Virus record (IMG/VR): IMGVR_UViG_3300029904_000001
Coordinates: 128,001 to 176,910 of that record
Direction: 5' to 3' (one strand)
DNA: 48,910 bases
Source: a virus
Taxonomy: Duplodnaviria; Heunggongvirae; Uroviricota; Caudoviricetes
How positions within the stretch are numbered: position 1 is the stretch's first letter; each line of letters starts with the position of its first letter. This document shows, piece by piece, positions 1 to 48,910 of the stretch. The notes beneath the pieces are model-generated. The model had not been told where the DNA came from and did no database searches. It worked only from the letters and a program-made list of their open reading frames with translations. Both the position numbers and the translations under genes were made by a program.

Positions 1-1
1 C

Positions 2-1261
2 TCACTCTCGTTGAGCTTCTCATGTACCGTTAACAAGTTCATCTTTTATTGCTCCAGCTCACCATTCTTTATATTTACTCATAACTGGTTCGTCAGATAT
101 ATTAGACTCTCCTACATTTTGAAATTTTATACCACGAAGATTAAAAACTTCTGATAAACTATCATCTTTCATGATATAAACAATTCCTAAACGATACATT
201 TCATCTGGTCAGTAACCTAAATTATAATAAATATTTTGTGGATTATAATATTCTACTTGCTCAATATCGTCTGTTTCTTGATTCGTATAATCAGTATTAA
301 TATATCCAATTGAATTGTCTTGCTGCTCTAATTTTACTTCAATAAATAAAGATAATGCTTGTAAATCTCTTGGTTCAATTGTTGTCATTTCAACATTACC
401 AAAGAACAACATACCTTGATTTTGGGTTTGAGTTTTTACTCTATCAACATACAAATATTTAATATTTAACTCATTTTCATTTATTTCTTCAATTTCTTCA
501 AATCCATTAACTGTAATATTAAGTTTACTTGTTTTAATATCATAGGGCTCTTTAATCATAGCAACTTCTGACATTCTAACTCCATTTATATCACAAGTTT
601 CGCGTGTATAATACAAATAAACTTTTTGAAACGATGTATCAATATTATTAATGGAAATAGTTATTGACTTATCTGTTCTTTCATCCTGTAATGTTCCTGT
701 AACAGTTGATGGTTTAGATAGCGTACCATTAAAAATGGATATTTGTCCACTTTCACAAACAATATCTGTTTTATTAAAGTCGTTATCAGCAAATTTTACA
801 TAAAATGTATAATTTCCACCTTTTAATTGTCCAAAATAATCAACACTAACTAACTGAATACGAGGAATATTATTGATATTTCTAAATAATCTGGTTTGTT
901 GATCGATTTTCGTTTCTTCGTAAATATTAGTTTGTTCTTTTTGATTTCTATTAATAATTCTATATCTATTATCTTCTATAGCTGTAAATCTAGTATTAAC
1001 GATTCTCGGTGGATGTGAATCATCGTTAATAATAAGATTTACAGTTCCATCGTAAGAAGGTTGACATTCTATATTTAAAGGGTTATTTAAATCTATATCG
1101 ATTTCGTCAGTTCTAAAATCAATTAAATCTTTTGGCTGAATAACTTCTCCAACATCAGACTGTTGTTCTTGTCCAGCAGCCAATTGATTTCGTAACGGAC
1201 GATATTCATGGGCCATATCACCTTCTTGATTATATTTTTTAACACTTAAAGAAACTGCCAT
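2..1261 (-). CDS. Tail stabilisation/muzzle-related structural protein, partial (runs off the window)
   Basis: Track ORF 209..1261 reads through TGA as NLGY-W-PDEMYRLGIVYI and stays open to the window edge. The YRxGIV motif resembles crAss-like tail stabilisation proteins. Confidence 0.75.
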
Positions 1262-1263
1262 AA

Positions 1264-4200
1264 TTAAATCTCTATTGTGTTCTCTGAAAACTCTTTAAAA
1301 TAAAAATTAGAGAAAAATCCACTATTTCCTCTTCCACCTCAACGATATACAATAATACGGAACGCTTTATTTAAATCACTTGTTTTACATCTAACATGTT
1401 TTATATTTTTAGTTCCATCGGATGATTTAATGGTTGTAAAATTCGTTGAATATCAACTATTGAATGCATTTTCATTCGTAAATAATTTAGTAGCATTTCT
1501 GAAAATCTCTGAGATTTCATACTCCATATTCGCTGATCCACTTGAATCTTCTGTTAAATCAACCGAAAGTGTATTAACACCGTAGTTATTATATAAATAA
1601 TTTTCTACTTCAGCAATTTTATTATTATCTTTAGAAGTAGCCATCCATTTTCACTCACTACTATCCATAGAATCTTCTCGCAATGTCTCAAAACTATTCT
1701 CATTTTCTTTTTGAGTTTCTTCTAAAAAAGTAATAATATTTTCAATATTGGAATTAAATTCATCTGAATTTGAAAGAATGACATACATTGTTGCTGAATA
1801 TGTACCTGGAAGTGTTTTATTTTTATTTAGATTGGAAATAGCAAAGATCGGTTCTTCTGTATCATTAACTTTTCAATTATAATCATCGCAACGTAAATAA
1901 GATAAATTAAAACTTGCACTATATCTTGCTGTAGATAAAGTATATATTGGTTCTAATAACTGTTCAAAACCACTCATTTGTGGAAAATGAATTCCATTAA
2001 GTGCTACTTTAGATAAGTATTTTACTAAACATAAAGCAAAAACAACGTTGTTAGAAACCCAACATAATACACTATTGTCCGAATTATCTTGTTTTATGAT
2101 AAAGCAATTTGATATTCCTTTATCTAAATCACCGTCATATGTATCTTCATGGGCAAATACACTAAGTTCTTGTATAAACTTAATATTATCAAAATCTTTA
2201 TAATTTTCATCATCGGTTGTATTAATATCTCCAATTCCTATACGATGTTGTATGTAATTGGCTTCCGTAAAATAATTATTTTCATATAAACTCGAATGAA
2301 TACCAAGACCGTAAGCAATCGCAACATCGTCACTAAAGAGATTTTTTTGTATAACAGATCCTCCTTCTGTTCCCATATGATATAGTAATGGGTCTTTCGC
2401 GCGTTCTCTTTTACCAGTAGCCATAATAGAATTATTCTTAATTACTGTTGTAACTTCGTCAACATTCGGGTCATTTCTTTTACCAAATACAACTTGTTCT
2501 TCACTACTTCATGCTCAACTATTTCACATGCGACTTCTTATGTTAATATCAAACATATAATGTCCAGCTATAGCGTCTAAGAATGGATAACTATATCCGG
2601 TTACTCTATATCCGTCTCATTTAGTTGCTGTGATTGGAATATTACCAAAATCTAATCTTTTTGACAGATTAATAGTTTGTGTACCATTATCTTCAATACT
2701 TAATATTTCTTCAGCACCATCATATAGCGTAATAGTCGATTGTAAAATCGAATTTCAAAGATTTCCTTTTAAACTATTTATTTGAGCGACTTTATTAGTA
2801 TAAGATTGATTACTCAATAGACTAGCATTAATTCGTAAATACAAATTCGTTGCTTCAATCATAACTGTACTAATTGTTCAATGCAATTCTATTGTCTTTT
2901 TACCAGTGTCAATAGTAATTGCTGCGTAGTCAGGATATTGAATAGCTAAAACCAATTTTAATAAATCTTCTTCAGTTAATGTCCAATCTTCTGCTTGTAA
3001 ATCTGATTTGTATTTATATATAAAAGGATTAGATTGTAAAGTTAATGTCTTTAATACATCATTTTTTGTAAGTGGAATGAATGATCCTCTATCTCCTCAA
3101 CGATATTCTAACCATCCTTCAACTGGATCTATTGATTGTGAATAATCAAATTGTAAATCTGTTAAATTTATATAATCTACATTTACTGTTTCTAAATATC
3201 GATTAACTCACATTGTTCCAGTAATAGATGTTAAATAATTATCTACACTTCCAAATCATGTATTAAATACTTCACTTGGAATTAAATCTAAGTCCTTAGA
3301 AATAATATCGTTTGTTCCATCGTTTAAAATAATTCTTAACTTATAAACTCCACCTTCTTTTTCAAAAGTAAGATTTTTACTAGTAGTTCCATTTCAAGCT
3401 GAATCTGGAACCATTATACCAGCTTGAACTGGAGTAATCGGATTAGCTCTAGTAAACGGATTAAAATTTAATTGCGTTCGTTCAAAATACCAATTTCGAT
3501 AATTTGTTAATTCAAGAACATTGGCTTGATTAAAGTTGATATTAATTGTATTTTGTCCAAATAAAACCAAATTAGGAATATTTCCTTTAGCTACTAATAC
3601 TTGAGTATCATTACTTACAATATTTTGTAGTCCAGCAGCATCTGTTGGTAATGGTTGCTTTTTCCCACTTCCATCTAAATATACAAACTCATCTAGATTT
3701 TGTGTTGGTTTTATTTCCCTTCAAGTAGATTGACTATAACCACCAGAAACAGTTGGCCTATTATGTTCTGTATCTCAACCTGAGCCTGATGTTGATACAT
3801 AATTCATTTTATTAACACGATAAATCTCGTATTTACCAATCATAGTTCCAGTATTAATAAATGGACCTAAAATATTAAACGAAACCGTACAACTATCATC
3901 ATCCACTGCTCATTTATAGATTGAATCACCAATTGTTATATCGTTACTATCTGGAAGATTATTTAAATCAAAAGATATAGTTGATGCAAATTGTGTATAT
4001 TCTAGTATTTTACCATCATATTTAATGATAGGAAACGCAGTTACTTCAACATATCCGGAAAAATTATTAGCTGCTTCGCCAGATTCATCTTCTATTGGTT
4101 TAGTAAACCACCAATAAAAACTTAAATTGTTAAAGGCTGTAATAATATCATCCTGATAATTATGTTTTTGACAATTAACGTCTATATATTTATATTTATT

Positions 4201-5301
4201 TGGAAATTTAGTATCAGGATTATAGTCCTCATTTCAATCTCCAGGAGTATAATCTGCTGCTACTTCTCCTTCTTCGTTAACTCCTTGAAAATCTCCATAT
4301 AAATTATTATTAATTTCTTCCTTTGTATTATTAATTCTAATTAAAAATCTAGTATATAAATGCTCATATTGATTGGCACCCTCATCATAATCTAATGTTT
4401 GTTGAAATAATTCATCAGAAATAATTGTTTGTGCTGATAAATCCAAAGATACAAACATTTGATCAGCAGGAGGCTTTGTAGGATCATTTGCTAATGTAGA
4501 AATAGTTGTTTCTTCTGATTGATTTTTAGATTGTTTTTCAAGAACAGAAGGAACAGTCATTGATCGTACATTTAAATTAAATTTATCTGGAACAAATAGA
4601 TCATATTGTGCTGCTAATCAACCTGGAGTTTCCCAAAATACCTTTTTAAAGCCTTGTTCGTTAATACCCTCTGTACTATATATTTCAGTATCGTCTAAAT
4701 CATATAGTTTGTTATCAGAATCAATAACATAAAAATTTAAATGTTGATAAATAAAATAATTATTATTTTTAAGATAATCTATATCAATATCATCTAATTT
4801 AAATTCATCTCCAGGATATAATTTATATGTATCTTCATTTGCTCCATCCATAAATATAAATAAAGGATGTTTTTGCTGATCAATAATATCATTATATCGA
4901 ATAAAAGATTTACCTTGTTCTTTACCGCCTACTGTTTCTCCAAAATAAAACGGGCATAAATCAGCATCAGAGGCATCGACTTTTTGTTGATCTTCTATTA
5001 CAAAGATACTTTGAGGAGCAGGATAAGAACCTATTTCTACTTCTTTAGATATAGGATTATATGAAACTATATATAATATATCAGCATAACCTTTAATTCC
5101 TACGGGAATAAAATTAGTTGGCAATTTACAGTTTTCAAGTTTATAATTACCCATATCATTTTGTAATATAAACTCATTACCATTATATGTCACAAGCGTT
5201 CCATTTAAACAATCCGTTAATACACTTTTTGGAGTATTAATTGGATTTAAATCTGTCATTAATCCGTCTGAAAAAACTGAATTTATTTCTTGTCTTGCCA
5301 T
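1264..5301 (-). CDS. Large tail protein (~1345 aa, code 4) with tail-stabilisation/muzzle-like N-terminus
   Basis: Track fragments 4618..5301, 4234..4560, 1873..2424 and 1453..1644 share one frame and end at TGA. The frame closes with TAA at 1264-1266. N-terminus is FSDGLMTDLNP...LQNDMGN. Not every intervening codon was checked. Confidence 0.72.
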
Positions 5302-5304
5302 AAT

Positions 5305-5934
5305 CTATTTATTAGGATTATTAATATATATATTTTTAACACGTTGATGCCCTCTTAATGTTTTAAAATATTCAATTTGTTTTCATTCATTGTTTACTTT
5401 CATTAACATATATTGAGCATTTCGTGTTGTATATTCTTCTTTATAAAATGTAAATCCAACATCTTCTGGAAATTTTAATCTAAAGATGTGTTTATATTGC
5501 CTATGTATGAGACATTCATCTAATAACTTATAAGCTTTAAGTTTATGAAATGTTATTTTTTGCTTTCGATTTCCTCTAGACTTTTTTCCCATACCTGTAT
5601 TTTTAAAATTAGATTGGTATTCCTGGAATTGTTCGTCATTTAATCCAAAATAATAATACCCATCCCATTTTGTTTTAGCTCTCTTATATTTAATACGTAA
5701 TTTTATAGATTGTTTCAAGAGCTTATATCTATAAAATATTAGTTTATCTTTAATAAATTTGCCTATATACATTGTGAAATATGGTGATCTTAATAATATA
5801 TCTCCACCATATCCACAATTTATAAATAAAGAGCGAAGCCCAAATTTAACAATTGTGTCTATTTCACGTAAAGTTAAATCTGGGAATCTCTCTTTAACTT
5901 TTTCATAATATTTCTCTGGATAAGCTAATTCCAT
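5305..5934 (-). CDS. Basic IHF/HU-like protein
   Basis: Track ORF extended through TGA 5383 to TAG 5305-5307. Lys/Arg-rich, in the position of the crAss-like IHF genes next to tail genes. Confidence 0.5.
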
Positions 5935-5936
5935 AG

Positions 5937-6398
5937 CTAATAATATTTCTTTCCTTCATTTATCTTTTTATGAAATATATCTCTTGCATTTTTATGTGAT
6001 ATGTAAACCGGCTTTTCTTTTTCTTGTCCACGTTTTGTTTTATATCTAAAGTATATTTGATATCCTGTAAATTCAGAATTAAGAAAATCTACATCTTCTC
6101 ATTTACCAGCTTGATATAATTTTCTAAACCTTTCTCCTGTAAATACTTTTACATAAAATTCTGCTCTTGCTGCACCTTTTAATGGAAACTCAAATGTAAC
6201 ATTATTTTCTATAATATCCAAAATAACCTGATAGATAAAATAAGTAAAAACCATTCCAACTAATTTTTTTCATCTATCTGTTTTAAATAGTTTATAGAAC
6301 GCATGACTTCATCCAAATTGAGCAAAATTAATATTATCAAATAAATCTTGAGAACTAAAACTTCATTTATAGGCACCACATATAATTGGATCAAACAT
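5937..6398 (-). CDS. Second IHF-like/basic conserved protein (missing from the ORF track)
   Basis: MFDPIICGAYKW...GKWEDVDFLNSEFTGYQ...EGKKYY*. Open only with TGA=Trp and fills the gap between its neighbours. Confidence 0.55.
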
Positions 6399-6402
6399 AA
6401 GA

Positions 6403-7095
6403 TTATAAAATTGCTTTAAACGTTTTTCCGAGTTGTTTCCTATCCCATCTAACACTAGCATCAAGTACTTTATCCATATCGTTTTGTGATAGATGCTCAG
6501 GAACTCTTGCTGCAGAACAATATTTAAGTCAATCTGCTTTTAATACTTGTGCCATTTTCATTAAATTTGGGTTTCTTTTAACTAATGATTCTTTATATAT
6601 AAAGGCATATCCAACATAAGCTGCTATTGCTTGCATCTCTTTATCTGTTATCATTGGTAGTCCCGTTTCATCGTTTACAAGAATTCCATGATAGATAACC
6701 ATAACACGCTTATAATCTCTAGTAAAATATAAAGTATTTTCGCCTTCTTTATACTTCACAAGTTTTCCTACATTATAATAAGGATCATCGATACGTTTTC
6801 AGCAATTAATATAGTTTTCTATAAATAAAGTTTCAATAGAATTAAAAACGGTTTGATTCGATGTCATTTGAGCGTCTTCTATTGGGATATGAACCGATTC
6901 AATTATATCTACATTACATGGAAGTGCTAATTCTTTATCTTGAGTATCTCCAACATATCTATATAAACGAGTATGTTTATTATTGATAAGAGTTCAAGCA
7001 TTTAATGCAATATCTTCAAAATCAGTTGGAGAAGGTTCTACTCCATATAAAGTTTGTGCAAGAGAATAAGCTGCATTTAAATCATATAATTTCAT
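6403..7095 (-). CDS. Tail ring/tubular (adaptor) protein
   Basis: MKLYDLNAAYSLAQTLYG...FEDIALNAW...LALPCNVDIIESV. Includes track fragment 6529..6759. TAATG-coupled to the upstream gene. Confidence 0.65.
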
Positions 7096-7763
7096 TAGGT
7101 AGGAATATTATTATCTGGACGTGGACCTGGATAAGCTTGTCTATAATAATAGAATTTTCGTTGTGTTAAACGTCTTTTTACTTCACTTGAAATTGGTCCA
7201 ATATCCAAATATTCATAAGTTTTACAACAATCAAAATATTCTAATTGTCTTGGATCTTTAAATATCGCAATAACTGAAATAAATTTAACAAATGGTGCAT
7301 TAAAAATTCATCCATCATACATTCCATTTTCATTTGGTGTAGTTTCTATATAAACATACGGCATATTTTTATTTTTAGCTCTTTTATATTTATGATATTG
7401 ATACGATGTAGATGTATAAAATTTAAATTGAATTTCTCTATCTACCGATCCTACAAATTCAATAGCCGAATCTCCTAAGTCGTTCATAATTGGAGGAATT
7501 TCGAAATGCTGTTGTGGAGTGTTTAATTTAAAATTACAACAACGAGATGGATCTTTACAATCAACTGGAATACAATTTATAGATAATAGTATGTCTTTAC
7601 GATTTAAAACATTTTTATATCACCATTCTTTTATAACAGCTTGTCTCTCTTCAACTACTTCGTCTTCTAATTGCTCTAATGATATATTTGGATCACTAGT
7701 TATATTAACTAAACCGGACATTACATCATTGTAAATGGCCGAACTTATAGCATTAATTGTCAT
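7095..7763 (-). CDS. Tail ring protein (missing from the ORF track)
   Basis: MTINAISSAIYNDVMSGL...GWIFNAPFVKFISVIAIFKDPRQL. Open under code 4. The IFxDP motif is typical of crAss-like ring proteins. Confidence 0.65.
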
Positions 7764-7770
7764 AGTTGAA

Positions 7771-7813
7771 TAAAAAATAAAAAAGGCGGCGGATTTATAG
7801 GTTCCACCGCCTT
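7771..7813 (-). terminator. Rho-independent terminator
   Basis: Minus strand AAGGCGGTGGA-loop-TCCGCCGCCTT followed by a long T tract, just after the stop at 7831. Confidence 0.85.
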
Positions 7814-7830
7814 ATATTTAAATATATAAA

Positions 7831-8979
7831 TTAACCTTCTATAACTACGAATTTTCTTGTAGCTTCTCTATATTTTGAATCACTAGGAACAGCTTTAACA
7901 TAGAATTCTGTACCAACCGGCACATCATTCGATGCAGTAATTGCTCCAGTAGAAGACTCAATTGTAAGTCCATCGATAGTATCAGGTGCTCCAGCTTCAT
8001 CTACGATTGACCAAGTAAATGTAACTGTGTCTGAATAAGGATAAACTTCAGCTTTTAATACTACTGCTACTCCATCGTTAGCAACAGTACCAGCTCCAAG
8101 AATATGAGTTGTATTATCTTCAACTATAACATTAGGTCCAAATGCCTCTTCAACAGCTTTTTCAAACTCACCAGCTATATCTTGACGTACATAATAAATA
8201 TGACGTGTAACTGATTCATTTTTCTGACCAACTACTGACAAACCACCAAGATTACGTACTACATCATATGCAAATGAATACATATTATAGATAGCACCAG
8301 GAGTAGGTATTTCATCAGAATTTGGTGATGCATAACGAACATTTGGATAAGAAGGGAAACGTAGATTTTCTGTAATCCAAGCAGAAGTAGCAAAAGGCTC
8401 GTAACCATTTTCTACTGTTAAGATACTAGAAATATCTTTCTTTTCGTAATATCCAACACAAGAATCACAAGCTGTAGGCTCATAATATTCCAAAGTAATA
8501 CCAGAAAATATCATATAAGGATCCTTAGTGTAAACACCAACGAGATGAGCGTCTGCGGTTGCAATTCTTAGCCACTGATTATTCTCAGGAAGCGCCAATT
8601 TAAGAGCGTTTGCAACTTTATTCATTAGGAGTTCAGATGTCATAGCACCTATACATTCAAACTCAACCATAATTGGACGACCAAATTCATACCAATTAGC
8701 GTTTGCATATTCTCCTAAGAATTTATTAGGCATTTTGGTAAATATTGTTAAACGATATGTACCATCTTCTGTAAAAATCGAAGTATCGGTAAAGTCTAGT
8801 AACAGAGATGATACTTTTCCCTCACGACCTGCAGTTTTATAAATTTTTCCATCAACGATATGCTCAAATTTATAAAGTCCAGAACGTATAATCTGAAGCA
8901 TTCCAGCAGATGGCTGAAATACATTAAGTCCGTCACGTGTGAGAGAATTAATTATAACTTCGTGTGTGTATTGAAACAT
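7831..8979 (-). CDS. Conserved structural protein (auxiliary capsid/decoration-like) with Ig-like C-terminus
   Basis: Intact 382-aa ORF with no TGA, in the capsid operon and followed by a terminator. The C-terminal ~85 aa are beta-rich (VTFTWSI...LTIESSTGAIT). Confidence 0.6.
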   Translation of the reverse strand: MFQYTHEVIINSLTRDGLNVFQPSAGMLQIIRSGLYKFEHIVDGKIYKTAGREGKVSSLLLDFTDTSIFTEDGTYRLTIFTKMPNKFLGEYANANWYEFGRPIMVEFECIGAMTSELLMNKVANALKLALPENNQWLRIATADAHLVGVYTKDPYMIFSGITLEYYEPTACDSCVGYYEKKDISSILTVENGYEPFATSAWITENLRFPSYPNVRYASPNSDEIPTPGAIYNMYSFAYDVVRNLGGLSVVGQKNESVTRHIYYVRQDIAGEFEKAVEEAFGPNVIVEDNTTHILGAGTVANDGVAVVLKAEVYPYSDTVTFTWSIVDEAGAPDTIDGLTIESSTGAITASNDVPVGTEFYVKAVPSDSKYREATRKFVVIEG

Positions 8980-9010
8980 AGTTTATTCAAATTTAAAAAT
9001 TAATAATTTA

Positions 9011-9937
9011 TTACTGTCCTTGTTGCTGTGGTGCCTGCTGTTGAGGAATTCCACTAGCAATTGTTTGGTTAATAGGTAGATTTGTTTGTAATCTTGGATC
9101 ACTTGCATTTTCCATTATAAGCTTAGTGAAAATATTAACGATTTCAAAACAAACATAATCTGGAAATTCGAGAACTTGAGATGTATCTTCAGTTGTATCA
9201 ATTTGTAATTGAGTAAGTCTGATATATTGTGGACCCTTAAGATAATCTACATAAGCTCTTTCAGGAGTAAACAAATTGGAATCTTTACCGAATCTAATTT
9301 CAAGTAAAACTTTTGTTACATTAACATTACGTCCTTGTACCGGTTTAATAGAATCTACGGTAGATGTTTTATCAGTAAGACCTTGTGCAGAATCTGGAAT
9401 TTGATCATCCATTGTTGAATTAGTTGGAAGTGAAATTTCAGAATTTCAATTATTCACATAATAATAAGGTCTTTTATACATTGGACGCATATAAGCATTA
9501 TTAAGAATTCCAGAGAACATGTCTGATGTTAATCTACGAGCAGCAAACTGTACTTTTTCTGAAGGTTCGTAACATTTAAATGGTTTTGCTACTTTATATT
9601 CTACAATACAGTTAAGCATATGTAAATAATCTTTAGGAAGTTCTCCTATAAAAGATTCTCCAAATAATGCTGATTGGGTAAAATCTTCGCCAATTCCTCC
9701 TTCGCCAATTCCTCCTTCGCCAATTCCTCCTTTAAACAAAGGAATAATTGTAGAAGTTTTTAAAACTCGAAGATCGTCAGTACTTTGTTGATTTATATCA
9801 TACCGATTATAAATTATATTAATGTACTGCTGGACAGCTTTATTTATAAAATAGTTATAGTCTTCTAGAAGTAATGATGGAGCTTCCAATTTGTTACATT
9901 CTATAAGAGCATATTCATAAAGTTCACGAGCTGTCAT
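9011..9937 (-). CDS. Head-tail adaptor/ring protein (308 aa, code 4)
   Basis: Track ORFs 9446..9937 and 9011..9412 are in frame across one TGA. Motifs YNYFINKA, LPKDYLH, YVDYLKGP, LEFPDYV. Confidence 0.7.
9686..9730. repeat. Perfect 15-bp tandem repeat x3 encoding (GGIGE)3
   Basis: ttcgccaattcctcc at 9686, 9701 and 9716. Confidence 0.95.
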
Positions 9938-9967
9938 TTTTTATTTATATTAAATGTTTATAATTTT

Positions 9968-10813
9968 CTATTCTTTAGCAGGTTCAGTTGGCTTTTCAAC
10001 TTCCTCTACCTGTCTTGCATATTCAGGATAAACATCTGCTTTCATCATATCAAGAATTTTCTTATTGGCAGGTGTTTTAAAGAACTGAATAACGGCATCA
10101 TCAGTAGCTCCAAGAATGTTATCACCGTACATAAACATTCCGTTCTTCTTAATTAGTTTATGACGCTCTTTAGCATCAATAACTAGAAGTTTAAGAGCCA
10201 TGTCGCTACTAGTATATAGCTCAATAATTGTCGATGGACTTTTTTCAGCCTTCTGATATAGATAATCCTCTACATCTGAAGAAGGAGCATTTCTCATAAC
10301 TCTACCAAGTAGTTTACATTTAGTAAGACGTCCTTCTACTGAGTCGTTTTGAATATAAGTCCATGCTTTTGTGATAAGTTTCTTACGACTAACTGCTTTT
10401 TCAGATTCTTCTCCGGGCACATCTACCCAAAGTTCAGCTAGTCCATATCTTCTTTTGTCTCCATCTATAATTAAATTACCATGTTCATCACGTGCATCTC
10501 TGGTAGGTACAATAAGATCATTGTCTTTAATTGCAAGCCATTTATTTCTCTGAAGAGGATCAGATAGATCAAAAGTTGTTCCATCTGTTACAACTATATC
10601 CATATCTTCAGGAATAAAATATGCTGATTCTGGATTATTAAGATCTTCATTAGATAGAATCATTTCCGATGAACCGTCAGCGTTATATCTTACTTTCTTA
10701 ACAAATGGATGATTAAGACCATTGCGCTGTTTACAGGGTTGAAAATGATATTCCTTAAATTTACCAAAAGGTGAACGTAAGGTAATTACTTTATTTTCTA
10801 AATAATCTGTCAT
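9968..10813 (-). CDS. Conserved crAss-like structural protein downstream of the MCP
   Basis: Intact 281-aa ORF with motifs FDLSDP..W and CKLLG. Position matches the conserved post-MCP gene. Confidence 0.6.
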   Translation of the reverse strand: MTDYLENKVITLRSPFGKFKEYHFQPCKQRNGLNHPFVKKVRYNADGSSEMILSNEDLNNPESAYFIPEDMDIVVTDGTTFDLSDPLQRNKWLAIKDNDLIVPTRDARDEHGNLIIDGDKRRYGLAELWVDVPGEESEKAVSRKKLITKAWTYIQNDSVEGRLTKCKLLGRVMRNAPSSDVEDYLYQKAEKSPSTIIELYTSSDMALKLLVIDAKERHKLIKKNGMFMYGDNILGATDDAVIQFFKTPANKKILDMMKADVYPEYARQVEEVEKPTEPAKE

Positions 10814-10846
10814 ACTTTTATTACTATACTTGTTAACTCTAAATCT

Positions 10847-10892
10847 AAAAATAAAGTTAACTCTCCTCTATATTTCAAGAGGAGAGAACTTT
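10847..10892 (-). terminator. Terminator-like hairpin after the MCP
   Basis: CTCTCCTCT-8 nt loop-AGAGGAGAG stem followed by T-rich sequence, directly after the MCP stop. Confidence 0.7.
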
Positions 10893-10907
10893 AAATATAT
10901 GTTTTTA

Positions 10908-13900
10908 CTAGAATAAGTAATTAGATACTTCTTCTGAAATTAGAATTACGGAACGATAAGGGTTGAAGACTCCAGTAGCTGCATAACCCCAGTTTATTCA
11001 TATTATGTTACAATAAATATTAAATCTACTGCTCTCAGTTGAGACTTATTGTTACCAATAAGATCAGACTATATCATAAACTTAATCTATAAATTTAAAT
11101 TTAAAACCATGTGTTTGATTTCTATTTCCTTTAAGAACGTCTCTACATTTAGGATGTTCTTTTGTACATGCAGCTAAAGATTCTCATATTTTTACTAAAT
11201 TTCCTTCTAAGTCGTATTGTGCTATTTTTCTTCCAACAGGTTTTTCTTGTTTAATATAAGTTTCATTAAAACCAAAACTTCATAATAAATTTTCAATTGG
11301 ATTTCCAGTTGAAATTGCTTTTTTAATATCAGAAAATTTAATTTTAGTTTCTTTAGCGGCTTGGGTAATAGATGGATACGTTCTTATGATCTGTTTAGTG
11401 TCTTTATTATAAGAAGAAACACATTTATCATTTTTAACTGCTAATTCTTCTCTTTTTTTAATTATATCCATAATATTACCATTACTAATAAAATAAAATC
11501 CTTTAATCGGAACCTTTCTTGACATTGCATCATCTACTGAAGCTTGTGATAAATTGAATTTTTCTCTAATGTCTTTAACACTTTCAAATATTTCAAGAAA
11601 ATTTCCATTTAAATCGTACTGATAAATTTCTGAATGACCGCTTTTTCTATAATCGGTTACATCTAATTTCTCTACATATTTCTTAGTTCAATATGAATTA
11701 AATGCGCTTCTTTGATCTGTTATAGCCATATTAAAACGGTTACTATTGCATTGATAATATTTTACTGCATCTCCAACAGAAAACCATTCTTTAATAAAGT
11801 TACCTTCTAAATCATATTGATATAATTTATCATAAACAACTCCAGAATGTTTTCCACCTAAAGAAGTATTATAATTATCATGTCTTTTTAAGAATTCAAT
11901 ATCAACGATACGAGCTTCTTCGTTATAAGCATCATCTTCGTTATCAAATATTTTTAGTGTTGATCTATAAAAGTTACTATATCCATATTTTTTAAGTGCA
12001 AATTGAAATGCAGTCTGTGGATTCTTTATAGATCATCCTATTTCGATACCGTTGCCGATGTAACCGTCGAAAACGTCCGGATTTTCTGTTTTATGGACAC
12101 CGATATATATTTTTCCGTTTATTTTATTAGTTGTACAATATAAAATTCATTTCATGTTATTATTTTTTATTTGTTAAGTTTCTCTCCATTTCCACAATAC
12201 TATTATTGTGTAATCCCATTCGGGATAGTCGTTGAACTTTACCTAACCTGTCCTCTTGAGAATCTAGTTAAGTCTTAGCTGCTGATTTTCCAAAATGTTT
12301 TGGATTTCCCAGCAATTAAAAGAGTTATCACACATTATCACTAATATGCGAGCCAATTAGTTTAGCTTTGATGCAGCAACAGGGCTAGAGACTTCACCAT
12401 GCTGTAATCCGGTAGCTCCGCCTACGCCTCTAATAAAGTTATGGATGAATTCACCGTTTTTGAACGTGAAGAATGCACAATTGTGCTCAATATATTTCTA
12501 TATTGTTTAGACTATATCATAAACTTAATCTTCTAAAAATTTAAAAGTACATTTTTTACAAGTTTTTCTTGTTCCATATAATACGTGTACACAACCACAA
12601 TAATCTTTTTTACAAGCAACAATAGAATCGTAGATAGCTATAAGTTCTCCTTCTTTATTATAAACTCCAACTTTTCTTTTAGCTTCAATTCCACTTTTTG
12701 GTTTGTGTGGTTCTAATTGATCTACTTTATCATAAGATCACAAATAACCATAAGCGGCTTGTCCTATTTTTATTGCGTGTCCAATATGAGATTCTTTTTT
12801 ACCTAAACTTCATGCTGCTTCCTGCATAGAATCAAATGAAGCAATGTAATTTCCTTTTAAATCATATTGATGTATAGGAACGGCTACTTGTGCAGGAGGT
12901 CTATTTCCTCCAATAGTTGCGTTATAAACATCTTTTCTTTTTAAAAATTCAAGAGTTACAATTTCTTTTTCTTTTTTAAGAGCTTCTTCCATAGTATTAA
13001 ATTCAAACAAAGTCACTCTTATAAAAGCATCTGGGCCGTATTTATTTACAGCTCTTTGTAAAGGAGTTTCAGATTTTTTGTACGATGAGGGTTTATTTCT
13101 ATAAATCCCACATCCTAAATATCCATCAAAACCTTTCTTTCTTACAGTATGTACTCCAATATAAAAATGTTTATTTTTCTTATTTACTGTAACGTATACA
13201 ATGTACTTTATACTTTGTTTTAAGTTTTCCTCCATTTCCATTATAATTTAATAGTTAATAATGTACTCTACTAGGCTCGAAGCCGTTCGATAGTCGTTGA
13301 ACCTTCGTAGGACTACCAATCCTGGCCTGTTACTCCCTACGCTTGGCTGCTGATCGGCATATCTAAATAGACTTAGCTTTCCAGCAATTAAAAGGATTTT
13401 TAAACATAGATCACTCTATGCTGCCGCTGCAATTTCTTCAACGGCTGGTTTCCCCGATGTAGCATCTGCCGTTAAATCGAGGAATATTCCGTATTTTCTA
13501 TTAGGATATTCAATATCGAATGATCTATCGATCTTAAATGTAACAGTATTACCTGCAAATTCATAAGAATGATAAGTAGCACCAATATTTACATATCCAT
13601 TAGCTGCCTTCGAGAATACAAATGTTCCTACTGTCTTCCAGTCACGAATCCAAGCACTCATGGTATCCTGGATCTCGTTCCAGCATAAAGTATTACAAAG
13701 GAACATATCATTTGTGTTAGCTATACATTTCTGTATAGATCAGACTATATCTTTAACCTTTAAGGTTATCTCCCATTTCCAAATTTTGTACACCTTTCGG
13801 TTAGTCGTTAAACTTTGTTATAATTATAACTTTAGCTGTTGATTATCCATAAAATTAATTTGGACTTCCCAACAATTAAGGAGATTAATTAATATAACTG

Positions 13901-16900
13901 TCGCCAGTTACCCACCCTATTTGTTTCTCATTTAAGGTGTTACCCGTAGGCTTCTCACTCTTCTGAATCATTACCTGAAGAGCGCGATTGAAGTATTTAG
14001 GATTAAGACGATTAAACACGAACTTGGTAGCAAAGCGTTCGATTTGAGCGATAATCAATTTTGTTACCGTAAAGTTGTTTATACTTTACTTCTTATACTT
14101 TTATTCGTATAAGTTCAGACTATATCTTCATCTAGTTAATATTAGATGACTCTTGTTCGTGGATTTATAATTATTCTCCAGGTTTCATAATTTTATATTC
14201 AAATTCTCTAAGAATATAAGGTCTTATTAAATCTGAAAATTTTCTACCTTCTCTTGTTCTAAATTGAAGATTATACACAATGGTACCATCTTTCTTTTTT
14301 CTTTTAATTGGATACATTATGATATTATATTTTTCTTTAAACATATCAATAATATTTTGCGTATCTTCTTCATTTGTCATTGTTGCTAAACCAAATTTAT
14401 GAGAAGCGATTCTTCCAGTTTTCTTATTTCTTTCTATTGCGTGTGTTCCATCATCCATTCATCAAATGGCTATAGCTTCAGGAGTTAAATATGATAAAAT
14501 ATGTTTAGAAAAATGTTTAATTTTATCTGTATACATTCATTTTCTTAATATTTTAAAATATTTATGTCCTTTTGATATTTTATAACAATCTGTATCTTTT
14601 CGATGATATAATTTTGGTTCTTTACAATTAAGAAGTTTTGCAATTAATCTTGCTTTTCATTCTACATAAAATTTTTGATTGTGCCCATGAGAAATCTCAA
14701 GAGCTACGCCTGAATTAGGATTTAAATGACCATCTCCTAATACAAGTCCAATTAAAAGTGATTTCTTAAGTTTATCCATATTAAATGCTATTTTTTAATT
14801 ATAAATCTAGTCGTTACACATGCCCGATTATTAATAATCTGCTAGCTCGGTATTCTCATCTCAGAGTTCACCGAATTAAAGAGTTGTTTCAGAGAGTATT
14901 TCTACTCTAAGCGGCACTTCTCATACCGTCTCCGCTTATAATGGGTCTACCAGAATCAGGTTCATAGATCTTTGGTCTTCCATTCTCGTCTACGTCCGTC
15001 TTACCTCATACTAGTTCGTTATTTCTTGCCATCATGAATGTATCCAGACAATCTTTCTCAGCTGAGTTCATCTTGTAAACTGGATCATCCTTCTGACCTT
15101 TACCAATCTGGATAAATACATCCTCCATTGGTTTATACTGTGCAGACATATCGACATCTGCACGATGGGTGCTCATATAAGTGCGGTGTTTCTCAGTGTT
15201 TGACTGATATTTGGTATAGCCTTCTTCCGAGTATCAACTTAGACTATTTAATTAACTTTCTTGGCTTTAAACCAAGTCTTTCTCGTCTTTTAGCTTTAGA
15301 AATAGCAAATTTTGCCTGATTTCTTTCGCGTCTTTCAATAAGTTTAATAGTTTTTTCATCTGGAATATTATAATAATCTGTTTTAAATATGGCTCACATA
15401 AATCCATTTTTATCTGGAGTTTTAAGCTTTATAGATTTAGTTATATTACTATACTTATTAGCTTTTTCAGCCTCTGTTTGAGTATTATAACTTTCTATAA
15501 ATTCTCCAGTTTTTCCATTATATTTAAAGACAGGACGATTTTGAATATATTGTTTTCTACAATGATCGTACTTTATTTCCCCATTTTTATTTGGAAGAAT
15601 ATAATTGTGCATTGCGTACATATAAGTATTAGTAATCTTATCTTTAAATGAATTTCCACTTAAATAAGATTCTATATAATCATATATAGATTCATCAGCA
15701 ACAATAATCAAATTATTTAAATATGTTCCATTTTCTACTCTAAATCATACAAATCCAGTAATATCTTCTCAAATAAAATTGTTATAAATATTTCTATCTT
15801 TTAATGATTCTTTATTTATAAACGTGTCAAAAATGTATTTTGCAGTATAAAAATCAGATTGAATAGAAATAATCGCTCTATCAAAATTATTTACTCCATC
15901 TGTTTTAACTGCTCATTGCAATGGAGTTTTAGAATATTGATAAGTATATGGATCATTTTTATATATTCCCGATCCTAAAAATTCTTTATCTATATTATTT
16001 GGATCTTCATACGAAATTCCAATATAATATTTACCACTTTTCTTATTGGTTGTCTTATAGACGAGTCATTTAAAGTTAGTTTCCATTTCTATATTATTTA
16101 AATATATACATCTTACGATTAGTCGTTGAACGTTATCGTATTTACGATCTTCGCTGCGAGTTGTTCAAGAGAATATCAAAGATTGAATTTTCTCGCAATT
16201 AAAAAACTTTTCTATTATATATTACTATATAAAGGCACGAATTTTCATGCATTTCAGGCATTAAGTTGGTTATAAAACGAGTAGCAGAACCTATAAATGC
16301 ACCACTTGTATCAAGAACTGAATCGTAGCTATTATCAAGAATCTTACCTACAACCAAGAAATCTTTATCAGAAATTCTCTGAGGACGATTCAATACTATA
16401 ATTTGCTGACGTGTTCTTTCAATAATAAATGTATCATACTTCTGATAGTAGTTCTCATTAAAATGGAAGATGATATCTGAGCCCATAGCTCCATCTCCCT
16501 CTGGAACTGCTGTCATATATACTCTCTTAATACGATTAATATTAAGATCCCATTCAATTAAGAATGAATCAACTCTCTGGAACTGATTCTTTTTGCCCTT
16601 CTCAAGAGTATAAGTGTTCATAAGAGCTTCAGTCAGGTGAGTTGCAGTATATTGATCATATAGAGTAGATACAATACCTAACCTCGCGGGATTGGCTAAG
16701 CTATATTGCTTAGACTATATCATCTCTCTCGAGTCTTGCGCTTCGGTTAAATCAACCTACCTCTTACGAGTAGTCGTTGAACTTTCCAATTTAATTTTGG
16801 ATTAGCTGCTGATTATTTTATATTAAATAAACCTTCCAGCAATTCACAAGATTTTCAATTAATATCCAACTTATTAATTGGGGCGCTTCTATTCACCCAA

Positions 16901-16975
16901 GAACTTCATAAAGTCCTCAAAAGTGCGAGTTTCGCTCATGTTAGGTCTAGTAGTTGTAAAACCTGATATTCTCAT
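10908..16975 (-). CDS. Major capsid protein, 7 exons, 475 aa spliced
   Basis: Exons 16975-16895, 16696-16247, 15227-14925, 14055-13935, 13708-13441, 12477-12364 and 10998-10908 sum to 1428 nt in frame. Junctions read KFLG|ANPARLG, EMH|EEGY, SGDG|IIAQ, GNT-Y-MFLC, KPA-V-AFFT, SK-L-INWGY. One in-frame TGA (15006-15008). Follows an acidic scaffold-like gene. Confidence 0.88.
10999..12363 (-). mobile_element. Group I intron 6 of the MCP (1365 nt) with homing endonuclease
   Basis: P1 AGCT/GGCT with U.G at the 5' splice site, R element TTCAACGACTA, S element GATATAGTC, terminal G at 10999. Confidence 0.9.
11082..12155 (-). CDS. GIY-YIG homing endonuclease with NUMOD1-like repeats (357 aa, code 4)
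   Basis: MKWILYCTTNKINGKIYIGVH...FDGYIGNG and repeated YQYDLxGxF motifs. Codon 3 is TGA. Confidence 0.85.
12478..13440 (-). mobile_element. Group I intron 5 of the MCP (963 nt) with homing endonuclease
   Basis: P1 GCCGT/GCGGC, P10 TGCA pairing, R and S elements, terminal G at 12478. Confidence 0.9.
12525..13241 (-). CDS. GIY-YIG homing endonuclease with NUMOD1-like C-terminus
   Basis: YIVYVTVNKKNKHFYIGVH...FDGYLGCG and QYDLKGNYI. Extends through two TGA to TAA 12525. Start codon uncertain. Confidence 0.85.
13709..13934 (-). mobile_element. Group I intron 4 of the MCP (226 nt, no ORF)
   Basis: P1 CACCT/GGGTG, AACGACTA and AAGATATAGTC core, terminal G at 13709. Splicing restores TAT (Tyr). 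Confidence 0.9.
14056..14924 (-). mobile_element. Group I intron 3 of the MCP (869 nt) with LAGLIDADG endonuclease
   Basis: P1 CGGTA/TGCCG, GTAACGACTA and GAAGATATAGTC core, terminal G at 14056. Confidence 0.9.
14171..14779 (-). CDS. Two-motif LAGLIDADG homing endonuclease (I-SceI-like, 202 aa, code 4)
   Basis: Motifs LIGLVLGDG and LTPEAIAIWWMDDG, in which WW is TGA-TGA. Confidence 0.88.
15228..16246 (-). mobile_element. Group I intron 2 of the MCP (1019 nt) with endonuclease ORF
   Basis: P1 GCATGAA/TTCGTGC, TTCAACGACTA, atypical S element AAATAGTC, terminal G at 15228. Confidence 0.85.
15244..16086 (-). CDS. Divergent GIY-YIG/NUMOD1 homing endonuclease (280 aa, code 4)
   Basis: METNFKWLVYKTTNKKSGKYYIG...FLGSGIY. 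Includes track fragment 15394..15711. Its TAG stop lies inside P7. Confidence 0.75.
16697..16894 (-). mobile_element. Group I intron 1 of the MCP (198 nt, no ORF, junction ambiguous by 1 nt)
   Basis: P1 GGGTG/CGCCC, TTCAACGACTA and GATATAGTC core. The in-frame join needs a terminal A or a shifted 5' site. Confidence 0.82.
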
Positions 16976-17018
16976 AATTTTAAAATTAATTTAAATTAAA
17001 TTTACATTAGTTTATATA

Positions 17019-18161
17019 TTATACATTATCCCAAATCGAACCAAATGTTGGAGTGTCATTGTTGGAGTTTTCTGACTTTGGCAGCTTTGGAACAACTACG
17101 GATTGACTTCCTTTATTTTTGTAAGACTCAAGTTCTTTTTGAAGTTTAGCTTTTTCCTTTCTCTCTTCTTTCAACAGTTCTTTCCAATATCTTGTCGTAT
17201 TAGTTATCAAATCTGTTCCCTGAGTTCTTAACCAAGCAAGTTCAATTAAAGTAGTTGGATTTTCTAAATCTTTTACTAATTGACTCTTTCCATCTGTATC
17301 TTGATTAAGTAGATAAGCTAAAATCTGTTGTTTATCTGAGTCTTCAATTTCCAATACATCACTTTCTGGATCAGTATAATCAAGAGAAACTTCATTAAAA
17401 TTACTCAATATATTTTGGAGATTTCCAACTAAAGCTTCATAATCTTGTTGTTCTCTTTGTTTCTGAGCTTCTACTTGAGCGTCTTCTTCTTTTTTATACT
17501 CATCTCTAAGTGCTGTTACTTCCTTTTTATATAGATCTTCGTTTGATTTAGCAGTTTCTAACTTTGATGTTAGTTCTTCATCTGTAAAATTAGGATATTT
17601 TGTTTTTAAATCTGCTAAATAAAGTTCATCATCACTATAATCATCAATAGTATATGTTTTCTGATGAACTGCGTCTGGATTTTGAGCTAAATAATCTTCA
17701 ACAGCTTTCTGAGAAAAATAGTCAATTACTTGATTAAGAGTAACATTATTCTGTCTTAAATAATTAATTACCTGAGTTTCGTGTTCAGAAAGACCTGGAT
17801 CAGCTAAACTATTTAAAATGTTTAGTTTTTCTTCATTATTTAGACTTCCAAAATCAATTTCTTCTATTTCTCCATCTTCATTTTCAAATTGTAATTTAGA
17901 TGGATCTTCTATTCCTTTTTCTTTTAAGAACTCATATATAAAATCACCAGTTATATTAGTATTTTGATTATCATCATTGTCAACTGGTTCATTTACTGGC
18001 GGTTCCTCACCATTGTTAACACTATCGTGTACGAATCCATTTAATATAGGATCATCTGTTGGATCTAGTGGTTTTGGGTCATTTCCACCATCATCACTAG
18101 TATCAACAGTTGTTTCGTCAAGTAGTGACTCAAACATTTCTAAATCTTTGTCTTGTGGCAT
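17019..18161 (-). CDS. Acidic capsid scaffolding-like protein
   Basis: 380 aa, very D/E-rich with coiled coil, immediately upstream of the MCP. Confidence 0.7.
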   Translation of the reverse strand: MPQDKDLEMFESLLDETTVDTSDDGGNDPKPLDPTDDPILNGFVHDSVNNGEEPPVNEPVDNDDNQNTNITGDFIYEFLKEKGIEDPSKLQFENEDGEIEEIDFGSLNNEEKLNILNSLADPGLSEHETQVINYLRQNNVTLNQVIDYFSQKAVEDYLAQNPDAVHQKTYTIDDYSDDELYLADLKTKYPNFTDEELTSKLETAKSNEDLYKKEVTALRDEYKKEEDAQVEAQKQREQQDYEALVGNLQNILSNFNEVSLDYTDPESDVLEIEDSDKQQILAYLLNQDTDGKSQLVKDLENPTTLIELAWLRTQGTDLITNTTRYWKELLKEERKEKAKLQKELESYKNKGSQSVVVPKLPKSENSNNDTPTFGSIWDNV

Positions 18162-18200
18162 AAATCAATTTTCTTATTAATTCATATCTATTAAACTTCG

Positions 18201-18240
18201 CAAATCTATAAAAATTTTTTGTAAATTCCAAATAAAAGTT
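18201..18240 (-). promoter_or_regulatory. Bacteroidota housekeeping-sigma promoter for the scaffold/MCP operon
   Basis: -33 TTTG (18232-18229), 20-nt spacer, -7 TAGATTTG (18208-18201), matching the TTTG...TAnnTTTG consensus. Confidence 0.8.
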
Positions 18241-18243
18241 TTA

Positions 18244-18684
18244 CTAAATACATAAAAGTACTATTACAACAATAGCTAATACACCACTAGTTGATTGTCA
18301 TATAGTTTTTTGTATTTTTTGATTTTTAATATCTTTTTGAGTGTTTTGAATAATCTTTTTTTGATCTTCAATCAATGTTTTATATTGTAATTTAATTAGA
18401 GAATCATTTTGTATTATTACTTTTTGTTGCATAATAATTTTAGATTGCTCTATTTTTATAAGATTTAAACTATTAATTAAAGAATCATTGATAGTATTCA
18501 AACTATCAAATATAGCTCTTTCGTAAAAAACCTTATTTATGGTATTTATATCATTATTATTAATAAGAGCCATAGAATCTTGTAGTTCGGTAACTACAAC
18601 AATATGTTTTAAAGAATCTAAAGATTGCGCATTTAACGTAGTAAAACATATTAGAAAACTAAAAATTAATGCGAATATTTTCAT
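18244..18684 (-). CDS. Spanin-like protein: signal peptide, coiled coil, C-terminal TM helix
   Basis: Signal peptide ending LNA-QS. The hydrophobic tail WQSTSGVLAIVVIVLLCI* appears only with TGA=Trp. Confidence 0.5.
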
Positions 18685-19004
18685 ATGTTTTGTCTTAATG
18701 TTATAACATTACTATCTAAATTATTTTTAATAACGAAATCGTCTAATCTAGATTCTAATTCTTTTTTATCTTTAGATATACATTCTATTTCGTTTTGTAA
18801 TTTAGTTATATTTAAAGTAATAGAATCGATTATATATATATTTTCTTTATTTATTTGTGATAAACTATCAATTTGTTTGATATGTTCATCTTGTTGTATT
18901 CGATATTCTTGAAATTGGGTTTCTAATTTATTATAATTATAATATCCTATTCCAATTATAATTAAAAGAATTATAACTAATCCAATATAAATTCCATGTT
19001 TCAT
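18666..19004 (-). CDS. Inner-membrane spanin-like protein (N-terminal TM plus coiled coil)
   Basis: Hydrophobic N-terminus, heptad-rich body, overlaps the next gene. Extended through TGA to TAA 18666. Confidence 0.5.
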
Positions 19005-19005
19005 A

Positions 19006-20769
19006 TTAATTTCCTTCTAATGCTGCTATGCGAGCTTCTAAATCATCTAATCTTTGTTTGAGTGCATCAGATAAAGTTGGATTTGGATATTGACCTGCTA
19101 AATCTCCACCTGCTTCGCCTATTGGAGTATTATACACAACTCCAGTATCATCAATTTTAATAATATCTCCAATATTTAATTCGTTGTTTCCTCAATATAT
19201 TTTTCCATTAGATATAAATCCCGATCCGTCTGGATTAATTATAGTATTATCATTTCAAGAAATTTTTGGATTATTAATATTAATATCAATAGAATTTATT
19301 GTAGTATCCTCATCTACAGGTATTTCGTTCTTATAGTCTTTGATTTCTTGAATCGAAGGTTTATCTAAGATAGTAGTTGGAGTATCTCCATTTAAAATAG
19401 CACCAAAACCATAATTATCTTTAATTATTTTTGTTATATCTCCAAAATATACTTTAGCACTTGTATTATCTAAACAATTTTTTAAAATAGAAAATGAATC
19501 ATCATTAATATTTATTGCTGTTGTATTACTTAATAAACCAACAATAACGATATTTCCTTCTGTTAATGTCTCGGTACTATTAAGCATTTTAGCAATAACA
19601 AAATTTGCATCTCGATAAGTAATACATGCGAAATAACCAGATTCATCTTGAATTATCATATTTGGAGATAATGTGAAAGTTGGAATATTTTCTGAAATAG
19701 AAAAAGAGTAATAATCTCCAACAAATTGAGAATTATCCGAATTTTCTATTATTTCTATTACATCGCTAAAATCATCTAATGTATAACCAGCTTCTGCTAA
19801 ATATGTGTTAATTTCTTCTACAACTGTTGGATCTTTAAAATTTTTTAATGTATAGGTGTCATCAGCAATATCATATGCATCAAAAAACACTCTTTCGTAT
19901 CAAAAAGATTCTAATTGCAAATCAATCGTTGATCCGTTAACATATGCTTCATTTGGAAGGTCATTATTATCATATGCTTGTGATAAAAAATCAAAAATGT
20001 TTCATTCTGGTATACTTTCTATTTCAGGCATCACATCACTAATAGTAATTTGATTTCCTAATCAAACATTTTGTCCTAATCCAGTAATATTGCTAATGGA
20101 TGTCGAATCTTCAGTTGTATCATTAATTAAGGATTCAGTAGTTAGTTTTTTACATGTAATTTCACCAGTTACAAAATTAATTTTAATACGATTTTGAGTT
20201 GTATCTGTTAATACATCCTGTCCTACGATAGAATTAAATGTTTGTGAATTATTAAACGTCCATGTTCCATTTATTACTTCATTTTCGTTTTTTAATGTAA
20301 ATTCGTTAGAATGATGGCTATCTAATAAATCTGCATTTAAATTAGTAATTAAAGATGTTGTAGGAATAATAATTGGATTAGTAGCAGTAGCATTAAACGA
20401 AAGTTGATTTGCAATAATCAAATTATCCAATGTTAAACTTTCCGTATCAAATTGAAAAGAAATTGGAGTATAATTACTATCTTCTGTTATATATAAATTT
20501 CCATCTTTAGATATAATAATTTGATTATCGCCCGGATAATCTATTATTCCTAATTCATTAGCATCATTAACAATTGTAATAGAAGTGATTTCCGAATCTT
20601 CAGAATTTTCTGATTTAGAGATATTTTCTTCTATTAATTTTTGAATATCTTCTGGTTTAAACGTTAATTCATATTTTCTATCTTTTACCTTTACATATAC
20701 ACGTCCTAGAGTTTTTAATACAAGATTCTTACCTTCAACTCCAATTCCATAATTTAGATCTACTGCCAT
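19006..20769 (-). CDS. Tail fibre/spike-like structural protein (587 aa, code 4)
   Basis: Track ORFs 20062..20769 and 19255..19890 joined across TGAs. Motifs ITNLNADLLD, GGDLAGQYPNP, LEARIAALE. Confidence 0.65.
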
Positions 20770-20779
20770 AATATAAATA

Positions 20780-20810
20780 TTAAAAAAGGGAGATATTGCA
20801 CTCCCTTTTA
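20780..20810 (-). terminator. Rho-independent terminator
   Basis: AAAAGGGAG-loop-CTCCCTTTTTT just after the stop at 20814. Confidence 0.8.
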
Positions 20811-20813
20811 TTA

Positions 20814-21017
20814 TTACTGTTTATTCTCTTTTAACTGTTTATAAATCTTGTAAACGTAAGCACCAACACCCATACCAATAAGGAATGAAAGTACTACTAC
20901 GATCAATGAGCCAAAACTCAAAGAAGAAATAATTCCACATCCAATGAGAATGGCTACAATAGCTACTACAAGTATAATAGCAGCTACAATAAGTTTAATT
21001 TTTAATGAATTTGACAT
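20814..21017 (-). CDS. Small two-TM membrane protein (holin-like or exclusion protein)
   Basis: 67 aa with two long hydrophobic segments and a basic tail. Confidence 0.55.
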   Translation of the reverse strand: MSNSLKIKLIVAAIILVVAIVAILIGCGIISSLSFGSLIVVVLSFLIGMGVGAYVYKIYKQLKENKQ

Positions 21018-21019
21018 AA

Positions 21020-22366
21020 TTAATTAATTTTAGATTTTAATACTTCGATCTCCTTCTTTAATTCTTTGATTGCAGCAATAGCAACAACTGAAAGTCTAGC
21101 ATAATCTACCGTTAGATGACCTTCTGCGTCTTCTGATACAAGATCAGGATAGATTTTCTGCACATCTTGAGCAATTGTACCAACATGAACGAGAACATCT
21201 TGATTAATATCTTCTGATTCATCTTTCTTCCAAGAGAAAAGAACTGTAGGTATTTTATCAATGTTATTAGCTATACTTAACTCAGATTTAATATTTTTCA
21301 AAGTGCCATCTGATGTTTCATAGAATCCATTTGTTGCGTTCATTCTAGTAGCATATAGCTGTCCCGATTGCATATAAACGGAAGTATTACTATATGTAAC
21401 TACTCCATCAGGAGATTGAGTGGTACCTCCAGTTAAATAAAGCTTAGATGTACTGTTAGATGTACCAGTAGTATTTTTAGTATCTGCAGAGGTAATATAA
21501 TCATTTCAATTAGCTTCTGTTAAAATTTCATTACCATCATACGTAAATCCACCTTGAGATAAAATTACTGATTTCTGGGCTCCCACTAAGGTTAAAGAAC
21601 CACTACCGGTCGAACCACCATAAATAGTAAGATCATTAGCACCGTGAAGTTCTTCGACAGCATTAATTGTTGAAACTTCTAATTCTCCACTTAAAGTACC
21701 TCCAGTTAAAGGTAGATAATCAACAAGTTCTGTTTTAGTAGCTAAATTAGAAATATCGGGTATTTCGGTCTTAAGAGCATAATCGTTTAATGTCTCAACC
21801 AATGCTCTTGCTTGTATTTGATTTTGAAGTGATGCCAACGCTTCATTAAGATCCATAGAAGAAGACAATGTAGTTGTACTTGTACCTTCTGTATAACCAG
21901 TAAGACGAGTTATATCTCTAGCAACATGTGTATGATCTTCAGTAGCAGCATTTATAGAACCTGGTGTAATATCACTAATAGCAATAGATAATTCAGAATT
22001 AGTTACATATTCAGATAAATCAACATTAGTTAAATATTGACTATGAGTGTGATTACCTAATGCTACAGTCGATGCACTAGTACCAGTAGGAATACGTGAG
22101 ATTGACAATTTTCCAGATGTTATGTCAGAAGCAGCATGAGTATGCCCTATATCAGCTTTACCTGCTAACTCGTTAGTAGTTGCATAATTCATTAAATCAG
22201 ATTCAAGAGCAACAGGACCAGATCCACAATAGTAAGGTTGTTGATGTGTTTGTATTATTGTTGCATCTTTGACGAACACAATCGAATCGTCTCGGATATC
22301 GCCGATTCTACTATCGAAGTCGGTCTTATTATTAAAATGAACTAGTTTATTTGTTATTTGTGCCAT
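21020..22366 (-). CDS. Tail fibre with C-terminal peptidase S74 intramolecular chaperone (448 aa, code 4)
   Basis: Track ORFs 21506..22366 and 21020..21373 are in frame across one TGA. Motifs SDGTLK (Ser/Lys dyad), GTIAQDVQKIYPDLV, VDYARL, and HTH fibre repeats. Confidence 0.85.
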
Positions 22367-22379
22367 ATTTAATAAAATT

Positions 22380-22418
22380 TATTTAAAGTGGAGCTTAAGC
22401 TCTTCACAAAAGCTCCAC
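22380..22418 (-). terminator. Terminator-like hairpin
   Basis: AGTGGAGCTT...AAGCTCCACT inverted repeat after the stop at 22430, with a weak T tract. Confidence 0.55.
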
Positions 22419-22429
22419 TATATTATATA

Positions 22430-24028
22430 TTATTTAAAATCAGCCCAAGTCCAAAGACCCTCAGCATATTCTTTAGCATCCGCTAGACATTGAGTAACAG
22501 ACGCTGTAGAAGCCTTATCGTCAAGAGTAGTTTGTAAATCAGTAACTTGAGCTATTGTATGAGTGTGAGAAGCAGCAGCAGCACCAATAGCAGCAGGAGT
22601 AATATCAAATGCTACATCTACAGAACCATCAAACTTAGTCTGTGCTGTACCATCAAGAGATACTGTAAGTCCATGACCTACTTTATCTGCTGTACCTGCC
22701 GTTCCTGGTTTACCGATAGTTACTTTTTGAGCACCACCAGTAGATGGAGTTACTGTGAAGCTACCATCAGTACCGTTAGTAAAAGTATATGTAGTATTAG
22801 TATCTACTTTTCCTTCCAATGAAGCTTCAATAGCATCAATTGCTTCTTGTACAGTTTCTGCAGCGTGAGCACCTTCACCTCCAACTACAATATCTTCTCC
22901 ACCAACAACAACATTATCAGAAAGAGCTTTTCCATTTACTGTACGAGTTGTTGGAACTTTTCCATCAAGTGCAGTTTGAAGATTTGTAACATCTGCAATT
23001 TCATGAGTATGACTTGTATTTGCTTTACCAGCAAGACCAGAAGTTAATGCAGATTGAGTAGCATAAGTAGAAGCTGCAGAAGCAATAGTTAAATAAGGAC
23101 TAAGATCTACAGAACCAGCAAGAGCATCCCAAGATTCTCCATTCCATGCATAATTAGTACCAGCTGGAACATTATCATGAGCATCTGTAACATTCCATAC
23201 ATCACCTTCAGCGGGTTCTTCTGGAAGTTCTGCATAAGCACAAGAGCCTTTATATTTAAGTACTGAAGAAAGACTTGTATTAACTGCAGAATCTACATAA
23301 GATTTAACATCTGATGCGATTGTAAGACCAGCTCCATTAGAACTTACTGTAGATGTAGTAAGACTACCAGAAATTGCTTGAGTTGTTCCTGATTTAGCTG
23401 CGGCAGTAAGAGTAAGATTTCCTTCTCCAGACGCGCTTACAGACTGAAGTGCAGTATCAGCTTTTGTACCTTGTTCAGCAGTAGCATAATCAGATTCATC
23501 AAAATCAGTAATCTGAGATTTTGTATGAGTGTGAGTAGTATTAGCTTTTCCTGCAAGAGCGTCAGAAAGTCCAGATACTTTATCTTGGCTAATGGTTCCA
23601 ACTGCGAAAGTTACTTCACTTAAGCCACTTTGAGTAATTGTAGTACCATCACCTTTATATACAATAGCTGCTGGAATTTCTCCAACTTGCTCATCTACAT
23701 ACTTCTTTAATCCATGATAAGACTGAACTGTAGATGCGTCGCTATCTGAACCAATGTTAAGCTTAGTTGCAAGTTGTTGAGTTACTGAGCTTGCAGAAGC
23801 AATATCTGAAAAATCTACTTCAATTCGTTTATTATCTTGATTTACAATCGTAAGTTTTAGACTTACTTCATCCCAAGAAGCAGATTTTACTCCTGCTCCA
23901 AATACATCAACTTCTGTAGCAGATTTTGCTACCTTAATACAACCTGTTGATGTTTCAAAATAGATTCTACCAGTAATAAGACCAGTAGAATCTACAGTTG
24001 TAACTTTTGAAAAACTTAATTGTGCCAT
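22430..24028 (-). CDS. Tail fibre protein (532 aa)
   Basis: Repeats KANTxHTHxIxxVTxLQxxLDxK, VNGKAL, and a YKGS...YAWNGESWDAL knob module. Confidence 0.8.
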   Translation of the reverse strand: MAQLSFSKVTTVDSTGLITGRIYFETSTGCIKVAKSATEVDVFGAGVKSASWDEVSLKLTIVNQDNKRIEVDFSDIASASSVTQQLATKLNIGSDSDASTVQSYHGLKKYVDEQVGEIPAAIVYKGDGTTITQSGLSEVTFAVGTISQDKVSGLSDALAGKANTTHTHTKSQITDFDESDYATAEQGTKADTALQSVSASGEGNLTLTAAAKSGTTQAISGSLTTSTVSSNGAGLTIASDVKSYVDSAVNTSLSSVLKYKGSCAYAELPEEPAEGDVWNVTDAHDNVPAGTNYAWNGESWDALAGSVDLSPYLTIASAASTYATQSALTSGLAGKANTSHTHEIADVTNLQTALDGKVPTTRTVNGKALSDNVVVGGEDIVVGGEGAHAAETVQEAIDAIEASLEGKVDTNTTYTFTNGTDGSFTVTPSTGGAQKVTIGKPGTAGTADKVGHGLTVSLDGTAQTKFDGSVDVAFDITPAAIGAAAASHTHTIAQVTDLQTTLDDKASTASVTQCLADAKEYAEGLWTWADFK

Positions 24029-24045
24029 ATATTATTTAATATTTA

Positions 24046-25314
24046 TTATTCAACTTCTATCCAAGCGAGATCTAACTTTCCACCATCATTAATAAGACTG
24101 GAATTTGATGCTTTAACTATATTAGCTACGTTAACATCAATGTTTCTTGTATTACCACCTCCAGAAACCGTGATTGTTTGTCCAGTAGAACCAATAGTTG
24201 TAATTCCACCAGCTTGAGCTGTTTGAATTGCACCTGCTAAGGTATCAATGGCATCAGCTATAGTAGCATCAGCTGAAATTGTAGCACCTTCTGTAATTTC
24301 TTGACCTACTTTAATAAGAGTACCATTTAAAGAAGGAGCAATTGCACCAGCTAATGTCGCAGGAACAACTGTAACTTTTACAGATTTCGCAGCAGTTCCA
24401 GTAGCAAGAGAAACACCAGCGGAAGCAGTTGTATCAATTGCTCTTACTTGATCACCATCTAATTGAGTCTTTAGATCATTAACATCTTTAACGAGACCCG
24501 ATTCTGCGGTACCAACTGTCGTTTTTAGATCTTCTACATCTTTAACAATACCGGTATCTGATCCATCTCCAAGTTGTTCTTGAATTGCAGCAATATCAGA
24601 TGCGTTTTGATCAATTAATGAAATTTTAGCGTCTGGAACTAAAGAAGAACCTGCAACCTTATCGACTTTATTTCCAATTTGAGCAGTTAAATCTGATTTA
24701 GCCTCATCGGTATAAGTCTTAGATTCTTCAATAGCTTCTGATTTAGCGGTAGCAACTTCAGATTTAGTGGCGTATGTAGAAAGATCAACAGAAAGACCAA
24801 GTAATTCCCAAGAATCACCATCCCATACATATTCTCCATTATTTTCAGTTACATGATATACATCACCAACTTGCTGCGTTCCATCTTCTGGAAGTTCAGC
24901 AATGGTTGCTTTTGTACCTTTAAATGTAAAGATTGCCGTAACTTTATTTTCAAGAGCTGAAACTTTATCTCCAAGAACTTTACCTTGTTTTGCAGAAAGT
25001 GCAGCATCTGTTCTTTCGGAAGTTAAATTATCAATAATTTCTACTACTGTAGCAGCGTCAGCATCGAGTTGTTTCCAACCAGAATAATCAGTTTCAAGTG
25101 CTTTAGTTTTATCAACAAGCATATAAATCGCTTGATCAGCTGATACAGCAACGATTAAACCATTATATAGATAAAGAGTTTCACCATCATAAGGCTAAGT
25201 TTCTTTATTAATCAGATCAGCTTTTGCATCAACAACAACGCGTGGATCTAATGCTTCAGCAGCTTTTACTTCAAAGTTAGCTGCAAATTCAAACATACCT
25301 TTATTTCTTGCCAT
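24046..25314 (-). CDS. Fibre adaptor protein interrupted by an in-frame TAG at codon 40 (nonsense allele, read-through or sequencing error)
   Basis: ATG 25314 preceded by AGGAGG. MARNKGMFEFAANFEVKAAEALDPRVVV...KET*PYDGETLYLYNGLIVAV continues in frame into track ORF 24046..25122. Confidence 0.7.
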
Positions 25315-25332
25315 ATTATAATCCTCCTATAA

Positions 25333-26394
25333 TTAAAATTTAACAATTAAGGTTACTGATCCACGATCGGCACCATTATACGAATATGTATAATAGTGAT
25401 GACTTATTTCATTTACATCCTCGTCTGCTTCTGTTTTTGTTCAATCCTCAAAAGAAATAACTTCCATCTGATTAGATACAGTATTTAACATCTGCATTTG
25501 AGTAAGTTCACGAGGAACTTTTATCTGTTGTTTAGCAGCTGATGTATGTGGTTGTAATACAAAACGAGATGTAGTCATTTGTCCAGGTGTAGCATTCCAA
25601 GCAATAAGAGCTTGTTTTGTTAATGTTCCTGCAGTTGCTGTAGAAGCATACCAAGGATAAGTTCCATTTAAAGTAATTGCTGAAGAATCTACTGTTCCCG
25701 CAGATAATGGAGATCCATACTTATTTCCTTTATTATCTTTAGGTTGAGGACCAGCTTCATAAGCAGCTCTGTATTTAAAAGTTGTATTACCTTCAGCAAC
25801 AGTTGCAGGAAGTGCCTGTGTTTCAGGATCATTCCCTACATAAATAAAAGAATTTCCAGATATCAGATTACCAGCTCTATCTGCTTGTTTTGTGCTATTT
25901 AAAGTAATTTGTCCTTTATTAAAATTAGTAACAAAATTCGAGTTTGTTGGTCCAGTTGCGCCAACTTCTTGTGTAGCAGCATAATCGGTAAACTTAATAG
26001 TAGCAGAAGGTGGTGTAAATGTTGGATTAACTGTAGGGAAAAGAAGATCATCAAACATCTGATTAATTGTCTTTCCGTTAAGATCTCCAACTGTTGTACC
26101 TTTCGAAATACCACCTACTGCAGAAGGCATTTCAAGTTCAGTATCTCCTATTTCAGAAGTATATGTACCTCCAAGTACAGAAAGATCAAGTTCTTCACTT
26201 GATGTATCTGTATAATGAATTGTAAGTGTAGATCCGTCTAATGTAACGTCTTCTACTGTTTTAGATGAAGAACCTCCATATTGTTCTCCATTCAACATAA
26301 TTTTGTGTGAATCGGTACAGAAGTAAATACCGTCTGCATGTGTAACAGACGAGTATTTAGCTTCTAGACCACGATAAAATTTTAAAACTGCCAT
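25333..26394 (-). CDS. Tail fibre-associated protein (353 aa, code 4)
   Basis: MAVLKFYRG...DGIYFCTD N-terminal module and VGGISKGTT...LLFPTVNP. Extended through TGA to TAA 25333. Confidence 0.7.
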
Positions 26395-26429
26395 AAAATA
26401 AAAATTTTAATTGTTTTAAAGTTTATAAA

Positions 26430-28040
26430 TTAATTATATTCGGCTCATGTAAGCCAATCTGTTAAGTCTACCCAAGATCCTTGAGTTCTTGCGTAGCTTT
26501 TATCATCTAATACATCCATTATCTCAGATCCTCCACCAGCTTCAATCACTATGTTACCTGATCCAAGTAATGAAGTACCGTTTATTGTTTTAATGTTAGT
26601 ACCTGATACTAATGTGTCTTGTTTTGCATTAACTTCAGCTTTTGTAGCTAAATTAGAAACATCTGGAATTTCTGGAAAATCTGTTATATCAGCAACTACA
26701 TGCGTATGTTCAGTAGGAGCGTAATTTGATAATTCAGATTTTGTTGCTAAATTACTTATATCTGGAATCTCAGATTTCTTTGCATAATCTGTTAAAGCAG
26801 AATTAGTAATATAACCAGCATCGTTTGTAAATGAACTTATATTAGTTGGAACAGTAGGTATTTCTGATTTCAATGCGTAATCAGTTAAATCTGGAAGATC
26901 GTCATTTGTGATAAATCCAGAATCGTTAGTAAATTGAGAGAGACTTGTTGGTCTTCCAATAACATTTTCCCAATTAACAGAATCAGCAACACCACCTCCT
27001 GTAGCAGATAATATGCCGTCCTCAGTTATAGACAAACCTGCTCCTATTTTAATGCCTCCCAAAGTATCGGTTGATGCAATTGGTAAAGTATACTTAGCAT
27101 CGTTAATAGCTTCTGTTAACTCATCATCAGTAACATAATTATTAGGTATTGAGGTTAAATAACCTTGTGAACTAACTCAACTTTCAGTTGCGTATCCATT
27201 TAAAGATGGAATTTCGGATTTTAAAGCATAATTCCCCGCAGGTTGAATTCCAAGACTATCTAATGTGTTATTTCCACTAACCAAATCATGCCCATTTAAT
27301 TGTGGCTTACTTGTTACATTCGTTCAATCAACCGCATCAGCTGTTCCTCCACCAGTTGTAGATAAGACTCCTGTATCAGGATTTATAGCAAGTCCAGCAC
27401 CAATCTTAATTCCTCCAAGAACTGTATCGCTAGCAATTGGAAGTTCAAATTGTACTCCAGAAATAGCTTCTTGAAGTTCAGTATCCGTAACATAATTATC
27501 AGGAACAGACGTTAAATAATTCGAATCGTTTTCTAGTTGTGAAACTTTAGTTGGAATTTCAGATTTTAACGCTAAGTTACTAATATCTGGAATTTCATCT
27601 TTAGTTGCATAATCTTTAGCATCTAATTCACTTTCTGTTACATATTCTTCGGGAATAGATCTTAAAAATCCTTGACTATTTACTCAAACTTCTGTTGCAT
27701 ATCCATCTAAAGATGGAATCTCAGATTTTAATGCATAATCTCCAATTGGTTGATAAGTAGATTGTGCTTCATTCTTTGTTAAATATGCTTCTAGATCAGA
27801 TGAATCAATCAGATTTGAGAATTCAGATTCTAATTCTCTCCATTTTCCAGTTAATGGATCGTCTGAATTAGAATCATTAAATATATAATGCTTATTTGTT
27901 TCTTTACAATAAGCAATATGTCCATTATCAATATTAGCTTCTGAAAAAGCCTTTAAAATAGCCAGCGTTTCAAACGAATCACGCTCAAAGTTAGGCTTTT
28001 TACCGTTATAGCTAAAATTATCACCTATTAAAAGTGCCAT
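26430..28040 (-). CDS. Repeat-rich tail fibre protein (536 aa, code 4)
   Basis: Track ORFs 27684..28040 and 26445..27062 share a frame. Repeats YALKSEIP and S.FTND.GY, plus a duplicated LPIAS..LGGIKIGAGL module. Confidence 0.75.
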
Positions 28041-28042
28041 AA

Positions 28043-31000
28043 TTATGCGTAAATTTGTTTAAACGTGGTTATTGAAGTTGGACTAGTAAGAACATAAACA
28101 TAGTATGTTTCATTATTAACTTCCAACTCAGATCTTGTATATGAATTTATATAATCAAAATTATTTGCATCCTTAATACTTGTTAATGCTCCAAATTGTT
28201 TTGGATAGGCATAAACTGTTCTTTGATTATTTAAAGTTGTTGTTCCAGTATATGATTTTGATCCACGAATTAATTCAGAAAAAGTTAAAATTATCTCGGA
28301 AGTAACTTCGCTAGAATCATCAACAATTCCAAAATAATTCGGATTAACAAATCTTAAACTTGTTGAACCACTAACCGTTTCATAATCATTAGAAACTTTT
28401 ACAGTATAAGTAATATTCGATGAAATATTTAAATATGATTTTGAGGTTATTGAAGGATCTATAGGCTCATCGTTAATAGAAACTGTTTTTGGAGTAATGA
28501 TATCTGTAGATTCCTTAGTTGTTCAAGTAATAGTAGGATTTTGAGACGTTCCTAATTTATATAATCCTCCACCAGATACAGTTACCGATAATGGGAATAC
28601 TTTAGGATACATTCTTGTTAAAGAATCAGGAATTGTTTCTACTAAAGAAACATATTCTTCTGATGTGATAATTCCAGCATTTGAAGTTGTAGCATTTGGA
28701 ATATTTTCTACTATTGACTCTACAGCGTTATAGTTAAGACCAGATTTTGATGCAGTTTCTAAATTAATATTTACTTTGGATGCATCTGAGGTTATATTTA
28801 ATGTAGATACGATTGATGCTGGTAAAGAAACAATTGCAGCACGATTTGCAGCTCCCTTAGAGCCTTCATATGCTGTACCAATAACTTCACCTAATGCAAG
28901 AGATTCTGAAATTTCAGTTAAATTCTGACCATCTCATCTATATAAAATATTAGTACGAGAAGTATCTCCAGTAGCATCACTATTTCTAAAATTATAAATA
29001 GTATCATCTTTAGGAGCCATCGGTTCATCCCAAGAAGTTCCATTATAATTATAGAATTCTTTAGTATCCGTTGTTCAATAAATATCACCAGGATTAGCAG
29101 ATTGCGGAAGTGTACTAACTGTTGCAACTCCATCTACACCAAACACATGCGCCATTTGTCCATTAATTTGAGTAGAAGGAATAAATCCATTTTCATCAAG
29201 AGTTGCGACTCCATTAGGTTGACCCATTTCAATACGCTTAACTTGCGCATCATTGGTAACACTTCCTAATCCAACTTGTTCTTTTGTTACTTTATGAGGA
29301 TTATTTGTATTCGATATATGAGAATCTATACCACCTTCTACAGCATGAATATGATCGTATATTTCAGATTCTGCTGTAGTTGCACGAATAATTTCAGCAG
29401 CTAAATTTGAATTAGTATCAAGTAAATCTTGATTTAATTTATCTGTCTTGTCGACTAAATTATCTAATCCTTGTTGAATTTCATCTCTACGAGCAATTTC
29501 TTCATCTAAATCTTCACGAAGTTCTGTAATCTTTTTCGTATTTTCTTGTATAGCTGGACGTATTTCGTTATTGATACCACCATTTATAGTGTTAAATCCG
29601 TCGGCCATATTTTGATTAATTATATTAACGGAATCAACTAAATTTTGATTAACAGTAGCAATCGTCTCATTTAAGAATTTAACATCCTCTGAATGTTTTG
29701 TTTCAAGATTATCTATTTCTTGCGATAATTTAGAATTAACCTCATCAATAATTGCTTTAAGATTGTCGAATAACTTTTGTAATGTAATTGTTATTACTTT
29801 ACTGTGTGTTGGCTCTTCAGGATCATCATTAATTCAAAAATCAAAATTAAAAGTATATGTATCCTCATCGTATGTGACATCTTTTAGATAATGATCTTTA
29901 AGAATATCAATGTGGATATCTCCTAAAAGAGTTCCATCTTTATCTGCTAAATAATATCTAGCGGCAATATCTGGATCCGATGGAGTATCTTCTTTTATTA
30001 AATGTAGACCCGAAATTTCATCCTCTAGATTAGAAATTAAAGCTAATTTTTGCTGATTATAGGTTGGATTAGATTCTCTTCCATTTAAATTAATATAAAC
30101 TCTTGAATCTCCAACTTGAACGGTATCAGTTCCATCGATACTGATTAGATTTCTAACGATATCATCTATATCAAATCCGACAAGTTTATCGTTATTGCGT
30201 AGTTCAATCTGACGGGTTTTATCCAGATTATTACTTCATTCAACAAAATCAGGAATTTGTATTGGATATACAGTTCCATCTTGTGCAATATATTCGTAAG
30301 AATAATAATGAGTATCGTTATCTCTATTTGTTTTAATTAAATTAAACTCTTTTATAAGTTTATCTTTAAGACCACGAACTCTTAAACCCAACTCATCGAC
30401 TACTAATATATCTGAATTATCAGCAAGTTTTTCACTTTCGTCTGCAACGTTAACATTAATAATATTTCCATTACTTATCGTAATGCCATTACCTTGTCTA
30501 ATAAATGGATCACAATCTATTTCCAATGTTTCGTCTCCTGTTGCAGTGTCAAATATAAAGATAAGTTTATTATGCTCGTAATCATAATTAACATTCTTTA
30601 GTAGAGTTTTAGTTGGAACTTTAACCGAAGACAAGTTAGCAATTTTTTCTGTCAAAACCAAATTATTATTTTCATCAAATTCTACTTGATAATGACTAAG
30701 TTCAATAACTTCATATTTAGTTTCAATTCCAACTTCATTAGGTTCTGTAATAGTTTTATATTCTAATTTTAATCCAGCTAAAGCGACATTCATTAAATCG
30801 TTTATTTGGATTAAATTAGTCCATAATTTATAATCATCTCCTGCGTATTTCCATTGCAAGTGAGTTCCAATTCTAGGATCATCAGGATCTTCACTAGGAC
30901 CAGAATATACTCTTAAAATGATTTCTCGTCCATCGTTTCCACGATCGCCTTTTACATATCCAACTCTACGTGGAATATCTTCTCCAGAAAGTTGAATATA

Positions 31001-31894
31001 TAAATATCCATCGTCTGCTACATAGGATTTTGCAATTGTGTCACCTTTTGGACCTTTAATATCATCTTTATATATTAAAACTTTATTTGCAGAAGAAGGT
31101 TGATTTTGATATCTGTACTCAATATTTCCTGTGTCCAAATTTCTTTCTACAATTATAGAATCTCCTTTTGGACCTTTCATTTGAGATAGATCAAAAAACG
31201 AAACCCAAGCTTCGTTTTCATTATATCGTTTTTGTAAAAATCTTTGTCCAAACTCATTAGGATCGGATACTTGTATATAAAGAGAATTTCCTCTAGGACC
31301 TGGTTTTCCTTCAACTCCTTGTATTCCTTGTAATCCTCTTGTACCACGAGAACCAGTATCACCTTTTAAATCTACATACGTATACTCTTCATCGGTAGTG
31401 CGCTTAATACCTAATTTGGTACCATCTCAATTAAAATCCAAACCTATACCTTGTAAACCAGGTCTACCTTGAGGTCCCATTAATCCAATTCCATCGTCTC
31501 CTTTTTCTCCTTTTGGGCCAGGAACGGTAGAATCTTCTCCTTTTGGACCTTTAATGTTAACGGTTTTTGGATTTTCTAAACCTCCATCGTTTGTTCAAGA
31601 TAAATTACCTTGTTCGTCAACATGAGGTGTAAATGTAACACCTGTATTTCCTTGTTTACCTTGTACACCCGGTTGTCCAGATACTACAAGTTTCCAATAA
31701 AGAGTATTTGTAGGTTCTGTTGCTGTATTTGTTTGTATACAAGCATACATCGATCCCATATAAGATACAAAATCTTGTATATAGTCATCATTAGAATATA
31801 GCGTACTAGAATTCCATTCGCTAAATCTAAATGATTTTCCTTTATTGTAATTCATTGAATTGCAATCAAGAGAACCTCCAAAAGATCTATTCAT
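28043..31894 (-). CDS. Large collagen-repeat tail fibre/adaptor protein (~1283 aa, code 4)
   Basis: Track ORFs 31595..31894, 30236..31180 and 29075..29608 share a frame joined by TGAs. Gly-X-Y repeats at ~31170-31560, NPHKVTKEQVGL, NGVATLD. Confidence 0.75.
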
Positions 31895-32072
31895 AATATG
31901 CTATAATTTTATTAATTGCTGTTAATAATGGTTGTCCATTTTCTATATAATCAATTGCGTTTACTAAATCAAACATATATTGAAGTAAATTTTCATCCAA
32001 TGTATAACCTATGTTTAATTTATGTAACTCTTTTACATATACTTTATATAAAATTGTATACAAGTTTTTCAT
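31887..32072 (-). CDS. Small tail hub-like hypothetical protein
   Basis: MKNLYTILYKVYVKELHKLNIGY, TAATG-coupled to the upstream gene and overlapping the downstream start. Confidence 0.55.
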   Translation of the reverse strand: MKNLYTILYKVYVKELHKLNIGYTLDENLLQYMFDLVNAIDYIENGQPLLTAINKIIAYYE

Positions 32073-32413
32073 TATACATCTATTCAAGAAAAGGATGATA
32101 AAGGAACACAATCATCAGTATCAACTGGATTGCCAGTTTTAAGATTTCCTTTATTTGATCTCATTGCAATTGTATTTGGAATTGGATGAACAGAATAATC
32201 TAATGTTACTTGATTTCCATATTGATCGGTTACATACACTTGATTAGGAATGTTAGTAATCGGCACTCCGTCTCTAGAAGGAACTTGTATAGGAACCCAA
32301 GTGTCACCATTGTGTTCATATATTCCAATTACATGACCTTCTCCATCTGTTTTACATCATATATGATTCGTTGGAGGTGTAGTGTTATCTTTTCAAAAAA
32401 CTTTTTTACTCAT
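32072..32413 (-). CDS. Small structural protein (113 aa, code 4)
   Basis: MSKKVFWKDNTTPPTNHIWCK...SSFSWIDV*, with three TGA-Trp codons. Confidence 0.65.
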
Positions 32414-33146
32414 ATTTACAATTACAATTTGTTGTTGAATTTATAAAAACGCTATCATTACAAAGTTGTCCACATGCAGACAAACTTTCTAATATTCTTT
32501 GAGCTTCAGCGTAATTTCCTGTACAAACTAAATAATCTAATACATAAATAGAAACGAATAAAAAATCACGTAATGCCTTCTTGTTATCTTCTTTACAGAT
32601 TTTATTACAAGATTCTATTTTTTTAAATAAAGTTTGTTTTTGATAATTTATTACACATTTATTTAATTTACAAAATGTAAATAATTCGGTTGTATAATAA
32701 TAATCAATATTTGTATTAGTATAATCTTTTAATGTATATCAATTAGAGATAAGTTTAGTTGTACTTGTATTTATATTATCTAAAGATGAAATATTTGAAA
32801 TACCTAAATAAATATTATCATCATAATAAAAAATTTTATCTTTAATTTTATATTCCCCATTTTCTAATAATGCTTCTGGATTATATACGCCATATTTAGA
32901 GTATATATATCTTCCATCATAATCTGTTACATATTTATAACATTTATAATTATTTGTAGAAATCGTAGAACTTACTTTTTTTGATTGTTTGATGGGAAGT
33001 AAAGATATTTCATCGTCATTATACGCAAAATAACACAAAAATTCAACAAATATAAGTTTATCTAACATAGTAGAATATTCTGTATTATCAATAGCATTTA
33101 ATTCACAACTACATTTAGATAAATTTAAATTTATATTTAGTTTCAT
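32406..33146 (-). CDS. Tail hub-like protein with Cys-rich C-terminus
   Basis: Extended through TGA 32739 to RDFLF...EAQRILE...C..LC...CNC and TAA 32406. Directly after portal. Confidence 0.6.
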
Positions 33147-33147
33147 T

Positions 33148-35596
33148 CTATGAATTTCTTATTCGATCATTATAAGGATTACCATCGTTTAGCTGTAATA
33201 TTTCAGCTTCAAGTTCCTTTTCTTTTAAATCTGTTAATTTTTTATCGTTTTCTCGTTTATCTCTAATCTCTTGTTCTTGAAGAGCAACTTTCTTCTTCTC
33301 AATATCTCATTTAAGATTATTATTTTGCTGTATTTGTGAATTAAGTCGTTCATTTTCTGCTTCAGCTTTCTGTAATTGCTGAGTAAGTTGTTTATTTTGT
33401 GAATCCAATTGCTGTACTTGCTGTTGCAATTGTTGAATAACATTATTCTCTTGTTTTTTCTCTTCAAGAGCTTCTTCAAGATAATCCTTCATTTCGGTCA
33501 TATTTTTGGCCATTAAAGTATTAATAATCATTGCTGGATCAGCTTGTCCAGATTTGACAAATTCAATACTTAATTGGTTAAGAGTTTCTCTAACTCTGAA
33601 CATATCAGAACTATCTTGAATATGAATATCAAAATCAGTAACAGTGTAATATTCTGGCAGAGCTGTAAATATTTCTTTTGCTTTATTACCTAATATTATT
33701 GTGCCAGTCAGACCATGTTTAAATACTACTTTAGCTAGATTTAATAAATCATAATTCATTTCTTTGTACATTAAATCCATAGCATAGAAGTATTGTTTAG
33801 TTAAAATAGTTGATTGTCTAATCCCAACTTTAACATTAGATACAGCGTCTCTTTGCTGGATTCCTCCAAGTTTTTCTGGAAATACACCAGTTATATTACA
33901 TGCTTGTTGTTCAACTGAATCAATAGCGATTTGAATAGCTTGTATAGATTGTGCTTTAACTGTATCATCAAATCCATTAAATGTAGTATTTAAAGGAATT
34001 CCTTCTTCTGAAGAATCTATAATAGCCATTCCATTTTTCTTATATGCTTTCCATTTCGCTAATTTTTCTGGAAGTTCTACTCCTAGTGCTGAAGGTATAT
34101 GTGCAATATCAATTCAATCTCCAACTGTTCCCGATGTTGCAATTAGATTATCACGATAGTAGATAAGGAGGTCTAGCTTCACTATGTTCACGTAAAGTCG
34201 TTAATTTTACGCAGTTTTCTAAGAAACTTCTATATGTCGCCATATAGATCAGACTATATCATATCTAATTAATAGATCCTCGCGCTTCGACTCACTTGAG
34301 TCTACATTTAGTCGTTGATCCTTCCAAATAAATTTGGCTTGGATGCTGATTATCTACATGAGATTTCCCAGCAGTTCACGAGGTTTACCCAGGACTAAGC
34401 TACTAATCCTGCAAGTCCATTGTATTTAACATTAGACTAAAAGGTTGACCATTCTTATCATTTAGAAACATTCCATTAACACTTAATGTACATGTTTTAG
34501 GGTCATGTTGACTCCTACATATATATTTAGATTCACCTCTAGTGATAAATATTTCTTCTCCAATTTTTACACCTTCATGACGAGTTACTCTATTTTTATC
34601 TTTATCTCATTCAAGTCATTCACATTCATAAACTGGAATTACTGGATTATTGTTATAATTATACATTCCAGTTTCATTTCATGGGAATACAGGTGTAACT
34701 TCTAATCCTCCTAAGATACCTGGAGAAGGAACTACTCTGGTTGCAGTATATTCATTATCTGCACCTTCTACAGAACGAGGTTGTCTAATATATACTGTAT
34801 TATAATTACGTTCTCCTTTAGAAGCATAATCTTTTAAAATACTTTTTGCTTCAGATGAAAGTTCATCGTTAAATTCTTGAAAAATCTGTTCTTCAGTCAT
34901 TCATCTACGAATAACTGCACGTTGAGATCTATTTAAATAGAATTCATTACGATTTCTTTCTATAAATGTATCAAGAGGATTAAGAACTTCAATTTTTAAA
35001 TTTTCTCCACTACCAGAAGGTTTTGTTCTATAATAACATATTCCAGAAATTAATAAATCAGTAAACAATTCACGCATTTTGTTTTTTAAATCCAAATCAC
35101 GTGAATGTTTTATATAATTAAGTATGTTTTGAGCAGCTCTTTCATATTCAGATACAAATGATTTATCTATATCTTTTTTAAGTTTCTCAATCTCTTTCTC
35201 GATAAAAGGATCGCTAGGAGCTTGTTTACCTTCAACAAAAACTTGAATGACTAAGTTTTTTAGTTTAGATTCTAATAATTTATATACTTGTTTATTAATT
35301 TCAAGTTGTTTATCTCTCATTATATTAGATACTGTTTTTTCATCTTTACAAGTAACTTGAAGATCAGGATCTAATTCAAGATATTCTCCAACCAATACAT
35401 CAATATGTTTTTTAATAAGTGGAGTAAATCCAATAGATGTTGGAACTCCAATTCCGTAATTATCTTCTATATGTCGAAATTGTTCAGCATCTCGAATACA
35501 GTGATAATAATTGTAAGCTTTTTTTAATTGAACTTTCTCGTAGATAAGATCTTGAATACATTTATTTATGTTTTCAATTTCTTTTTGTCTGTTCAT
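33148..35596 (-). CDS. Portal protein, 2 exons, 740 aa (code 4)
   Basis: Exons 35596-34406 and 34179-33148. Motifs AYNYY, PLIKKHIDVLVGE, NPLD, ITGV...LG, with a Gln-rich C-terminal coil. Follows terL. Confidence 0.88.
34180..34405 (-). mobile_element. Group I intron in portal (226 nt, no ORF)
   Basis: P1 CAGGAT/GTCCTG, P10 TAGCTT/AAGCTA, ATCAACGACTA and GATATAGTC core, terminal G. Splicing gives LQD|KLDLL. Confidence 0.9.
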
Positions 35597-35597
35597 T

Positions 35598-35909
35598 TTA
35601 TGTAATTATTACAGTATCGTAATCTAAGTCTCATTCACCATCTCTGCAAACAGCAGCTGGTAATTCTTGAACTGCAATAAAATAAGAAGCAATTTGCATC
35701 TTTCTAAAATGCAGTTCTTTATAAATGAACTTCTTAAACTGTTCTAGATCTCCATCATAAGTAAATCTCATTGGAGCTTGTTCTTGATTCATATGTAATA
35801 GAAGTGTCCAACCCACTTCATCTTCATAAAAAACTTTAAACTTTCCAATATATTCACCATCGATAGCTTGATTTATTATTTCTAGAATTTCTTGTTCTAA
35901 AAGTGTCAT
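35598..35909 (-). CDS. Hypothetical protein between terL and portal
   Basis: Track ORF extended through TGA to TAA 35598, next to the portal start. Confidence 0.7.
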
Positions 35910-38469
35910 TTTGGTATTAAATAATTATTATCTTTTTTATCTGGAATTTCTCCAAATCGTTTATGTCCATTTTTGTCAATATAATATCCGTAGTCTTTTC
36001 ATTCTTTGTTAACTTCCTGAACATTACGAATTGGAAGATCAGATAATGCTTCATCACCTATCTCAGCCATTCCTAAAGCCGCGATAATATCGAATTTACG
36101 CTTTTCTTCATAAGAATAATTTAATAATTGTTCAAGCATCTCATCAAACATGATTTCGTGCCAATAATCAGTCACAAACATGTTGATTAACTCCAATCCG
36201 TGCTTGATAACAGCTTCAGTAGCTGGCAAACCAATTAATCTTTTTACTTGAGTTTTTCTTACTCTATTAGATATTGCAAATTCTGGTCTAGCTAAAAATA
36301 GGTTGTCTTTTTTATATTGTTTAAAATAATTTTGTATGGTAATTTTTGTATACTCCAACATTGCTTTACAATTATACCATACGCAAAGTTTCATAGCTGT
36401 TTCATACGCATCACGTACATCTTTTGGACGATCTTTATACATAGCAACATATTTTGGACTGTCCATTCCGTGAACACGTTTTTTAATAACTATGCAGAAA
36501 TCAGAAACATCCGATTCAAGTGCAGAATCAGACGTACCCATATCAATTGAGTCAATTCCTGCTACATATAAATTATTATACGGATTTCCATCCATATCTA
36601 AAAGTGGAGGTTCTACTACTAATAATTTACTTGATAGCGACATTTGAGCTTTTACTCATTTTCGCTCTTCGCTTCCCCATAATAAAGCCGTTGGTTCAGG
36701 TTTAACATAATTCTCTTTAAATACTCTGATTTGAGTGAGTCGTTCAGAAATAACAATTGAGTCAAAGATATTATCACCTTGTCTTAATAATGCTTCATCT
36801 GGAGTAAAACAATGTTCTGCACAATAATCAAGTAAAGCTTGACCTTCCATCTTTTTACGTTGGTTTTCATATCATTCTTTAAATCTCACTGAATCTGTAA
36901 CTCCACGTTTATCTACAAATTCTGGATTTAAAGAGAATTCATGTGCTGGTATAAAGAATCCAGTATAGGCGATTCTACCATCACGTGTATATTTATTTTT
37001 ATAAGGTAATACATTAAATGATCGAGGATTGTTGAACATCTCGGATAAGCCCGCTAAATTTGGCCCCGAATCTCCTCCAGTTGTTCTAATGTTATCTTAA
37101 GAGCTTTTTATCTCTTAATTCTCATACTTCATTTAATATGAGACCAGCATATATCTTCAGCAAAGCTGTCGCGCACTCGTGGAAACATTATATTTATTCA
37201 GTTTCTATGCGTTACGGTGACATATCAGCCTTATCGTAATCTGATAGTTTACCTCGGTATTACCATCTCAGGCTTTTACCGATTTTGCGCGATTAGGTGG
37301 CACTGTAGTTCACCACCCGCGATTCTTATTCCGATCTTTTCACCTCCTATTTCGACTAAAGCATTACCTTGAATTCAAGCTTTAATAAGTTTTGGTTGAG
37401 AACCAGCTTCCTCGTATATTAATCGCTCAACACGATCACCACGAATCTTATTTGGGTCATCAGCGACGATTCCTTCTATCTCTGAGAGAGATCCATATTC
37501 AACTCCTTCCTTATTTAAAAGTGAGGCACGTTTTTGCTTTATATTATCTATCTTCTGACGAGAACGTTTCATACCTCCATCCGTGTGAAGGTTTAATCAG
37601 TTTAATTGAGTCCAACATTTATCTAGCAATGGATCTAAATGTCCGTCAGAATCAGCAGTAGCCACAGTTCTAAATTGTCGCGTTGTAATAAAAGGGCGTA
37701 CACATAAATCTGCAAGTATTTCTGAGAATCCGAGACCTCTAGCTTTTAACATGCAGACGTCACGACCCGTATATTCGCACATTTCAACGTAATGAAAGAA
37801 CTCATATTGTTTTGCAATAAAAAGAGGAAAGGCTTGTACACGTCCCTTTACTTTTTTGGATACTCCTGTATTTGCGATCTGCATATGATAGAAATTTAAA
37901 AAGAAATAATGGTCTCCAGTTATACGATATTTTCCAACTGTATAACCCTCAGAACATCTTCTTAATTGTTCCATCCAATAATCAGCATAAGGTTTACAAC
38001 CTTGAGGATATTCTGTATAATGACCTGTTTCTTCATAAATTCTAGCTGCTTCTCTAAAAGGTTCTGGATCAAAATCCAATCCTTCTGTCATAGTAATAGG
38101 ACGATAACCAGTTAATTCATAAGATAATTCTGGATCAAAATATTCAATTGTTTCATCAGCTTTAACATCTCACAATCCGTCTCTTTTATGATGTTTAAGT
38201 TCTCATGAATCTTGATAATATTCTGATTCTGGTCCCTCGTCCAATTTATATTTTTCAATTTTACGTTTTAAATCTTCTTCAAATAATTGTCTAATAAGAC
38301 TCTCTTCATAGTTCTCTGCATAACCTGGAAGTTTTTTAAGATCTTGTTTATTTTGTTTAGCTCTTTTTTGTTCGGCGGTTTGATTTCTTTCATCCATTCT
38401 TTTAAGAGCTTGACCATATCTTTTCATAAACTCCGGTGTATCTTGTAATCTTTCTCTCTTCTTTGCCAT
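35897..38469 (-). CDS. terL: Terminase large subunit, 2 exons, 780 aa (code 4)
   Basis: ITGDHYFFLN, Walker A-like LKARGLGFS, Walker B LIYEEAG, GG|TGGD across the intron, RNase H-like YVAGIDSID and KFDIIAA, C-terminal WKDYGYYID. Confidence 0.92.
37082..37311 (-). mobile_element. Group I intron in terL (230 nt, no ORF), variant P7 and apparent terminal A
   Basis: P1 GGTGGT/GCCACC, P10 CAGT/ACTG, P7 GCATA/TATGC. Removal restores IAGGTGGDSG. Confidence 0.85.
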
Positions 38470-38493
38470 AACTAAATCTCTATATTACTAAAT

Positions 38494-39087
38494 CTATTTC
38501 TGCCAAGAATAAGAATCTTCCATAAAACCAGTTTGAATATCACCACGTACTTTAGATGCAGCGGCTTGATTAGTTTTATGTAGTATTTCTAGCTCTTGCA
38601 ATTTTGTTCTTAGATTGCCTATAGTTGCAATATCATTCATCACATCTTTAGGTTTATATATAGGTTTACCTGAGTCATCTCTCTCGGAATAATCTATAGA
38701 ATCTAAGAATATTTGTGTTTTATATAATGTATGATATGCTGTTTTAATAAGCGATAAAACTGGGTCGGCTTCTTGAATCTCTTGATATTTATGATATGCA
38801 GCAACGAAAATTGGATCTTTTAGATGAGATTCCTCTAGACCAGAATCGGCTAGTGCTGCTTTATGTTTATCCTGTTCAAGATATTTAAAGTAAGGTGATT
38901 TGAAATCAAGAGTTAAATATATATAAGTAAGTTCTTTATAAGCAAGAAGCCGTTTTTCTCCAGTTTTGTCTTCAGCACATTTATTACGTTCTTTATCTCA
39001 AAGAGCAGCAAATTCTTTTATAAGTAATATATCATATTCGTTAATGCGCAAAGTGTTTGTAACATTATCAAATATAAATACTTCCAT
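38494..39087 (-). CDS. Conserved protein upstream of terL, candidate terminase small subunit (missing from the ORF track)
   Basis: MEVFIFDN...LLIKEFAALWD...YIY..DFKSPY...GKPIYKPKD...KVRG, 197 aa with one TGA. The TerS call rests on position and size. Confidence 0.55.
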
Positions 39088-39935
39088 TACTTTTTCTGTT
39101 TATTTGCTTTATCTTTAATCTTATCCATTGAAGAATTTATAAATCCTCAATTGCTTCCTCTATTTTTAGAAGACGCTACTCCATAGATACCTTGATTCGG
39201 AATTTGATAAGTAATCGTAGTATCAGAAGGTGTTATCGTTCTAATCGCTCCTTCAAAATTAAATGGACCACCTACATTATCTGGAAGTCTGTTTCTATCA
39301 TAAGCATAGAATTCTCTAGTTTCTGTAGGAGTTATGTTTTGTTGAACAAATGGTCTTGGAGAAGATAGAATTGACAATACTGTATTTTCAGCTATTTGAT
39401 TAGGATTATTCGATGGCATTTGGTTTCCTTTTTGAGCCATTGGTATTAATCCAATATTATTAGCTGTTTCTGCTGAAGTCATAGTAGCTAATTCTCCACC
39501 TTTTTGTGTAGTTAATACCGATGTATTTTGTTTACGTCTAGGATTTCCAAAAAAGCTAGATCTTGGTACATTTAATAATAAATTCATTTGCTCTGGAGAT
39601 TTAAATGGCATTTTATTACCATCCTGCATCTTCTCAGCCATCTTATTTACCATGCCATCTCGAAGAATTTCTTTTTTCTTACAACTAACACAGCCACCAT
39701 TGCCGTATTTATTTACAAAAGCAGCCATTTTACCACCTTTCTTAAACATCTGAGAATTTCCAGCTTGTTTTGATTCTTGAAAAGCAGTAAATAGCTGAGA
39801 TAGCATTTGTTGTCCTTCTTCGGATTCAGCCATTTGATTTAAAGATTGAACTATCTGATCTGGACTAGCATTTTGAAATTCTGGAACAGCCGTAGGAAGT
39901 CAATTTACAAATTCTATTAGTTGTTCTTCATTCAT
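39087..39935 (-). CDS. Hypothetical virion/cargo-like protein with repeated (K/Q)xG(G/N) motifs
   Basis: Track ORF extended at both ends through TGA. TAATG-coupled to the next gene. Confidence 0.6.
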
Positions 39936-39944
39936 ATCTTTAAT

Positions 39945-40277
39945 TTATTTTGTAGCACTTGTTATTGTATAAGGATAAGGAATTGGATCTTCTACTTTAA
40001 ACTGATTTGGATCTGAAGTATATGGAGTGTTTATACGTTGAGTATAAGGATCACTCAGATTTTGATACCAAACAGGCATAGGTCTATTAGGGACACTTGT
40101 AAAAGGTCCGTCATCTATAACGTTTCTATCGATAATTTTCTCAGCAATTTTATCAAAATCTATACTATCAGATTCTTTATTCCTATCCTTATTAAATTTC
40201 TGTATAAACTCAATTACTTCGTTAACATTAAGAAATTCAACTGAAGTAATTTCGTTATTTTTAATATTTACTCGCAT
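39945..40277 (-). CDS. Hypothetical protein
   Basis: 110-aa ORF in a tightly packed operon, Pro-rich C-terminus. Confidence 0.6.
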   Translation of the reverse strand: MRVNIKNNEITSVEFLNVNEVIEFIQKFNKDRNKESDSIDFDKIAEKIIDRNVIDDGPFTSVPNRPMPVWYQNLSDPYTQRINTPYTSDPNQFKVEDPIPYPYTITSATK

Positions 40278-40453
40278 ATATTAACTCCGTAATTCTTTTT
40301 AAAATATTGCCACGTTTTAAGTCGATCTTCAAATGTCTCTCCAAAACAATTAGGAATGTCGTTAACATTAATTCGTATCGATGTATTTTGTATAAACTCA
40401 GCCATTTCTTTTGGAGTACCTTCTATTTCAATATTATTGGATTTTGCTTTCAT
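40268..40453 (-). CDS. Small hypothetical protein
   Basis: MKAKSNNIEIEGTPKEMAEF, abutting both neighbours. Confidence 0.55.
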   Translation of the reverse strand: MKAKSNNIEIEGTPKEMAEFIQNTSIRINVNDIPNCFGETFEDRLKTWQYFKKNYGVNICE

Positions 40454-40454
40454 A

Positions 40455-40712
40455 TTACACATGTATTAGATCTTTAGTTGAAAATATAGCTTCGTGGAGA
40501 ACTTGGTTCTTGTCATACCAGCGGCATTTAATTCCTAAGAATATATTTTCTCTTTCATTCTCTTTAGTACGAATTGATTTAACTACTTTTTCTATCACGT
40601 ACATTGTTGGTTTATTCTCGATATCATGCCGGACTTGAACTCTATCTCCCGGAATGAAATATATTGGTTTCTCTGTATCTATAATTCTTTCCATTTTAAT
40701 TATCATTTGCAT
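40455..40712 (-). CDS. YodC/DUF2158-like small beta-barrel protein
   Basis: PGDRVQV...PTMYV...CRWYD...EAIFSTKDL pattern. Confidence 0.65.
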   Translation of the reverse strand: MQMIIKMERIIDTEKPIYFIPGDRVQVRHDIENKPTMYVIEKVVKSIRTKENERENIFLGIKCRWYDKNQVLHEAIFSTKDLIHV

Positions 40713-41097
40713 TTAAAGGGACAATACGACAGAAAACATTTTGTTCAGATATTAAATAATAACCTTTCTTCCTAAAAGGAATAGGATTAGAAATATGTTT
40801 TGGAAAATAAACGTCGTCTCCAACTTTAACGTTTCTACAATCAGGACCAATTGCCAATACTTTTCCACAACTTATTAGTTGTTCGTTATCTTCGTATTCT
40901 CCTGTTTCATTAGATTTATATCTTTTTGTACTTTCTATACCTATAATGAGCCCGGAATCCGTAGTTTCAATCTTTCTATATGGGTTTTCATCATAAGGTT
41001 TAATAAGTACACCAGTATTAACTGGAATTATTATAACGTCATTTCTATTGATATCTTTAGTATTTTTATCTACTATATTCTGTGCAACATTTTTCAT
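40696..41097 (-). CDS. groES: GroES/Cpn10-like co-chaperonin
   Basis: IPVNTGVLIKP, TDSGLII mobile loop, GKVLAIGP, VKVGDDV, YLISEQNV. Confidence 0.75.
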   Translation of the reverse strand: MKNVAQNIVDKNTKDINRNDVIIIPVNTGVLIKPYDENPYRKIETTDSGLIIGIESTKRYKSNETGEYEDNEQLISCGKVLAIGPDCRNVKVGDDVYFPKHISNPIPFRKKGYYLISEQNVFCRIVPLNANDN

Positions 41098-41233
41098 AAC
41101 TATTAACTATACCATTTTTCATTAAACATAAATAACGTTCAGCTCCAACCTGAACTTTATTTTTACAATCTTTACATACGCATCTACGCTGAGTAAATGT
41201 TTTAACCAAATTTTTTAAAATATTTTTCATCAT
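41066..41233 (-). CDS. Small Cys-rich protein
   Basis: TAATG-coupled start, CxCxxC...C...CC. Confidence 0.45.
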   Translation of the reverse strand: MMKNILKNLVKTFTQRRCVCKDCKNKVQVGAERYLCLMKNGIVNSYEKCCTEYSR

Positions 41234-41508
41234 TATCATTTTCCTATTACACAATGAGCATTTTTCAGACGAGTCTTGGCCTTAAGCCTACAGCCACAAC
41301 CTCTTATTCAACCACGATGGGGTTTTATATCAACTTCTTGTCCATCTGGTGAAATATATTTGGAAGAATCACAAATAGGTCCAAATGCTTTAGTTTCTTT
41401 ACATATTGGACATTGTTTACATATTTCCAAGCGTGACTGTGCTAAATCCTCCTCTCGTTTTAGTACTTCATTTATATGCCCTTGTAGTACATCAATAGCA
41501 TTAATCAT
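41233..41508 (-). CDS. Small Zn-binding protein
   Basis: RLEICKQCP...GCGCRLKAKTR...HCVIGKW*. Both Trp codons are TGA and the last is followed directly by TAA. Confidence 0.7.
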
Positions 41509-42440
41509 TATATTATATATGGTTTATCTCTATCTAAAGCTTGTTGTATTTTAAGCTTTTTCTTGTAATCTTTTATCATCTTTTCTACTTCTTGTTTCAT
41601 ATATGGAACTTCTATGAAACTTTCATTACCGTCATGATCAATTCAGTGTATTGTAAGTCTCAAAACATTATATTTTGGATTTAATTGCTGAATCATCCAT
41701 GCATAAGTACTTAATTGAAGAGTATAATGCTGTCCATTACAATCTTGTATAGTATTTAATGGATATTTCATCATAGTTTGAGACTTCTTATAGCGATCAT
41801 AGAAGGATTTGAATTCTATTTTCTTATTTGACTTATGATCTAGAATTATGATGTTGTCTCCATCTATTGCTAGTAAGTCTATCTGTCCACATAATAGAAA
41901 ATCTCCATCTCTATAGCTAATCATATATTCTGGATATATACCAGTTTCCAAATTAAATGTATTTCTTCCTTTAAATACTGGCATTTTACCTCCAAAACCA
42001 AATTTCTTTAAAGTACCAATATCTCTAGCATATAAAGAATCTTCTATAGCTTTGTGAACTTTTGTTCCATATTCACAAGACTTTTTATTTTCTAGAGCAT
42101 AGCTATCTAGAATCTCTTGTTTCTTTTTATTAAATAAAGTCTCATCTATATCTAAAGTAGAAATAAGAGCTTTATTAAATCTTTTTGTTTGTAAAAGTTT
42201 AGGTTTAATAACTCCAAAAATTTCTGGTTCACAAAGAGCTTCAAGTGCTTTATATGAACTCCAAAAGTTTCCATCAAATGGAGTTACATAAGAATGTATC
42301 ATAGTTGTTACAGATACACCCTTTAAATTATCTTCTTTAGCTCGATATTCGTGTGTATCATCAAAGTAAACTATCGAGTCTGATTCTTTGTCAATTAAAC
42401 GACCATTGTAATAATTAACACTTGCATCTAACCTTGGCAT
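41508..42440 (-). CDS. PD-(D/E)XK (Cas4/RecB-like) nuclease
   Basis: SVTT, GTKVH, PEY, GQIDLL, ILDHKS, YTLQLSTYA. Extended through TGA to TAA 41508. Confidence 0.85.
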
Positions 42441-42444
42441 ATTT

Positions 42445-43149
42445 TTATAAACGTGAAATATAATCTAATTTAGAAGCAATCGATGCTCCATACCTTCTAA
42501 TATTTTTCCCGATAACTTGTTGATTTTCAGGAATATGATCAAAAGACAAAATTAAAAACCCAACTTCGTTTGTACTTTCAAGTAATAAAGCGGCTACTCA
42601 TTTAGTGCCAGATGAAGATATACCTTGAGCTAATGCCGGATCGATTTTAGATAATGAATCAGTAGTGCCATATCAATAACCATCGTTATACATTATCTCT
42701 GATATATTAAATAAAGATAAACTTACCTCATTATAAATTTGAGACACTTTGTTAAGTCCAGAACGCGTTTCTTCGTAAGTCATAGCGGCATATAAAAAAC
42801 CAAGAGATGAAAGATTGGAAGTACCATTGTGAAATTCCATTACACAAGCTCTAGATGCATCTGTAATATTCACTAATTCCTTTAATTCACCTCTTATTAC
42901 TGGATCTATATTTCGTCTATATTCTATGTTAGATTTTTCTTGTTCTATCTTTTGTTGTTCTACTTGTTCTGTATATTGATTAAATTTATCAAAAATAATT
43001 TCTGGATTTAAAGCTACGTTTAATGCTATTAATGCGAAAGCTAAAGCTATGGTTCCTTTAACAATTTTCCACAAACCATGATTAGCTACAGCATCTGCCA
43101 TTTGACTTATTCATTCAATAAAAGAACCAGTATCTTTTAAGCTTTTCAT
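42445..43149 (-). CDS. Single-TM protein with GAF-like soluble domain, T4 T-holin-like architecture (234 aa, code 4)
   Basis: N-terminal TM followed by ASRACVMEFHNG...MTYE...VGFLILSF. The holin role is inferred from architecture. Confidence 0.5.
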
Positions 43150-43248
43150 TTTGTTTTATAAATAAAATTAGAGGGTTAATAAAAAATTGAACAGTAAAGA
43201 TTAAATATAAAACATTAGCATAATTTTTTAAAAAAATATTAATTCTTA

Positions 43249-43280
43249 TTTGTACAATTGCAAAAATATGATTAATTTTG
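43249..43280 (+). promoter_or_regulatory. Bacteroidota-type promoter for the rightward lysis/fibre operon
   Basis: TTTG (43249-43252), 20-nt spacer, TAATTTTG (43273-43280). Confidence 0.72.
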
Positions 43281-43300
43281 CAAAAATCCAAATAAAAGTT
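43261..43300 (-). promoter_or_regulatory. Bacteroidota-type promoter for the leftward packaging/tail operon
   Basis: TTTG (43292-43289), 20-nt spacer, TATTTTTG (43268-43261). Shares 14 bp exactly with the promoter at 18227-18240. Confidence 0.78.
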
Positions 43301-43340
43301 GTATAAAGATAAATTTTTTAAAACCTAATTAAAGAAGATT

Positions 43341-43628
43341 ATGATTTCAAACTTATTGAATCAGTTAATAAATTTAGATACTAACCAGATTGAAGCAGAA
43401 ACTATTGATTATCCTAATTTAATTGAAAATGAATTGGAGATCTTTAAATCTGGAGGTAAAATACACATTAAGAAGAAGAATCGGGGAAAGTTTACAGCGA
43501 GTGCAAAAAGAGCAGGACAGAGTGTACAAGAACACGCTAGATCTGTATTAAATAATCCAAATGCTACTCCTTTACAGAAGAAGAGAGCAAATTTCGCTAG
43601 GAACGCAGCTAAGTGACATAAGAAGTAA
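43341..43628 (+). CDS. Small protein with acidic leader and basic C-terminal domain
   Basis: FKSGGKIHIKKKNRGKFT...KKRANFARNAAK-W(TGA)-HKK*. Confidence 0.75.
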
Positions 43629-43676
43629 AGAATTGAATTCTTATATTATCTTAATAACCTAAACTTTATTAAAACT

Positions 43677-43919
43677 ATGCGATTCTCCGAATATTTCCCA
43701 AAGATATTTATGTCAAGATCAGGAGTTAGTAGTAAAAGAATAATGGGTGCCCTCGGATGACTAGTATGTTTATTTATAGTCTTATATTGTACTATTACTT
43801 GTATACAAGCACCAGCTATAGCTGAAATATTGTTTTATTGTTCTTCTGGATTACTTGGCATAGATGCAATTATGTCTCCATTTAGAAATAAAAATGAAAG
43901 ACCTAAAGATAATATGTAG
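43677..43919 (+). CDS. Two-TM holin-like protein (missing from the ORF track)
   Basis: MRFSEYFPKIFMSRSGVSSKRIMGALGWLVCLFIVLYC...SGLLGI. One TGA in TM1, upstream of the endolysin. Confidence 0.6.
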
Positions 43920-44301
43920 TAAAATAATACCGCTAAAAGGTTTTAGTAGTATGAATGTTTTTGGAGTAATTTTTAGACGATATGAATTATGCGGTATTGA
44001 ATTAAGCAAAAGATCAATAAACCACGAAGGCATACATACGTGTCAGAGTGAAGATTTTATTCCAAATAAGAAAAATAATAACTTTATTAGAATTCTTGAT
44101 TATCTGATATTTTATATATTATATATAATAGAATGAATATTTAAAATAATATGTAATATATTTTATTGGAAAATTAGAGCATATAGAAGCATAAGTTTTG
44201 AACAAGAAGCTTATACCAATGAACTAAATTTTGATTATCAAGAAACAAGAAAGAGATTTGCTTGAGTAAAATATATATTTAAGTTTATATTAAGAGACTA
44301 A
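43894..44301 (+). CDS. HExxH zinc-metallopeptidase-like protein
   Basis: INHEGIHTCQ...YILYIIEW...AYRSISFEQEAY...RKRFAWVKY, with two TGA-Trp codons. Confidence 0.7.
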
Positions 44302-44305
44302 ACGA

Positions 44306-44725
44306 ATGAATAATTATTTTACAATTAAAGAACTATGTTATAGCTATACTGCTGAACAAAAAGGTATAGATAATAGTCCATCTAAAGAGATAGAAGAACA
44401 TCTAAAGGAATTAATCTCATTTCTTAATCCAATTCGAGAAAAATGAGGATCAGGAATCCGAGTTAATTCTGGATATAGATGTCCTGAACTAAATAAAGCA
44501 GTAGGTGGAGTAGATACCTCAGCTCATATGCTTGGATATGCAGCCGATCTTTATCCAGTTAATGATAAGTTTGATGATTTTAAGACTTTTATTGTTAATT
44601 ATTTACAGGATAAAGAATTTGATCAGTGTATACTAGAAACAAGTGGTAACTCTGAGTGGATTCATTTAGGATTATATAATAATAGACATCAACAAAGAAA
44701 ACAGATATTTAAATTAACTAAATAA
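44306..44725 (+). CDS. Endolysin, peptidase M15 family (139 aa, code 4)
   Basis: YFTIKEL...PIREKWGSGIRVNSGYRCPELNKAVGG...SAHMLGYAAD...WIHL. TGA at 44444 precedes all Zn ligands. Confidence 0.9.
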
Positions 44726-44735
44726 TTTTAAAATT

Positions 44736-45290
44736 ATGATAGTAGATATAGAAAATAAAAGAATAGAATTTATATTAGATGGAAAATGAATTAAAATAGA
44801 TAATTTTGATAAGATTGCTCAACAAGTAAATGAACAAATACAAGATTGAGCATTTAAATTGGCAATGAGATATTGAACAGTTCTTACTAAAAAGAAAAAT
44901 ATATTTCCTAAATCAATAACTCCATATAAATTTTTATTTGATACAGATATTCTAACTATTTATATGGATTTACTTGTCGATTTTAGTGTTCAAGAATTTT
45001 TAAAAATAATCCTTGACATAGTTGAAAAAACTAGAGTAAAAATGTTAGAGAAAATAGGAATTCAACTCGCAAAAGGAGAAAACTGTTTTCAAGAATATAA
45101 TATAATATTAAAGCGTCAATTATATTCGGATATAAGACGTAAACGTTTCAACGATACTTTAACAAACAGTAATCCTAATTTACTAAATCTAGAAATAGAA
45201 GTAAATTATAATGATAATCGTGATGCAAAATTAGAATTTGAAGATAAACAACTGTTTGATACATTTGCCGACATTTGAAATTCCATATAA
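44736..45290 (+). CDS. Hypothetical protein (code 4)
   Basis: Includes track ORF 44964..45278. Open from ATG 44736 to TAA 45288-45290. Confidence 0.6.
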
Positions 45291-45859
45291 TGGCATATAC
45301 ACCAATCGATAATAAAACAATACTAAATAGTAGTTTATTTACATATATATCGTCAGGTGGTCCCGATTATTATTTAGCTGGAGAAACTAATGAACATGAA
45401 ATTCCATGAAAAATTATTAAAGAATGCTTTGATAAAATTCCAAATGGAGATAGATATACATTATTTTTAAATCAACTCTACACAAATTATTTTTTATTGG
45501 ATTTAAATATGATGTCTAAAAAGAAATCGTGTATAGTTAGTTTTTATACTACTAAAGAATTTTCTTTTAGTTTAACTCGTTATGGAAATCGTTCAAATAA
45601 AGATGTTAACGCAGATGTTTATTTATCTCCATCTGCATCCAAATGAGGTAAAGGAACAGTTCGTAATCTTGAACAATATTTTGAAGGATACTCAGACGAT
45701 AAAGTTTTATTTTTTCAATTTTATATTTACAAACCCACTACATATCAATATTATATTGACTTAGAAGTTATGGATCCCGATACAATTGAATACTTTTTAA
45801 CAGCAGAAAGTATAAATTTTACTGATAGATTAGATTATATATTATTAACAAATAAGTAA
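45290..45859 (+). CDS. Hypothetical protein (189 aa, code 4, missing from the ORF track)
   Basis: TAATG overlaps at both ends and two internal TGA codons. Confidence 0.7.
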
Positions 45860-48800
45860 TGGCTTTTTATAAATCAAAATTTACTGGTCAAGAAATCGAT
45901 GCGAGATTAACACAGGGTACTTATGACGATGCTGTAAAAGCTGGTTTTAAAGGTACAAAAGAAGAATTTTACGCACTACTTGGCCAATTACAAGAAACAA
46001 CTGATGCTGCTATTATTTCACAACCTGCAGAATCAGATAAATTAGAAACATTTAATAAAAATATCGTAGATGCAATTAATGAATTACATCAGGAATTGCA
46101 AGCAAAACCAGACGAACAAGATGTTATAGATCAAGGAGAATTAGAAGTGTTTAAAGATGAAATAGCTGCTAAATATGCAACAAAAGGAGAAATAGAAGGC
46201 GATATAAAAGATATTAATTCTAAAATTTCTACACTTAATAATAATCTCGTTGAATCTGTCAATACTATTAATAAAAATGTTAACGATAGTTTAACTATTG
46301 TTAATGAAGCTATTCAACAAAATGCAGAAACGTTAGTAGCAGAAATAAATCAAAGAAAAGAAGCAGATAAAGATCTTTCAAATGAATTTAAAGAAGGAGA
46401 TGCTAATCTTCAAAAAAATATTGAAACAGTAAATCAAAATTTAGTACAATCGATCAATCAAATTAATGAAAATGTCGCTAATGGTTTTAATACAATAAAC
46501 GGTGCCATTAATGATGAAATTAGACCAAACATTGAGAATAATAAAACGAATATTACTCAGCTTCAAGAAACAGTTGCGATACTCAATACTAATTTATACG
46601 AATCGATTGAAACCATAAATACTGCTTTTAATAATGCAATTAATACTATAAACGGAGGTATCGCTACTGAAATAGCAGATAGGCAAAATGCTGACACAGA
46701 ACTAGATGCTAAAATAACTCAAGAAATTTCAGATAGAACCGCTGCTATTGTTTCTCTTGATTCTACTTTAAGAAATGAAATAGCACAACGTAAAAATGCA
46801 GATGTCACATTGGATAGTATGATTCGTCAAGAAATATCTAATAGACAGACAGCAGACGATCAATTATCTGAACGCATTGAAACTCTGGAAAACGCAGGTT
46901 ATCAAAACGCAGAACAAGTAAAAGCAGAAATAGAAAAAGTTATTGATTTCGCACCAGAAGCATTAGACACACTTAAAGAAATTAGTGAAGCATTAAACAA
47001 TGATCCAAATTTTGCTACTACAATTACTGAAGAAGTATCTAAAAAATTAGATTCTGATAAATTAATTTCTGGAGCAGGTATTGATATTAGTGAAGAAGAT
47101 AATAAGAAAATTATAAACATTTCTAATGACGCTCTAACTAAAATTCAATATGCCGATAGTGAAGTGCGTAGACTTGAAAACGATAAAATTTCTTATGCGT
47201 ATGATGAAAAAACCCAATCTAATATTAACGTTATACTTCCAGAAGGTGGGTCATATTTAGGTAACTATGGCGATGAAAACGCAACTATAGCTAAAGCAGC
47301 AGTATACGATGGAACAAAGCAACTCGAAATAGGTTCTTCTAAAGTACATACTAATATTAATACTGATTCTAATGTTACAATTGAAACTTCTACGGGTAAG
47401 AAAACAATTGCTACTACTGATGAACTAGTTAATGTAGTTAATATTCCAATTCGGTCACTTCAGGATAAAATTTATACACAAGAAGAAATTCTTAATTGAT
47501 TCGGAGTAACTAATGTTCCTGAACTTAAACAAAAAATATCAAGTGGAAGTCAAATGTATTTACGTTATGGTATTTTATTATCTGGCAATCCAATGTATTA
47601 TAAAATGCCTATTGAATATACTGCATTTGAATCTGCTAATCAAATTAAACTAGTTCTTGTGGGATTAAATACTCGTGATGATGTTACTTCTAAATATGAA
47701 ATACTTATTAATTTAGATGAAACTATCATTGAAGGTAATTCAAATGTTAAACTAACATTACTGTCTCTTGAACCAGATCTATCTCAGTATGCTCTTAAAT
47801 CAGAGATTCCAGATATATCTAATTTTGCAACTAAATCAGAACTTAATACTAAACAAGACACTTTAGTTTCTGGAACAAATATTAGAACTTTAAATGGAGC
47901 ATCTTTACTTGGTGAAGGAAACATTCAGTTGAACGAAGGAACAACTAATTATACAGACTTAACTAATAAACCTTCTATTAATAATGTTACTTTATCTGGA
48001 AATCTTTCTTTTGAAGATCTTGGTTTAGATATTAATACAACATGGGATCAAATCCAAAATAAACCAGATTTTGCAACTGTAGCAACTAGTGGAGATTATA
48101 ATGATTTAACTAATAGTCCTGATTTAACAGTATATCAAACTATAGCTGATGATTCACTTACTACTAGTTCGAAAACTATTCCTGGAGCTATTAATGAGAT
48201 TAAGGCTTCTGTAGATTCTATATCTGACCCTTATGAAATCAATCTTACCAATCTTCTTTCTGCTGAGGATTCAGAATCAATCTCTACTGCAATAGGTGGT
48301 ATCGATAATCTAAATGCTACTGTACAGGATAATAGGCTTATTGTAGGAACAATATCTAATGGTAGTGTTTCAGTTTCTATCAGAATACTTGGTAATGTTA
48401 CTACTCTATACTATCTACTTGACTCAGTAGTTGGTCTTACGCTTAATGAGATAGCAATTACTAATACTTCTGGTACTCTATCTAAGAGTGTTACTACTCA
48501 TTCAGTTCTTACTGAAAATATGGTAATTAACTCTCTTAATTCTGATGAGACTACACTTCCTCTTTCTGCAGCCCAGGGTAAGGTTTTAGCTACTGATAAG
48601 CAGGACAAGCTGAAAGCAGGTACGGGCATAGAAATTACTCCCGAGAACACCATCAATGTCACCTTAGACACCACTGTGTTCAAGGTGGTGGCCTCACTTC
48701 CCGAGTCTCCTGCCGCAGGTGACGAGAACAAGATACACCTTGTGCCCGCTGAGTCCACTGAGGAGGGGAACATATACACCGAGTATGTGTTTGTCAACGG

Positions 48801-48909
48801 CAAATGGGAGGAGTTCGGCACTTACAGGTCAGAGGTTGACCTCACTCTCTATCTCAAAAAGACAGATGCCGAGTCTACCTATCAGAAGATTACTGACAAT
48901 ACCCTTGCT
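45859..48909 (+). CDS. Large mosaic tail fibre protein, partial (>1000 aa)
   Basis: Continues through TGA 47497 to the window end. Coiled-coil EIxxRxxAD repeats, APEALDTLKEISEALNNDPNFATT, KQDTLVSGTNI, VATSGDYNDL, LSAAQGKVL. Confidence 0.8.
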
Positions 48910-48910
48910 A

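Follow-up and report, generated by a model that had tools for sequence, protein, structure and literature searches.

A probable major capsid gene of a crAss-like phage interrupted by six group I introns

A capsid gene in seven exons

The window analysed here, the whole 48,910-nt stretch corresponding to positions 128,001 to 176,910 of IMG/VR record IMGVR_UViG_3300029904_000001, contains on its minus strand, from 16975 to 10908, seven exon blocks of a putative major capsid protein (MCP) gene (1428 nt) and six intervening sequences (4640 nt), which make up 76% of the transcribed span. A tblastn search using an uninterrupted 473-aa homologue (L002:5914-7335) as the query gave seven colinear minus-strand blocks, and the joins between them were chosen by a junction scan as those that are in frame and best fit the protein of the intronless homologue L005. 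This returned the exon and intron totals, and the 475-aa product, of an earlier sequence-only reading of the locus, which had described six introns and seven exons. The exons are 81, 450, 303, 121, 268, 114, and 91 nt long and the introns 198, 1019, 869, 226, 963, and 1365 nt. The exons are as follows.

MCP exon 1: 16895..16975, minus strand, 81 nt; ATG at 16975-16973, 3' end ...TTGGGT; tblastn block of amino acids 1-27, junction scan
MCP exon 2: 16247..16696, minus strand, 450 nt; tblastn, junction scan
MCP exon 3: 14925..15227, minus strand, 303 nt; in-frame TGA at 15008-15006; tblastn
MCP exon 4: 13935..14055, minus strand, 121 nt; tblastn, junction scan, empty sites
MCP exon 5: 13441..13708, minus strand, 268 nt; tblastn, junction scan, empty sites
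MCP exon 6: 12364..12477, minus strand, 114 nt; tblastn, junction scan, empty sites
MCP exon 7: 10908..10998, minus strand, 91 nt including the TAG stop at 10910-10908; tblastn, junction scan

The spliced coding sequence comprises 475 codons followed by TAG, and its frame is open only when the single in-frame TGA, at codon 251, is read through. In alignments this codon stands opposite Trp in the intronless homologues L005 and L010; an ARAGORN search of the whole genome, low stringency included, yielded no UCA-anticodon tRNA. Alignment of the spliced protein to intronless MCP homologues, which the sequence-only reading had proposed as a check, was colinear, without gaps against L005 (475 aa, 77.1% identity), and gave identities of 69.6% to L010 and 51.1% to L002. 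The exons are under strong purifying selection, with a dN/dS of 0.09 for exon 2 versus L003. Standard annotation fragments this gene because of its six introns and recoded stop, and the joins reported here provide a base-accurate gene model.

The Pfam family Crass_capsid (PF23898; cutoff 27 bits) matches L002 with 52.2 bits and L010 with 47.5 bits, these homologues being 51-70% identical to the spliced product, and is carried by most of the 120 listed matches out of 555 uninterrupted homologues. As window exons 2 and 3, like L005, gave no Pfam match and none of the seven exon translations matched a capsid family in PHROGs, the identification as MCP is drawn from the homologues. No capsid structure was found in the PDB using a sequence search with L002 or a search with the family profile, and the region had no megablast match among GenBank phages, while tblastn matched only two unannotated records. 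The IMG/VR record is a complete genome of 176,910 bp with terminal repeats, and CrAss_Ring_1/2 gave weak matches downstream. We consider it very probable that the phage, a large crAss-like gut phage of 176.9 kb, translates TGA as Trp, that its major capsid gene is the one described here and is functional, and that this gene was invaded by six mobile group I introns, each independently. Membership in the Zeta group, for which the name Echekviridae has been proposed (PMC12386605), is probable; the size, terminal repeats, TGA recoding, introns, and weak CrAss_Ring matches of the genome are consistent with, rather than diagnostic of, this assignment.

Group I cores, splice sites, and endonuclease genes

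A search with group I models had also been suggested, and the Rfam model RF00028 (gathering score 50 bits) matched all six introns, with scores of 25-78 bits and E values of 4e-4 to 4e-19 for the main matches. The gathering score was exceeded by intron 4 only, since the matches in the other introns are partial or interrupted by an open reading frame (ORF). Across the whole genome the model gave seven matches, in about six different introns. The introns of the capsid gene are listed below with their RF00028 scores.

Intron 1: 16697..16894, minus strand, 198 nt, no ORF; P1 GGGU/GCCC with U.G at 16895; last base A16697; 45.1 bits at 16733-16853
Intron 2: 15228..16246, minus strand, 1019 nt, GIY-YIG ORF between the P7 strands; P1 GCAU|GAA / UUCGUGC (exon-intron boundary marked) with U.G at 16247; omega G 15228; 48.4 bits at 16110-16252 when searched alone
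Intron 3: 14056..14924, minus strand, 869 nt, LAGLIDADG ORF; P1 CGGU/GCCG with U.G at 14925; omega G 14056; 25.2 bits
Intron 4: 13709..13934, minus strand, 226 nt, no ORF; P1 CACCU/GGGUG with U.G at 13935; omega G 13709; 78.2 bits
Intron 5: 12478..13440, minus strand, 963 nt, GIY-YIG/NUMOD1 ORF; P1 GCCGU/GCGGC with U.G at 13441; omega G 12478; 47.3 bits (5' part) and 22.2 bits (3' part)
Intron 6: 10999..12363, minus strand, 1365 nt, GIY-YIG/NUMOD1 ORF; P1 AGCU/GGCU with U.G at 12364; P10 of 3 bp; omega G 10999; 38.3 bits (12182-12324) and 31.1 bits (11045-11156)

Both core elements that had been recognised in all six introns, a P1 with U.G and a P7, are readable in the sequence. Six exact copies of the 10-mer GATATAGTCT lie in the window, all of them on the minus strand, five in these introns and one in an intron of the portal gene, against a chance expectation of ~0.1 exact matches estimated from sequence length. 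Upstream of the P7 3' strand, every intron has a GTTCAACGACTA-like P7 5' strand, and the paired strands (ACGACTA ... ATAGTCT) stand in the correct order in 6/6 introns. The upstream exon ends in U at each of the six 5' splice sites, where a P1 of 4-7 bp includes the U.G pair; intron-less alleles at site 81 read GGG or GGC, not GGU. Five of the six introns (2-6) end in G; intron 1 ends in A at the join that agrees with the homologues. Every intron also contains a TAA or TAG, in the frame of the upstream exon, 6-50 nt from its start.

Several introns have counterparts in relatives. Intron 1 is 83% identical to an L003 intron at the same site, intron 2 has 80% identity to an L003 intron over 987 nt, and intron 3 is 73% identical to an L019/L020 intron at the same site. 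The ends of intron 5 are 95-96% identical to a 212-nt ORF-less L003 intron, again at the same site; intron 5 equals the L003 intron plus an endonuclease gene. Two placements given by the Rfam model were set aside. In the global alignment of intron 3 the 3' half was forced into the endonuclease ORF, and we preferred the 3' core that was recognised by eye at 14056-14160, where a P8 hairpin is followed by AAGAUAUAGUCUGAAC, then by two hairpins and finally by omega G 14056. In intron 4 the model ends at 13721, which would add four residues to the protein; this end was ruled out, L026 and L003 being continuous across the join at 13709, and omega G 13709 thus lies 12 nt past the model end.

The four endonuclease genes ascribed to these introns, three GIY-YIG and one LAGLIDADG, were borne out by profile matches and N-terminal alignment. 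Their ORFs, called with TGA as Trp, are as follows.

Intron 2 endonuclease ORF, GIY-YIG: 15244..16086, minus strand, about 280 aa; five in-frame TGA after the ATG; phrog_314, 3.4e-8
Intron 3 endonuclease ORF, LAGLIDADG_2: 14171..14779, minus strand, 202 aa; four TGA; PF03161, 95.8 bits; phrog_11023
Intron 5 endonuclease ORF, GIY-YIG + NUMOD1: 12525..13241, minus strand, 238 aa; two TGA; NUMOD1, 43.4 bits; phrog_314, 7e-28
Intron 6 endonuclease ORF, GIY-YIG + NUMOD1: 11082..12155, minus strand, 357 aa; five TGA; NUMOD1, 68.3 bits; phrog_314, 3.5e-22; GIY-YIG N-terminus aligned

The PF03161 match in the intron 3 ORF spans profile positions 2-168 of 168 (cutoff 25 bits). The Pfam GIY-YIG profile (PF01541) stayed below its cutoff (17.6 bits in the intron 5 ORF), and the intron 2 ORF had no Pfam match; the GIY-YIG assignment rests on the N-terminal alignment together with phrog_314, which matched all three ORFs. 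The N-terminus of the intron 2 ORF is 34-38% identical to the other two and keeps the (I/L)VY...YIG motif and the Arg and Glu columns, with Y11, Y22-I-G, R71, and E94 invariant in the three aligned sequences.

Read in terms of known group I introns, this anatomy suggests that the gene would be transcribed as a ~6.1 kb pre-mRNA, within which each intron would fold separately, its own guide sequence paired with the end of the upstream exon, and would be removed by two guanosine-dependent transesterifications, yielding the 1428-nt message for the 475-aa capsid protein. The early stop codon in each intron would free ribosomes before they reach the ribozyme core. In four introns, a homing endonuclease gene sits in the loop between the P7 strands, and its product would cut intron-less alleles of co-infecting relatives, with repair copying the intron in. 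The introns would then be selfish passengers that the phage does not need, and that it would tolerate because they splice.

The terminal adenosine of intron 1

A16697 ends intron 1 at the only join that yields a homologue-like protein, and the P7 of this intron retains the G-C guanosine-binding pair despite the terminal A. In relatives, introns at this site end in G. The independent ENA assembly L022/L025 has the A, so it is not a one-off assembly error. A pattern search for near-identical sequences returned 0 from IMG/VR and 0 from two metagenome scans; near-identical assemblies with the terminal A were recovered by a search for contigs encoding the protein.

A less likely explanation is that intron 1 of this strain does not yield the canonical join, such that either the upstream G16709 is used, in frame and adding QYSL after FLG, or poor splicing lowers capsid yield. 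Of the in-frame joins, just three satisfy the U rule as well as the G rule, and all three alter the protein, the one at 16895/16708 by adding 4 aa; moreover, the 12-nt tail differs in the near-identical strain L023/L026, where it has G at the canonical end, which marks the tail as the variable part of this intron. However, G16709 is just four bases past the P7 3' strand, perhaps too near to it to enter the G-binding site; in every uninterrupted homologue examined, (A/T)(N/K)P follows FLG directly; and the presence of the A allele in several assemblies indicates that it is viable. Another possibility, which we regard as rather doubtful, is that intron 1 splices with a 3'-terminal adenosine while keeping the normal P7 G-C pair. 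Consistent with this, independent assemblies of a phage that is complete and viable contain the terminal A, and the in-frame alternatives that obey the rules alter the capsid protein where it is conserved. If true, terminal-A splicing would break, in a natural intron, the omega-G rule that group I introns follow almost universally; the locus otherwise changes nothing in how such introns are known to work, and its wider interest lies in this base. The peptides predicted across junction 1 are FLGANPAR for the canonical join and FLGQYSLANPAR for the upstream-G join.

Intron turnover and related systems

Strains of the same species that encode the same capsid protein differ in intron number (3, 4, or 6) and in some of the insertion sites. 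Uninterrupted DNA of L026/L027 matches the predicted joins J3-J6 at 28-36 of 40 nt without an indel, giving empty sites for introns 3, 5, and 6 in L026/L027, while the intron 4 join is fixed by the empty site in L026. Over residues 178-475 the protein has 100% identity to that of L026, yet the coding sequences differ at 57 synonymous positions, 36 of which lie ≤25 nt from polymorphic intron sites versus 16 expected (p = 6e-8). This clustering is what selfish homing predicts and amounts to a co-conversion-like footprint; intron turnover leaves a measurable synonymous trace around insertion sites. Among relatives, the capsid gene contains 0 to 10 introns at no fewer than 16 different sites, making it an intron hotspot in this phage lineage, and insertion sites showed no preference for conserved protein stretches (p = 0.50 for 18 sites, p = 0.37 for the six in the window). 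Within one species, intron content turns over while the capsid protein stays identical. Such material can help in studies of how introns home in uncultured gut phages and in the correction of phylogenies built on the capsid.

These data bear on the proposal, made in the sequence-only reading, that the splicing events may act as a timing step; the six introns would then be adaptive, with serial splicing slowing or metering the output of capsid protein. Compatible with this proposal, an abundant late message is expected for the capsid, and introns make up 76% of what is transcribed. A needed timing device should, however, keep its number and place, whereas intron counts of 3, 4, or 6 at partly different sites in strains with identical capsid protein, and of 0 to 10 in relatives, show no conservation in how many splicing events take place. 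Of the 120 homologues listed (out of 555), most are uninterrupted, and the clustered synonymous changes point to homing. As intron load varies freely between strains, the timing step finds no support, and we think it very unlikely. The same reading had called six splicing events on one capsid message extreme, a description that does not stand given that L003 (92% identical in exon 2) has RF00028 matches for ten introns in the same gene and that the intron-dense Zeta group was already described (PMC7886860). It is scarcely credible that the interruptions represent inteins, chimeric assembly, or the remains of a dead capsid gene, as each intervening sequence either breaks the frame or reaches TAA/TAG within 6-50 nt, an independent assembly is 99.99% identical across 9.3 kb, and the exons are under strong purifying selection in a complete genome with terminal repeats.

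Known parallels include the td, nrdB, and sunY group I introns of phage T4, with their I-TevI-type GIY-YIG endonucleases. The capsid gene introns share with these the P1 U.G, the terminal G (in introns 2-6), an ORF looped out of the core, and early in-frame stops, and T4 introns home with co-conversion of flanking exon sequence, as in our reading of the capsid gene. In contrast, T4 has one intron per gene, in genes of nucleotide metabolism, whereas here six occupy a single structural gene, and their endonuclease genes follow the code of the phage, with TGA as Trp. Staphylococcus phage Twort has three group I introns in orf142, fewer per gene than here. The same is true of the cultured Cluster J mycobacteriophages, which are reported to have introns in capsid and tail genes (PMC3706429).

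That introns occur in crAss-like core genes, as the sequence-only reading stated, is documented for Zeta-group crAss-like phages, which have genomes of 145-192 kb and up to 14 introns, and in which the MCP gene of cMAG OLRF01000054 is likewise split by endonuclease-encoding group I introns (Yutin et al. 2021, PMC7886860). The present gene is thus not new in kind, intron-laden capsid genes being already known in crAss-like phages. The OLRF01000054 gene has four introns and no recoded stop, versus six introns and one TGA here, and TGA-containing intron ORFs were likewise reported by Yutin et al. 2021 (PMC7886860), in PolB. Beyond that example, the present locus adds base-level splice sites, empty sites in sister strains, and a measured homing footprint. 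The Bacteroidales-associated Jug jumbo gut phages carry 18.5 group I introns per genome on average, splitting essential genes, and metatranscriptome reads confirmed splicing for 37/76 predicted introns (PMC12880540). These phages belong to another lineage, use the standard genetic code, and have terL, nrdD, and polymerase in two or three pieces (PMC12880540).

Exons and reading frame of the capsid gene

Among the minus-strand stop-to-stop open reading frames (ORFs) from 16990 to 10908, seven pieces look like segments of a single protein. A GenBank contig of a gut phage encodes an uninterrupted 473-aa homologue (L002:5914-7335), and a tblastn search with it returned seven colinear blocks in the window. 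This homologue matches Crass_capsid (Pfam PF23898; 52.2 bits, cutoff 27) and PHROG 'major head protein'. Crass_capsid is also passed by L010, an intronless IMG/VR relative 69.6% identical to the spliced protein, and PF23898 is present in most of the 120 matches listed, of 555 uninterrupted homologues; the window exon pieces searched alone against Pfam and PHROGs gave no match. Junctions were placed by scoring every in-frame join around each gap against the intronless IMG/VR relative L005 (475 aa).

Exons of the major capsid protein (MCP) gene
Exon 1: 16975-16895, minus strand
Exon 2: 16696-16247, minus strand
Exon 3: 15227-14925, minus strand
Exon 4: 14055-13935, minus strand
Exon 5: 13708-13441, minus strand
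Exon 6: 12477-12364, minus strand
Exon 7: 10998-10908, minus strand

The scan reproduced the totals of the sequence-only reading, which had proposed six introns (4640 nt) and seven exons (1428 nt) that join to a 475-aa ORF. The alignment to L005 is gap-free at 77.1% identity. The spliced coding sequence comprises 475 codons and a TAG, and its sole TGA, codon 251, aligns to Trp in L005 and L010. Exon 2 has a dN/dS of 0.09 against L003, an intron-rich IMG/VR relative.

Ribozyme cores, splice sites and endonucleases

All six introns matched the Rfam group I model RF00028 (25.2-78.2 bits), with a full-length match above the gathering score in intron 4.

Introns of the MCP gene
Intron 1: 198 nt; 45.1 bits, core only; P1 GGGU/GCCC
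Intron 2: 1019 nt; 48.4 bits, seen only with the intron searched alone; P1 GCAU/GUGC, extended by GAA/UUC
Intron 3: 869 nt; 25.2 bits; P1 CGGU/GCCG
Intron 4: 226 nt; 78.2 bits, full length; P1 CACCU/GGGUG
Intron 5: 963 nt; 47.3 and 22.2 bits, 5' and 3' parts; P1 GCCGU/GCGGC
Intron 6: 1365 nt; 38.3 and 31.1 bits, 5' and 3' parts; P1 AGCU/GGCU

The P1 and P7 elements claimed earlier were likewise readable throughout: at all six introns the base preceding the 5' splice site is a U, paired with G (U.G) in P1, and each P7 has a GTTCAACGACTA-like 5' strand, then GATATAGTCT (AAATAGTCT in intron 2). The window has six copies of the exact P7 10-mer, all of them minus-strand: five lie in MCP introns and the sixth in the portal intron. 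The six guide sequences are all distinct, which should prevent splice-site mix-up. The Rfam alignment of the 3' half of intron 3 was rejected as misplaced, and its 3' core was read from the sequence at 14160-14056 as a P8 hairpin, AAGAUAUAGUCUGAAC, two hairpins and a terminal G. Ribosomes must be kept out of the ribozyme core; consistent with this, the upstream frame meets a TAA or TAG 6-50 nt into every intron, never preceded by a TGA.

Introns 2-6 end in G. For intron 1, with its U.G at 16895, only one join gives the homologue-like FLG/ANP, and it makes A16697 the last intron base. G occupies this position at L003, L004, L006, L015, L016 and L024, and a near-identical sister-strain allele (L023/L026) has a different 12-nt tail with G at the canonical position. 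The A is reproduced in an independent assembly (L022/L025), and P7 of intron 1 retains its G-C pair. Some other in-frame joins do obey the rules; the simplest, at G16709, would add four residues. This terminal A is the sole point here that could go beyond the ordinary.

With TGA read as Trp, four introns encode endonucleases, each between the intron's two P7 strands.

Endonuclease ORFs
15244-16086, minus strand: GIY-YIG type, intron 2; phrog_314
14171-14779, minus strand: LAGLIDADG_2, intron 3; 95.8 bits
12525-13241, minus strand: NUMOD1, intron 5; 43.4 bits; phrog_314 7e-28
11082-12155, minus strand: NUMOD1, intron 6; 68.3 bits; phrog_314 3.5e-22

In an alignment of the N-termini, the intron 2 ORF and the GIY-YIG domains of introns 5 and 6 share invariant Y, YIG, R and E columns, bearing out the earlier count of three GIY-YIG and one LAGLIDADG enzymes. 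Each ORF contains 2-5 in-frame TGA codons, so these genes use the same code as the phage. L003 has, at the intron 5 site, a 212-nt intron that lacks an ORF; the ends of intron 5 are 95-96% identical to it, so the endonuclease gene of intron 5 is a separable insert. At the intron 2 site, L026 carries a 1362-nt variant (L026:9379-10740) in which the initial ~97 nt and 78 nt further on match the window intron; its ORFs, of 155 and 227 aa, differ from the 280-aa GIY-YIG protein. This looks like an exchange of the endonuclease cargo, with the ribozyme around it conserved.

Intron turnover among relatives and sister strains

Of 18 related IMG/VR loci, L005 and L010 are uninterrupted, and each of the remainder has two to ten interruptions; in L005 coordinates the different positions number 16 or more, a few of the automatic junction calls being uncertain. 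L003:7500-13800, whose exon 2 is 92% identical, has RF00028 matches for ten MCP introns, seven of which exceed the gathering score; two of its introns are separated by an exon of only ~18 nt. The window sites are nt 81, 531, 834, 955, 1223 and 1337: site 81 is common to most relatives, 834 is shared with L019/L020 and 1223 with L003, and 531, 955 and 1337 did not turn up in any of the 18 loci. Sites showed no excess in the most conserved parts of the protein (p = 0.5). The Gly codon before intron 1 is GGT, supplying the U of the U.G pair, in every intron-bearing allele of alignment A1, and GGG (L005) or GGC (L010) in the two intron-less alleles.

An intron at L003:8454-9466 shares 80% identity over 987 nt with intron 2 (16246-15228) and is inserted 9 nt further downstream, following GGT of HEEG where intron 2 follows CAT; its P1 guide is GCUCUC, against GUGC in intron 2. 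Intron 6 has a similar intron in L006/L013, at a site 14 nt away. Both pairs have the appearance of homologous introns that were retargeted to nearby sites.

An identical exon-2 ORF occurs in three kinds of same-species contig: L025 (ENA), 99.99% identical to the window with the same six introns; L026 (Logan), with introns at 81, 531 and about 1277; and L027, with four at 81 (containing a LAGLIDADG ORF), 531, 942 and about 1277. Uninterrupted L026 and L027 DNA matches the predicted joins J3-J6 without indels, fixing those four introns to the base. The L026 capsid protein is 100% identical to the window's over residues 178-475, and all 57 differences in 894 nt are synonymous; 36 lie within 25 nt of five polymorphic intron sites (16 expected, p = 6e-8), a footprint that homing with co-conversion would leave, as would selection for synonymous variants resistant to cleavage.

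The observation of a six-intron capsid gene is thus confirmed, and it belongs to an already known kind. We infer a working capsid gene with six selfish, mobile group I introns that would be removed by splicing. Metatranscriptomes confirm splicing of similar introns in Jug phages (PMC12880540). Yutin et al. (PMC7886860) described Zeta-group crAss-like phages rich in introns, with an MCP gene split by four as an example, and raised the question of adaptation versus a mobile-element rampage; the suggestion that splicing acts as a timing step is unsupported, because intron number and position differ between strains with the same capsid protein.

Genetic code and other loci

Elsewhere, RF00028 matched the portal region (34230-34443, minus strand; 65.5 bits) and genome positions 85193-85432 and 82272-82325 (plus strand; 64.2 and 23.9 bits), giving at least eight or nine supported group I introns genome-wide, counting MCP introns searched singly. 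In the IMG/VR record (176,910 bp, direct terminal repeats, rated complete; the window is its last 48.9 kb), TGA read-through roughly doubled summed long-ORF length and TAG read-through barely altered it, so TGA is a sense codon in this phage. ARAGORN found eight tRNA genes (genome 31-37 kb) and no UCA-anticodon tRNA in the whole genome, although late genes and intron ORFs clearly read TGA as Trp; the same mismatch was remarked for some Zeta genomes (Yutin et al., PMC7886860). Downstream of the MCP gene are weak CrAss_Ring_1 and Ring_2 matches, as a crAss-like structural module predicts. Two genes downstream of the MCP gene, in ORF 9011-9937 (minus strand), GGIGE occurs three times in succession and in frame (9640-9700); the repeat was not seen in the translated L002 homologue (L002:8302-9258).

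Follow-up and report, generated by a model that had tools for sequence, protein, structure and literature searches.

The stretch of DNA analysed here (the window, to which all positions refer) forms the final 48.9 kb of a virus record that is complete, 176,910 bp long and provided with direct terminal repeats. On its minus strand lies terL, present as a single copy in the complete genome and divided into two exons by a 230-nt insert. Exon 1 (37312..38469, within an ORF at 37276..38469 under code 4) covers positions 76-331 of the PHROG 6681 profile (terminase large subunit; E = 8e-27); it encodes the ATPase part of the enzyme, with a Walker B-like RLIYEEAG, and terminates in IGIRIAGG. Exon 2 (35897..37081) starts with TGGDSGPNLAGLSEMF and covers positions 332-726 of the same profile (E = 2e-35), and the joined exons give a full-length match. 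A Pfam search of TerL returned zero matches.

According to the PHROG 6681 profile and to tblastn matches to Crassvirales, TerL resembles the crAss-type terminases. TGA is read through in the genes, and because one TerL TGA aligns with a Trp of crAssphage cr1_1, we read TGA as Trp (code 4). An intron-rich 145-192-kb family of crAss-like phages has been described (PMC7886860); the genome of 177 kb, its TGA recoding and its many introns, including further group I introns that an Rfam search located in the capsid-gene region, fit this family, which is apparently the Zeta group.

Structure and family of the terL intron

The insert (37082..37311, minus strand, as are all elements below; 37% G+C) had been taken in a preliminary description for a group I intron, an assignment now supported by BLAST matches to a family of related introns and by covarying core helices. 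It contains neither an ORF nor P2, and possesses a P7.1 element. In the P1 hairpin (37296..37317), the exonic GGUGGU (37317-37312) pairs with the guide GCCACC (37301-37296) across the loop GAACUACAGU, placing the U37312.G37301 wobble at the 5' splice site. The adjoining guide CAGU (37302..37305) pairs with ACUG (37081-37078), the first four bases of exon 2, to form a P10 of four Watson-Crick pairs that is stacked on P1 and kept in all three known sequence variants of the intron. P1 and P10 thus fix both junctions, as had been proposed.

The core, with its P3/P7 pseudoknot, comprises P3 (5' strand UCGCGC, 37287..37292; 3' strand GCGCGA, 37174-37169), which is 100% paired with three covarying pairs; P4 (UCGGUA/UACCGA) enclosing P5 (GCC/GGU) at 37254..37282, as given by the pair counts of the family alignment; and P8 (37158..37168), also from that alignment. 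The 5' strand of P7 (37206..37212) consists of A37212, the bulged C37211 and G37210-C-A-U-A, and its 3' strand (37146..37151) of UAUGC (37151-37147) followed by U37146; G37210-C37147 is the guanosine-binding pair and A37212-U37146 the closing pair. Between the P7 strands lies the P7.1 hairpin GAAAC-UGAAUAAAUAUAAU-GUUUC (37182..37205), whose loop is a signature of the family and whose five pairs all covary. The J7/9 linker UGGU (37143..37146) supplies G37144 and U37143 for pairing with C37083 and A37084 (P9.0). It is followed by P9 (37142-37121) and by P9.1 (37118-37097; loop GAUAAAAAGC), together 37097..37142, and by the 3' tail GAUAAC-AUUAGA-AC-A (37082..37096). In this tail the final intron base, A37082 (T on the plus strand), occupies the place of ωG, the terminal G of its relatives.

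BLAST matches to the family introns exceed chance, with 74-77% identity over ~205 nt (E = 1e-25 to 1e-34), and the P7.1-loop pattern retrieved more than 110 IMG/VR loci. We wrote out P3, P4, P5, P6, P7, P7.1, P8, P9 and P9.1 in a 35-sequence family alignment with 47 pairs. In this alignment 93.9% of the cells are paired, whereas sliding the 3' partners leaves 33-44%; both sides have changed in 29 of the 47 pairs, and P3, P6, P7 and P7.1 are 100% paired. For four of five measures none of 500 shuffles matched the observed values. Of the 47 modelled pairs, 46 are formed by the window intron itself; only at the inner end of P8 does U face U. With Rfam RF00028, whose gathering threshold is 50 bits, the intron reaches just 19.6 (E = 0.012, 601 nt searched). 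The general model is a poor fit to the P7 and the 5' region of this family. At the level of sequence, the BLAST matches and pair counts settle that the window intron is a member of a phage intron family marked by a GCRUA/UAYGC P7, the P7.1 loop UGAAUAAAUAUAAU, and a 3' tail of GRUAAC, an A-rich stretch, P9.0 and the terminal base. The shared 3' architecture, namely the 4-nt J7/9 linker, P9, P9.1 with its GAUAAAAAGC loop and the GRUAAC tail, is present in full in the window.

Within P7, the G-C pair of the guanosine pocket (G37210-C37147), reported at the outset as retained, is invariant in 35 of 35 alignment rows. The pair flanking it covaries as A-U, G-C or C-G, and the third P7 pair is G-C in 20 rows and A-U in 15. 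The GCATA/TATGC sequence had been described as a variant P7; it is, however, a hallmark of the family (GCRUA/UAYGC) and not peculiar to the terL intron. A causal connection between this P7 and the terminal A was considered and rejected, because relatives with the identical GCAUA/UAUGC pocket end in G; the P7 type is hence unrelated to the terminal base. The survey of GCATA/TATGC-type introns for their end base, put forward in the preliminary description, points the same way: of 67 distinct relatives that share this P7, at least 41 are G-ended by a pairing rule for P9.0.

According to this rule, bases 3 and 4 of the linker pair with the two bases preceding the terminal base. The pairing covaries in the family (AA/UU, AG/CU, AC/GU, GA/UC and AU/AU), and even when the terminal base is crudely defined the rule is obeyed by 41 of the 67 members, compared with 26.9 +/- 1.8 (maximum 33) in 5000 linker shuffles. 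In the window, AC (37084-37083) pairs with the linker GU immediately 5' of A37082, where the relatives have G. The tail of the window intron is 1-3 bases longer than is usual in the family.

The splice junctions and the terminal A

The insert splits terL at IAGG/TGGDSG (the slash marks the junction): exon 1 terminates in AUC GCG GGU GGU at 37312 and exon 2 opens with ACU GGA GGA GAU UCG at 37081. The PHROG 6681 profile is contiguous over this point, exon 1 reaching position 331 and exon 2 resuming at 332. In tblastn comparisons with intronless homologues the exon 1 match stops at residue 260 and the exon 2 match begins at its residue 1, directly after. The intronless TerL proteins of MT835470 (~50% identity; VWG/TGGDQG) and of crAssphage cr1_1 (~30%; MFG/TGGDEG) are contiguous at exactly G/TGGD, and the motif reads TGG[DE] in all five TerL homologues examined, down to ~30% identity. 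We enumerated by script all in-frame pairs of 5' and 3' junctions within ~40 nt of the insert. Only U37312 combined with A37082 restores IAGGTGGDSG, the motif expected from the outset across the junction, and all pairs of a 5' U with a 3' G add residues to the conserved motif or remove them. Protein homology and guide pairing together show the predicted 5' splice site to lie after U37312 and the predicted 3' splice site after A37082. The spliced terL mRNA would accordingly read GCGGGUGGU joined to ACUGGAGGAGAU.

The earlier statement that no nearby G gives an in-frame join proved too strong. In-frame joins exist at G37086, G37078 and G37077, but they require a non-U 5' site or wreck the conserved motif. 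G37086, the only G of the 3' tail, was rejected as ωG: it misfits the P9.0 partner and gives no in-frame join to U37312, and the presence of U at this position in one group of variant contigs (L127-L130, below) precludes it as the terminal G. Use of G37078 or G37077 with 5' sites at U37302 or U37307 was likewise rejected, as these sites are without guide pairing and their products are non-conserved. There is no sliding ambiguity in the window; in one variant (L126) the junction is ambiguous by 1 nt, and both positions are A. A-to-I editing was discarded as well, the UACG-type context being absent.

Could splicing nevertheless proceed at a canonical 5' U and 3' G elsewhere, with TerL tolerating an altered motif? 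The in-frame combinations that do exist speak for this, for instance U37307 with G37077, which gives IAGG-EL-GDSG, or U37302 with G37078, which gives IAGG-ELQW-GDSG; moreover, the P1 loops of the window and of L126 differ in length by 3 nt, so that both stay in frame. None of the candidate U residues, however, is in a U.G pair with any guide. The P1 loop, GAACUA in the window, is AUGAUGUAC before the guide CAGU in L126; the guides CAGU and GCCACC are unchanged, which removes alternative 5' sites within the loop, and with the downstream intron identical the loop change is accompanied by no guide covariation. Near-identical phages would thus receive different products, ELQW and MMYQC, inside the TGG[DE] motif. 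In addition, P9.0 misfits G37086, and a fit to G37078 demands a shortened linker and a G.U wobble. We regard canonical splicing at such sites as highly unlikely.

The last intron base, given as A37082 in the preliminary description, recurs in six other contigs. They were fetched from a 127-member cluster to which the exon 2 protein belongs. One of them, a 174-kb ENA contig (L145), matches the window with 0 mismatches over 3540 nt. The other five represent two sequence variants, 92-97% identical to the window, in which the intron is likewise without an ORF and occupies an unchanged position. The phage is present in the assemblies ERZ27239272, ERZ24773406, ERZ24773415, ERZ28613992, ERR4096482 and SRR14620901. 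L127-L130, from differently named assemblies, are 97.6-97.8% identical over the intron and 96.6% with flanks; L126, a Logan contig, is 92% identical with flanks; all five end in AACA/ACUGG. A scan of a metagenome contig collection with exon 2, and exact-pattern scans of a viral contig collection for the 5' and 3' junctions, yielded no match. An A37082 introduced in place of G by faulty sequencing or assembly is favoured by nothing except the general expectation of a terminal G in group I introns, and it is contradicted by independent assemblies, two diverged variants included, which all show A; we give this explanation practically no weight. As judged from these contigs, A37082 is the true base, and it is old enough to be present in three sequence variants.

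Over the final 300 nt of exon 1, the window and the L127 group differ by 20 synonymous and 0 non-synonymous changes; over the opening 900 nt of exon 2 there are 28 synonymous and 6 non-synonymous ones. Within the intron, P7.1 has undergone a compensatory double change from C-G to U-A. The synonymous exon differences and the P7.1 compensation indicate that the gene and the structure of the ribozyme are under selection in the A-ending lineages.

These data bear on the view that the intron is splicing-defective and that TerL is either non-functional or obtained by ribosomal bypass, as two polypeptides or from a co-infecting phage. Work on Tetrahymena, from which a terminal A would reportedly be expected to cripple exon ligation, lends it some plausibility. 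Against it, both exons are under purifying selection up to the junction in diverged lineages, the intron has acquired a compensatory change, and its A-ending form is shared by three variants in at least seven contigs, while only one terL copy exists in a complete genome with terminal repeats. A split TerL was rejected because the conserved TGGDSG codons are without a start codon: no usable start lies upstream of TGGDSGPNLAGLSE, and an in-frame TAA occurs 6 codons upstream. A 230-nt ribosomal bypass has no known precedent. The bypass contemplated in the preliminary description is unsupported and also unnecessary, as the junction is defined exactly at the RNA level by P1, P10 and P9.0. A defective intron is in our view scarcely credible.

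Probable exon ligation at a terminal A

Relatives of the intron that end in G occupy the same gene. In a 175.7-kb genome (L044), a family intron at the identical terL site ends in AUAAUUG/ACAGGAGG; a second contig (L059) has the same G-ended 3' junction and, judged by this junction alone, apparently the same insertion site. In L004, L002, L010, L123 and others the introns lie 6 nt downstream (GGTG/GD) and end in CUG or UUG. LAGLIDADG ORFs are found in terL introns of relatives, and most of those at the downstream site carry one in the P1 loop. The G-ending terL relatives share with the window intron the core, the P7 type, the P7.1 loop, P9 and P9.1, the GRUAAC tail and the host-gene motif. In contrast to it, their terminal G follows a shorter tail, their linkers are mostly NGAA or NGAG instead of UGGU, P2 is present in most of them and a P1-loop ORF in many, both of which the window lineage lacks. 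Compared by eye with the few relatives at hand, the window lineage also differs by its fully Watson-Crick 4-bp P10, its G-C-containing P9.0 and its slightly longer tail.

The 3' end of the window intron, GAACA/ACUG-GA-GGAGAU, resembles AACAAACUG/GGAGAY of the introns 6 nt downstream. It is conceivable that the former derives from such a downstream intron, the old terminal G now being the first base of a Gly codon, although this is only a resemblance.

On the basis of the junction, pairing and conservation data, we consider it probable that the terL insert is functional as a genuine group I intron, has been deprived of its homing-endonuclease ORF and would be spliced at A37082. The first step would be the ordinary attack by an exogenous guanosine, for which the G37210-C37147 pocket is unaltered. 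During the second step ωA would dock only weakly there, and the scissile phosphate would be positioned mainly by the 2-bp P9.0 (AC with GU) and by the unusually strong P10, whose four Watson-Crick pairs stack on P1. Exon ligation would probably be slower than with G, yet still accurate. We propose that the strong P10 and P9.0, together with the slightly longer tail, may hold the 3' splice site in place and compensate for the terminal A. A side benefit may be less hydrolysis at the 3' splice site and less circularisation, two reactions that would waste terL mRNA, in line with a proposal made for a coral intron.

One argument against splicing at ωA is that the G-ending relatives have an identical G-binding pocket. 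Several of these relatives carry the exact pocket of the window (UAAC-GCAUA ... UAUGC-U), which indicates that the pocket itself has undergone no compensating change. The G414 mutants of Tetrahymena, said to have been described by Michel in 1989 and by Been and Perrotta in 1991, would reportedly lead one to expect a terminal A to be a poor second-step substrate.

A second intron of the same genome poses a related problem. Intronless homologues of the major capsid protein (MCP) read FLG/ANPARLG, and the mRNA must therefore read GGU/GCC at MCP intron 1. Here the canonical U16895 together with the canonical G16696 would drop one base. Because positions 16894 and 16696 both hold G, the same mRNA can arise in two ways, by a cut after U16895 with terminal A16697 or by a cut after G16894 with terminal G16696, and a terminal A is unproven for this intron. 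Of the two introns among eight that had been thought to break the terminal-G rule, the terL intron stands, while MCP intron 1 breaks one of the two splice rules without its terminal A being established.

One alternative holds that the intron is spliced at A37082 but requires a phage or host protein for the second step, be it an intron-encoded LAGLIDADG maturase-type protein, an RNA chaperone or a helicase; this would cover MCP intron 1 too. It would account for a guanosine pocket unchanged with respect to the G-ending relatives and for the inability of MCP intron 1 to meet both canonical rules. The strong P10 and P9.0 pairings, on the other hand, offer an account by RNA alone, and the title of a paper on two introns of Coxiella burnetii (Raghavan et al. 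2007, J Bacteriol 189:6572) terms both self-splicing, one of them without the canonical ωG. Dependence on a protein thus appears rather unlikely. A broader reading, which we entertain tentatively, is that the terminal base has become dispensable in this phage lineage, P9.0 and P10 or a lineage-specific helper choosing and docking the 3' site. Two essential late genes would then use non-canonical splice sites, terL and, with an off-by-one junction at its intron 1, the MCP gene, even though the G-C guanosine pocket is ordinary. If this were true, the G-ending relatives at the same site would form with the window intron a natural matched pair for exon ligation without ωG. For the preferred RNA-based splicing at A37082, these relatives provide natural controls, and the compact 230-nt ribozyme lends itself to testing the share of P9.0 and P10 in second-step docking.

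For a metagenomic phage the sequence case is unusually tight: it draws on homology at the protein level, on three pairings in the RNA, on assemblies that are independent of one another and on purifying selection. Tools that assume a terminal G could misplace the terL junction and frameshift the gene, and the case guides the annotation of terL in crAss-like phages that are rich in introns and translate TGA as Trp.

Comparison with known introns lacking ωG

To our knowledge, ωG at the 3' splice site is near-universal in group I introns, although published members without it exist. The engineered Tetrahymena ribozyme reportedly changed from G264-C311 to A-U (work attributed to Michel et al. in 1989 and to Been and Perrotta in 1991) is said to use a non-G nucleoside both at the binding site and at the 3' end. 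There the pocket pair itself was altered to A-U, whereas the window intron keeps G-C, and with this pair intact a switch of specificity is inapplicable as an explanation. The 23S rRNA intron Cbu.L1917 of Coxiella burnetii reportedly ends in A. Like the window intron it is a group I intron of the bacterial world without ωG; unlike it, Cbu.L1917 resides in a bacterial rRNA gene and falls into another subgroup, the two Coxiella introns being of types IB2 and IA3. The terL intron interrupts a phage protein-coding gene, where a join that is off by a single base would shift the reading frame.

Although ωG is commonly taken as universal, the group I intron database gives the end position of an intron as most frequently the terminal G. 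In the literature searched we found no phage intron ending in A, and a paper on trans-excision splicing contained nothing regarding ωA. A parallel in an essential protein-coding gene is the hexacoral mitochondrial intron ND5-717, which ends in A and for which splicing to a ligated ND5 mRNA has been reported; the authors propose that the A restricts 3' splice-site hydrolysis and circularisation (PMC8146996). ND5-717 differs in being a giant organellar intron of another subgroup, with ND1 and ND3 in P8, and in its obligate, not mobile, setting, whereas the window intron, a phage intron, is compact at 230 nt and has G-ended introns as its nearest relatives. In view of the Coxiella and hexacoral cases, the A-ending terL intron is not unprecedented. 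As far as its sequence and that of its relatives allow us to judge, it is a real, rare exception to ωG that has published precedents and is found here in a new setting.

Terminal bases of MCP intron 1 and a relative's intron

Comparison with the intronless MCP homologues P0137 and P0139 defines the protein junction of MCP intron 1 (window 16696-16895, minus strand): the reading FLG/ANPARLG (slash, junction) is required across the intron. The canonical 5' site lies after U16895, with GGGU paired to GCCC in P1, and joint use of this site and the canonical terminal G16696 would cost the MCP mRNA one base. Because positions 16894 and 16696 are both G, the sequence is consistent with two modes of cutting, either after U with A16697 as terminal base or after G with G16696. 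The related locus L142 carries a canonical intron at the same site. In locus L038, a family intron at about 3220-3420 (minus strand of the locus) contains ...AAAUU-A-CUGAUUG..., where A directly follows the P9.0 partner UU. This intron may thus also lack G as its last base, unless it uses the G three bases later.

terL as a homing target

In terL of close relatives, family introns (L004, 1257-1477 and 1897-2995; L126, 1-1422; L137, about 4093-4312) occupy at least three insertion sites, including G/TGGD, GGTG/GD with a LAGLIDADG ORF inside the P1 loop, and a position before ...YGSLSEIEG; terL of one relative additionally harbours an intein (Hom_end_hint). This terL gene motif is a homing hot spot. 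Window 37077-37096 (...GAACA/ACUG-GA-GGAGAU), at the 3' end of the terL intron, resembles the 3' ends of introns sited 6 nt downstream (...AACAAACUG/GGAGAY; compared with loci L123, L136 and L138). One speculative origin for the ACU GGA codons (Thr-Gly) is that both splice sites shifted and left bases that once ended the intron, an old terminal G among them, in the exon.

Annotation, TGA decoding and spread of the family

Four RF00028 matches fall in the capsid region (window 12182-14934), at 13721-13949 (78 bits), 13187-13451 (47 bits), 12182-12324 (38 bits) and 14709-14934 (25 bits). Only the first exceeds the gathering threshold, and most introns of this phage would therefore escape standard annotation. 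Many genes on both strands of the whole genome (176,910 bp) read TGA as Trp, even though none of the eight tRNA genes found there by ARAGORN encodes a UCA-anticodon suppressor; TGA may be decoded through a host that uses code 4, or by a tRNA missed by ARAGORN. The terL gene of Staphylococcus phage VB-SauS-SA2 (MH356730) is split by the same intron family, with a core 72% identical, and the family thus spans phages of very different hosts.
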